From: Blastocladiella emersonii ATCC 22665
Taxonomy: Eukaryota; Fungi; Blastocladiomycota
Direction: 5' to 3'
Length of the DNA: 64,000 bases
NCBI GenBank assembly: GCA_025594325.1
Contig: JANHCV010000003.1
Span: 434,001 to 498,000, forward strand
A program made the position numbers and the translations under genes. This document shows positions 1-64,000 of this stretch, piece after piece; the stretch's first letter is position 1, and each line of letters opens with the position of its first letter. Below the pieces are notes generated by a model that searched no databases, was not told the DNA's origin, and worked only from the letters and a program-made list of their open reading frames with translations.

Positions 1-543
1 CATTCAGTACCGAGTCTCCAGTGCCGACAACTTTCGATCCTTAGGCTCAATTCCTTCATTCTCTAGGTGCATGGTTCACTCCCATCGGATCTGCTCAAAA
101 GGTCTGACACTGGCACATGGTTCGTGCCGCTGGCCAGTCTCTTGTCGACCCAAGCCGCCATGTTCTACACGGCGGGGTTCGACACGTTATCGTGCAGCTT
201 CTTCATGCTCTTTATCAAATTCATCCCCAGTGGCACGTTCGTGCTCGACCCGACATCGCTCGACGATGACGAGTACATCTGCCCTTTTCAAGGCCACGAC
301 CCACGCGGTCGCGCTCACGCCCGACGGGCGCAGCGTCATCGTGAGCGCCGCGCTTGGGGATGCAGTGGCCGCTGTCAAGGCAAGGAGTGGTCCCTGCCTG
401 CCGTCGTGACTCATGTACCTTGTTGGCGCGGTGGCAAGCGGCAACTCGCTCACACAAGGGGGTCAAGGCATGTGCGCACACGAGCCCGTCGGCCGCCGCT
501 GGTGTTGGAGAATCTGGCGGCGGATGATGGTTAAGCTCGCCGT
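1..543 (+). pseudogene. Degenerate gene relic (possibly beta-propeller-like), interrupted by the TIR element and continuing after 4420
   Basis: Codon-biased fragments in shifting frames (FIKFIPSGTFVLDPTSLDDDEY; HAVALTPDGRSVIVS). Joining 538-543 to 4426 gives aag ctc gcc gtc gac atc aag ttc ggg (KLAVDIKFG). Confidence 0.35.
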
Positions 544-576
544 GTCCATCACCAAACCGCGCCTGCCGAGGGCCCA

Positions 577-790
577 TGGATCCAGGGTGGATCCACTTCG
601 AGCCTTCCAGCGCTGGATCCAGCATTAATCTAGCGCTGGATCCAAATTTCGCAGACTGGATCCACCATCATGAAAGGTGGATCCAGCCTTGACTGAGATG
701 AGCTGGAATGAGCTTCGCGGCGACCTGGATCGAGACGTTGATCAACTTTCAACAATGTGGACCCACACCTTGATCCACGCGCCCTGGATC
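577..790. repeat. Left subterminal array of palindromic TGGATCCA
   Basis: Perfect copies at 577, 588, 614, 637, 657 and 678, plus degenerate (T/G)GATC(C/A) copies to ~790. Confidence 0.85.
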
Positions 791-959
791 AACTTGTTGT
801 AAATGTAGTTCTAGGCGTCGATCTACGTCTATATCCAACTCTTGCTCAGGCAGAACCAGGGGCTGATCGACGGTGAACGTGGTGGTGAAGAAACACGTGC
901 GAAAATGTATCGAAATAGTCGCAACGACCCAGCAAACCATGCGAGGAAGCCGAACGCAA

Positions 960-1399
960 CTAGACGTGTTCGTGCTGCTGCAGGATGAGCTCGAGCCCGT
1001 CGCCAAACGTCGTGTTTGCGCCGCCAGGATCACGGCGGTCCACAAAGTTGAGCGAGTTGGCGATCTGCGGCATCATGAGCAGCGTGACGCTCGCAGCGTC
1101 GTCGTACACGTTGATGAGGTACTCGGTGTACCCACCCTGGTGCGCCGACGATGGCCGGTTCCCGTTCGGCGCGACGTGAAGGAAGGCCGAGATGGCCGAC
1201 AGCGGCACGATGTGGAACTCGCACGTGGCGGGTTGCGTGGGACGGAGAGAAACGTCTGCCCGGCGTTAAGGCCCGGCGGAACGACGTGCGGCACCGACTG
1301 GTAGAGGTGGAACCGCTCGACGAGCGTGATCTCAAGTTCAATGTCGTCCAACTTCAGGTCAGAGGGCCAGGTGCGCGTATACCGCTTGGCGACGCGCAT
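960..1399 (-). pseudogene. Frameshifted coding remnant inside the TIR element, unknown product
   Basis: Codon-biased fragments in two frames: WPSDLKLDDIELEITLVERFHLYQSVPHVVP and EFHIVPLSAISAFLHVAPNG...YTEYLINVYDDAASVTLL. Confidence 0.4.
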
Positions 1400-1785
1400 C
1401 CGAGGCCATCAGCAAGCTCGATGTCTTAGCTGAGACTCATAAAGCTTCAAGATGCGAAAGCTCTCACGACCGCCGTTACGACTCTTCACGCGAGGGGAGC
1501 GCTGCGGCGGCGCGGCTTGCTCGCCGACCAGGTCCGTCTCGGTCCACTTCCAAAGCTCACGGCACGGCCACACGCTTGCAGCGAGTGATTCATAGATTAT
1601 TCATAGGATGCAACGTCGCGGTACCGTCGCAGGGAGAAGAGAGCGCGGCGCTGCAGCGAAGCGCGAGCCGCAAAACGCGTCGAAGCCAACGTCACGTGAG
1701 CGCGTCGATCGTTTCAGCCGCGTTCGCTTTTCGCGGACTTCGCGCCGCGGCGGCTCGCACTCCCTCGCCCCACCACCAACAGCCA

Positions 1786-3876
1786 TGCTATCGACCAACT
1801 CGACATTTGCGACCTAGCGCAACCGCCTCCTCCGTCACCCCTCAACCTCCATGTACCTCATGTCGACGCGCATCCGCCCGACGCCGCCACGGGCCCGCTC
1901 CGCTCGGTGACTTCCACGGTTCGCGTCTCTCGCCTTCTCCGCACCTTGTACTTCCCCGCGATGTGCATCCGCAGTCACGCCTCAACTCCGCCGACACGCT
2001 CTGCACGCTTGGGCGGGTCTTGCGCCTGCTGCGCTTGATGCTCGCGCCGCGTTCCCACGCCCTCCGCGCCGGCTGTCCGTTCGCTCGCCCGCTGACGCGT
2101 CACACGGTCACCTTGCTCTCTTTCGTAGCCTTCGAGATGTACATCAAGCTGCTGCAGCGCTCGTGGGGGCCGTCGTGACGCACCCGCGTCGATCTTGACC
2201 ATGGTCGCGACAAGGTGCGCCGTATGCGGCTCGGTCTCCTGCTCCCACGGGCCGAGACTCACATGTTCGCGAACTTCATCGGTAGGGCGCCAAGTACGCC
2301 AAGCGGCTACGACAAGCGCCGCGCCTTCGCCCGCCAGGCCAACTCGTGCGCGACGCGCTCAAGGCTACACGGTACGGGCCTTCTCCTTCGCGTTCTCGGC
2401 GTGATTCGCGCTGATCGTGGGCACGGACAGGCTCCGAGCTCCCGAGCGACATCGCTCGTGTCGTCGGCCCAGATCCTGGCGACGCGGCCCGTCCGTTCGC
2501 GCCATGTGTATACTTCGCCCGATCCCTTGCTCACTTGTCTCCGCCACGTCACCCATAGCCTCGGTCAACCACGACAAGCCTCAACGGTGCTCCAGAACAC
2601 GCGGCGAGGTCTCGCTGCTCGGGTCGTCGCTGGCCTCAAGCACGCGCCTGGCTGCACGTGCGAGTCCGAGTTCGAGGTACGCGACTCGGTCAACACGCGC
2701 CCATGGACCGAAGCTGACACGGCCGATTTGAGTAGTTCATCCAGTACGTCAAGCTGCAGCGGCAAGGGTCGCCTCGTCGTCCGCCCTTGTGGGGCGCGCG
2801 AGGTCGTGCGGCGTCGACATCATACACCCGCATCAAGGACTGGAACCTCAAGTACAAGCTCGGCATCAAGGATATCGAGGCGTTTGACAAGGAGGTACGC
2901 GGACGCGGTGTGGGTCGCCGCGGTGGCAGGTGCTGATGCCGCTTCCGTGTCGCTCACCAAGGCCCTGCAGACGATCCGCAAGCCGTTCAAGGAGAAGACG
3001 GAGTGGGTCGACCTCGTGCAGGCGGCCGCCGACAACTCGTGCATCATCACCAACAAGGTCGGCGAAAAGGAGTCGCTCACCAAGCAGTGGCTGGTCGGCG
3101 AGGCGCCCAAGGAGCCCCACCGCGCCACGCTGGCCATGGTCGACGAGCACGACGACGCCGAGCTCGACATGGATTTCGCCGACACCGACCTTGATGCGGC
3201 GATGTCGGTCCGCGCGTGCCGTGGTGCTCACCCGCTGTACGTGTCCTTCCTCGACCGACTCCTCTTTGGGCAGGCGAACGACATGGCCACCGCTCGAGGC
3301 TCGAACCAGTCGTCGCACGGTACGGCTTTGCTCACCAAGTCGCACTCGATCCCGTCGCTCACGTTCCGCACTGTAGTCAAGCGCATGGCCGGCTACGCGA
3401 TTGTCAACGACCTCAAGCTGCTCGACATCAACAAGCCCTTCTCGATGGGTCAAGTCCGGTGTGGCGCATCATGGCCGCGGTCGCTGTCCTTGTACGTTTT
3501 GCTCTTGCAATCTGCCGGGTTCCTCCGTTCGCCTTCGCCCTCTCTGACTTCACCGCGATGCACGCTCGCCGCTTTCTAGTGTGCATGGCGCATCACTGGG
3601 AGCGCGTACCAACAAGGTATCATCGTCGGCCTGACCAAGGAGGACGCCAAGGTGACGCTCGCCGACTACTACGACGCCTTCCTCGTCTCGCGCACGGGTT
3701 CAGTTTCCGTCGCCAAGCGCATCTACCTGGCCTCGCAGCTCCGCGTTCTGTTCAAGCGTGGGATCCTCAACGTCAGCCTCGCCGAGATCGCCCAGCAGAA
3801 CACACGCGTCGAGACGACCAAGACCCAGGCGGCTATGACCGTCGACATTGCGAACGACATCTGCCCCGACGAGTAG
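1786..3876 (+). pseudogene. Intron-rich cargo gene of the TIR element, unknown product, with frameshifts and an internal TGA
   Basis: About 8 short GT..AG introns (e.g. acceptors at 2128, 2284 and 2430). Exons include FEMYIKLLQRSWGPS*RTRVDLDHGRDK, FIQYVKLQRQ...KDWNLKYKLGIKDIEAFDKE, TIRKPFKEKTEWVDLVQ and ...TLADYYDAFLVSRTG...ICPDE*. Confidence 0.55.
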
Positions 3877-4039
3877 CTGCGCCATACCACATCTCGGGTG
3901 GCGGGGTGTACAGCGGGCGGTGCGAGCGCATCAAGGGCTGGTTCCTTTCCTTCATCTCGACCTCTCTGCGCACTCCATGGTCATCGTTGTGGGGCGTACG
4001 CGTGTGTATAGATTGAACCGTTTGACCCTTGATTCGCTC

Positions 4040-4383
4040 GTGGATCTTGAGTGCGCTTACGTGGATTGCGACGTGGATCAGCGCCTCGACTCGGGCTATG
4101 ACCAAATGGATCCACGCCAAGGTCGAGTTGATCGTCAAACTGATTGACGCAAGGATCCATGTTTATCGTGGCCTAGTTCCGTGCCTGGATTGCGATATTA
4201 CTTTCCTGGATCCAGCTCGCGATCCACCTTGACCAAAAGCTGGATCCATCTGAGAGGTCCGCACGGTTTGCGGGTGGATCCAGCTCGCCCAAGCTTGATC
4301 CACGCTTGATCCAGAAAAGTAATATCGGGATCCACATTCCCCCGAGGTCCATCCAGTCCACGGCTGGATCCAGGGTGGATCCA
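4040..4383. repeat. Right subterminal array of palindromic TGGATCCA
   Basis: Perfect copies at 4107, 4207, 4241, 4275, 4365 and 4376. The doublet TGGATCCAgggTGGATCCActt also occurs at 577-598. Confidence 0.85.
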
Positions 4384-4899
4384 CTTCAAATGGCTGGGGC
4401 ACGGTTTGGTGATGGCTGCCGCCGTCGACATCAAGTTCGGGTCGGGCCAGGCGCGGCGCAGGTCTACCACGGTCGACTAGACCGCATCAAGATGTACGCT
4501 ACCCCCGGCCTGATTTCTTCATGATCGGGCGACGAACTCAGACTCGCTGATCCGTGTAGCTTATACGAGGCTCCCCACGCGCCGCCTGCCCGTATCACGC
4601 GCCCGTGTCGTGCTGCGGGCTCGTGGCCGGGACTGCTCGCTCGGCATTCTACCTGGCAGTCGCCAATGACGCGTACGTCACCCTCCCGGCAAGCGTTACC
4701 GAGGCCGACGGCTGCATCAAGGCGTCATGGCGTCGAGCGAGCGGCCGCAGCCAGCAAGGGCAAGCAATTCACAGTCAGGTTGGTTTGGCAACAGCAGGTA
4801 CGCCTCATCTAACCTTCTCGCTGTCCCCAATTATGGCCAACTCACACATGTGCTGACATCGTGACGCTTCTTCAAGATCCACTCCAGCAGCTCGGCGTC

Positions 4900-7800
4900 A
4901 CGTCGACGTCAAGGGCAGCGAGGCGATTCGTTCGTGGCCATTCATCAAGGTACTCGTTCCCTCGCGCTCAAAACTCCTGCGATCGGCCAACTCACGTTCA
5001 TTGATCCGTGTCGTGTAGATTCTCAAGAACATCATCATCAACCGCGCCAGCAATCCAGCTTGTTCGCTCGCTTGAGACGTCGCGCAACCGTGACGTGGTG
5101 CGGCAGTTCACGGTCGGGCGACTTCTTGGCCACGGCCACGGCAGCAAGGTTCACTTTTCCCTCGGCTCGCTGCTGTAGTCGCGGTCGGGCAACTCACGCT
5201 CGCTTGTCCGTGTAGTTTATCCGCGACAGCTTCAACGGCAGTTGGAGTCGCGCACCCGGCTCGCGGTGCGGGATCGGATCGCGACCACACTCGCTTGACG
5301 CACACGCCCGACACGTCTTCAGAGTACGCACTGCCCTCCTGGCACGTGCCGGAATGTCGGCGAGCTATATCATAGCGTTGGGTGTCGGGCGACTGGTCGC
5401 GCGGTCCTGCACCGCGAGGCGGGTTCAGCAGGCGCGCGGCAGTGGCGAGCAACCAGCACACGGTCAAGTCCTCGGCCACGATTGACAGCAGTGTCCGTGT
5501 CGTCCAACTCGCGGTTGTTGTCACGCTCAGGCAAGACAACTGACTTTCGCTGCTCCGTGTAGACCCTTGAGAGCAACATCCGCGCCATCCAGCCAGCTCT
5601 TCACAATCGTCTTGTGGTGCGGGATTGCGACCTTGGCCACTTGTTTGACTCGTGCCAGACACGTTGTCAAAGTACGCACCGCCCTTCTGGCGCGTCTCTG
5701 AAGGTCGAAAACCTCGCTAGCTCGCTAGCACGCTATATCACCATCATAGCGCGTCAAGGCGTCAAGCGAGTGGCCGTGGTTGCGATTCTGCACCGTGAGC
5801 GTGACAAGGCGCGGCGGCAAGCAGGCCATCATGGTCAACTTCTCAGACATGGCAGCCAGGTACGCATTTCTCGACTCGCCGTCGTCGCCACGATCAGGCA
5901 ACTAGCCCACGCTCTTGGGTCCCTCCAGATCTCCAACTTCATCACGCACACGAGTTCACCACCAAGTCAAGTCAAGTCAAGTCAAGCAAGCAGCACACAC
6001 AGCCATCGTGGCCGTACCAAGGTACTACGCATTGATCTGGTCCCGTCATGGTCCTTTAACTGACACCCATCCAATATGTTGATTCGTCAAGCTTCGAGTA
6101 CAAGCTCATTGTGTCAATCCTCATCACGCCCGGGCACCATCAAGTTCACGCATCAACTACATCTTCCTTCTCGGCCATCAAAAACTCAAGCTCGTTCCCT
6201 TCCTCATTGCTCATCAAGAACATCAAGCAGTCCCTCTTCGTCGCCGACCCGCACGTCGTTCACAAATCAAGCAGTTTGGCACAAGCCCGAGTCGCGCAGT
6301 CAGCTTCACTCACCATCCCAGGCACCCTGTGCTCTGCGATCTTCACTTACAGCGTCGTGAATACACTGCTGTCCTCACGGACGTGTTCTTGTATGACTGT
6401 GACTTCTTCTCCTCCTGATTGCGTCACTGCCCGACTCGCATGATAGCCGCACCAAGTGAGCGTGATCAAAGCGGGTCGAGGCCATCGACGAGCCCGTTGA
6501 GCGGATGATCAGGCGATGTCTGGAACGGCGCAGTGGGAGCAGGATCCTCGATTTCGAGTACGTCGTGCAGCTCCTCGAGTTCCTCCTCGACTGGTCCGTC
6601 CTCTTGCTGCGCAGGTCCCACGCGCGTCGCCGCGAGCTCCGAGGCGGCGATGCCAGGAACAGTGTAGTGCGAGCCGAGCTTGAGTTGCTGCTGCGCCTAC
6701 ACCGAGCGACGTACAATGGTTGAGCGCAAAGTTGAGGCAACGAAACCGCAAGTGACCGCGGACCCGCTTGCGGATCAACGCCTCGGCCGCCGCAACGTCG
6801 CGGTCGTTGTCGATCGAGGGAGTGGATCGCCAGATGCGCGCTGGAAGCGATGCAGCAAGTCGCTGGGACTGAGGGCGCGCGTGGGGCGAATGATTCATGG
6901 CGGCGTGCGAGGTTCGGAAGCGAGGAAGCGACCGGGGAAGCGACTTAGTCGACAGCGCGTCGAATCCTCATAGAGATCCATCCTCGCTGCCGCACAGTTC
7001 TCCACGGGCCTCGCGCCGAGCGTGGTGCTGCTGCTGTAAGATCGGTCGCCACGGAACCAAGTCCAGACCGCCGGGTGGCGACCCAGCCCGCGGGGCGCGA
7101 GTGCATCGAGTCCCTCACGATATGATGCATAGCGTGGTCCACGACGGAGACTCGAGAGATCGGCGGCGACCATCACGGGTTGGCTGAAGGCAAGCGAGAG
7201 CGGTCGCGTTGCGCCACTTCTCGCTGATGACCGTTCATCGCTCGCTGCGCTTCCGCTCTCTCCGACCAAAGCGATACTCGGTGAATAGCCCTGAGAGATC
7301 ATGTTCAACTTGCGGCAACCGTTCAGATGCGCTGCCGTCTGCATGGGCTAGCCTTCGCACGCGCTGAGCCCCGCGGCGAGCGCGCGTCGGTTATTCGTGC
7401 CTGAGCTCATCGGTCAAGATGGATCATTATGCTGTTTTCAGCTCTTACCTGAGACCTACCGACACGGCACGCTGGGCTCAGTGCCGTCCCATGCTCCTTG
7501 AAGCGACACGCTCGACTCGACCGTGAGCACAGAGAACCGCTTGGTTTTACCCGCACTCTTTGGATCGACGATCTTATGAGGCCTCGGAGATGTTTCACAG
7601 CGTCTTGTCGACCTCCTCGAGCGGTTGGGTCGCGTTTGTATCCATCAGTGAGACGCGCTGCGCCCGTGGTGCAGGTCGCGCGCCACGCCACACCAACAGA
7701 ACTCTCACGTCGCCGCGCATCCCGCCCACGCTCCCGTCAACGGATTGCCTTGCGATGCAGCACATGAATCTGACGAACCCACTTGATGCAATCCCCCGTT

Positions 7801-10800
7801 CTGGTTCTTCTTCCTCAAACTCCATGGGCCGCCGCCCATTCGGCCCCAGAACGGGATCCCGTGCTGCTCGGCTTCGCAGGCGTTACCCCCGAGGAGCCCA
7901 CGGACCTCACGTCAAACTTCTCGTCCTTGCTTCTACACTCAAAATTGGCCTCCGACTCTCGCCTGACAGCTCCTCATCAACGAGGCACTGTCCTGCAGCC
8001 TCGCACGCATAGGAGCCGCACAGCGCGACCATTGGACCAATTTCGATGCTACCGCTCTCGAGTACTTCATAGAGAGAGTGGCCCGGCCTCGCCGTTCGAG
8101 CACTTCCTCATGTCGACCCGAACTAGTCCTTGGCGCCGTGCGCGACAGCTGAGTCTCGCGTCGAGCCACATCACCAAAGCAGTCTGGGCAAGCCTTGTGA
8201 TATAGGGCAGGCTCGTTTCCAGCGAGACCGGCGCGCTTGCCTCTTAAACTCGTGGATCGGCGCCGCGAGCGTTCCACACGTGCGGCGGCGTCCGTGCCGA
8301 GCGAAAAATGTCTCCAAACGCACACGTGATGTTCAGGTGAGCGAAAAACGCGTCTCCCGCCGCCGCTGCGACACATTTTCGCGCGCGTTTCGCAGCGCAA
8401 AAACGTTCCGCCGGAACGGTGCTCGGGCACCCAGCGAGGCCCACTTGGCGCAACGGATCCGTAATATTCGCGCGGCGGACGCGTAGACCGCGGGCCGCGC
8501 TCGCCCGTGCTCCCGGCCCGCGTACAAAGCGCGCCCCCGGTCCCGTCCCCGCTCTCTCGCTCTTCAGAACCCCGCAAGACTTCCTTCACTACTCTGCTCA
8601 CTCATCCGCCACCACCGCCCCATGCAACTCGATCCCAAGCGTACGGTGACGACATTTCTTCTCGCGCATCTGCTGCCCGTCGCGGCCGCTCCGATCCACC
8701 TCCCACTCCATGCAACACACACATCTCGCTGCTCGCCGATCCACTGCGCCGCGGGCTGCCGTTGTTGGTAGTAAGGAGTGTCGCCGACCCGGGGGCGGGC
8801 GGCTGACTTCCCCAACCCTTCGCTGAAGAGACGTCTGGTCTCGTTGAAGTCCGCGGTCCGTTTTTGCTCCCGTTCCGGTTGCGCGTGCTCTGCGCGTGCG
8901 GGCAGTGCCCTTCGGTGGAGGTGTGTGTGCAGCGCCTCGAGCTGTCCGTGACCAACTGTGCCCGGACTCGTACCTGACTGGAGGGTCCGGGTTCTCGCCG
9001 TCAGTTGCGGTTCCGCGCATCGACGTGCACGCAGTTTTGTTGCGGGCGGCTGGACCTCTCGCGACCAGTCTCCGGTGCCTCGGCCCGCTTCCCCGCCGTG
9101 CTAATCATACACGCGCATAAGTGGTCCGGGACTTGGCGCCAGAACGGTGCGGAGGTCGTGTGGGCGTTTGGTGGGTGGTGGTCGTCGAGCATCGCGGCGC
9201 GTCCGCGGTGCGTGGACAGGAGGGTGTCTTTAGCCGTGATCGCTCGCTCGCCGTGTGGGGTTCCGCGGCGAGTGACGAGGTCGCGACAGTTTTTGGAACA
9301 GCGCTTGCGTTGCTGCTTTATGTGTGTCGCTCGGTCTTTCCTCGCCAACCGGCTTCTCAGTACGGTACGATCTGACTCGCGGTCCCGAGTCACGGAGATC
9401 ACGCGCACCGTCACGTCTCGACGGTCATTGCGAGGCCGAGTCGCGCCTCCTTGACCGCTCGAGCTCGGCTCTCCCAGTTTCACTCACACGCTTTACTTAG
9501 TGTCTCATGGATCGCACCTCTCGCCATGTCACGCTGTCAAGGTTCTGCCCGTATCGCGACTTGGTTCAGCGGCACCTGGCTTGAGCATCCTTTGCAGCTG
9601 GGCGCGCGGCGCAGGCTGCGCTGTCAGTGTCGATCTCTCCCGTTTCTCGTCGCACCTCGTATGTCACCTTGGGGGATACATCGCCTCGTGCTCATCGACA
9701 CGAGTACGTGTTGCGCCACAGCGTGGACCACGGCGTGGACTCGAGGCTCAAGCCTCGAGCTCGCTTCCCCGCTTGGCCTCCCTGACACAGCGCCATACTC
9801 CATTTAAACCAATGAAACGCGAGCATAACTTGCTGAAACTTATTAAGCGGGCCTTGTACTGGACAGACCGTGGGCGCACGCCGGCTGGCAACGCAGTATA
9901 CCCAGGCCCAGCTCGCGTGCGCCACGCTCGCGGACCGCGATCTCTCAGGTCGCTCATAGTAGTACGATTTCGCCAATACCTGAACATGTACACTTCCACC
10001 GCAACCGAAAATGCGAAGGCTCATTAACTTGCGGTAAGGGCCCGGACTTCGGCAGTAAGGGCCCAGACTTCGGCCCTCCCGCGCGGAGACTGCGGCGCCA
10101 CGGGCTTCGGCGACGCGAAGAGCGACCAGGCCAGCAGTTGGGACCCCTTCTTCGTCGCCATCCTGTTCTCGATCGTCGGCGTGGTTCACAGAAAAATTGA
10201 GTTGATCCGCCGCGTCATCCCACGCGACATTATCGGGTCCGACCCTGGCAAGCTCAAAGAGGCGTTCGATGGTGCACATTTTCCACGAGTTCGCAAGCAC
10301 TGTTTTTCAAGTGCTTAATTATGTACTTCGACTACGGCTCCTCGCTTGCCCTGATCCACATCGACTTCACGGGCGCCGCCCTCATCTGATTGTGCATAAA
10401 GGACGCCAACAGCCAGGCGTGCGAGGGCCCGGCCGAGTCCAAACGCGTCTTGCGCAACACGCTCACCGAGCCGTCTGCCATCTTCTACTCGACCTCAATC
10501 TCTTGTGCGCCAACCGGTCCTCGTATCGCTTATCCCCACTTACACGCTACCCTTGTCCTGTTCTGTCCTACACGGCTACCTTAAGAACTTGCTGCTATTA
10601 CACTACGCAAACTTATGCCTGCTAGCGGGCTCGTACTACCAGTTTCCTGTGCGCCGGGATCCCACTTTGGCAAGCTTGATCGACGCTTCTGGCGGCCTCG
10701 CCATTATCAACGCCGTCGTGCCGCCCCACCACGCAGCCCAGCCTCGGCGCCCTTGTCGTCGCGCAGGTGTTCCCGCTCACGACGCCGTTTGCCCACGTGG

Positions 10801-10860
10801 AGGCGTGGGTTTGGTTCCTCGCCGCCATCGTGATGCCCGTGTCTTCGCGCTGAGCCGTGG
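4900..10860. pseudogene. Several heavily degraded gene relics on both strands
   Basis: Short codon-biased stretches broken by stops and frameshifts: AQQQLKLGSHYTVPG...VEEELEELHDVLEIED (minus, ~6470-6700), WDPFFVAILFSIVGVVHRKIEL (plus, ~10140) and an ATG plus intron at 8622. No family recognised. Confidence 0.3.
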
Positions 10861-10863
10861 GTG

Positions 10864-11188
10864 AGTTCAAGTACACACGCGCACGCTGGCCCAACCGCGA
10901 GAGACGCGTCGGGCAATCACGCGAGTGGCACGCGCTGGCGGCGCCACACTTCCAGTCACCGCCGGCGGACTGCCTCGCCGCGGGGTCGCACGCTCACCTC
11001 AAGCGAGCGTCTCCGCTCCCTCTGGTTTTGTTCGAGATCGCTGCTACTATTAGCCGTCGTTATACACCCTCTCCTCCCTTCTGCGTCTACCTCCTTCGCC
11101 GTGTCCATCACCGTCTCCATCATCTCCTCAGCCTTCCGTGCATCGTGCTCAACCTTCCTCTCGCACCCTGCACCTGTACGCTTCAACT
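10864..11188 (+). repeat. 5' LTR (AGTTCAAG...TTCAACT)
   Basis: Ungapped match to 18064-18388 with 8 mismatches in 325 bp. Confidence 0.95.
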
Positions 11189-11200
11189 GGTTATGAGCCC
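11189..11200 (+). promoter_or_regulatory. Primer-binding site GGTTATGAGCCC (anticodon arm of initiator tRNA-Met)
   Basis: It directly follows the 5' LTR and is the reverse complement of GGGCUCAUAACC, the same class of internal PBS used by Drosophila copia and Ty5. Confidence 0.8.
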
Positions 11201-11497
11201 TGCTCGCCCTTGAAGCTTGATGTACGTACGGCCTCCGCTTCCTCCAAGTCGCTTCCACACCTCCCTGCCGCCGCGCGGTCACTGCACCTGCGCCCGCTGT
11301 ACTGGCGTGGGCCGCGGACCGTGCGAGCGGCCGAGCACCAGGGCGGGAATCGCTGCCTGCCCCGTGGCGGGTCCCAGTGCCTGCAGCGGTTGACACGGGG
11401 CCGCCGGCGTGGTTAGCCCGGCCGCCCACCTCCGTTCTCCCTCACGTCGACGTGTGCGCCACCTCGCGCTCACGGCAGCAGATCGTGCCGTTGGGTA

Positions 11498-11915
11498 TCC
11501 CGCGTATCAGTGCACCACCGCCTTGCGCGTTAGCCAAGTGCGCACACTGTGTTAGCAGATACCCTTCTGCACGATAGTCGCAATGACGGAAACCGCGTTC
11601 GCCACCCGTGTTCGCGGCGGTTCGCGCCGCCGGGCGTCCCGCGAATCGGTGCACCACCGCCTTGCGCGTTAGCCAAGTGCGCACACCGTATTAGCAGACC
11701 CCGCGCCGCGCGTTCCAGCAACCTCCCCGCCGCCGGGCGTCCCGCGTATCAGTGCACCACCGCCTTGCGCGTTAGCCAAGTGCGCACACCGTGTAAGCAG
11801 ACCCCGCGCCACGAGCTCCTGCAACTTCCCCGCCGCCAGGCGTCCCGCGTATCGGTGCACCACCGCCTTGCGCGTTAGCCAAGTGCGCACACCGTGTAAG
11901 CAGACCCCGCGCGGC
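11498..11915 (+). repeat. Tandem repeat of ~103 bp x4 with an invariant 38-bp core
   Basis: GTGCACCACCGCCTTGCGCGTTAGCCAAGTGCGCACAC occurs at 11510, 11649, 11752 and 11855 (spacing 139, 103, 103). Confidence 0.9.
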
Positions 11916-12879
11916 GCGTTGCATCATCCCCTGCCTGTGAGCCTCGGACGCGTTCCCCGATGTGATGTGTGTGTGGTTGCGACCAGGAGAAGCGGGCGTC
12001 GTGCGTGCGCGAGTGTGGGTCGCCCTTTGCAGTCACCTCCAATGCACTTCGATCTGCTCACTCCTCCTCTCGCCCCGCCGTCCGTCGTTTAGAAGTACTC
12101 GCAACACTTCGCTCCCCTTGCTCCGTATCTGGCTCGGTTCCCTTGGAACCTCTCTGGCATCTCCACCATGTATGGCTCCCCAACAACGTAGGGCGACCAT
12201 GCATCGCCCCTCACACTCACGCACGCTTACCTGCACAGACCAACTATGCACACCACACAATCTTGCACTATGATGGGCGCACCTGCACCGCCAGCACCTC
12301 TCCGCGCCACCATGCTCGCCTCGCGTCGCTCTGCGAACAGTCGCGCCCTCCCCGCGCCGTCTTGCGGGCGACGGCGTTGCAATCGCTGCGCGGCTGGCTG
12401 CCTTGCCCCGCTCGCCTCGCATCGTCGCGCGAGTACCAGCACTGCGTGCCTGCTCGCCATCGCGCTCCTCGCGGACTCTTGGCCATCTCCCGCAGTGCAC
12501 GACGTGGCATCACGCTCATCACGCACAATCTGAGCCCCTACGCTCCGCCTACCTGCTGGTTCGGCGCGGGGTCCCACATCCCGCTCGCCATCCGATCTCC
12601 CGCGACACGAACCACTCCACACGCTCTCCGCCATCCTACGTTCCGCACGTCCCCAACTCGCTCCTCGCCCTTGTGGAAACCGCGCGTCCCGTGTGACGTC
12701 GGTCCTCGCACGGTCCACGGCGCCCTACCGCCCTGTTGGCCGTGTACACTCGCGCTACCCACGCTCGCGTAATCCACGGTGCACCACGCTGTTCGGCCCC
12801 GGCCGAGCCGCAGTTCCCCGATTGCACTCGCGCAAGCTGTGCATTCCGCGCGGCATCCCGCTCGCTGACTCGCTTGCGC

Positions 12880-14150
12880 GATCCACGTCTTCCCGCGCGA
12901 CACCTGCTCTCGCGCGAGTTGCGCACACCGCTCGTCGCCCACTAGCGCGACGCGCGCGTCCCGCTCGTCGCCCGCTCGTACGACCCGCGACATCCCGCTC
13001 GGCGCCGGCACTTGTGCGAGCTGCGGAACCCGCATGACGCCCGCACTCGCGCCATCCGCACCACCCGCTCGTCGCCCGTTCGCGCGATCCGCGCGTCCTG
13101 CACGTCGCGCAGTCCGCGCGTCTCGCTCGTCGCCCACTCGTGCGATCCACGCGTTCCGCTCGTCGCCCGTTCGCGCGATCCGCGCGTCCCGCTCGTCACC
13201 TGCACCCGCGCGAGCTGTGCGTCCTTCTCGCCGCCTGCGCTCGCGCGATCCGCGACGTCCCGCATGGCACTCGCTACTAGATCGAGCTGTGCATCCCGCT
13301 AGCCGCTGGCGCTCGCGTGATCCGCGACGTCCTTCGCGGCCCCTGCGCCCGCGCGATCCGCGTTTTTCCCGCTCGCCACCTGCACTTGCGCGGCCAACGG
13401 TACCCTGTCCTCCGCCTGCGCCCACGCGATCCGCGACATCTTGCACGGTGCCTGCGCTCGCGCGATCCGCAACACCACGCTCGTCGTCTACGCTCGCGCG
13501 ATCCGCGGCATCATGATCGCTGTCGGCGCTCGTGCGACCAGTGATACCCCGTTCGCCGCCTGCGCTCGCGCGATCCGCGGCATCCCGTCGCGCACCGGCG
13601 CTCGCGCGATTTGCAGCATCCCGCTCGTCGCACGCGTCGCGCATCCCCCTTGCCGCCCGCGCTCACGCGATCCCGTGACGCTCCACCACGGCGCACACGC
13701 CCGCGCGATCCACGGCATTGCGCTCAGCGCCCACACTCGCGCAATCCGCGGCACCCGCTTGACGCACGCGCTCGCGCGATCCGCAGCACCTTCTTGCCGC
13801 CTGCGCTCACGCTGGCCGCGCACCCCGCTCGCTGTGCGCCCTCACGCGAGGCGCGCGCTGACAGCACCCCGTTTGCCATCCGCATTTGCGCTACCCACGG
13901 CACCCCGCTCGCCCGCTTGACTCGCACAATTTGTGGTATCCCGCTCGCACGCTGGACCCGCACGACCCGCAGCATCCCGCTCGTCTTCCAACGTCGCGCA
14001 AGTCGCACATCCTTCTCACCGAAGGCACCTGCGCAATCTGCGGCACCCCGCTCGCTTCGCGCACCCTCCTCGCCGTACGCGCCTGCGCGATTCGCGCATC
14101 CCGCTCACCGCATGCGCTTGCGCGTGCTGCATCATCCCGCCTGCAGTTCA
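12880..14150 (+). repeat. Degenerate GC-rich minisatellite (~36-42 bp, core CGCGCGATCCGC)
   Basis: About 8 near-perfect cores and many variants, producing RAIRG and ADRASAG peptide repeats in the ORF track. Confidence 0.8.
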
Positions 14151-14322
14151 CACTCTGTTGAACTGCTGCGCCTTACCTGCTGGGTGCTGCCTTGTGGTTA
14201 CCTCCTGTCACACTCCCTATCCGCTGCTACGCGGCCTGCTGCAGCCCTTCGCGCGCTGCGCGCCGTGCTCGCACCGCTGTGCGCTCCCTACATGCCCCTA
14301 CGCTTGCTCCTGCCTCATGGTG

Positions 14323-14680
14323 GTTGGGGGAGCGGCCGCGTCTGTCCCGCCTCTTGCTGTTGGGGGAGTGGCCGCGCCTGTCTTGCTGCTTGCCATTGGG
14401 GGAGTTGCCGCGCCCGTCCCGCTGCCCGCCATCAACGAGCCTGAGCTGGCCACCATCGCCGACGGGTTCTACGCCAACGCCGCGCTCCTGCCCGACCGGC
14501 TCAACGCCATCAAGGCGGCCGCGGCAACGACGCGCTGCTCGCTGTCGGGGGAGCCGCTGCGCCCGATCCGCCGCTCACCGTCGGGGGAGCCGCTGCGCCC
14601 GACCCGCCGCTCGCCGTCGGGGGAGCCGCTGCGCCTGACCCGCCGCTCGCCGTCGGGGGAGCCGCCGCACCTCGCCCGTC
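14323..14680 (+). repeat. Two related 36-bp arrays (VGGAAAxxPPLA)
   Basis: Units at 14323, 14359 and 14395, then 14544, 14580, 14616 and 14652. The two arrays lie in different frames, with a frameshift near 14522. Confidence 0.85.
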
Positions 14681-17600
14681 CGACATCTCCATTGAGATGG
14701 GGGGAGGAACCTTGGACTCGGCCCCGGCCCGCGCATCTGGCCCCGCCGCCGGCGATGCACCACCACTACCGCCGTTGCCATCCACCACCGGCACCTCTTC
14801 CTCAACACGGTCTCGATTTCCTTGTTCATTCTCAAAATCTGAAGCCAAGACTGCCACCTCGACGGCCATCCTGCACCTTCGGTTCGGCCACGCCGGCTGC
14901 AACGCGCTGCGCAAGCTCTTCGACCCGATCTACCACCTCTTCTCCGAGCACAAGTTGCACCTGGCCGACAAGACGCTTGACAACGACTGCTTCATCTGCA
15001 AATCGCATAAGGAGGTGTTCCAGTCGCTCCCATCCACGGGCAACACCACCAACGCCCCGCTTGAGCTGCTCCAGGTGGACTTAAATGTCATCAATTATGC
15101 GCCGTTGCACATCCACGGCTACCGCTACGTCATGGCCGTGCACAACGACTTCTCCTGGCTCGCGTGGCTCGTGCTGCTCAAGAAGAAGAGTGAGGCCGCC
15201 CAGAAGCTCCGCCACCTCCTCAACCGCATCGAGCGCAACCTGTCGCACAAGGTTGTCCACCTGCGCTGCAACGGCGAGGGCTCGTTCCGCAGCAACTCGT
15301 TTGTGTCGTGGTGCAGCACCATGGGCATCCAGCTCGAGCCAACGGTCCCCGGCCACCACGGCGGCAACGGCTCGGTCGAGCGCCTGTTCTGCACGCTCAA
15401 CGAGCGCGTCTGCGCCTACCTCCAGCACGTCGACCGCTGCCTCGTGTTCAACCAGACCCCGCGCGCCGGCCTCAACTGGAAGACGCCATACGAGGTCCTC
15501 TATGGCCGCGTGCCTAACCTCGCCAACATCCGCGCGTGGGGCGTCACCGCGCTCGCGCCGCCGCGGCACGGCACGCACGTGCGCAAGCTTGACCCATCAG
15601 CGCGCCTGTATATCTTCCTCGGCCATGGCGACAACGAGGCCAAGACGCACGTCATGCTCAACCTGCAGACCAAGCGCATCGTGCGCGTCCGGCTCGCCGT
15701 GTTCGACAAACAAGCGCTCGTCAAGCGCGCCATGTTGAGCGTGGAAGCCTTCCACCGCCTCTTCAAGGACTACGAGACGCAGTACACCAAGGATGACGGG
15801 GCTCGTCAACTCCCCGGCAACGACAAGTACTCGCCCTCGCAGGACGGCACCCAGTACGACGAGGGGTTCGACTCCGAGGAGGAGGTCAACCAGTTCCTGT
15901 ACAAGATCAACGGGCCAACCGCGTCCGGCGGTGCACGCGTACACGCGCCCGGTCCCGCGCCGCGCGCCGAGTTGCCGATCCCCAGTCCCGCACCGCGCGC
16001 TGAGTCGCTGATCCCCAAGATCGCACCGCGCGCTGAGTCGCCGATCCCTGAGATCGCGCCACGCGTCAATCCGCCGGCACCCGAGATCGCGCCGCACGGC
16101 GACCCGCCAATCCCCGCACGTTTCGGCGACCTCGTATACAACAAGAAGACAGACTCGTACCGGTACCCGCCCACGTCAACCAGAACGCGCATCGGCCGCA
16201 CCGTCGCTCGGCCCATGCTCAACCTTGCGCTGCCCGACCCGTTCGCGGCTGTGTCGCTGTTCCACGCCCCACGTAAACAGGCCACCAACATTGTCGCCAC
16301 TGCGACGGCCCATCCGTCGCAGCTCACCACCGGCGTGTCCCAGTCGGTCATGTTCACCATGATCGACGTGCCACGCAACTACCGCGACGCGTGCAAGTCC
16401 AAGAACTTCACCAAGTGGTTTGCCACGCAGAACACGGAGCTCACGGCGCTGATCAACAACGGCACCTGGATCGTGATCAAGAAGGCCAACGTCCCCGCCG
16501 GCGAACGCATCATCGGCTTGCAGTGGGTCTACGCATACAAGGCCGCCAAGGACATCTTCAAGGCGCGCCTCATTGCCCGAGGAGACCAGCAGCGCGTCGG
16601 CCTCGACGTCGATAACTGCTACTTGCCCACGGTCTCGTACGCGTCGATCCGCACCTTCTTCGCCGTCGCCGCGTCGCGCAGGTGGTGTATCCACTCCATG
16701 GACGTCTCAAACGCGTACGTCCACGCTGACTTGCCCAAGCCCATGTACATGTACCTGCCACCGGGCATCGGCGCCGCGCCCAACGACGTGTTCCTCCTCA
16801 AGAAGTCGATCTACGGTCTCAAGAACGCCGGCCGCAAGTGGTACTTGTTACTCTTGTCCAAGGTTGAGAAGCTCAGGTTCAAGCGCACGACGGCCAACCC
16901 ATGCGTGTTCTCGCGCAAGCTCGACGGCTCCGTGACCAACCTCGTGTGCTACGTCGACAACCTCCTCATCGGCGGCGACAACAAGCTGCAGGTTGAGCGC
17001 GTCAAGTCCGACCTTGCCAAGGTCTTCACCATCAAGGACCTTGGTCCCGCCGACTCGTTTTTGAACATGGAGGTGGTCCAACACAACGACTACATCTGGA
17101 TTGGCCAGTTGCAGTACATCAAGGACCTTGTCAAGCAGTGGGGCCTTGAACCGCCCAACACCCGGGTCCCCATCTCGCGGCTGCCCAAGTCGGGCCTCAC
17201 CAACTCCATGATCGCCTTGACCAACTACAACGGCAAGGTCCCGAACGCTGGCGACAACAGTGACACAGAGTACGACGAGTCGCAGGCCGACGCGTCCCGC
17301 ACGACCAGCGCCCTCGACGCAGATCGGACCCGCGAGTACCAGTCGGTCCTCGGCGCCCTGCTCCACCTCACCACCGTGTTGCGGCCTGACATTGCGTTTG
17401 CAGTCGGTGTTGCGGCTCGCCGCGCATCGTGCCCGACGTTTGACGACTGCAAGCTGCTCGCCCAAATCTCGCGCTATGTGACCAGCACGCCCGATCTGGG
17501 GCTCAAGTACACACGCGGCGCCTTGATTGCCAACTCGCTCCAGTGCTTCGCCGACGCCGATTACGCCGGCGACAAGGCGACGTGCCGCTCGACCTCAGGC

Positions 17601-18035
17601 GTCATGATCCTGATTGCGGGCGCCCCCGTCGCGTGGATCTCCAAGCGCCAGGCATGGGTGGCGCTGTCAACGGTCGAGTTGGAGCTCAACGCCGCCACCG
17701 AGGCAACGCCCGAGATCATCTGGATCAAGGACCTGCTCGAGCAGATGACGCACACCACGCTCGGCACAATCGTCCTGCAGGAGGACAACGCGCCGCTCAT
17801 TGCCACCACCAACAACACCGTTGCCGTGTACCGCTCGGTCAAGCACGTCACGGTCCGCATCGCCTTCATCCGCTAGAAGGTCAACACGGGCGTGATCTCG
17901 ATCAACAAGGTCGCGTCCGAGAACAACCTCGCCGACTTCTTCACCAAGCCCATTGTGAGCACGTTCAACTGGGCCGTGTCCCGACTCGGCCTTCACCTGC
18001 ACCCGCTCGCCAAGCGCAACATCACCAAGGCGTAG
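14523..18035 (+). pseudogene. Copia pol: GAG-pre-integrase, integrase, RT, RNase H
   Basis: Motifs HLRFGH...CFIC, LLQVDL, GNGSVER, KARLIARG, LKKSIYGLK, YVDNLL, ADADYAGD...RSTSG and ADFFTKP. There is an in-frame TAG at 17874-17876, and catalytic Asp residues read Asn. Confidence 0.92.
15957..16116 (+). repeat. 33-bp in-frame repeat x5 (APRAESPIPEI) in the IN-RT linker
   Basis: Units at 15957, 15990, 16023, 16056 and 16089. Confidence 0.85.
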
Positions 18036-18056
18036 GCTCCCCCTCGACCAGCAGTC

Positions 18057-18063
18057 GGGGGAG
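18057..18063 (+). promoter_or_regulatory. Polypurine tract GGGGGAG
   Basis: It immediately precedes the 3' LTR. Confidence 0.8.
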
Positions 18064-18388
18064 AGTTCAAGTACACACGCGCACGCTGGCCCAACCGCGA
18101 GAGACACGTCGGGCAATCACGCGAGTGGCACGCGCTGGCGGCGCCACACTTCCAGTCACCGCTGGCGGACTGCCTCGCTGCGGGGTCGCACGCTCATCTC
18201 AAGCGAGCGTCTCCGCTCCCTCTGGTTTTGTTCGAGATCGCTGCTACTATTAGCCGTCGTTATACACCCTCTCCTCCCTTCTGTGTCTACCTCCTTCGCT
18301 GTGTCCATCACCGTCTCCATCATCTCCTCAGCCTTCCGTGCATCGTGCTCAACCTTCCTCTCACACCCTGCACCTGTACGCCTCAACT
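18064..18388 (+). repeat. 3' LTR (AGTTCAAG...CTCAACT)
   Basis: 317/325 identical to the 5' LTR and followed by TSD GGGTG. Confidence 0.95.
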
Positions 18389-18872
18389 GGGTGCGCGTCT
18401 GGCTTGGACTGAAAGTTCTTGCCAATCGCCGGTCTCACGCAGACGCAAGGCAACATGTCCTTCTCGGCCAGTCTCTTCATGGCCTGGTTTGCCATTGCCG
18501 AGCTCCTTGCCACCTTCACCCTTAGGGGCTCGCCCACGATCAACCCAACGGTGAGAGCGAATGCCAGTCCGTGTTCCAGCTCCTCCATTGCATGGGCTCT
18601 GACGCGGCCAAGAACTGCGAGGCAATGATCAAGGTCACAGTCGTCCAGTGTCATTGCACTCTTGCTCATCCTCCTCAATCTCGTTGGCAGTTTCCCATTC
18701 TTTGGGCGCGAGCCCGTATATTGAGACAGTTACTTTACAATTGAGTGAAATATAGCTACAAAGGTACTTCTGCGATACGTCATTACTCCATGGAATGTGC
18801 CACGGTCGCAAGGAGAGGCCACAATCGTCATGGTCGCGGGTCATCTCGAGCAGCGGCAGCAGCAAGGCCAGA

Positions 18873-18969
18873 GAAACCACGCAGAACTGTAGGTGATGGA
18901 TAAGCCACTTCACGTGATATTCGTAGACTAATAAAACCAAAACAAACGACCCAGTCTGAACCCCGCCTC
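18873..18969. repeat. DIRS left ITR
   Basis: Reverse complement of 22541-22637, 94/97 identical. Confidence 0.92.
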
Positions 18970-19062
18970 TTCACGTCACGCCCAACTGGCAACTGATTTG
19001 GTCCACAGCGACGCTGTTGCCCTGTAACTCCACGCAATCTGCTCTACACACACTACTCTTTC

Positions 19063-20205
19063 ATGGACGATGCAGCAGTCCTGGGCCAGGCGTTCCTCGG
19101 CCTCCAGCAGGAAGTCGCTGTACTCTGCCAGCAGCTTGGGCAGCAGCAACAGCAGCAGCAACGACAGCAGCAGCAACATGAACAACAACAAGCAGAAGCT
19201 GATCCTCATGCGTCCTCCCCACTGGCGCCCTTGCACCGCGCGGACCCTCCACGCGGCAGGGCTCTTGCCAGCTGGTACAAGCGCGCCCGCAGCGGTCATG
19301 CCCTCACGCAGCCGCTTCTGGACTCCTTCATCAACAACCGCGCGGGTGGCCGCCTCCAGAACCACGGATTCGGCCAGCAGTACCCCGCGCCTGATCATCC
19401 TCTCTTCAACTCGCTGTCCGAGATTGATGTCTTCGCCTGCGTCGGCTTCGAGGGCGCTTCTGGTACCGGCTGGACCCATGCTGTGGTCGAGAAGCGCCTG
19501 CGCGACTACCAGTCCGAGCTTAACCTCGGTGCTCGCGTCGCTCTACAGCAGCTGCACTACGCTCAAGAGCTTCTACGCCGCGTCAATCCAGACGGCTTCC
19601 GCCGCTGCTATGGCGACGCCGCCGGTGACGCGCTCGGTCCGGACGACCTCGCCAGCTTCGTCTACCCGCCCAAGCCCATGTTTGACGCCAACGGCCAGCC
19701 CGTCCTTGACGGGGCAGGCCAGCAGCTCATCAAGACGTACCCGCATCCCCCTTGTCTCGTCGCAACCCTCTGGGCTATGCACGATGCAGCGCGCGACCAG
19801 CTCGCGCACAACCGGCACCATTTCGGCCTTCTCAAAGCTGCGCGTCGCGACAACGTGGCCGCTGGCGCCCGCTTCCCGGCGGCGGTCGCCGAGTTCGTCC
19901 GCTTGGTCCCCAGCAACGGTGACCAGTTCCTCTTTGGTCCTGATGTCGAGCGCACCTTCGACGCCGCTCGCACTGTCCAGTCTACCGACGCTATCATCAA
20001 GCTCGCCAACAGGGCGGGAAACGCTTCGGGCGGCGACGTCAGTGGTCGTGGCGGCGCCGCATCTTCCCGAGGCGCCCCAGCCGCGCAGGGGCGCGGCCGG
20101 GGTCGCGGTGGCTTCCGCAGCCACCAGCAGTACCAGCAGCAGTACCAGCAACCTCAACAGCAGCAGCCTCAACAGCAGCCGCAGTCCAACCCGAAGCTCA
20201 ACTAG
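19063..20205 (+). CDS. DIRS gag-like protein (Gln-rich ends), 380 aa
   Basis: First ORF after the left ITR, strongly codon-biased. The pol frame overlaps its 3' end. Confidence 0.7.
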   Translation: MDDAAVLGQAFLGLQQEVAVLCQQLGQQQQQQQRQQQQHEQQQAEADPHASSPLAPLHRADPPRGRALASWYKRARSGHALTQPLLDSFINNRAGGRLQNHGFGQQYPAPDHPLFNSLSEIDVFACVGFEGASGTGWTHAVVEKRLRDYQSELNLGARVALQQLHYAQELLRRVNPDGFRRCYGDAAGDALGPDDLASFVYPPKPMFDANGQPVLDGAGQQLIKTYPHPPCLVATLWAMHDAARDQLAHNRHHFGLLKAARRDNVAAGARFPAAVAEFVRLVPSNGDQFLFGPDVERTFDAARTVQSTDAIIKLANRAGNASGGDVSGRGGAASSRGAPAAQGRGRGRGGFRSHQQYQQQYQQPQQQQPQQQPQSNPKLN

Positions 20206-20294
20206 CGGCCGTTGCGACGGTCGCGCCAGCGGCCAGCTCCGAGGACGAGATCTTCCTGTCAACGCTCGCCAAGGGCACGCGCTTCTCGTTTGAG

Positions 20295-22154
20295 GTGGTC
20301 GACACGTCCATGAGGGCGGACCAGTGGGCCTCGAGGACGACCAACGTCGAAGCGCGCAAGATGGCGACCGAGGGCGTCCGCCTGTTGTTCATGACGCCGC
20401 CGCCGGACCGTTTGGCGGCGCCAATGCGCGAGTTCCGCCACTTGGACGAGGACCTGGCCAAGATCACGCTGCAGATCGACGAGCTCATCGCAACGGGGGC
20501 GGTGGAGCCGTGCCCGCGTCTGCGGTACATGTTGTCGCCGTTCCTTGTCTGCCAGCCTGACAAGGACCGGCTCTGCTTTGACATGTCGGAGCTGTCTGAG
20601 CACCTGACGCGCAACTCGTTCAAGATGGAGTCGCTCGCGGTGGCGACGCTGATGCTGTCCAGGGGCTGCTACCTGGCCAAGCTCGACCTCAAGTCGGCGT
20701 ACCACAGTGTGCCGGTGCACCCCGCGCACTGCAACTTCCTGGCCTTCAACTGGGCCAGTTGGACGTGGCGCTGGCGCGTCCTCCTGTTTGGCCTCGGGTC
20801 GGCGCCGCGCCTGTTCACCAAGGTGATCCAGGGCGCGCTCCAGCCGTTGCGCGCGGCGGGGCACAAGTTCGTCCAGTACATTGACAACATTCTGGTGATT
20901 GGCGAGACGCCTGAGCAGGTGCGCGCGACTCTCGCCGCTCTCGCTTGCCAGCTGCTGGCCCTGGGCTACACCCTGAACCTGACCAAGTCGTGCCTCGTCC
21001 CCGCCCGCGTCCAGACGTTCCTCGGGTTCAAGATCAACACGACCAACATGACGCTGTCGCTCCCCAAGGAGAAGGTCCGCAAGATCAAGCGCGAGTGCCG
21101 CTCGCTGCTTGCGGCGGGTTGGTGCTCGGCGCGTCGGCTGGCAGCGGTCCTTGGCATGCTCAACTCGACAGCGCAGGGGTTCCGGCTGGCGCTGATCCAG
21201 CAGCGGTGGCTCCAGCGCTGCCTGTCATTTGGCCTCGCGCGCACGTCGTCGTGGGCGGCGACAATCCCGATCTCGCCGAGCGCCCGCAAGGAGCTGACGT
21301 GGTGGGTGACCAACGTTCGTCGCTGGAACGGTCGTTCGTTCATCCTGCCGACCGCGGCCATCGAGTTCACGACCACAACGGACGCCAGCCAGACAGGCTG
21401 GGGGATCGTTTTCTCAGATGGCACAACGCAGGGGTCGTGGTCGCTGTGGGAGGCGGCGCAGTCAAGCAACTACCGCGAGCTCAAGACGATCCTGTTCGCC
21501 ATCAAGATCAAGTGCCGCAAGTGGTCGGGTCGGGTGGTGCGGCTCCGGTCTGACAACGCGACGGCGATCGCCATGGTCAACGAGCAGGGCGGCACGGCGT
21601 CGCCCAAGCTGCTGGCGCTGGCCAAGGAGCTGTGGTCGCTCCTGCTCGAGTACAACATCCACCTGACGGCGTCGTTCATCAAGGGCGTTGAGAACGTGGC
21701 GGCGGACCGCGCGAGCCGGGTCCTTGTCAATCGGCACCGGTACTCGCTGACGTCGGCGGCGTTCAAGCGCGCCATGGCGGCGCTGCGCGCGAGCCCGACG
21801 GTCGATCTGTTCGCCGACCGAGTCAACACGCAGCTCCCGGCCTACTACTCGCTGCAGCCAGATCCGCAAGCACTGGGCACCGACGCGTTCAAGTTCCAGT
21901 GGCCGAGGACGGGCGCGTACGCGTTTCCGCCGCCAAACCAGATCGCGCGGGTCGCCCAACGGGTGCGATCAGCGCGGATTCGCGATCTGATCCTCGTCAC
22001 GCCGGCGTGGCGGTTGCAGCTGTGGTACCCAGCGCTGCTCCCGCTTGCGATGGCCAAGCCGCTGCACCTGCCTTCCAGCGCGGTGCTGCGGGAGTCGCCG
22101 ACTACGCACCGTGTCCATCCGTCGGCATCGGGTGTCTTCGTCTGGCGGCTATGA
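20295..22154 (+). CDS. DIRS RT - RNase H - Dam-like N6-adenine methyltransferase domain (RT motif YIDN, probably dead)
   Basis: RT: KLDLKSAYH, LLFGLGSAP, QYIDNIL. RNase H: TDASQTGWG, NYREL, SDNATA, NVAADRASR. MT: VDLFAD...DAF...YAFPP...LVTPAW...WY. Confidence 0.9.
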   Translation: MVDTSMRADQWASRTTNVEARKMATEGVRLLFMTPPPDRLAAPMREFRHLDEDLAKITLQIDELIATGAVEPCPRLRYMLSPFLVCQPDKDRLCFDMSELSEHLTRNSFKMESLAVATLMLSRGCYLAKLDLKSAYHSVPVHPAHCNFLAFNWASWTWRWRVLLFGLGSAPRLFTKVIQGALQPLRAAGHKFVQYIDNILVIGETPEQVRATLAALACQLLALGYTLNLTKSCLVPARVQTFLGFKINTTNMTLSLPKEKVRKIKRECRSLLAAGWCSARRLAAVLGMLNSTAQGFRLALIQQRWLQRCLSFGLARTSSWAATIPISPSARKELTWWVTNVRRWNGRSFILPTAAIEFTTTTDASQTGWGIVFSDGTTQGSWSLWEAAQSSNYRELKTILFAIKIKCRKWSGRVVRLRSDNATAIAMVNEQGGTASPKLLALAKELWSLLLEYNIHLTASFIKGVENVAADRASRVLVNRHRYSLTSAAFKRAMAALRASPTVDLFADRVNTQLPAYYSLQPDPQALGTDAFKFQWPRTGAYAFPPPNQIARVAQRVRSARIRDLILVTPAWRLQLWYPALLPLAMAKPLHLPSSAVLRESPTTHRVHPSASGVFVWRL

Positions 22155-22377
22155 CACAACGCGTGGCGCGACTCGGGCAGCTGAGCTCGCCCAAAACGCG
22201 TCCTTCCTCGGCCCGCCGCGTGCTCCAGCTCCTCGCACTCGCGGTGCACCTGTTCCTCGTCCTCTGCCGCCCGTCCCGCACCATGGTCAAGATCGCGCTC
22301 CGCGGCCAAGTGGGACCGCTGCTGCGCGCCGCGTCCGCGGCGCCCGCGTGCTTGGGGTTGTGGCTACTGCACGAAAA

Positions 22378-22467
22378 ATCCATCACCTACGGTTCTGCGT
22401 GGTTTCTTGAGGCACCACCGCTAGAGCCACTGAAGGTGGCGTGTGGTGATGGAGGAAACCACGCAGA
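22378..22467. repeat. DIRS internal complementary region (circle-junction copy)
   Basis: 22378-22406 is complementary to the left terminus and 22407-22467 to the right end 22625-22685 (59/61). Confidence 0.9.
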
Positions 22468-22540
22468 CCGGGCCCACCCACGCGGCCGCAGCCGCGTCTC
22501 CTCTCCCTTTGTTTTTCTCATCCGGTTGGGCGTGCCGCTT

Positions 22541-22686
22541 GAGGCGGGGTTCAGACCGGGTCGTTTGTTTTGGTTTTATTAGTCTACAAATATCACGTGA
22601 AGTGGCTTATCCATCACCTACGGTTCTGCGTGGTTTCCTCCGTCACCACACGCCACCTTCAGTGGCTCTAGTGGTGGTGCCTCAAG
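22541..22686. repeat. DIRS right ITR (22541-22637) plus right extension (22638-22686)
   Basis: Inverted match to 18873-18969. The extension is complementary to the ICR. Confidence 0.9.
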
Positions 22687-22910
22687 TAAGGGCCCGTTTG
22701 GTCCAGATCAGGTGGATCAGCTGAAAAAGTTGCCACGTTTCACCTCACCCCCGTTCATCTCAGCGGCCGTGCGAACCAAACGCCCCGCTGGATGAACGCC
22801 CCTCCCCCCCCCCCCCCGCAATAAAAACTTTTTCACCTCTTTGCAGCCGCGCTTATTGCAACGAATCAACACCTAACCTCACGCATCGTGTTCTCGAGCC
22901 CTCAAACAAC

Positions 22911-24228
22911 ATGGGCAAGGGATACAACCGCAAGCTGCGCGGCCTAATGCTCACAGCCGCCCTCGCTCTCCTGCGACGTCTCGCTGCTCGCAACGAGCGC
23001 CGCTCGTGGGAGCCTATCCGCACGTCCACGCTTTCCGGCGAGTCGTGGGTTCAAGAGCTGCTGATGTGCAACAGCGAAACGCGTTTTTCGGAAATCGCCC
23101 GTATGCCCCGCAAGACCTTCAAGGCCATCTGCCGCCTGTTCCGCGACCGTGGCCTTCTCGCCGACGGCCGCGAGCTGTCCGTCGAGGCGCGCTTCATGGT
23201 TTTTCTTGTCATGGCCGGCGAGGGCAGCACCAACCGCAACCTCAGGGAGCGGTTCCAAATCTCTGGCGAGACCGCGTCCAGGGTTCTGAAGCAAGTGCTC
23301 GACGCTCTGTACCGCCTGATGCCCGAGTTCATTGTCCAGCCGTCCGATTCTACGCCCGTGCATGAGCGCATCGCCCACGACCCGAAATACGCTCCGTTCC
23401 AGAACGCGGTCGGCGCGCTTGACGGAACGCACATCCCGTTTGTTGTGCCCACTAAGCTTCACGACTCGTTCCGAAACCGCAAGGGGACCATATCCTCAAA
23501 TGTCCTCGCTGCCTGCGACTTTGACTTGAACTTCACCTACGTTCTTGCAGGGTGGGAGGGCAAGGCGCATGACTCGCGCGTGCTCTTGGACGCCTTTGCC
23601 CGTGGGTTCAAGATCCCCGCCGGCCGCTTCTACCTCGCCGACGGCGGCTACGCAAACCGCACGTCCATCATCGTGCCCTTCCGCGGTACCCGCTATCATC
23701 TTCGCGAGTTTGCCCGCGGCAAGGATGGGTACGTTCTCACTGCCATGACCATCACGTTGGCGCCATCTCATCCGCTTCATCAACGTACGTAGAGTTAAGA
23801 ACCGCGAGGAGCTTTTCAATCTGCGTCACGCGTCGCTCCGCAACTCTGTTGAGCGTATCTTTGGCGTGCTCAAGAAGCGGTTCCGCGTCCTCTCGATTGG
23901 CGCGGCCTACCCAATCAAGACTCAAGTCAAGCTTGTGTACGCGCTCTGCACGCTGCACAACATGATCAACAAGTGGAACCAAGGCGGCGACGCCTTCTTT
24001 CGCGACGCCGAGACGGAGCTCCGGCGCGCGCGGGACGCGGCGCGTGAGGCGCCAGTGCGTGGGCGCGAGCCCCTGGACGACGAGAACGAGGAGGACGACG
24101 AGGCCGCTGTCCTCGAGGCCTCGCTGGACGGAGCTCGTCAGCGCGGTATCTCGCTTCGGAACCGCGTCGCAAATGTTCTTTGGACCGAGTACAGGCGCGT
24201 CATGGCCGCTCGTGGGACCCGTCTTTGA
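22911..24228 (+). CDS. Harbinger DDE transposase (exons 22911-23728, 23793-24228)
   Basis: Motifs GALDGTHIP, FRNRKG, GWEGKAHDSRVL, YLADGGY and FNLRHASLRNSVERIFGVLKKRF. The intron splices in frame. Confidence 0.92.
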
Positions 24229-24541
24229 AGGCGCGAAATAATTGTTGTACCCGCATGCATGCTGTAATATACTGATTTGTCAAGTACTATAACGTTAGAT
24301 AAGCGATTCCAGATGATTTGACGCGTCGCTGAGGTCAGAACGCATCGGTGGAGACGCGTCGATCAATCACGTGACGTGCGAGACACTTTGAGAACCACGC
24401 GTTTCTCAACGAGTCGCGTCATTTTCGAGCGAAGGGTAACGATTGAAGATACGATGGACACAAAGCCAGATGTATTGGACACAAATGGGCGAGAACAAGG
24501 CCAGGAAGCAACGCGAGGGGAGGGGGACATGTGCGAGAGAG

Positions 24542-25671
24542 CTACTGAATGAAAAACTCGAGGACGCGCTTGCGCTTCGATTCGGACACGGCCATGACGC
24601 GAAGCGCTTGATCCTCGGTCAGGCGGGTGGCGACGTCGATCTGGTACTCTTCATTGTCGTTGTACGCGTCCTGGACCCATTCAAGTGCGGCGGTCAGAGC
24701 GGGCTTGGAGTCGGCGGTCGCGACGCTCTGGAACACCTCCTTGATGCCCATGAGGAATTCCGAGTCCGAGAGGCGACGCGAGCTGCTGTCCGAAGTGCGG
24801 CTGCGCTTGCTGGCGGGGGCCGCGTCGTCTTGACCATCGACACCTTCCACGTCACCAGACTCCTTGCCGTCCTGCTTGAGGTGCGAGTACTCGCCGGTGG
24901 CGGTCGAGCTGCCCCACAGCATGTTGGCCTTCTTGTAGTACGGGAAGGGCTTGCAGCCCGCAGTCAGCTCCTCCTTGAGCTTTGCCTACAATTGAAGCAG
25001 GCCAGGCGCTGTTAGCTCGCCGCGAGTTGACGCGTAACGATATTGAACAAACGTACCGAGAGATCGTTCCAGAACTCCTCTGGCACGTCGACCGTGCACT
25101 CACCCTCATTCCAGGTGCAGCCGTTGCCCGAGTACGACAGAAGCCGTTTTACGGCGCGAAAACAAGTGCGAAGCTGGAGCCGAACGCTGACGTTGTTAGC
25201 GCTACGGTTGACGCGTGTCCGCAAGACAAAGCGTACGTATGTCACGCGGTTCTTGACCTGCTCCGCCGTAAACTGCATGTTGAACTCGTCCGACAGGGCC
25301 TGGGCAATCGACACACGGTGCTGGGCCTTGAGCGTGTTGCTGTCGCCGAGCACGCCGTCGTCAGCGAGGTTGCAGAAGTGGTCGAGGAGGAAGTTGGTCG
25401 ACGCGGAGCAGAAGGTGGCCTTGCCGCCGCTGGCCTTGCCGCTGCTGGCCTTGCTGCCACTGGCCTTGCGCTTGCTTGGCTTGGCGATGGTCACGGGCGG
25501 CAGCGGGTTGGTCGGCGTGACAGCAGCGTTGCCGTCGCTCCCAGCAGCGTCGTCATCTGCATCCTCGTCGCTATCGGCGGGCGGCGGCGGGATTTCGGGC
25601 ACGTTCTTGACGATCTCCTCGATGGACATGGCCGTACGGCCAGCGCGCTTTTTGCTTGACGGGGGAGCCAT
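24542..25671 (-). CDS. Harbinger Myb/SANT-like DNA-binding protein (2 introns)
   Basis: EFNMQFTAEQVKNR...SGNGCTWNEGECTVDVPEEFW...KPFPYY, in the position expected for the second Harbinger gene. Confidence 0.8.
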
Positions 25672-26038
25672 TCTTTTCGGCTTTGAGGGAGGACGGGGGA
25701 GAGAGAGCGAGTTACTTTGGAGGAAAACGGCGTTTATATAGGCCGGGGAGCACAGCCTGAAGGTTTCGGGGGCGAGCAGACGGGTGATTCAGCGACGAGG
25801 GCTCCATTCAGCTCACCCGGGGGTTGAACCAAACGCCGCGATGAACGCGACGGGGTGAAAATGCCACGTTTCAGCTGGGTGAACACCGGACCGTGTAAAA
25901 TCGATTGATCCACCTGATTCACCCCGGAACCAAACGGGCCCTAAAAATGAGCGGAGTCCGAGCAAACTAGATGTATATGTACAATGCTCGAGAGCAACTA
26001 AACAGGATAGAAAACTAATAACAAACGGCCGCGGACCG

Positions 26039-28437
26039 CTACAGCTGGGACTCGCGGCCGATGAACTTGATCAGGTAGTACATCCCCATGAGCGCGTCGC
26101 TGCGCTGCTCATCGGCGACGACAAACTGGTTCGCCGTAAGGTGCAGCAGCGCCGCGGCCGCGAGCTGGCGCGACGGCACGTCCGGGTCCTCGCGCCGCGT
26201 CACCGCCGCGACGACCAACGCGTCATCGATGCGCGCCAGGTACTGCAGGTATGGCACCACGTCGGCGACCCGCTCCGGCGTGTCGAACAGGTCCGGGAAC
26301 ATGACGCGGGGCGCCGTGGCGAACGCGGCCGTGCCCTCGGTAACGTCCTTGGCGTACTTCTTGTTGTACAGGACCCGCACCTCGCGCTTGTCCGAGACGG
26401 TGGCGGCCGCGCTGAACATGAGGCCCATCAGGGCAATCTCGCCGGGCGCTTTGCGGTGCTCGCGGACGAGGGCGGCGAGGCGCTCCACGGCCTCGTGCGA
26501 CAGGACCGACTCGCCAGCGGCGGCCGCGTACCCAAAGTACTGGCCCACGAAGTTGAGCAGCACGTTCGGCAGGTCGCGCTTGATGCGCACGAGGGTCTCG
26601 TAGTACTCGATGGGGAGCTTTGCGGCGAGGGCGCGGCCCAGTCCGGACACGTTGCTGGCCTCGACCTCGTCGACCTCAGCGTCGCGCACGCCCACGCCGC
26701 CGACGCGGTCCGGGCACGCGAACTCGTCGCCCTTCTCGGCCGCACAGTCGAGCATCTCGGGCATGGACAAGGGGTCCTCCGAGCCGGCTTGTCCGTCAGC
26801 GTGACCGTGAGCATGGCCGCCGTCGACCTCCTGCTGCTCGCTGCCGTCGGCGTGGTGATCTGGCTCGGGCACGGCGTCGCCGCCGTTGACCTGGCTCTGG
26901 GCGAGGTCCTCCTCGGTGCCGACGCCGTGGTGGGGCGCCTGCTCGTCGAGGACCTGGCCGTCGTCGATCTGCTGCTGGGCGACGCCGTGGTGCTGGTCGA
27001 CCTGCTGTCGCGCGCCGCCGACGACATCTTGGCTGTGCTGCAGCTCGAGGGCCGCCGCGACGTTGGCGACAGTAGCGGCCCGCCCGTCCTGCGAGACGAC
27101 CGGCTTGGCCTTCTTGACCACGCGGCGGGCGGCACCCTTGTGGACCCGAGCGTCTTGCGGAACGCGCGCTTGGCCGACTGCGCGACCTGGCGCACCGCGA
27201 CCGTGGCGCGGCGGACGGCCGCCGACGTACGCGAGCCGACGCGAGCCGGCGGCGAGTACTTGGCCTCGACGACCTTGGCGAACTGGGCGAAGGCCAAGGC
27301 CACGGCCTCGGGATCGGGGAGCTGGATAGGCTGGACGACCGGGAGCTCATCTTCAGTCTAGAAATCAATGGTCAGTTTGGGTTCGGGGCCAGCGCACGGG
27401 CCCGAACGAGCGTACCTGGTAGAGACTGGCGAGCGATGTGGTTGGAAACGTAGTGTCCGTGCCAAGCAATAGCGAGGACGTCGAAGCGGAGAAGGCCGAG
27501 ACCAGCGATGGCCACGACGAGGAAGTAGGCAGATGGTTCTCGAGGGTCTACACGATGCGAGTCAGAACATGGCCTCGAGCCGGGATAGCAGAAACAATGA
27601 ACCGTACCTCGAGAAGATCACCGTGAGGGACGGGAGGCGACACAGACGGAGTCGCCGAGTTTGGCGGCGTGACGGGGACCGTGACTTGGTCGAGGGCCTA
27701 CGAAAATTGGGGTCAGCACATTGTCGAAAACCCGCCTCACCGGCCAGAATGAACGTACATTGTGCGCGCCGAGCCGCGAGCCGACCGATGCCGGCCGTGC
27801 CGAGGCCAAAAGACCCGACGGGATGGACGTCAATGCCGACACCGACCCCGCCGGCGCGAAGTTGTCGTCGTCGTGCAGCGGGGTCGTGCCCGTACCGGCA
27901 GTCGGTCCCGCCGCCGCCGCGTGCACCAGACTGAGAGGCACATCTGGCCTGTTGTCGACGAGGTCGGCATACGGGCGGCGGTACGGCTCCTTGCTGATCT
28001 GGGCTGCGGCGGCGAACGGAAGCGAGGCGGGTGCGGGAGTAGTCGCGGAGATGGCGGCGGAACTGGTGGCCGGCGAGGCGAGGGCGGTCGAGAGGGCGAC
28101 CGACGACAGGACGGCCTTGACGTTGGCCGACGAGACGGTGACCTTGGTGTTGCCCGTGAGGACGGCGGGCTTGAGGGGCGTCGGTGACGGCGAAGGGCTT
28201 GGTTGTGGTGCCCGAGACGGTCGGGGCGGGAGCGACCGAGGGCGTCGCCGTGTGGAGCGGCACGGCCGAAAAGATCTTGATGAGGTCCGCGACCTTGGCC
28301 GAGGCGGGCACCGAGCGGCAGCACGCCGAAGACGATGACGTGATGAGGCCCGACGAGGAGCGCGAGGCGGAGAGTGACTCGAAGGAGGCACGCGCGCGGC
28401 CGACGAGGCCGGAGGCGGGGATCTCGTTGATGGTCAT
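26039..28437 (-). pseudogene. Multi-exon hypothetical gene with apparent frameshifts
   Basis: ATG at 28437 (MTINEIP), with GTACG..TAG introns near 27767, 27607 and 27411. The long codon-biased last exon is helical-looking (KLPIEYYETLVRIKRDLP...IKFIGRESQL*). The frame changes near 28190 and 27125 without a clear intron. Confidence 0.5.
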
Positions 28438-30940
28438 GGTGGTGACGCGGAACGAGATGGCCGGCGCGAGAAGATCGAGTCGAACGCTACACGAGAAAGT
28501 TGGTGAGCATGGCCGCGGACCACGGCGGCACGACCGGAGAGCGTACAGCAGTTGTAGACCGGCCATGCAAGAGGCCGGTCAAACTTGGTGATGGTGGTGG
28601 TGGCGAAGCAGCAGCGGGTGGCACGAGTTGGCGACGATGAGGGTCGTCGGCGGGTCTGGATCCGATCAGGTCGAGCCGTGCAGGGTCGAGGTGCTCGGGC
28701 GGATGAGGGCGAGCAGGTGGACGAGGGCGACGGCACAGATGCGTGTGCGGGTGGCTCTCAAGGCGGTTAGGGGGAAGGCCGAGTCGTCGACGCGGGGAGC
28801 ACAGCGGGTGAGCGGTGGAGCGGATAGGTGCCGAGGTCTGCTTGCGGGTGTTGAGGACGATTGTGCAGTCGTCTTCGAAAGGTCCCGTCAGGTGTGATAC
28901 TGCGATGAGTTCGATCCGAAGGAGAGTAAGGGTCGAGTGAGCCAGGGGGATGGGGGAAGGTGGCGAGGGGCTTTGTAGCCCGGCCCCTCGCCCTGCGAAA
29001 CCGTTGCATGAACATCGAGCGGCATCACATTAACGTGGGAGGCGACGGACTGGCTGGTTGGCGTCCGACGGTGGTTCGAAGTGAGCGAAGCGCGAATGAT
29101 TGGGCCCGGGGCGTGTCTCGCGCGGGCCACCTGACCGGTCGCTACGCGCCGAAGTGATCGCGGCGACGAATCACGCAATAAATCACGACACATTGGACCA
29201 AACAGCGCCGAACATGCTGCAACGCGAACACCCGGAGCATGTCGACGAGGTCGTGACCATGAGGTGCTCCAAAACCCGTCGAGCGTGCTTCATCGTACCG
29301 TGGCGACCCGAAGAAGCCGCCTTCGGTTCAGCCGGAGCGCGCGAGTCGGGTCCTCAAACCTCGGTCTCGCCCCCGCGGTAGTAGCGGACGAGCGGATCAG
29401 CACGATGCTCGCGCGATGCCGCTATGAGAGCTGAGCGGGGCATTGAGAGCGCTCCCGACCTCAGAGAGATGTTTGACTGGCCCGATTCAGCGGTACGGGA
29501 TCAAGGGAAGCACGATCGCGAGCGAACGTATGAGTATTTATGGGTCATGGGGGATGTCGCGGGAGATCGAGGGAGAGCTCAGTGGAGCGAGAGGTTTCGA
29601 GTGAGAAGACACCGTGGGAGGAGAGACGAGACGACGCGGCGAGTATAGTGCCAGAGCGCGGAGTGGCCTTGGGAGACGGTGACGAGGCGGTGGTGCCGGA
29701 TCGGGCGAGTGCGAGCGAGCGTGGGTGGGGGTCAGCGGGGAGGCAGCGGGAAAGTCGCGGGAGGAGTTTGAGAAGCGAGGATGAGGCGAGGGAGGTCCGA
29801 GGCATCGCGCGGAGGTGGTGGGATTTGCGGGTGGAGCAGAGCAGGGATGTGCGGCGACGACGAGGTGGTAGCGGATCGGGGAACACGCCGCTGCCGTTGA
29901 TCCGTGGTGAATTCATCAAGTCGATCTGGGCTACATGGTGGCGGGACAGCGGATTAGTGGAGCAAGAGCGAGTGGGTGCTTGCCGATCGCCTCGGCAGCA
30001 GCAACGCGTCGACGCGTTGCACATGCCCCGTGGCTCGGTGTGGCGCGTGGGACCGCGTGGCGCCGCCACGATCGCTTGCCGCGTCGTCCCTTTCCCGCAC
30101 CGACCGCCGGTCCGCCTCCTGCTGTCCTGCTGTCGCGCGTTGACTGGAACTGCTTTCGCGCGATCCGCAGTGAGTAAATCTGTCCCAGCGGGCGCAACGG
30201 CGGCGACCATCACGTCCCCGAGCGCCTGGCGGCGGAGGGCCGGCAGTCTTGCGCGCGCGGCAGCGCGTCGGCGAGAACCATGTCATGCCGGCGACTCGCT
30301 GCAACTACACGGTCTACGGATCAGCGAGCCGCTGCGTGCGAGGTGAGGTGGCGAGCACGAGCACGAGCCCGAACCGTGACGCGCGGCGGTCCGTCGAGCG
30401 CGTCCGTGCGACTCGCGCGAGTGCCCGCCGTCAGTGTCACCGGAGAGGTTCGGGCGTGCTCTCAGCGGAATTGATGTGAGATCACTCAGTAATGCTGGTG
30501 TAGCGGCCGTCCTCGACGTCAGCGTCGGCTCCATGGGTGCGCTGCGGTGAAGTGAGCGCAACGTCAGCGGGTATCTCGCGGAGCGCCGCCGTGTCGCACG
30601 TTTGGCGCGCCGTTTAGTGGAGTATCGCGAACTGCGCCGACGAGCAGTGCGGCGACACGGCGCGGCGCCAGCTGTGATCGCGATCGTGATGGACTCAAGC
30701 GGCCCGACTTGCGACGGCGGCCCAACGTTGCTCAGCATCATGCCCCAGAGTCGGGCAGCCGGTTGCATCAAGATATTGTTCCATTTAAGAGCATGTGTGG
30801 GGTGCTGCGAGAGCGAGAGTCCATCGGGCGTTGGGCTGTTACGGGGAGAAAGAGGCGGACGCGGTGAGCGACGCGTTGAAGAGCACCGTGGGGGGAAGCA
30901 CGGTGCTGGTGGTGTCGAGCCCACACGATTCCCGAGACAA

Positions 30941-31063
30941 CTGTATGATCCGGAAACGTGAGCTTTATTCGGGAGAGTGATGGGGGACAAGATGGAGAGG
31001 AAACAAGAGGGAAAAGGAGGGTGAGGAGGCCGCACACACCTGTATGATCCGGAAACGTGAGCT
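30941..31063. repeat. Perfect 24-bp direct repeat CTGTATGATCCGGAAACGTGAGCT x2
   Basis: Copies at 30941-30964 and 31040-31063 flank a purine-rich spacer. Confidence 0.85.
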
Positions 31064-31349
31064 AAAGAGAGCTCACGTCCGCGGCGAGGGTGCGGCCACC
31101 TTTTGAGGGCGACAGGAAACGGGCGGCGAGTCACCAGCTGCGGCCGGGCGCGAACAGCCGTGTTCGCGGTGGTGGGAAATGTGGCGCGATCAGCGCTACG
31201 CGCGCGCGCGTGACCCGAGCATCACGCGCGTCGCGCGACAGCGTCGGCTCCGCTCTTCCCTTGCGACCGACCTGCTCACCGCGCACCGGACCTTGTGCAC
31301 CAACCTCTTAAAGCAAAATATCCGTGTATTCACCTGTCTAGCACAGTGG

Positions 31350-33200
31350 TTACACATCCGCTGTCGTCGTGCCAGCCATGTCCCCGTCACGGCCATCGGT
31401 GGCGCGCGCGTGTGGCGGACGCCGCGCAGGGCACGCCGATGTCCAATGCAGTCGCGTCCGGAGCGGCGGTGCGCGGACCAGCGGCGGTCTCGTGCTGGAG
31501 AAGCGGTCCGGGAGTCGATGCTGTCGCGCGCGCGAGATCAGCGAGCTGGACCGCGTGGCGGACGCGGATCTCGTTGACTGGAACGTCGACGCGGTCAAGA
31601 TGAGGGACAGCTTAACGTGGTCCATGACCTTGACCTGGAAGGGGCGCGTTGGGGGCGTGTCGAGGAGCGCGTCGAGAGAAGCTGGGCAAGTGCTCCGCCG
31701 CCCATACACTGCACGACGTGCCGGATCAGCAGCGCGCTGCACTCGCGGTGCCGTCCTTGATCCCGTCGATGATCGCGAGCCGGCCGACGAGGTACACCCA
31801 CTCGCGCGCCGCGCGCGCGACTCAGCACAGCACGAGGGGATCATGTTCCACTTGACCTCCAGATAGCGCGCGACGTGGTCGCTCCACAGCGCCATGGTTG
31901 TGGTGGAACGCGAGGGCCACGTCAGCGGATCCACGAGAACCTTGAACACGTCGAGCGTGGCAATATCGGGCGTGATCACAACTGCGATGCAGCTCGTGAG
32001 GGTACCTGGCGGCACGCAAGGTTGGGGTGTTTCGGGAGAAGCTCAGCGCAAGCTCGTTGGCGACCTCGGCGGCAATTTTGGTGGTCAAGGCAGCGCGGTC
32101 TGCGCTGAGTGAGACAATGGACGCAGGTTTAGCACCCGCAGCGCGCTCAATCACGTCGAGGCGGGCCAGTTAAGCAGACAGTGCGGTTCGTGAAAGATTA
32201 GCAAAGTCAAGTTGGCACTAAAGTCGATCTCGGGCGCGCGAGGCAGCGGGGCAAGCGAGGCCTCGGGGTCCGCCGTAACAGGCGGAGAGGTTGGCCCTGA
32301 ATCGCTCGACTGACTCGACTTTGACGGCGTCCGAGGCCGTGAGCCCGGTGGCGGGCAATGGAAAAGATGTCGTGAATCACGGACCTGCTCGGCGAGCGCG
32401 TCGATGACGGGAGTCCGCGCACCGTGTCGAGAATGAGCTGCGTGATGAGGTTGTACGAGGCGGGCGAGGGAGTCGTTGTCCAAACCGCCAACGGAGTTGC
32501 CGAGCAGGCGCTACTAGACGGGAAGCGGCGGAGTAGGGGCGAGGTTACTTTCGAGCACCGATTGCGCGCTGCAGAGCAGGTGGTGGGAGCCGACAAAGTG
32601 CTGGGTTACGAGGAATATCTTCCACACAACCTTGCGGCCGCCGGCGAGGAAAATCTGGTTCATCACGCCGCTGCTAAAGTATGTGGCGCGCAGCCGTGTC
32701 GACATATCGGTCACAAACTGGACGAGGATATTGCTCTTCATGAAGCGCAAGCTTGCACAGGCGCGCATTCACGAGAAACGTAAAGCAGTCGGCGTCATCG
32801 CCGAGCGCGCGCGGGAGGATGGTCGGCGGGAAACTTGGAGTTCGGGCTGTAGCACGTCACCGCCCTGCAGGGCGTCGTCAACGGTGATGGTGGGCGACGA
32901 ATCCGTGGCAGCGAGGACGGAACCTGCGGTACACGGTGTCAAAAAGCGCGGCAAGCATGCTACGATCCGTGCGAGTGTGATGGGCGGAAATCGATGTGAT
33001 TGTGACGCCGCACGAGGATCGCGGCCGAAGGACGCGACGCGACTACCGTGACGGCGAAGTCGAAGTTGAACAACCAGGCAATCTCGCAGGCAGAAGCATG
33101 CCAGAGTCGAGGCGGGAAGGCAAGCGCGAGGATGACCGCGGCCGCGGCCGCGGCCGCGGCAAAAGACGACGACAGCGGCATAACGAACGTGTGCTCGTCG
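31350..33200 (-). pseudogene. Multiply frameshifted gene relic, family unknown
   Basis: Fragments DVFKVLVDPLTWP, LWSDHVARYLEVKW, EWVYLVGRLAIIDG, PFQVKVMDHVKLSLIL and MKSNILVQFVTDMS occur in different frames. Confidence 0.35.
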
Positions 33201-33655
33201 AGTGACGCCTTGAGTTACGCGACAGCGGCAGCCTGACGATTCGCGTGCGACACAAGGTACAGGCCGCGCGCGGATCCGAGCAGCGCCTTAAAGATAGAAT
33301 CACGGGTGCTGAAAACGTCAAGCTGCTCGTAGATCAACTGGAGCAGCGGCAAAGCTTCGCCGCAGAGCCAGCCGCAGAGCCCCCGTCGATCCCGCGCGAA
33401 GCGGTCCCGCTCTCACAAGTGCGGGTGCGACTCGGCCAACAGTACATTGCGGCCAGTGAAATCGTTCTCCATTCGTTTTCCATGTGTAGCCGGGGAGCCC
33501 CGTTGACGTGGCAGCGGCTTCGACGTGGCCGCGCTTCGAAACGGGGGCCCGCTCGCTCGCTGCGCCGCCACGCACGCGACATAAACTCGGCCGCTACCGC
33601 CGCCTTTCCTCCCTCTCCCCCTCCCGCAACGAGGAAAGATAGACGACGAAGAACC

Positions 33656-34902
33656 ATGAAACCGACGCTGATGCACCAAGCTCTCCTGGCCGCCGCGCTC
33701 CTGGCGTGCCTCGCCCCCACCTCGCATGCGTGGGGCGGCGGCAGCGACGACCGCGTGCTGCTCAAGGACGTGGAGGTGCTGACGCTGCGGCACGGCGGTA
33801 TGACGGCGGGCCGCCGGTCGCCGCCGGTCCCGCAGCTCGTGTGTGTCGGCGGCGATGCGTGTGCCGCGTTCCAGCCGACGGTCATGCAGTGCCGGGTGCG
33901 TTCTCTGGGTCGTTGTTGCGGTGTTGGCGGCGGATGCTGACTTGAAGAGGGTGTAGAACGTCGGCCACGACGGGCGCCAGGTGCAGTGGTCATGCAAGGC
34001 CGACATGGACGACTACTACCGCCTCGGCGAGACGACCGTGTCGTGCGAGGGGTACAAGAACCGCAAGGGTGCGCTCGTCCCTCACCTCTCCCTCCGTCCG
34101 ACCGATCCGCCCGCTCACACTTTCCCTGAATGTAGACAAGTACATCCTAGCCGGCTCGTGCGGCGTCGAGTACACGCTGCACTACACGGAGAAGGGCCGC
34201 GCGTCGGCCGCGTACCGCGCGCAGCAGGGGACCAACGACCAGTACATGCGCAAGCCCACGGCGTCCGCGTACAAGAAGAAGAAGGGGAACCAGGAGGGGT
34301 TCAGCTGGGCGGTGCTGGTGCCGTTCCTCATGGTCGGCGGCATGTGGCTGCTCATCAACAAGTGCAGCGACAACAGCGGGTCGGCGGCGGGTAACGGCAG
34401 CGAGCGCCCGCCGCGCCGTCCGACGGGCGGGGTCCCGCCCCCGCCGCCGCCGTACTCGGCGCAGGACAACAAGGGTACGCCTTTTTGCGACTCGACCCGA
34501 CCCGAACCGCTCACTCACTCTCACGATGTAGACTACGCGACCGGCTCTTCGACCAGCACGTCCGCGCGCCCGGGCTTCTGGACGGGTGCCGCGACGGGCG
34601 CGGCGGCGGGCGCGACGGCGGGGTACATGGCGGGCCGCATGTCGATGTCGGGCGACCACGCGCACAGCACCACGTCGTTCCCCGAGTTTGACGACCGCAG
34701 CGACGACGAGAACGTGTCGTTCCTGAACGGCGGGCGTCGCCGGCCGCGGCCCGCGCGCACGCAGCAGCACGAGCACCACCACTACCACCACGGCGCGAGT
34801 GCGCCCGTGGGGAACGGGTGGGGCCAGCAGCAGCGCGAGCGGACGCCGTCGCCGCCCGAGACGTACGCGAGCGAGGGGTTCGGCGGGACGCGGATGCGTT
34901 GA
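33656..34902 (+). CDS. SARAF: Store-operated Ca2+ entry-associated regulatory factor (TMEM66/SARAF family), 2 introns
   Basis: Signal peptide, RVLLKDVEVLTL...TAGRRSPPVPQLVCVGG, QWSCKADM...VSCEGY, YILAGSCGVEYTL, a TM segment, and PGFWTG...GGTRMR. Confidence 0.9.
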
Positions 34903-35009
34903 GCGGTGTTGTTGTGAGGGCGAGGAGGAGGAATGAGAAAAGAAGTTTTATGCTACAAATCACGACTCGCACGCGCAGCGCGGCACGCACTCCGGACAGG
35001 GAGCGCCGC

Positions 35010-35340
35010 TTAGTGCTGCTGGTCCTGGAGACGCTTGACCTGCACGAACACTGTTAGCACACCATCCCCACACTCACCAGGAGCATCCACGGAGACGTAC
35101 AATAAAGATCGAGGTGTCCAAGAAGCGTTCCACGCATGAAGTGAGGCAGCTCTCCTCGGACGACGAGAGGCGGTTGCCGACCTTGGTGATGCACTTGTCC
35201 CAGCACATCTGGGTGAAGGTGTGGATCTGCGACTGGACGCGGGCCTTGGAGTTCTCCTGCTCGAGGAACTTCTGCAGCTCGGCCTGCGAGGCGGCGTCGA
35301 GCTGGGGCTGCTGGGCGGCGGCGGAGAGGGGCGACGACAT
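35010..35340 (-). CDS. TIM8: Mitochondrial IMS small Tim chaperone, Tim8-like (1 intron)
   Basis: Twin CX3C (CWDKC, CLTSC), ELQKFLEQE, VERFLDTS. Confidence 0.9.
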
Positions 35341-35597
35341 GGCGAGTGCAGTGCAGAGAGTTACGAGGGGTGTTGATGCGTAGCAGATGCGTTGCGTGAG
35401 GGGGTCGCAGAGTGGGCGGTGATCCGAGCGAAGTGGAGGAGCGGCGAGCGAGCAACACGAAACGAGAGCAGCGGCCTCATGTGAGCCCACACGGGCACCG
35501 AGAGAGGGATAGATCAATGATGGAATAATAACTCTAGTGCCACAGGAATAGGGCGGAATGATACGGGAGACGATGAATGGACAAAGGTAGCGACAAC

Positions 35598-36023
35598 TCA
35601 CAGCTTGAGGCGGAAGTACTTGAACAGGAAGCTCTGGAGCGGGGTGCGGGTCGACTTGGCGTCGGCGTCGCCCGCGTTGGCGGCGAGGTCGCGGTAGTGA
35701 TTGGGCGAGCCCTCGGGGTCGGTGAGGCGCTTGGAGAGCGGGTGCTAGATCGTCTAGGGTGGTGAGCAAGCGGGATCGCATCGGTGACCGCAGAAGAAGC
35801 GTACAGCGGCCATGGCGCGGTTCTCGACAAGGGCCTCGAGCGCCGTGACCTGGCGCCAGAGCGCGGCGGGGTCGGCGGCGGTGAAGGTGCGCTTCTTGAC
35901 CGTGTAGAGCGTAGCGTCGACGTGGCCGCGCAGGGACCGGGTGCCGCGCGACGGCTCGACGGGCAGGCGCTTGGCGGCGCGCAGCGCGTGGCGGTAGATT
36001 GTTGGCAGCGACGGCGTCGACAT
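35598..36023 (-). CDS. LYR-motif-like mitochondrial protein (1 intron)
   Basis: MSTPSLPTIYRHALRAAKRLP resembles the LYR motif. The second exon ends ...FLFKYFRLKL*. Confidence 0.55.
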
Positions 36024-36593
36024 GGCGGTAACTGGTTGCATGGAGTGTGGAGTGTGCGTGATCCGTTGCTGGTGCGCGCAATGGGAGGGAGCGCCGCGAT
36101 CGAAGGTGCGCGGCAGGGTGGCACGGCTCCGGCTGCTGCGCGCGTCACTTGACCGCTGCATCGCCACGGCCATGACCGACGCGTCGCCGTCAGCCGGCCG
36201 CTCCCGCATCTCCGCGCCAGCGACCACGGCCACCGCGCCGTCCATGACTCGGCAGGACCGGCAGGACCGCCATCTCCCAAATCCCGTCACGCGAGCCGCC
36301 GCCGTCGCTATTTCAAGCCGGCGCGAAGATCATGAGCGCCGGCTTGAACGGATTCGGTCCAGCGGCCGACGACCGGCGACCGAGATCCGCAGGTCGCAGG
36401 AGCAGAGGAGGAGCGGTGCGGGGACCCGACGCCGTGGACCCAGTCGGCGCCGAGGGCCCACGTGTGCGACGCGGTCACGCGCGCGTGCCGCCTGGGGCCA
36501 GGCTCGCGTTTCTGTCGGCGGAGAAGCGCCTCCCCGTTCTCGGCCGTCTTCTTCAAGTCGGTCGCCGCCGGGATGGGGATCTTCCGCTGGGAC

Positions 36594-36599
36594 TATAAA
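36594..36599 (+). promoter_or_regulatory. Putative TATA box of the ACS gene
   Basis: TATAAA lies ~60 bp upstream of ATG 36656 in otherwise GC-rich DNA. Confidence 0.45.
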
Positions 36600-36655
36600 G
36601 CCCGCGCGGCCCCTCCCTCCCCCGAACCGAGCTCGCCAACTCGACCACGTTCTCC

Positions 36656-38972
36656 ATGTATTCTTCGCTCACAACCGCCGCCGTCCGCCGCGGCGCTCTC
36701 CGCGCCGCCCTGCGCGCCCGGCCTGCGCCCGCCGTGCTCCACCGCGCGTGCAGCCACGCCACGCTCGCGTCGGTGCGCGACCTCGCCGCCAAGAACGCGG
36801 CCGCCGAGCAGGCCATTGCCGCGGCCGCGGCCTCGGTCCCGCACCGCATCGCCGAGTCGGCGGCCAAGCTCGCGGCCGCCACCACGTCGCTCGAGGCCGA
36901 CCCGAACCACGGGCCGCGCATCCGGTCCATGGCCCAGTACAAGGAGCTGTGGCGGCAGTCGATTGAGGACCCGGAGACGTTCTTTGGCGAGGCACGCTTC
37001 CCTCGCTCCTCGCGGGCCGCGACCCGTCACGCTAACCATTCCCCAAATGTAGCACGCGCGCAAGCTGCTGTCGTGGGACAAGCCGTTCGCCAAGGTGCGC
37101 CACGGCGACTTCCGGTCGGGCGACCCCGTGTGGTTCCCCGAGGGCACGCTCAACGCCTCGTACAACTGCCTCGACCGCCACGTCTTCACGCACCCGGACC
37201 GCACCGCGCTTATCTTCGAGCCCGACAACATCGACGACCCCGCCCAGCACATCTCGTACCGCGACCTCCTCAAGCGCGTGTGCAAGCTCGCCAACGCCCT
37301 GCACGAGCTCGGCCTGCGCAAGGGCGACCGCGTCGGGATCTACATGCCCATGGTGCCCGAGGCCGCCGTCGTACGTTCCTTCGCTTCTTAGGATCGAATC
37401 CCGGACTCGCGCTGACCAGCAGTCGCGTAGGCCATGCTCGCGTGCGCGCGCCTCGGCCTCGTGCACATGGCCGTGTTCGCGGGCTTCTCGCCCGACGCGC
37501 TGCGCGACCGCCTCGTCGACGGCCACTGCAAGGCGCTGATCACCGCCGACGAGGGCGTGCGCGCGGGGCTGACGGTCCCGCTCAAGCGGTACGTGGACGA
37601 GGCGCTGCACGACGCGCCGTGCGTTCAGAACGTGGTTGTCTTCAAGAACACGGGCACTGCTTCGACGAAAATGCACGCGGGCCGCGACCACTGGTGGTCG
37701 GACCTCGTCGACGCGCAGCGCCCGTACTGCCCGCCGGTCCCCGTGCACGCCGAGGACCCGATCTTCATGCTGTACACGTCCGGGTCGACGGGCAAGCCGA
37801 AAGGCCTGGTGCACGCGACCGCCGGGTACCTGCTCGGCACGGCCCTCGCCGCGCACTACTCGTTCGACGTGCGGCCCGGCGACGTGTTCGGGACCACGGC
37901 CGATATCGCGTGGATCGTCGGGTCGTCGTACATCGTGTACGGCCCGCTGACGCTCGGCGCGACCGCCGTCATGTTCGCGCCGCCGCCCACGCACCCGGCG
38001 CCCGACCGGTACTGGCGCACGGTCGCGAAACACGGCATCACGCAGTTCTACACGGCGCCGACGGCGATCCGCGCGCTGCGCCGGTTTGGTGATGAGCCCG
38101 TCAAGCAGCACGACCTGTCCTCCCTGCGCGTGCTCGGGACTGCGGGTGAGCCGATCGACGCCAAGGCGTGGGAGTGGTACGCGAACGTGGTCGGCCAGGG
38201 CCGCGTCCCCGTCGTCGACGCGTACTGGCAGACCGAGACGGGCGCGTCGTGCCTGCAGCCGTTCCCGGGCGCGACCCCGACGCCGCCGGGCGCAGCGACG
38301 CTGCCGTTCTTCGGGATCGACCCGGTCCTCGTCGACCCGGAGTCGGGCAAGGAGCTCCCGGGGCTCGGCGCCGAGGGCGCGCTGTGCTTCCGCGGTCCGT
38401 GGCCGTCGCTCGCGCGCACCATCCACAACGACCATGCGCGGTACGAGAGCACGTACTTCGGCGAACACAAGGGCCTGTACTTTACGGGCGACGCGGCGTT
38501 CCGCGACGCCGACGGGCTGCTGTGGATCCGCGGCCGCACCGACGACGTGGTGAACGTGGCCGGCCACCGGCTGTCGACGTCCGAGATCGAGGGCGCCCTC
38601 ATGACCCACGAGACGTGTGCCGAGGCCGCGGCGATTGGCGTTCCCGACGAGATCAAGGGCCAGGCGATCGTCGCGTTCGTCACGGTCAAGCCCAGCACGC
38701 ATATCCCCGTCCACTCGGTGCCGCCGCTCCTCGTCCAGCGCGTCCGCAAGATCATTGGGCCCATTGCCACGCCCAAGCTGGTCGTCGTCGTGCCCGAATT
38801 GCCCAAGACCCGTACAGGCAAGCAAATGAGACGCGTGCTTCGCAAAATCGCGATGGGCGAGCACGACCAGCTCGGCGACGTGTCGACGCTCGCTGAGCCG
38901 CACGTCGTCGACCAGATTGTCGCGGCGTACGCCAAGGCCGTCAAGGAGGCGAGTGCCGCCTCCTCCAAGTGA
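36656..38972 (+). CDS. ACS: Acetyl-CoA synthetase with a probable mitochondrial presequence (2 introns)
   Basis: WFPEGTLNASYNCLDRH, YTSGSTGKPKG, YWQTETG, GRTDDVVNVAGHRLSTSEIE, LPKTRTGKQMRR. Confidence 0.95.
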
Positions 38973-39057
38973 AGAACGGGAGCGAGTAGCGCGAGTTGTA
39001 TCATATCAGTCAGTATTTACCCCAATCAGTGTATAAATGAGCTCATGTGTCCTCCAT

Positions 39058-40016
39058 TTACAACGCGGTACCGCGCTCGAGCGAGTCCTTGATCTCGGCC
39101 GTGTACTTGTCGTAGGCGCGCGCGATCTTGCGGTTGAAGTCGCGGTTCTTGTCGTTGATGTACCCGACGTCCTCGTCGGGGTCAAAAGTCCGGCGGCGCG
39201 ACGACTTGTTCCGGATCTCGACCTGGTGGCGCACATCGGCGGCCATGCGCTCGACGTCGCGCGGGTCGGGCCGCGCGTGCACGTCGAGGGCGTCGGTGCT
39301 CCCGTAGAACGCGTCCTGCTTGCCCTCGACGGCGGCCGTCGTGCGCTGGTCCTCGTACGCGGCGAGGTCGGGCGTCAGCGCGGCGATCATGCGCTGGTAC
39401 TTTTTGTGCGACGCGTGGCGGTGGTCGAGGAACTCGGTGTTGCGGCGCGCGCGCTTCTTGGCCTGCGCCGCGTCCCACGCTTCCACGTCGTGCACCGAGT
39501 ACGTCAGGCTCCGGTGCCGCTCAAAGTCCTCGCCCTTGGCGGCGAGCTCGCGACGTTGGACGAGGTCCAGGGCTTCCTTGCGCTTGCGCTCCAGCTTGCG
39601 CACCACGCTCGCGGGGACCCGCTTGCTGTTCTGCTCGGCCACCAGGTCTTTGCGGTTGTCGGTCTCGGTTTGCCGCTACGGGGCGGGTGGACGGGTATCA
39701 GCATGATGTCCCAGTGGGGTGTGGCGAGTGGGAGGAAGCGTACAATGCGCATGCGGACTTGCGAGAACTTGGCCTTGTACGCGGCGAGCTCCTCGTCGTC
39801 CTCATCGCTGCTGCTGTCACTGCTCTCGCCCTCGGCCTCCTCACTGCGCTCACTCTCCGCGTAAGACGCCATTTCCGCCTCCGACCCAGATCCATTCGCT
39901 TCATCGTGTGTCCGCTTCTTCTTCGCCGCCGCTGCCGCCGCTTCGCCCCCACGGCGAGGCGACGCTGCTGCCGGTGGTGATGGACTGCGGCGAGTTGCGC
40001 GCGTCTGCTTGGGCAT
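39058..40016 (-). CDS. SYF2: Pre-mRNA splicing factor SYF2 (1 intron)
   Basis: SRRR..DPDEDVGYINDKNRDFNRKIARAYDKYTAEIKDSLERGTAL. Confidence 0.93.
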
Positions 40017-40359
40017 GGTGGCAAGAATTAAGCGCGGGGATGCATGGACGAGGGGAGCGAGCGCGGAGGTTGGCGGGGGAGTGGTGATGGGCGTGGCAGC
40101 CGCCGTGCGCCGACCCGCTCTCACGCTCCGCTCCGGCCGCCGCGACCGCGCGCCGCCGCTGCCGCTCTCCCTCCCCACCGCGCCCGATCTGTTCGCGGGA
40201 CAGCAGACGAGTGGGTGCTAGGAGCGACGACCGACTGCACCGGACGCGCACCGCGACTTTGAACTCGCGCCGCCGACGACGACGCCATGTAAGGCCAAAG
40301 CTCGCTGCCGACCTCGATGGCCCGCCCGACTGACATGGCCAACTGTAGTCCCTCCGGCC

Positions 40360-41469
40360 ATGCTCGCTGCACCCTCGACTGCTGCCGCGCTGCCCGATAC
40401 CCTGGACCAGCAGTACCACCACCCCGCCGCGCCCTTTGATACCGCCTCGCTCAGCTCCGCCATGTCGTCGCCCTACCTCGGGGCTGCCGCGCCGTCTGCC
40501 GTTGCTCTCCCACCACTGGCCAACGGCAGTAGCGGGTCTGCCGCCCATCCACCACCACCATCCGAGCCGCTGCTGCCCGTCATGGACCACGTGTACACGC
40601 ACGGCCTGGTCGGCGGGCAGTTTGCCGACACGGTGCTGTGCGTGGCGGCGCCGTCGTTTGCCAAGGTGTACCCGGTGCACGCGCTGCTGCTGTCGCGGGT
40701 CCCCGCGTTCCGGGACCGGCTGCTCGCGCTGCGGTCGTCGGGGCTCATGCTGCCCTCCCCCGCCGCGATGCCGCCGCTACCGCCGCTCGGCGTCACCTCG
40801 CCGACGCACGTCGTGATGCTGCCCGACGACGCGGCGCTCGCCGGGCTCGGGTTCGTGCGCGGCCGCGACTACCTGTGGCGCATCGACGTGGTGCTCCCCG
40901 CGCCCGCGTCCGACGACGCCATGGGCATGGTGCTCAGCCACATGTACTCGATGGCGCTCCCGCCGCCGTCCATGGCGCCCGAGCTCGCCGTCGCCGTTTT
41001 GACGGTCGCGTCGGCGCTGGGGATCGCCCCGCTCGTCGACCACGTCGCCATGCACGTCCAGGCGTCGCTCTCGCTCGACACCCTGCCCGCGTACCTCCCG
41101 CTGCTCGCGTCCCCGCTCGCGCACCTCGTCACGGCCTTCCTCGGCTCGCTCCTCGCCGCGCTCCCGCCAAACCCTGCGGCCGCCGACTACGCGCGCGTCG
41201 TCAAGGCGTACGCGCAGCTGCCGTGGGCGCTGCTCAAGATGCTCCTCGAGACGCCGCACCACCAGCTGCCCCAGGCCGGCGCGGCAGCAGGACACCTCAC
41301 GCCGCTGATCGAGCACGGCCGGTTCGATTTCGCCAAGCGCGTGCTCGTCGCCCGCGGCCGCCCAGACGAGTCCGTCTGCTACGCGTTCGAGAACGGCGGG
41401 TCCAACGTCAAGCTCACCCGGCTCGCGGACCGCAAGGCGAAGAAAAAGATGTGGAAGATTGACGGCTAG
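40360..41469 (+). CDS. BTB/POZ-domain protein
   Basis: FADTVL...YPVHALLLSR...F, plus the LSHMY and AVLTVASALG...L helices. 369-aa single ORF. Confidence 0.7.
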   Translation: MLAAPSTAAALPDTLDQQYHHPAAPFDTASLSSAMSSPYLGAAAPSAVALPPLANGSSGSAAHPPPPSEPLLPVMDHVYTHGLVGGQFADTVLCVAAPSFAKVYPVHALLLSRVPAFRDRLLALRSSGLMLPSPAAMPPLPPLGVTSPTHVVMLPDDAALAGLGFVRGRDYLWRIDVVLPAPASDDAMGMVLSHMYSMALPPPSMAPELAVAVLTVASALGIAPLVDHVAMHVQASLSLDTLPAYLPLLASPLAHLVTAFLGSLLAALPPNPAAADYARVVKAYAQLPWALLKMLLETPHHQLPQAGAAAGHLTPLIEHGRFDFAKRVLVARGRPDESVCYAFENGGSNVKLTRLADRKAKKKMWKIDG

Positions 41470-41791
41470 TTTTGGATTGGATTACGTGAATGAATGGAAT
41501 GAATCGACTTGACTCTTGCTTCTTCCGTAGTGATCCGATCATGACGCGAAGCGAGGAGGTTGAGTCAGAAGGACGCGTCTTGAGGGTCCCGTCGCGACGG
41601 GTCACCTGACGCGATCAACACGCCCGCTGAGCTCAGCCGCCCAGCCCCGCCGCCGGCCGCCGCCGCCACGCTCACCTCAGTACACCGCGGACCTCCACCC
41701 CGCTGCGACCTGTGTGTTGGCGTACTTGAGTGGCGCGCACCCTCCCCCCTCTCTTGCTGCAACCAGTCCACCACCCATCAAACGAACCACC

Positions 41792-43429
41792 ATGGATTTC
41801 TCCAACTTTGCCCAGCCGTCGGCGCAGCAGTACCAGCAGTCGACCGAGGGCATGGTCGCCTTCAACCCGGCGGCGGCGTTCGCGGCGCAGCAGGCGCAGC
41901 TCGCGCCGGCGCAGCAGGCGACGCAGCAGACGATTCTGTGTTGCTCGTGCGGGACGCCGATCGCGCCGAACCCGGCGGCCATGTGCGTGGCGTGCATCTC
42001 GCACACGGTCGACATCACCGAGGGGATCCCCAAGCAGTCGACGGTGCACTTCTGCAAGAACTGCGAGCGGTACCTGCAGCCGCCCAACGTGTGGATCAAG
42101 GCCGAGCTCGAGTCGCGCGAGCTGCTCGCCCTGCTCGTCAAGCGGCTGCGCGGCCTGTCCAAGGTCCGCCTCGTCGACGCCGGGTTCATCTGGACCGAGC
42201 CGCACTCGAAGCGACTCAAGGTCAAGCTCACGATCCAGAAGGAGGTGTTCGCCAACACGATCCTGCAGCAGGTGTTTGTCGTCGAGTACGTGGTCGCCGG
42301 CCAGCAGTGCGAGGCGTGCGCGCGCGTCATGGCCGAGAACACGTGGCGCGCGTCGGTGCAGGTCCGCCAGAAGGTGCCGCACAAGCGCACGTTCCTGTAC
42401 CTCGAGCAGCTGATCCTCAAGCACGGCATGCACAAGGACACGATCAACATCAAGGAGACGCGCGAGGGGCTCGACTTCTTCTTTGCGCACCGGTCGCACG
42501 CCATCCGCTTCACCGAGTTCCTGTCGGCGGTCGTGCCCACCCGGTCCAAGTGGTCCGAGCAGCTCATCTCCACGGACATCCACACGTCCACGGCCAACTC
42601 CAAGTACTCGTTCTCGGTCGAGCTGGTGCCCATCTGCAAGGACGACCTCGTGTGCCTGCCGCCCAAGATGGCCCGCTCGTTTGGCGGCATGGGCCAGCTC
42701 GTCCTGTGCACGCGCGTCGCCAACACGCTCACCTTCATGGACCCCAACTCGCTGCAGGTCGCCGAGCTCGCCGCGCCCCAGTACTGGCGCACGCCCTTCA
42801 CGTCGCTCGGCAACTCGCGCCAGCTCACCGAGTACTACGTGATCGACGTGGAGCTGTCGGGCATGGTCCGCGGCAAGTACGCGCTCGCCGACGTCCAGGT
42901 CGGCCGCGCGTCCGACGACGCCGTGTTCTGGGCCCGCTCGCACCTCGGCAACGTGCTGCACGTCGGCGACGCGGTCGTCGGGTACGACCTGACGTCGGTC
43001 AACTTCAACAGCGACGACTGGGACACGCTCGTCGCCAAGGGCCGCAACGGCGTCCCCGATGTCGTGCTCGTCAAGAAGTCGTACCCGGCGCGCCGCAAGC
43101 AGTCCAAGCCCCGCCCGTGGCGCGTCAAGACGCTGGCCAAGACGGCCGAGTCGGACCTCGAGCCCAAGAAGGGCGCCCAGGACAAGCTCGACGCCGACAT
43201 GGAGCAGTTCCTGCGCGACCTCGAGGAGGACGTGGAGCTCCGCGCCGCTGTCGACCTGTACAAGGACCCCGAGTACGAGGCCAAGCGGCTCGCCGAGGCC
43301 CAGGCCGCCGCCGACGGCGTCGACATGGACATGGACGAGGACGCCGAGGAGGACTTCCCCGAGATCGACCTCGGCGAGCTCCTCGACGATATGTCTCTCA
43401 ACGACGACGAGGGCGAGGTTGTCGAGTAA
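41792..43429 (+). CDS. NMD3: 60S ribosomal export adaptor NMD3
   Basis: CCSCG...NPAAMCVAC, FCKNCERYLQPP, FIWTEPHSKRLKVKLTIQKE, QVRQKVPHKRTFLYLEQLILKH. Confidence 0.97.
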   Translation: MDFSNFAQPSAQQYQQSTEGMVAFNPAAAFAAQQAQLAPAQQATQQTILCCSCGTPIAPNPAAMCVACISHTVDITEGIPKQSTVHFCKNCERYLQPPNVWIKAELESRELLALLVKRLRGLSKVRLVDAGFIWTEPHSKRLKVKLTIQKEVFANTILQQVFVVEYVVAGQQCEACARVMAENTWRASVQVRQKVPHKRTFLYLEQLILKHGMHKDTINIKETREGLDFFFAHRSHAIRFTEFLSAVVPTRSKWSEQLISTDIHTSTANSKYSFSVELVPICKDDLVCLPPKMARSFGGMGQLVLCTRVANTLTFMDPNSLQVAELAAPQYWRTPFTSLGNSRQLTEYYVIDVELSGMVRGKYALADVQVGRASDDAVFWARSHLGNVLHVGDAVVGYDLTSVNFNSDDWDTLVAKGRNGVPDVVLVKKSYPARRKQSKPRPWRVKTLAKTAESDLEPKKGAQDKLDADMEQFLRDLEEDVELRAAVDLYKDPEYEAKRLAEAQAAADGVDMDMDEDAEEDFPEIDLGELLDDMSLNDDEGEVVE

Positions 43430-43665
43430 GGAGATGTGTGGGCGCGAGGTGAAGGAGTTTGGTTATTAGCACTAGTACATGTATACACACGCAGTTTATT
43501 CGTCCATTTCGCTCTCGAGAGGGATCCTCGTCCGTTGCGAGACGCTTCCGCGAGACACGCCGCACGTGGGCGGCGCAACGCGTCGACGCGTTCACTACTT
43601 CGACGTTTGCTCCCCACTTACCACCACAAAGCCATGTATTCCGCCTCAGACTGACTGCAACCAAC

Positions 43666-45179
43666 ATGCCCGTCTCCACGCGACCGCACGTCGCGTCGCT
43701 CCCTCCGCTCGGCCGCGCCGCGAGCCACGTCTCGACTGGGTCCACTGACAGCACTCATGGGCACCATTCGCGGCATGCCACCACATCCGATACCGCGAGT
43801 CGCACCGGCGGCGGTAGCAGCCTCGCCCCGCCGCCGTCGCTGACGGACGTGCACGCGCAGCGCGTGGTGGCGGTGCTCACCGAGGCCATGGCGAAGGTCG
43901 AGATCCTCATGAACGTGCCGCCCGTCATGGACCGGCGCGCGACGAATATGTTGGGGAAAGAGCTCGCGCACGAGATCGACGGGTACAACCGGCTCCGGCA
44001 CGCAGTGGATGGGTCTTCGGTACGCGGTCGCGACGAAGCCAGCGGGTTGAGTGAACTGACACGATGCGATGACAGGATATCGCCTCCGAACACCTGCGCG
44101 CAGACCTGCACAGCGCGGTGCGCAACGTCTGCCGTGCGCCGCTGCACTCGGCCGACGCGCGCCAGGAGCTCGCGCTGTACAATGCGCACGACACGAACCA
44201 GGCGGGCGGCGGGAATGGGCGCGGTCGGCCGTCGAGCGGCGCCGCGTCATCGCACCATCTCGGCGCCGCCGTCGCCAAGATGGAGGCGCTCAAGCAGCTG
44301 CTCGCGTCGGCCAAGCTGCTCACGGTCGAGAAGCTCACGCGGTCTGCCCAGGACGAGGAGAACAAGATGCTCGAGCTGCAGCGCGTGATTGAGCGCGAGA
44401 AAAAGGTGCGATGGGGATAGGGGGTTGGTGGAGGGGTGTAAGGGCTGACCTTTGGGGTGGGTGTGTAGATCCGCGAGGAGGTCGACGTGGTCCGCACCCA
44501 GCTCGAGAAGGCGAAAAAGGAGCGGCTCGCTGAGATCAACGTCAAGAACGACGCGATTCGCAAGCTCAAGGGTACGCTTCCCACGACTCTCGCTCCCTCG
44601 ACCACACTGACGCGCGCGTTTGTAGACGAGCTCAAGGACATCAAGCAGACGGCCGAGGACGTAGCGCGCAAGCTGGAGATGCGGACCAAGAACAAGGAGG
44701 AGACGGACCACGCGCACTTCAGCGAGCGCGAGGCGACGCTGCTCGCCGAGACCAAGGCGCTGCAGGCGTTCCTCGCCGCGACCGTGGCCGCGCACCGCGA
44801 GGAGGAGCTCAACCTGCGCAAGCGCCGGTTCAAGGTCGAGAGCGAGGTGGACGCGTGGATCTCGAAATACGACCAGGACATGGAGGAGAAGCAGGCCGAG
44901 CTCGACGACCTGTCGGCCATCTACGCCGAGGAAAAGGCCCAGCTCGACGACCTCCAGGCGCGCCACGACGAGCTCAACCGCGAGTACCAGCGCATCCTCG
45001 AGGAACGCAAGTGGCAGGAGGAGGTCCGCGCGAAACTCGAGGCCGAGCGCGCGAAACGCGCCAAGTGCGCCACCATGATCCAGGCGCTCTGGCGCGGGCA
45101 CGTCGCCCGCAAACTGCTCAAGGAGCAGAAGGAGAAGAAGAAGAAGGGCGGGAAGGGCGGGAGGAAGAAGAAAAAGTAG
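43666..45179 (+). CDS. DRC10: Dynein regulatory complex protein 10 (IQCD), 3 introns
   Basis: Coiled coil, LRKRRFKVESEVDAWISKYDQDM, IQ motif IQALWRGHVARK, and a basic tail KKGGKGGRKKKK. Confidence 0.85.
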
Positions 45180-45376
45180 TTGACTTGCGCAGAACATACA
45201 CTCGAATTTGCCCTCCGGGAAAACAAAAGTGTCTCCCGCGCGAGACGCGGTCACGCCGCGACGCGTGAGCGGCCGGAGACGTGTCTCGCGACGCGTCCGA
45301 CGCGTCGATCTTGCTCGAGCGCTTCACTCCACCGCCTGCGCCTTACCTCCACACGCAACGTATCAAACACGCACAA

Positions 45377-48300
45377 ATGTCACCGCAAGCACAAGGTGCA
45401 GGCGGCGCCAATGGAACCGACGCGGGCGCCGCTGCCCCGGGCGCGGGACCCGCTGCCAAGGGCCCGACCGGAATCATGGACCACCAGACGTTCGACGTTG
45501 CCCGGTTCCCGCCCGGCATGATCGAGGCGCAGGAGACCGTCACGTACCCCGAGGAATACACGACGCGGCCGGTGATCCCCGGCGAGCTCGACCACGAGCG
45601 GCTGTCCATCACGTACGTCTGCCCCTCGGCCGCGCAGCGAGTCAGGCGCTCACGCTTGCGAAACGTGTAGATTCGGCCTCGGGTTCCCCGCGCTGCTGCG
45701 CGACTCGTTCGCGTTCGTGAGCTCGTGCATCATCGTGTACCCGGTCGGCAACGTGGTGATGCTGCTCAACACGCTGACGCAGGAGCAGCACATCCTGCCG
45801 GGCCTGCGGTGCGGCGGGATCTGCGTGGTCGCCGTGCACCCGGCAGGCACGCACATCGCGGTCGCCGAGAAGCACGTGCAGGGCCCCAACATCTGCATCT
45901 ACACGTACCCGGAGATCCGCCTGTTCCGCGTGCTGCGCGGCGGCGCCGACCTCGGGTTCTCGAACCTCAGCTTCAGCATCGCCGACGGCGGCGCCAAGCT
46001 CGCCTCGGTCGCGAGCGAGCCCGACTTCACGCTCACCGTGTGGGACTGGCGCCACGAGGCCGTCGTGCTCCGCGCCAAGGCCTTCTCGCAGGACATCTTC
46101 CGCGTTGCGTTCTCCCCGACCAACGCGCTCGCCCTCGTCACGTCGGGCATGGGCCACATCAAGTTCTGGAAGATGGCGTCGACGTTCACGGGGCTCAAGC
46201 TGCAGGGCACGCTCGGCAAGTTCGGCGCGACCGAGCTCACCGACATCCCGTGCTTCGCGTTCCTGCCCAGCGGAAAGCTCCTGTCGGGCACCGAGACGGG
46301 CAACCTGCTCCTGTGGGACGGCAACTTCATCCAGTGCGAGGTCGCCGGCCGACTCGGCAAGAAGTGCCACCAGGGCGCCGTCGAGTTCGTCATGGTCGAC
46401 GACGGCGAGGTCATCACGGCGGGCGAGGACGGGTACATTCGCACCTGGGACCTCGAGGCCATCGAGGGACCCGAGCCCAACATGGAGGGCAAGTCGGCCA
46501 CCGCCACCGTCGTCTACGAGCTCGACCCGCTCGACGAGTACAGCGTCGGCAAGGACGTCAAGATCAAATCGATGCAGCGCGTGCGCGGCGACGCCGCGGG
46601 CGCCGCCAAGTCGGCCGGCGGCGGCGGCAAGGCGGGTCTGTCGAGTGGTCCGTCATCCGCCGGCGCGCGTCTCCCCGCCGCTGGTAGCGGTGCGGGCGAC
46701 ACTGCAGGTCCGTCGCAGGAGTACATCATCGTCGACTCGAACGGCGCGCTGTGGCGCGCGGACCTCAAGACGCGCATTTCGGAGCGCATCTGCTCCTTCT
46801 ACGGGCCCAGCATCACCGCCATCGACACGTGCGCGTCGGCCGTGCACCACCTGGTACTGAGCGTCGGGACCGACGGCGCCCTGCGCGTGACGGACCCGCT
46901 AACGCGGAGCGTGCTGGCGACGGCGCGGCACGGCGTCGCGGGGACGTGCGTGCGGTACCTCCCGCGCGCGCTCGACACGCTCGGGTGCTCGCTGGTCGCC
47001 GGGTTCGCGGACGGCAGCGTGCGGTTCTTCCGGCACGCGGTGCCGACGCCCGGCAAGGCGTCGGTCGTCATGGCCCGCACGCACGCGTTTCGCCCACACA
47101 AGGACGCGGTGATTGGGATGGCGTTCTCGTCGGACGCGACCGTGTTCACGACGGCCACGGCGACCGGCGAGGTCTTCTTCTTCTCGGTCCGGTCCGTCGG
47201 CGTCACGTTTGACCGGACGACGCTGATCCTGCCCGTCGGGTTCCTCGCGCTCAACCAGCCGATCCGGTCGCTCAGCTGGGCGCTCGACGCGACCGTCAAG
47301 TCGACGAGTAACCGGATCCGCGGACGGTACCTCGTGGTCACGGACGAGGGCAAGGTCGCCACGCTCCAGGTCAACCTCGAGAAGCAGTACGAGCGTGAGC
47401 ACAACTTTGTGATCCCGGCGTCCGACTACGAGGTCGCCCCGTGGAGCATGCAAAAGTACCTCGACCCGGTCGTCGTGGTCGCGCAGCCCGTCGCGGCTCC
47501 CGGTGGCTCGGCCGACGCAGGCGCGACGGCGGCGGGGGCTCAGCAGCAGTCACAGGCATCGTCGGACCAGTCGGGCGACGATAAGGCCAAGGACGCGGCG
47601 GCGCAGAAGCCGGCGGCGCCGCAGGTCACGTACCGCGTCACGCACGTGCAGTATATTGAGCAGGACCACTTCCTGGCGTCGATCGAGTGCAGCAACGGGA
47701 CGACCGAGATCCGCGCGTGCCTGCTCAGCGACGGCAAGATCAGCCGGCTGCTGCTGACGCTGCACAACTTCACCGAGATCTCGGCACTGTCGCTGTCGCC
47801 GTCGGGCAAGCTGGTACTGCTCGGGTGTGCGGACGGCACGCTGTACCACCGGCCGGTCACCTTCGACGGCGACCTGACGCTCGGCAACACGGGCGGCCAC
47901 GAGGCGCACGTCTTTGCCGACGAGTACTTTTGGCGCGCGCACCTGCACTCGGCGCCCGCGGCGGGCGTCCGCGCGACGTTTGACGACGCCATCATCCTGT
48001 CGGCGGGCCGCGACGGCGTCCTGTTCGTCCTCAAGTCCGCGAGCGACGACCTTGTCCAGCGCGCGCTGTCGACGGACGGCATGCTGCTGCCCGCGCTCGA
48101 GGACGCCGACGACCTCGCCAACAAGTACACGATCCAGGAGGCCAAGATGATGCTGCGCATCGACGAGGAGAACGCGCTCGCCGAGCAGCGCAAGCAGGCG
48201 CGCCTCGCTACCGTCAAGGAGCTCCAGAAGCGGTTTGAGACCCTGCTCGGCGACCAGAGGGCGTTGCCCGACGCGTACCGCCTGCCCGACGACGCGTTCC

Positions 48301-51300
48301 ACATTGACCCGGGGCTCGAGGAGCGCATCGGTACGTTGGACTCGGATCTGTGCTTTTCGCAGCCCGATCTCACGACCATGGCATGTGTAGCCATGGAGAC
48401 CAAGGCCAAGGTCGAGAAGGCGCAGAACCAGCTCCTGTGGCAGAGCGAGAAGATCTCGCTGCTGCTGCAGAAGCTCAAGCGCCGGTTCCACGACTCGCTG
48501 CTCTCGCACACCGTCACGGTCGACGCGTTCAACGTACGGCTCCACCCGCTCTCGTCGCGCGCCACGGCCTCACAGTGCCCGTACCGTGTAGAGCGGTTTA
48601 TCGCTGTGCTCGTTCCGGACGGAGCGCATCGACATCCCTGAGCTCCAGACCCAGGGCGCGCAGGACGCGGCGAAGGCGGCCGGTCCGCAAGCTGCGACTC
48701 CCGCGATGAACGGCGAGGCCAAGGATCCGTCGGCGCTGGTACGCCGAGACCGCTGGCTCGTGTTGCTGGGCGCTGACTGAACCGCGCGTGCGAGTGTAGA
48801 CGGAGGCCAAGTCGATTCCTCGCGGCGGGCCGTCGGTCGCCGCCGACGTCCAGGCGGGCGGCACCAAGGCGAGCCAGGCTCAGGTACGGCGAGCCGCAGA
48901 CCTCGCGCGACACATCCACTGACATTCTCGCGAGTAGAAACCAGCTCCGCAGCCGCCCATGGACCAGGCGGCACGGCTCGAGGACCGGCGGCGCGTCAAG
49001 GCCGAGCGGCAGGAGCAGTGGAAGCAGCTCATGGCGGCCAAGCCGAGCCCGACGAGCGAAGACCCGCGCGACTCGGCGGCGATCCGGTACGCCGAGACGC
49101 ACATGGGCGACTACAAGCTCAAGCGCGACAAAAACTACATTGTGCCCGAGAACGAGCGCGTCAACGCCGAGATGAAGCACAAGCAGATCGCGCTGCTCCA
49201 GGGCAGTCTCGTGCGGATTATGGAGGTACGGGTGCTCCGCTCGGCTCGGGGTCGTGGCAAGGCGACTAACCACGGACTGGCGAACTAGTCGTACAACGGC
49301 AAGGTCCGCGCGCTCGTCCAGCGCAAGGCGACGATCCGCCGCGACATCACCGAGCGGAACGCGCGGATCCGCGCGCTGGAGGACGAGCTCGCGCATCTCG
49401 GAATCGTACTCGAGGCGTCGCGCGTACACGTCTTTGCCGAGGACAAGGTGCCCTGCGTGAACTTTGGTGTGTCTCGTACGCGATGCTGACGAGTCGTCGT
49501 CTAGGACGAGTCAAACAGCATCTCTCCCGCGCAAGTTCCCGAGTATGTCGAGAACCCTGACGACCTGTCGCCGCAGGAGCAGCTCGAGCGATCGATGCGC
49601 ATCAAGCGGTACGAGCACGAGCTCGACCGGCTGGTCAAGGTACGGCCACGGTACCTCGCCCGCGCTCAGAGCTTCGGGATCTAACCCGAACCGCCGTTGC
49701 TAGTTCAACCGCGACGACGTGGAGCGGTTCGACAAGACGCTCGAGTCGCTCGCGCAGGAGCGGCTCAGCGTCGCGGCCGACGTCAAGTCGGGCGAGATCC
49801 GCCTGCTCCTCCTGTACCGCGAGTGGAAGCTGCTCAAGGAGTTCGAGAAGCACGACACGCGGCTGTCCGAGAAGCTCGGGCTCAAGCGGTCCGAGAAGGC
49901 TGACATTGATGTCAAGGTACGGTTCCCATCGCGCGAGACCCTGGAAGGTCGGCAACTGACACGCACCCGCCCACTTCGCTAGATCCGCGAGATTCAGAGC
50001 AAGATCACGGAGAAGCGCACCGAGATCGAGAAGGCGGCCGACTCGCGTAAGGCGCTGGACGCGAAGCTGGCCGAGGTCGTGAGCGACAGCTCCAAGTTCG
50101 AGGAGATCCTGGTCAAAATCTTCCGCAAGAAGGTCAAGCACAAGCGCCGCAAGGAGACGCTGGCCAAGGCCGCCGACGGCGAGGCCGGCCCGGGCGTGCC
50201 CGGCGGCGAGGAGGACGCCGTCGATTCTGAGGAGGAATCCGAGTCGGAAGAGGACGACGATGATGACGACTCGGGCGACGAGGCCGTCAGCGACGAGTGC
50301 CCGGGCGGGTGCGACGCGGCCGTGCACAAGGCGGTCCTCGACCTGCGCGAGCAGCGGCTCGACCTCGAGGAAACGCTCGCTGACGTGCAGAAGGGCGTCG
50401 AGGCGCTCAAAAAGGACCACGACATCTTTGCCAAGAAGGAGAAGGTCATTGCGGCCGCGCTCAAGCAGACCGAGCAGGAGATCCAGGAGTTCCAGAGCCA
50501 GAAGCAGCAGAAGCTTAACGAGCTCGACGTCGTGGTACGTTTGCTGCGATCGCACTCGGTTTGTCTCGGCGCTGACTTCGTTGCCCTCGTTTAGGTTCCG
50601 CTCGCGTTCCACCAGATCCAGTTCTTCGAGAAGAACATTGACGACGCGCTCGTGTTCCCTGGCGACGGGCTGGACAAGTTGCGCCATCGGATCCACGAGA
50701 CGGAAGACGTACGCGACACGGTTCGTGCTCGAGGTCGTTCCCATGCTCACGACTCGCTCGTTTCTTCACAGGAAACCGAGCAAGTCCGCAAGGACCACAA
50801 GGAGCTCAAGCGCGAGCACGTCAACCTCCTCGGGATCCGCAAGGAGAAGCGGTCCAAGGTACGTCCCCGCCGAGTTCACGCTCGAAATCGCGGCGGCACT
50901 GACGCAACTCGGATCACCACCTGTAGCTCCGCGACCTCGAGTCCAAGTGCGCCGAGGTCCAGATGCTTAAGTTTGGCCGGCTCGTGGACGTCGACCGCCT
51001 CGAGAAGATGGGCATCAACAAGGCCGCCGAGGATCTGCGCACCCAGATCACGGCCAAGGAGCGGCAGAACGCGACCGAGCTCGAGCGGTGGGACGTACGT
51101 GTTTTCTCACATCTCGAACCTTGCCGTTCGCATGGTCGTCTCACTCGTTGTCCCATCGTAGCGCAAGCTCGCCCAGATGAAGAAGGAGCTGACGGCGAGC
51201 ACGGTCGACAACACGCGCAAGCTCGAGGCCATCTACGAGCTGAGCGAGCGCCGCAAGAACCTCGAGCTCGCGTTGGACGCGGAGCAAGAGGCCGTCACGG

Positions 51301-51509
51301 CCGAGTACGGCGGACCGGCCAAGCAGGACGTTGCCGAGCGCGTGCGGCTCATCGAGACGGTGCAGCGGCAGGCCGAGGGCATCGAGGACCTCAAGATCGA
51401 GCTGTCCAACCTGCTCCGCAAGCCTGGACCGCCGCTCCCGCTGCCGCCAAGGAAGCGGCCCGAGAGACGAGCGCCAAGGGGAGCGAACGAGCCGGAACCA
51501 GCACTCTGA
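45377..51509 (+). CDS. CFAP44: Cilia- and flagella-associated protein 44 (WD40 + coiled coil), many introns
   Basis: N-terminal WD repeats (VASEPDFTLTVWDW, SGMGHIKFWKMASTFTGLKLQG, GNLLLWDGNFI), MGDYKLK, GCDAAVHKAVLDLREQRLDLEE, MLKFGRLVD and LLRKPG. Confidence 0.9.
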
Positions 51510-52114
51510 TGGCATCTGTTGAGGATTAGACACTTTCTTTAAAACGTGGCTAGGCACCCGTGGGTCAGTGGCGTCGGAACTCGGACTTGGGCCGTGTGGC
51601 GCAACGCGTCTCTCGCATGGCACGTGATGTCTCGCACGCGGTTGGCACCAATCAGTTTGTCTCAGCTCCGCGCATTCACGTCGTTCAAGGTGTGAGTACG
51701 ACGAAAGAGAGGTTCAAAAAAAAACTGGATCTCTATAGAGAAGCGAACAGGATACACAAGGATGGGGAGAGGGGGGGGGGCACAAACGAGCGAGGATACC
51801 CGAAATCGTGGCGAGGGGAGCGAGGTCCACCATGCTTCCCAAGGGGAAGCCAGTTCGTAAGATACCCGAGGTGCTCAACGTTCAAGGGCTCGCAATCAAC
51901 TCCTGCACGGCGGCCGATGATGATCCGTCGTCTGATCCACGACGACGCGTTAGTGAATCACTGACGCGTCGCGTTTCAGCCTCGCGCCGCTCCTGCGCCG
52001 CTCCTCCCACTTGCCGTTCACTCGCGCTCGCTTTGCAAAGTGAACATGCCCATGTTATTATCAAACACCACCGCGCCCGCGCTCGCCACCACATCAATCC
52101 ATCTCCGTCGCTTC

Positions 52115-53997
52115 TCACATGTACTCGACGCTGCGGTTAGCGCACCGGCGCGCGTTGCGGCCAAACTCCCGCCGCTCCTCCTTGGTGCCAAAGTAGAGGC
52201 GGGCGATCTCCGAGTCGAGGTGCGAGGTCGGGTCGCTCGACGGGTCGGCCGTGAAGAAGTCGACGATGGCCTGCAGGTGCGACTTGGGGTCGTCCATGCG
52301 CTCGACGCTACGGGGGAGGAGCAAGGTGAGCGGTTTGCGCACGAACCGAGGGAGAAGCGGTGCGAATGAGGCGTACCGGTAGATGGGGAAGCCGTCCTGC
52401 GAGACGTTCGGGTGGTAGAAGGGCGTGATGAAGCTAGGCAAGCGAACGGTCGAGTCAGCAGGGACATCCCGAAGCCGCGTCACGAGAGTGCCGTACCAGA
52501 CACGCGGCCGAATGGTCGGGAAGTCCTTGTGGAACACGAAGCGCACGCGGAAGATGCCGCCCCTACACGTCCACGATCAATCGTCAGCTCTGCCCGTCGA
52601 GGCACCCGCACCACCCTCCAAAAACCGTACTCGTAGTTGGTCCCGGGCCGGCCAAAGATGGTGGTGATCCAGACGTAGGGGTTGCCGTCCTCGAGCTCGA
52701 GGTCGAGCTGGCCGTCGAACAGCTTGGAGTTGATGACCTGGTTGAACTGCGACTGCAGCTGCGAGTAGGTGAGGATCGAGGACCCGGACCAGTCGTCGGT
52801 CTTGGACTCTGCGATCCACTGGGTCGTCTCCTCGTTGACGCGGGTGAAGAGGCGCTTGAGCCGCTGCTCGAGGTCTGGGTAGCTGAAGTCGCCCTCCATG
52901 ATGTTGCCCGAGTTCTCAAAGGCCATGCGCTCGAACCGCTGCCCGACCGTCACCTTCTTGGACTCGGTCTCGACGATTTGCTACGCGTGCGGGCCGCGGG
53001 GGCAGGTCAGTCGCGGCGGGTCGAGGGGAGTTGCCAGAAGTGCGAACGCGCGTACCAGGTAGCGGCGGTAGTAGCACATGAAAAGGTACTTGGACACGTC
53101 CTCGAACTCGCGCCGCGCCGACGCCGCGGTGCCAAAGAAGCTCTCAAGGCTAGACGGAGCGGGACACGGAGTCGGGTCAGTCACTGACTGCGAGTCGTGC
53201 CAGCTGCGGTGCGACTTACCGGTCGCAGACGGAGATGCGGATCGTCTCGTGCTTGATCTTGAGGTTGTAGAGGTCCGACTTCTTGGTGTGGTTCGGGTCG
53301 CTGCGGGTGCGGTTGCGCTCGAAGCCGGGCTCGTTCTCGTAGGGCCGCTCGCCCATGAGCGACTGGATCGAGATGAGCACCGACAGGATGCCGTGGGCTA
53401 CGGGACGCGTGCGCGGGGGTGTGAGTTTCGAGTGGCCGAGTGGCCGGATCACTCCCGTGGGCTGAGCGACGCGTACCAGAGTTCCAGTTCTCGCTGGGCT
53501 GCCCCGGCCAGGTGCCGAGGATCGAGAGGCACACCTTGCCGTTGCCGTAGATCTGTTTTCATCGCACGGAGTGTGAGCGACTCGGCCAAGGTCGCGTGTG
53601 ACAGCGACGCACGTTCGGGTTGAACCGGGTGCGGCCCTGGTTGGTCGTCTCGGCGACGACCTTGGGGCTCTCGGTTGGGTAGTTGGACGGGAACGTGAAG
53701 CGGAACACGAACTGGCCGAACGCGTACGCCGTGTCGGGGCTGCCCGTAATCATGGCTACACCGTTGCCGTGCGTTAGTTTCTCGCACTCGACCTCGAACA
53801 GCACGGGCGTACCGAGAACGGTCGTCACATCATCCTCGTTGTACGACAGGTGGAACTGGACGTCCGGGTTGCGCTCGATGTCGTTGACTGGACGGACGCG
53901 CGCGAGGAGGCCGTCAGCATCACGCCCACAATCAGGTTCCAGCGGGACGGGGACACGGACGCTCGCGCAGGATGCGCAGGGCCATCTTGGACGCCAT
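52115..53997 (-). CDS. UBE2Z-like ubiquitin-conjugating enzyme with a second C-terminal UBC-like domain (multiple introns)
   Basis: [18 protein letters not shown]|[30 protein letters not shown]. The second domain reads GNPYVW...FHKDFP...[10 protein letters not shown]. Confidence 0.85.
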
Positions 53998-54360
53998 GGC
54001 GACGAGCGGGGGTAGGGGTGGGTGTGATGCAAGAGTCCAGATGGCGGCGGCGCGTCGATGCTCGCGCGCGCGGGAGTGGGTTCGTTCGTGAGGGGGCGCC
54101 CGCGCGGCCGTGGTCCGTGCGTGCAGAGCTTTCGTTTGCGTCAAGTCGCGGAGTGCGTTGCGTCGTCCGCGAGGGAGGGAGGGAGCGAAGGGAGGGGAGA
54201 GAGCGGTGAGCCGCAGCGCGCGACGCGTCGCCTGCCATCCTGCCCGCCACCCGCCTCGGGCAGCGAGTCACACCACACCTCAACTCAGTCCAGCTCGAAG
54301 GGAAACAAACCGTGGGATGACGTGTAAAATAGTAGCACAAAACCTGTCCTCATCCTTCTC

Positions 54361-57213
54361 TCAATCCAGGAGGAACGCGTCGCGCGCGGCCTCGAGCACC
54401 TCGTCCGCGAGGTCGCCGGCGCCGCCCTCGGTGAGCGAGTGCGCGGCGGCGGTCGCGGCCTTGAACGTCGTCGAGCGCCAGACGCCGACGACGGCGAGCC
54501 ACGCGCGGACCGCGCCGGCCGCCACGTCGCGGTCGCCGAGCACCAGGGACACGCGCGCCGCGGCCACGGCGTGCGCGAGGGACGCGGTGCCGTGCACGGC
54601 GAGGAACGCGCTGTTGCGGTCGGCCAAGGGCGTGAGCTCGGTGGCGCCCTCGTTTTGAAGCTGAGCCAGGCCCTCGACGACCACGGACCGGACCGACTCG
54701 TCGATCGCCTGCGCCTCCTCGGCGTCGGCCTCGGTGACGAGCGCCTGGAGCGTGAGCGTGCGCTGGTGCGTGTCCGGGTGCTCGGGCGCGATGGCGTGCA
54801 TCTGCTGGACCGCGCGGAGGGCGAACAGCCATTGCTGCTGCTGCGCGTACACGTCGAAGGCGAGCTTGTGGGTCTCGAGGCGGTGGCCGGCGTACGTCTC
54901 GAGGAGCGTGACGAGCTTGGCGGCGGCCTCGAGGGGCTCAGTCGCGAGGAACTTGGCGCCGAGCGGGTCGAGGTCCGCGGGCGGCGGCGGCGGCTTGTTG
55001 TCGTCGGCCGCGTCCTTGGCATGCTTCTTCTTCTCCTTGGCCGCGAGCTTCTTGGCCGCGGTCGCCGCCGCCTCGGCCTCGGCGACCTGCGCAGCAAACT
55101 CGGGCGTGGCCTTGACGCGGTGGACGCGCAGGTACTCCTCGATGGCGGCGCGCGCGGCGCGGGTAAAGTACGGGTGGCTGCGCAGCGTGTCCTCCCACCG
55201 CAGCGTGGCGACGTACGCGCGCAGCGTCATCTTGCGCAGGCAGTACGAGTGGAAGTCGAACTGGTCGTCGTCAAACTCGCGGAAGTGGCCGACGAGCTGC
55301 TCAAACTTCTTGAGCGCGGGTCCGTGCCGGCCGGCCGCGGCGTGCGCGTGCCCGCACTCGAACGCGAACCACTGGCACTGCATGTCGACGAGGTCGGCGA
55401 TCGGGTTGGCGATATCGGGCCGCGCGAACAGGCGGATCGTCGCCTCGGCCTGCTCGATCTCGCCGTTGCGGATCAGGTACTTGGTGCACTTGGTGTTGAG
55501 GTACCGGTCCTTGAGGTCCACCTTGCGCGCCGCCTCGAGCGTGTCGCGCGCGCGCTGCGCGTCGCCCGCGTGCTTGTAGATGCGGCCCTCGAGCATCAGC
55601 AGCTCGGGCACCGGTCGCTCCGCGTCCTGCTCGGCCACCGCCTGCCGCACGTGCTCCAGCGCAACCGCGCGCTCGCCCTGCCGGTCGTAGTACTGCGCGA
55701 GGAAGTAGTGCAGCCACAGCTTGCCCTCGGCGCCCGTGGCCGCGTCGGCGTCGGCGTTGGCGGTCTCGAGCAGCCGCTGGGCCACGCTCTCGAGGACCGG
55801 CGCCTTGTCGGCGTCGTCGTACAGCGGGCGCAGGTTGGCGAACAGCGAGGGGACGCCCTTGGCGACGTTGGCGACAATGTACTGCTCGAGGCGGGCGGCG
55901 AACAGGTCCGATTTGGCGTCGGCCTCGATGAGGAGCATGAGCTGGATGAGGCCAGACTTGGGGTACTCCTCGGCAAGCCCCTCGAGTACGTCGACGGGGG
56001 CCTCCTGGGCGGCGCGGATGAACCCGTCGACGTAGTTGCGCGAGTCCGGGTTGGTCTTGATGAGCTTGGCGTACGCCTCCATGGCGCGCTCGTGGTGGCC
56101 GAGGGTGACGAGCAGGTGCGCGCGGCGCTCCTGCACGGCGCGCACGTCGCACACGACGCGCTCCATGGCGTCGAGCTCGTCGAGCGCGCGGTCCAGCTCG
56201 CCCGCTTCCTCGAGGATCTCGTTCTTGTACATGAGCATCTCGGACCAGTCCCAGTCGCGCGGCGGCGGCGCCGGGTTGTAGGTGCCCTGCCACGCCTCGA
56301 TCATGGCCAGCGCCGTGTCGTAATCCTTGAGCAGGTGGTTCGCGACCACCAGGCCCACCAGGTGTGGCCGCTGGTGCACGCCGCGGAACATGCGCGCGAG
56401 CAGCTCGCGCGTCGCCTACGCGTTCGGGGACTGGGGGTCAGTCGTGCGCGCGAGGGACGCGGTGCGGCGACGAGAACGCGCGCGCGTACCTTGTACCCGG
56501 CGTAGTCGCGGGTCTGGATCTGCAGCAGCGCGAGGTCGCGGAGGATCTGGACATTGTGCTACACGCCGCGACCAATCCCACGAGTCAGTCCACGGTATTC
56601 GCACGCCAACCGCGCAAACACGTACCGAGTCAAGCTTGAGCGCCTCGTGGTAGCACTTGATCGCCTCCGCGTACTCCTTGCCGCCGCGATGGATCAGGCC
56701 GTAGACGTGCCAGATGATGTGCGATCCGGGGTCGAGCTCGACGGCCTTGCGCACCTCCTTGAACCCTTCCTCGCGCTGGTCGAGCTGCGACATGAACAGG
56801 CCCTTCATGGCGTGCGACTCGCCGTGGTCGGGCACCTTCTTGAGGATGCCCTCGACCGCCTTGAGCCCCTTCTTGTACTGCTTGGTCTCGTACATCTTGA
56901 GCACCGTCTTGAAGATGGTCGCCTCCTTGGCCGGCAGCGGCTTGCGCTGCTGTGCGGCCGCCGACGCGGACTTGGCGCCCCCGGCCGCGGCCGCTGCGCG
57001 CGCCGCCTTGAGCGCCGCTGCCGTCTTGGCGAGCGACGCGGACGCGGCCGACGTCGGCTTGGCTGCGCCGTTGCTACTGCTGGCAGCGGAGGCAGACGCG
57101 GACGTCGCGGCGGCAGCGGCAGCCGTCTTGGCCTCGGCTTTGGCCTTGGCGGCCTCGACGAGGGCCTTGGGCGGCGCCGTCTTGGGCTTGCCCATGTTAC
57201 GCTTCGGAGGCAT
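54361..57213 (-). CDS. NAA15: NatA N-terminal acetyltransferase auxiliary subunit (TPR), 2 introns
   Basis: LPAKEATIFKTVLKMYETKQYKKGLK, DHGESHAMKG, SHIIWHVYGL, DLKDRYLNTKCTKY, DDQFDFHSYCLRKMTLRAY. Confidence 0.96.
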
Positions 57214-57738
57214 GGTTGCGGGTTATACGAGGGGGGACTAGACAAGAGGTCGCGGACCGAATCCGCGGTCGTCGTGAGCGATCGGTGGGGCGTGCGCGGG
57301 TTCCCGGCCTCGTGTCTACTCGGGACGAGTGATAGCACGGCCAAGAACCATCGTGCAAGGCATAAAGCGCACTTACAGGTCGGTGCAGCAGTCCCTGGAG
57401 CGTCCAGTAGTCGTCGAGTCCGGTATGGATAGCCCTCGCGCGCGCGTGCCGATCCGCGTCGTGGTTGATACGTTGCAGGTAGCGAGAGTATGAGGGGGCG
57501 CGTCTGCGGCCGACTGGGTGCGGGGGTCGGAGGAGCGGTCGGGCCCTGAGAAGCGCAGCGACCGAGGGGAACCGCCAAAGTGATCCGCGGTGCGAAACCC
57601 GAGTTTGAGACGCGCGCGTGCCGCCCACGTGCGCGTTTCGTCGCGTCTCCGGCTCGCCTCGGCCCGGGTCCGCCGATCCCTCAAAACCCCCCAGGTGCGC
57701 GCGCTAAGCCTCTTCTCTCCCCTCCCCAAAATTTTGCC

Positions 57739-58455
57739 ATGTCATCGAACGCACCCGCCGCCACTGCGACCAAGAAGAAGCTCTGCGAGTTCCTGACGCC
57801 GACCCTGCGGCCCATCGAGGAGCGCGACCTGCCGGCCATCCTCGAGATGATCCGCGAGCTGGCCGCCTTCGAGAAGATGGAGGATGACGTCGTGGCCACG
57901 GTCGACGTGCTCCGCACCTCGCTGTTCCCGACCGACGCCGACGTGCTCTCGGGCAAGGCCGTGCGGTCCGCGCGCGCCGTGGTCCTCGAGCGCGAGCTGA
58001 TGCCCGGCGAGGAGTACGCTACTCGTTGCCATGACGATGGACGGACGGCTCGCTGACTCCTCGGGAATAGGCCCACGACGACGCTCAAGTACGCCACGTC
58101 CGCGGTGCACCCGACGCGCCTGGTTCTTGGGTTCTGCCTGTACTACTTTTCGTTCTCGACGTTCCTAGGCCACCACAACGTGTACGTCGAGGACCTGTGC
58201 GTGCGCGAGCCGTACCGCGCCTTTGGGTACGGCACGGTGCTGCTGCACTCGGTGATCCGCCACGCCGTCGTGCACCACGGCGCCAAGCGCGTCCAGTGGG
58301 CGTGCCTCAAGTGGAACACGAACGCCATCTGCTTCTACGAGCAAAAGTGCGGCGCCAAGCCCGAAGACGAGTGGACCGTCTACCGCCTCACGGGCCCGCG
58401 CCTCGAGGAGTACCGCGACTACGTTGCGCCGGGCGGGAACACGATCAGCGAGTAG
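57739..58455 (+). CDS. GNAT acetyltransferase, diamine/spermidine acetyltransferase-like (1 intron)
   Basis: DLPAILEMIRELAAFEK, YYFSFSTFLG..VYVEDLCVREPYRAFGYG, WACLKWNTNAICFYE. Confidence 0.85.
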
Positions 58456-58565
58456 TGGATGGATGGGTAGGGGTTTCCCGTTCTATATCGCATTTTTGTT
58501 TGGATTTTGGGGGGCTTTAGGGGTACACTGCCATGAAGGGAGAGAGAAGAGGGGATCGAGGACAC

Positions 58566-60398
58566 TCACGAAGCCGCGGACGGCGCGCCGACCCGTGGCG
58601 TCTTGACCGACGGTGCAGGCGACCCGGTCCCCGCAGCCGCCGGCGACGGCGGCCCCGTACTTCCCCACCGCAGCGGGCTCTTATGGCTCGGCAGCGACGG
58701 CACGGGCGGGATCGGCGGCACGTCGGGCGCGTCGCCCATGCTCTGCAGCACCAGGTCGAGGTCGTCGAGCAGGTTGTCCATCTGCGCCGCCATCACCGAC
58801 TTGCGCCGGCGCCCGTTCGACCCGAGGTACGCCGGCGCGCTCGCCGACGTGTCGATGGTCCCCGCCGACGACGCCTGCGACATGATCGAGAACGGCCGCG
58901 ACCCCGACGGCGACCGCGTGTACCCGCCCGTGTGCGAGGCCGACGTGGGGGACCGTGGCGCCGACACGGGCGACGCGCCGAAGATGCTCGTCGGCCGCGG
59001 GAGCGCGCGGTTGGACGTGGACGTCGGGAGCGCGGCGACCAGGTCCTCGATCCGCGACGGCATCATGCGCGGCGTGCCGGGTGCCGGGCCGACGCTCCGG
59101 CTGCGCGGCGCGGCGTTCGCCGGGGAGCGACCGACCGACGGCGACGACGTGTACCCGAGCGCGTGGTTGCGCGAGCTCATCGACAGGTGCGTCGGCGACG
59201 GCAGCAGGTCGCCGCTATCCTCGTCGTACCCGCCGCCGGCGCCGATCGCGAGCCGCGTCGAGCCCTGCGGCGTCGGCACGAACAGCGACTTGGTCCGCGT
59301 GCGCCGCGGCAGATCGACGCCGCTATCGCTCGTGTCGCCACGGGACCGGCCGCGGCCCGAGTCGTACTCGTCCATCTCATCGTGATGGTGGTGGCGCGAC
59401 TGCGGAGCCGGGATGGGGGGCGGGCGGTCGCGCATCCCGCCGCTCGGCGCAATCAGCGCCATGGGCGCGGTCGGCGCGGCGCGCGGGACGAGCGACCCAG
59501 TGCTGCTGTGCGTCGGCGAGAGCGGCGGCGACGGCGGTGCGCGGTGGTGCCCCGACACGATGCTGCCGGCGTCGCTGAGGCTCGGGCGCCGTGGGCCGCC
59601 GCCGACGGACCGTGGGCCGCTCTGCAGCGCGGGATACCGGAAGTTGGATCCGGCGTACTCGGACCCGGCAGCGCTGCGGCCGCCGTACATGCTGGTGCCC
59701 GCGGCGCCGCTGTCGCCGCCGTAGTAGCCGGTCGTGTACACGGACGCGCCCTCGGCGGCGGACGCGATGGTCGGCGTGTGGATCGACGAGGTGGCCGAGT
59801 TGGTGCGGCTGCGGTTGCCGTTGGACGGGGCCGGCGGAGCGAGGCCAACGCCCGCGGACGGGATCGTGGCGCCAGCGGCGGCGGCCGGGTAGTTGGTGAA
59901 GGACGAGCTGATGAGGTTGAGTGCGGGCTCGGTGCCGTGCTTGAGCCAGGCGAGCATGGCCTTGATGGCGTTGACCCACATGCGCAGCGACTCGGGCGAG
60001 TGGGCGTCGATCTCGAGCACCTTGGCCGGCTTGGACGTGGGCCGCGGCGCGAGCGGGTCCTTGGTCACGGCCACGTTGAGCAGCTGGATGATGGTGCCGC
60101 CGTGTGCGGCGCGGGTTGGCGACGTCCCAAAGGCGCCGCCGACGGACGCATCGCCGTCGCGCACGCGCGCCGACGCCTCGTCGCTGAAGTTGATGCGCGC
60201 GACACACTTGCGCGGGTCCGACGTGTCGTTGGACGGGTACAGCGACAAGTACGGCACGCCCACCTCGAGCACGCCGTAGTACAGCCGCCACTTGGCGCCC
60301 GCGAGCCGGAACCGGCTCCGCGGCTCTTGCACGAGCAGCGGCCCGTTGGCGAGCAGCCGGCGGACCATGTTCAAGTGGTTGGCGAGCAAGTCCCGCAA
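58566..60398 (-). CDS. PH-domain protein with a long Ser/Pro-rich tail (start uncertain)
   Basis: KWRLYYGVL...LSLYPS...LEIDAHSPESLRMWVNAIK, followed by low-complexity sequence. Confidence 0.7.
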   Translation of the reverse strand: MRDLLANHLNMVRRLLANGPLLVQEPRSRFRLAGAKWRLYYGVLEVGVPYLSLYPSNDTSDPRKCVARINFSDEASARVRDGDASVGGAFGTSPTRAAHGGTIIQLLNVAVTKDPLAPRPTSKPAKVLEIDAHSPESLRMWVNAIKAMLAWLKHGTEPALNLISSSFTNYPAAAAGATIPSAGVGLAPPAPSNGNRSRTNSATSSIHTPTIASAAEGASVYTTGYYGGDSGAAGTSMYGGRSAAGSEYAGSNFRYPALQSGPRSVGGGPRRPSLSDAGSIVSGHHRAPPSPPLSPTHSSTGSLVPRAAPTAPMALIAPSGGMRDRPPPIPAPQSRHHHHDEMDEYDSGRGRSRGDTSDSGVDLPRRTRTKSLFVPTPQGSTRLAIGAGGGYDEDSGDLLPSPTHLSMSSRNHALGYTSSPSVGRSPANAAPRSRSVGPAPGTPRMMPSRIEDLVAALPTSTSNRALPRPTSIFGASPVSAPRSPTSASHTGGYTRSPSGSRPFSIMSQASSAGTIDTSASAPAYLGSNGRRRKSVMAAQMDNLLDDLDLVLQSMGDAPDVPPIPPVPSLPSHKSPLRWGSTGPPSPAAAGTGSPAPSVKTPRVGAPSAAS

Positions 60399-60905
60399 AG
60401 TCGTTGATTCGGCGGCCGTCGTGGAGGGCGGCCCTGCGTGAGCTAGTTACGTGATAGCACGACGATGGAGGAGGAGGGAGCCCGTGATCGGCCAGGGCCG
60501 CTGTGCGAAGGGAGAGGAGGGACGGCGGATGATAAAAAGTGGTGGCGTAAAAGTCGTTGATGCTGGCGCAGGTGCCACACCCCGGCGTGATTGGCTAGGC
60601 GCCGATCGCCACCCACGTGCGATGTAATGAAGTTTCCGCCGTCACCTATTTTCGGCGGAGAGGGCACTGTCTCCCCGGTGTCTCGCACCGCACACGTGAG
60701 GGGGCGACGCGTCCCTGCCGCCGGCCTCTGCCCATGTGTGTGTGAAAACGGGCGACGCGCGCCGCAACGCATACGCGATCTCGCCCCGCTCCCCGCTCCG
60801 CTCTCCTCGGATCGCCCGCTGCTGGACTCTACGCATCGACACCCTGATCATCGAATACCCAACACCACCGAATACGACGACCGCGAAGCGACGACCACCG
60901 CCACC

Positions 60906-62757
60906 ATGACCGACTCGAGCCTGCACTCGCTCAGCGAGAAGGCGCTGCTCATGCTGGCGCTCATCCTGCTGGCGTTCAACATTGCCGGATGGATGAAGAA
61001 GCGCGAGTTCAAGTACTTTGGCGAGACGGCCATGTTCATCTCCGTCGGTGCGGATCCGCGCGTCGTCTGCCGCCTCGATCGTCGTGACTGACGTACCGCA
61101 TCACATGTAGGACTCGGCACGAGTATCATCTTCCGGCTCATGTACGCGCTGATCGGCGGCGACTCCAACATCCTCAAGGATGTGCAGCTGTCGACGAGCT
61201 TCTTCTACATGGTCCTGCTCCCGCCCATCATCTTCGAGGTACGCTTGCCCGCTCGCCGCTCCCCGAAACGCCCGCGAGACTAACCCCCGATCAATTGCGC
61301 GAGTGTAGGGAGGGTACAGCGTGCACCGGATGCTCTTCTTCAAGAACGTGCCGACGATCCTCAGTCTCGCGTTTGCCGGCGGCGTCTTCTCGACGGTGGT
61401 CATCGCCATCATCATGTACATCTGCACGTCGGTGATGACGACGCCGCTGTCCATGATCGAGGCGCTCATCTTCGGGTCGCTCATCTCGTCGACGGACCCC
61501 GTCAGCATCCTGGCGATGCTGCCGCGCGAGACGGACCGGACCCTGTACATCATGATCTTTGGCGAGTCGGCGCTCAACGACGCCGTGTCCATCATCCTGT
61601 ACCGGTTCTTCTCGACGTTTGCCGCGCCCGAAATGGGCAAGCTCACGTTCGGCACCTTCCTGCTGTCGGTGCTCAGCTCCATCTGGGTGTTTGCCGGGTC
61701 GCTCATCACGGGGGTCGTGGTCGCGCTGCTGTTCGCCAAGCTGACCAAGCACCAGAAGCTGACGCACGAGGCCGAGACGTACGAGGTGATCATGCTGCTC
61801 GTCTTCGCCTACTCGTCGTACCTGCTGGCCGAGATCCTCGGGCTGACGGGCATCATCAGCGTCTTCTTCGCGGGCGTCGCCATGGCGCACTACGCGAAGC
61901 CCAACCTCACGAGCACGTCCAACATGATCTCCAAGCACGCGCTGCGCGTCTTCTCGGCCATGTGCGACTCGTTCATCTTCATGTACCTCGGCATGGGTCT
62001 GCTGGCGTTCCCCAAGGCCAAGTACGTGCCGTACGTGATCATCAGCGCCATCGCCGCCATCGCCGCGGGCCGGTGCCACGTTTTCCTCATCTGCGGCATG
62101 CAGAACCTGGCCTCGCGCACGTCCTCGACCATCGCCCGCGTCCCTTTTGCCCACCAGCTGTTCCTGTGGTTCTCGGGCCTCCGCGGCGCCGTCGCCTTTG
62201 CCCTCGCCGTCCAGCTCCTCGACAACCACGACCTCTCCGAGTACGCGCGCAGCACCATCTTCGGCACTGCCATCATCGTCATCGTGACCACCGTGTTCGG
62301 GCTCAACATCCTGACCCCGATCCTCATCGAGAAGCTCCCCATCACCGACAGCTCCGCAGCCGCCGCGACCGCCGGTTCGGGCGGGCACGGTGGCGACGAC
62401 GACGCGTCGTCCGAGGCCGGCGACGAGGCCCTCGACGAGTCCGAGATCCCGCCCGGCTTCTTCGGCTGGGCGTACCGCCTCGACCGCGACCGCATCCGCC
62501 CCTTCTTCACCAACCTGCAGAACGGCGGCCGCGGGCGCACGCCCGTCGGCGGCCACGACCACGGCAGCACCGCCGCCGGCCGGTACGCGCAGGTCGGCAC
62601 CGGCGAGGGGATCAACCTCGACGACCTCACGGACGGCGACGTGGTTTCGCTTACGGCGCCGCCTAGCAAGGTTGGCGACGAGTTTGGTGGGAAGAAGGAT
62701 GTGGCGGAGGTCGCGGCGACGGGCGCGATCCGGAGTAACGCTGCCATGAGCGACTGA
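60906..62757 (+). CDS. Endomembrane Na+/H+ exchanger (CPA1, NHX1/NHE8-like), 2 introns
   Basis: FFYMVLLPPIIFE|GGY, FGSLISSTDPVSIL, IFGESALNDAVSIIL, WFSGLRGAVAFAL. Confidence 0.93.
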
Positions 62758-63171
62758 GTTGTTTTGTGTGGGCGGGCGCGAGAGGGCCGGTAGGCTGCGA
62801 CGATACATGCGTTTCTGTATGCGTCGCATTGTCCTCGCCCCGTCTCGATCTGTTGAGGCCGCGGGAGGCGCGCCTCGACCTGGCACTCAACAGCGCGCGA
62901 GGAACACAGCCGTGAGGCGCTAAACGACAAGCACGATGCGCTCGAGCGAACGAAGCGTTGACGCGCGCGAACAACGCAACGCGAGACGCGTCCACCTCAC
63001 CTGATGTGGTTTCAGTTCAGCCTCTCACTCCACTCCACTCCTCCTCCCTCTCGCGAGACACTCGGATTGAAGAACCGTGGTTTTTGTATTCAAATCACGC
63101 TAAAAGAAACCGAGAAACTGTACAATGGCCGCGCGCGCACGGGCGACGGCAGCCGAGGCGGGCGGGCGGGC

Positions 63172-63764
63172 CTAGTGCTCGAGCGACTTGAGCAGCTCCT
63201 GGTCCCACAGGTACAGGCCGAGGCCGTCGGCGCCGACGCGGTTGAGCTGCGTGAGCATGTCGGACAGCTTCTTGATGGCCTCGACCTGCTCGTTGAGGAA
63301 GTTGCCCTCGATGAAGTCGCAGAACTGCGGGTCCGAGTTGGAGTCGGCGAAGCCGTGCAGCTTGAGGAGCGCCTTGTTGACCTGTAGGAAGCGGACGGAC
63401 GGGATAGTTAGCGTCATGCTGGTGGGAATGTGGGCGGTGAGAAGCGACGCACCTCCTTCTCGAGGTTGAGGGTGAACTCGACCGCGTTCTTGGCCGACCC
63501 CCACTCGACCTCGGGCGCGACAATCGACTGCAGGACCACCTTGCCGCCGCGCATGTTCATGTAGTCGATCATCATCTGGGCGTGCTCGCGCTCCTCGTCG
63601 GAAGAAACTTTGAAGAACTTGGCCAGTCCAGGGAGGGCCTGATCGGCCCTCTGGAAGTAGGAATGCATGCTGAGGTAAATGTGCGACGCCTTGAGCTCCA
63701 TGTTCAGCTGGACGTTGAGCCCCTCCTCCGAGGCGGCGGCGTAGTTCTGGCGGGCGAGCGACAT
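63172..63764 (-). CDS. Ferritin (H-type ferroxidase centre), 1 intron
   Basis: RQNY...QLNMELKASHIYLSM, DEEREHA, RGGKVVL, LEKE|VN, DPQFCDFIE..FLNEQVEAIK, LGLYLWD. Confidence 0.96.
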
Positions 63765-63852
63765 GTTGTTGATGATGGTAGATGCGTAGCAGAAGAGTGA
63801 AGTTGCTTCGTTGTGGAGAGAGAGGAGAGGGAGAGCGAGGGCCCGGCCGCTC

Positions 63853-63858
63853 TTTATA
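63853..63858 (-). promoter_or_regulatory. Putative TATA box of ferritin
   Basis: TATAAA on the minus strand ~90 bp upstream of the ATG, followed by a CT-rich leader. Confidence 0.5.
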
Positions 63859-64000
63859 CCCTCCCTCGCCTGGTCTCGGATCCGGCAACGCGGGCGCGGA
63901 TGGGCGACGGAAACACGGCAACGGCAACGGCAGCGGGGAAGCGAAGCGGCGCGCGCTGGTCATCGAGGCGGAGCGAAGTCAAGCCCTGCCGACCCCGATC

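Follow-up and report, generated by a model that had tools for sequence, protein, structure and literature searches.

The window, i.e. the 64,000-nucleotide stretch of the Blastocladiella emersonii genome analysed here, contains a 7,525-bp element of Ty1/copia order at 10864-18388, in which the integrase is located 5' of an RVT_2 reverse transcriptase (Table 1). The sole long frame of the element, 14445-17876, encodes the Pfam domains rve (residues 120-220), SH3_retrovirus (269-340) and RVT_2 (590-822), and its C-terminal part (879-1056) is similar to copia polyproteins; the order of rve, SH3_retrovirus and RVT_2 thus identifies a Ty1/copia architecture. The LTRs are direct repeats, with a primer-binding site (PBS) following the 5' LTR and a polypurine tract (PPT) preceding the 3' LTR, and the target duplication is 5 bp long. 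The LTRs were paired by a repeat finder (10853-11152 with 18053-18352, 97% identity), and pairwise alignment of 10864-11188 with 18064-18388 revealed eight differences in 325 positions, all of them transitions and six in a CpG context. Elsewhere in the window, on the minus strand at 54361-56391, lies an ORF for a NatA auxiliary subunit, the product of which shows 100% identity to a protein of B. emersonii ATCC 22665, followed by similar proteins in B. britannica, Allomyces and Catenaria.

Table 1 Features of the Ty1/copia-order element, in window coordinates
Feature	Position	Strand	Remark
Left target-site duplication GGGTG	10859-10863		same as 18389-18393; adjoins 5' LTR
5' LTR, 325 bp, AGTTCAAG...CTTCAACT	10864-11188	+	97.5% identity to 3' LTR
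Predicted primer-binding site GGTTATGAGCCCTGC	11189-11203	+	complementary to the genome's initiator tRNA-Met
5' internal region, stacked tandem arrays (103-nt and ~36-nt periods)	11204-14444	+	ORFs without Pfam match
Open pol frame, 1,143 codons stop to stop, first ATG 14697	14445-17876	+	integrase, then reverse transcriptase, then RNase H region
Integrase catalytic core	15054-15356	+	Pfam rve
Codon AAC (Asn) at second catalytic Asp of integrase	15270-15272	+	GAC (Asp) in two other copies
Reverse transcriptase domain, Ty1/copia type (RVT_2)	16464-17162	+	Pfam E = 3.9e-50
Polypurine tract GGGGGAG, adjoining 3' LTR	18057-18063	+	identical tract 5' of family A, B and C 3' LTRs
3' LTR, 325 bp, AGTT...CAACT	18064-18388	+	read directly; pairs with 5' LTR
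Right target-site duplication GGGTG	18389-18393		follows CAACT

Boundaries, primer site and coding capacity of the element

Direct reading gave GGGTG/AGTTCAAG at the left junction and CTCAACT/GGGTG at the right. The preliminary description had fixed the ends by four landmarks, and each was recovered where it had been placed: GGGTG against AGTT at 10864, CAACT ending at 18388 against GGGTG, GGGGGAG against AGTT at 18064, and the PBS directly after 11188. The PPT and the tRNA-iMet primer site contact the LTRs without a spacer, and since the terminal A and T fall inside these PPT/LTR and LTR/PBS junctions, the boundaries of the window element cannot be shifted. Two alternative placements were tried and rejected. 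A boundary with TG at 10862-10863 and CA at 18385-18386 leaves flanks that match neither in the window nor at other copies, and the same is true of GTT...AAC ends combined with a duplication of 6 bp. The termini form an inverted repeat in which seven of eight bases match (AGTTCAAG versus the reverse complement AGTTGAAG).

The PBS is a 15-nt perfect match to nucleotides 25-39 of the genome's 72-nt tRNA-Met(CAT) gene (26-40 in standard numbering). The primer site starts exactly at 11189, as the C that comes next in the tRNA cannot pair with the T at 11188. The predicted mode of initiation is half-tRNA priming, for which the anticodon stem-loop of initiator tRNA-Met would supply a primer ending 3' at nucleotide 40. 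Half-tRNA priming with synthesis from nucleotide 40 has been described for copia, Ty5, Osser and 1731 (PMC1181622).

Upstream of the integrase, no Pfam match for gag or protease was obtained in 11204-14444, and no similarity was observed to the Pol_BBD protease region of a related family (family B, see below). The 3.2-kb array region that occupies this position is 92-98% conserved between copies of the family to which the window element belongs (family A) and is therefore a family trait. As gag and protease are equally unrecognisable in the other family-A copies, family A is not autonomous with regard to either. Among its members, the window copy is old and now defective and non-autonomous; it lacks a recognisable gag and protease, one catalytic Asp is replaced by Asn, and it cannot itself supply a working enzyme.

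AG-ended families in the Blastocladiella genome

The copia elements of the genome were sorted into four groups, families A to D, by a six-frame search with the window pol protein. Family A comprises five copies with 89-100% identity to the window pol and, in the 32.6-Mb genome, 21 near-full-length LTR copies, one of which is truncated. All 20 complete LTRs begin AGTT and end AACT (one as TTTAACT, one as AAACT); the finding of TG...CA ends in other family members, which according to the preliminary description would have made the window copy a one-off, was not made in any of them. Perfect 5-bp duplications flank 12 independent insertions, five full-length and seven solo LTRs, two solo LTRs with common flanks in inverted orientation having been counted as one: GGGTG, GGCTT, GGCGG, TATTC, GCTTT, GCGGC, TGGCC, CCGGT, TATTG, CAGAT, GTCCG and GCGCC, with a chance expectation of 1/1024 for each. 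The flanking 5-mers vary from insertion to insertion, yet in the other copies too they always directly adjoin AGTT and AACT. In combination with the domain order, these insertions confirm the original assignment of a Ty1/copia element with AG...CT ends and a clean 5-bp duplication. They also display the features by which Ou and Jiang define non-TGCA elements, namely an intact LTR pair, a target duplication and altered dinucleotides that recur across copies. The LTRs of one full-length copy are 100% identical and those of another 99.4%, and the identical pair thus reveals recent activity of the family. In one of the seven solo LTRs, 23 nt at the end are duplicated in tandem.

Two further families share the unusual left end. 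Family C (at least four copies, ~65% identity to the window pol) has AGTT...AACT ends with perfect duplications in three of four cases, and family B (two copies, ~75% identity in the reverse transcriptase and ~50% in the integrase) has AGTT...TATA ends with perfect duplications in all three (ATGTT, TTGTA, GTGAC). LTR matches in the genome number about 20 for family A, about 10 for family B and about 40-45 for family C. The sequence AGTTCAAGT forms the left end in all three. At the right, family B ends in TATA-3' without a terminal inverted repeat and has nevertheless inserted repeatedly with clean duplications; the same LTR/PBS junction was found in three further 5' LTRs of this family. Alignment of the LTRs showed that the last ~24 nt of U5, common to families A and C, are absent from family B. 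The TG...CA termini usual for Ty1/copia elements, which are not strictly defining, are thus replaced by AG...CT in the window element and all family-A and family-C copies, and by AG...TA in family B. The ends are a real, family-wide trait of a presumably half-tRNA-primed Ty1/copia clade in Blastocladiella emersonii.

The phylogeny proposed in the preliminary description was computed from the reverse transcriptase and placed families A, B and C in one clade (100/99), with B as the sister of A (93/90); this clade joins canonical family D together with one uncharacterised database protein (100/99). The tree and the LTR alignment in combination indicate that AGTT...AACT is ancestral for the clade of A, B and C and that the TATA end of family B is derived. 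Among the relatives whose ends are known, the 6.2-kb family D (at least six copies, 42% identity in the reverse transcriptase) is the closest. It resembles the AG-ended families in the half-tRNA primer site adjoining the LTR, the 5-bp duplication and a similar polypurine tract. Conversely, its ends are the canonical TGCTG...TAGCA, with TG...CA in five of five elements, and it encodes a complete set of gag, protease, integrase and reverse transcriptase in an uninterrupted frame of 1,857 codons.

Integrase of the AG-ended clade

The HHCC zinc motif and the catalytic Glu are present in all integrase copies examined. The second catalytic Asp is replaced by Asn in the window copy and one other, a difference that corresponds to a CpG transition, while two other family-A copies retain the full Asp-Asp-Glu. 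In both copies of family B the first catalytic Asp is replaced by Asn, and the two have in common a change of frame that lies between the core of the integrase and its SH3-like domain. Family C lacks ~154 residues of the integrase core; its protease region is homologous to that of family B, whereas family A has no protease homologue. Consequently, a full and catalytically intact gene set was found in no single family of the clade (A is without gag and protease, C without the core, and B has Asn), and the clade gives the impression of partly defective elements obliged to share proteins.

The integrases were further compared with family D and with 138 copia integrases from a representative protein search. 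Only two changes are restricted to the AG-ended clade: D-G-E/K-G-S/A takes the place of the DNGGE motif that follows the second Asp, and a stretch of 12 residues, corresponding to a W-x-EA-x-x-TA helix, is deleted after the catalytic Glu. Family D retains both the motif and the helix. Conversely, the change of HxD..GP to Q/R..V/A-I and the substitution of His for the proline at the position of P214 in PFV integrase are common to the AG-ended clade and family D, and since family D is canonical they cannot explain the AG ends; the loop substitution at the P214 position was rejected as end determinant on this basis. The comparison of integrase residues called for in the preliminary description thus yielded clade-only changes, but the candidate at the P214 position is not the determinant. 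A sequence search of the PDB returned no solved copia intasome, the best match being PFV integrase (E = 4e-7). From alignment to the latter, the clade-specific residues presumably correspond to retroviral target-DNA or dimer contacts and not to end contacts, and from the alignments they would qualify as leads only.

Recognition of the ends and comparison with known systems

Of the cis signals for integration of retroviruses and LTR retrotransposons, the terminal CA is regarded as the most conserved. According to the established LTR scheme, reverse transcription in families A and C would yield a blunt cDNA with both 3' ends reading ...AACT-3'OH, the ends being set by the plus-strand and tRNA primers. 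The element-encoded integrase would then join these ends to a target cut with a 5-bp stagger, in a Ty1-like manner without trimming, and without a terminal CA. In families A and C, both strands would attack with the 3'-OH of ...CT; in family B, the attacking 3'-OH would be that of ...CT at the left and of ...TA at the right. Specificity could be provided by the conserved subterminal left end, or by simple co-packaging in the particle. We infer from the sequences that the integrated ends are untrimmed cDNA ends, although a longer cDNA might instead be trimmed to them; the cDNA of Ty1 is blunt and integrates untrimmed (PMC2939329). The possibility that the terminal A of each strand is a ribonucleotide left from the primer was rejected as a general explanation, since the family-B right end has a T in this position.

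As part of a clade-wide explanation, a low selectivity of the integrase for the terminal dinucleotide is the most likely basis of these ends, and we consider it probable. The right end of family B is unrelated to that of the other families and was integrated as cleanly, which argues for relaxed end recognition over CT specificity. Moreover, the start of U3 and the end of U5 are separate sequences in the RNA, so that the reciprocal change needed two mutations, and family B shows that the two ends evolve independently, which again favours a tolerant integrase over one re-tuned to CT. The suggestion in the preliminary description of a lineage with a CT-accepting integrase therefore held as far as the lineage is concerned, which proved to be a three-family clade in this genome, while the TATA-3' end points to tolerance instead of re-tuning to CT. 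Some observations count against relaxed recognition by an integrase of the clade. The terminal inverted repeat, with seven of eight bases retained in A and C, looks selected; Ty1 integrase itself requires TG...CA in vivo (PMC2939329); and, as noted above, none of the three families was seen with a full, catalytically intact gene set.

The same inverted repeat would suit an integrase that has co-evolved with its LTRs and is now specific for AGTT/AACT (CT-3') instead of TGTT/AACA. The change is reciprocal, the ends are fixed in A, C and the left end of B across more than 60 LTR copies, and the integrase carries the clade-only D-G-E/K-G-S/A motif and 12-residue deletion. This explanation appears rather unlikely, however, as it has to accommodate the TATA-3' of family B, with no inverted repeat and at least three clean insertions; the clade-specific residues presumably lie at target-DNA or dimer contacts, and the loop change at the P214 position occurs also in canonical family D. 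Families A to C could, in turn, be parasites that depend for gag, protease and integrase on some other element, such as family D, whose integrase would tolerate their ends. The missing gag and protease of family A, the missing integrase core of family C and the Asn at the first catalytic Asp in both copies of family B would all fit mobilisation in trans, as would the uninterrupted gag-pol frames of family D and its use of the same primer. Still, family A retains long open integrase-reverse transcriptase frames with Asp-Asp-Glu intact in two copies, the protease and reverse transcriptase of B and C are clade-specific, the canonical copia integrase of Ty1 rejects altered ends in vivo, and the ends of family D itself are strictly TG...CA in its five elements. 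We regard such a dependence as improbable. The view that the ends reflect faulty sequencing or assembly, a mutation confined to this copy or target-derived bases found no support and is refuted: more than 20 family-A LTRs, spread over eight contigs, share these ends, the terminal A and T recur at the internal PPT/LTR and LTR/PBS junctions, the model with a 6-bp duplication misfits the flanks, and clean AG-ended insertions are found also in families B and C. Returning to tolerant end recognition, its stronger form is that a copia integrase lineage has been freed of the near-universal need for a terminal CA-3'OH, using CT-3' at both ends or TA-3' at one, with a canonical relative of the same primer and duplication in the same genome; for this claim the chances seem evenly balanced.

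The window element shares several properties with hemivirus-type elements (Drosophila copia, yeast Ty5, Volvox Osser and 1731), i.e. the integrase before the reverse transcriptase, the 5-bp duplication, and a primer site against the anticodon stem-loop of initiator tRNA-Met that extends to nucleotide 40 and adjoins the LTR (PMC1181622). Its subterminal (x)GTT...AAC(x) also fits the usual TGTTRNR...YNYAACA (PMC3601003). It differs in the outermost base pair, which is swapped at either end (A in place of T and T in place of A), and in that family A has 3.2 kb of tandem arrays in place of a recognisable gag and protease. A near match to the ends themselves is found in another superfamily. As the preliminary description had stated, AG-starting ends are known from insect errantiviruses, and the Zam clade (Ty3/gypsy, Metaviridae) has AGTTA...TAACT or TAATT, with nearly the same terminal tetranucleotides (PMC3601003). 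However, these elements have the reverse transcriptase, of RVT_1 type, and RNase H before the integrase, as well as an env gene, while in the window element the integrase precedes an RVT_2-type reverse transcriptase; the likeness of the ends is therefore convergent.

Within the copia superfamily, a parallel is provided by plant elements that transpose with other ends, CT-3' and TA-3' included, with LTRs of ~300 bp and with end types that switch between close relatives (10.1101/137141; PMC9804982; PMC5659011). The types described are TGCT, TGGA (Tos17), TACA (Hopscotch, TARE1), TGTA, TGGT, TACT, TATA and TGTT (10.1101/137141; PMC9804982), TGCT being the commonest non-canonical type in lotus with ~6,200 copies (PMC9804982). 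In lotus and in a survey of 50 genomes the first base was reported to be always T and the last A or T (PMC9804982; 10.1101/137141); in Rosaceae, TG..TT and AA..CA families have been described, the AACA group being the sole plant group that starts with A (PMC5659011). Neither AG...CT nor AG...TA figures in the lists published for plants. CT-3' and TA-3' ends as such have precedents in plant copia elements, and the unusual part of the Blastocladiella ends is the A as first base. The Blastocladiella elements differ further in that the change in A and C is symmetric with the inverted repeat retained, the host is an early-diverging fungus and the predicted priming is by half-tRNA. The open-access literature searched yielded neither a description of copia elements ending in AG...CT or AG...TA nor a paper on LTR elements of Blastocladiella.

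Relatives outside this genome were sought at the level of protein as well as DNA. A word-indexed protein search with pol returned nothing above 34% identity, and the only better match in a HMMER scan covering 1.84 billion representatives was one 649-aa protein (P0027) at 42%, located on a 2-kb Logan contig without LTR context; none of the protein searches returned a relative closer than family D. Metagenomes were scanned for AACT followed directly by the half-tRNA primer site, which gave more than 120 matches. Sufficient downstream DNA was available for 28, and a second LTR was found in four of these, all in old elements, three clearly TG...CA and one too decayed at the left end. The 3' LTR ends in AACA in all four, the T being private to the 5' copy, so these AACT matches are most likely mutated copies selected by the search pattern; none of the four is an AG...CT element from outside B. 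emersonii.

In plant copia elements the CA already drifts while the first base is reported as invariant, and the fungal clade alters the first base too, and symmetrically. Canonical family D, as a sister family in the same genome, offers a clean comparison for integrase end recognition, and if the reading of a CA-free integrase is true, the two would form a natural matched pair with which to map how integrase reads DNA ends. LTR finders filtered for TGCA will miss at least three families here, and comparable elements of other early-diverging fungi may escape them as well.

Mutation pattern and coding gaps

Comparison of the family-A copia element of the window with a second family-A copy, L042, revealed 231 transitions and 12 transversions, and 193 of the transitions lie in a CpG context. 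Likewise, the 5' and 3' LTRs of the window copy differ at eight positions, all of them transitions. Despite this CpG-heavy pattern in the comparison with L042, the observed/expected CpG ratio of 1.27-1.29 indicates no depletion. The family-A differences look like the product of methyl-CpG deamination or of a repeat-targeted CpG mutation process, which makes LTR-based ages too high.

The coding regions of the three families of this AG-starting copia clade are incomplete at different points. Family A is without recognisable gag and protease. In family B, both copies (L028 and L029) carry Asn at the first catalytic Asp of the integrase, and in the two of them the same change of reading frame separates the integrase core from the SH3-like domain. 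In family C (L030-L033), approximately 154 residues are missing from the catalytic core of the integrase, but the protease region is retained. Families A, B and C may complement one another.

Coordinates of the features discussed (G000, B. emersonii genome; C, contig)
Locus	Feature	Position
Window copy	Family-A element	10864-18388 of the window
L042	Family-A element	G000:C5:1184300-1192800
L044	6.5-kb insertion inside the tandem-array region of the C3 family-A copy	L044:1315-7847 (G000:C3)
	Two family-A LTRs	G000:C5:1030229-1055126
L030	Differing terminal LTR nucleotide, family C	L030:613 (G000:C18:386912)
L009	Family-A solo LTR	G000:C19:1321560
L010	Family-A solo LTR	G000:C15:1475986
L017	Family-A solo LTR	G000:C15:2323901-2324225
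L019	Family-A solo LTR, cut off at base 305	G000:C20:481845-482149
L039-L041	Initiator tRNA-Met genes, contigs 1 and 16	Contig 1 series: G000:C1:4809-63780

Nested insertions and atypical LTRs

The insertion in L044 is bounded by terminal inverted repeats of approximately 31 bp (GTTTATTCCGAGGGATTTATGGGACCTGCCG) and contains ORFs of 429-793 codons; it is a DNA transposon. On contig 5, two family-A LTRs separated by 24.9 kb are flanked by the same duplication, GGCTT, and therefore belong to a single element, enlarged by approximately 17 kb of presumably nested material.

The LTRs of the family-C element L030 show one difference in 377 bases and are otherwise 100% identical. The difference concerns the terminal nucleotide, as the 5' LTR begins with G (GGTT) and the 3' LTR with A, and hints at imprecision at plus-strand start or at integration.

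Among the family-A solo LTRs, L009 and L010 have identical flanks in opposite orientations, the product of a segmental duplication younger than the LTR insertion. The truncated L019 lies between the two copies of a 24-nt direct repeat that consists of host sequence, and in L017 a 23-nt tandem duplication of the LTR's own 3' end precedes a normal 5-bp duplication.

Metagenome look-alikes and initiator tRNA genes

Three of the metagenome contigs retrieved by scanning for AACT directly followed by the half-tRNA primer site (L060, L077 and L108), probably of fungal origin, carry half-tRNA-primed elements with canonical TG...CA ends. Their 5' LTR|PBS junction reads AAC-T-GG and their 3' LTR ends in AACA, and the AACT junctions are most likely mutated 5' copies selected by the search pattern. 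A 6-bp duplication with ends TGTT...CAAC also fits two of the three.

The initiator tRNA-Met gene occurs nine times at the start of contig 1 with a period of 7.37 kb, probably within a tandem repeat unit, e.g. rDNA. Contig 16 holds two further copies in an inverted arrangement, adjoining tRNA-His.
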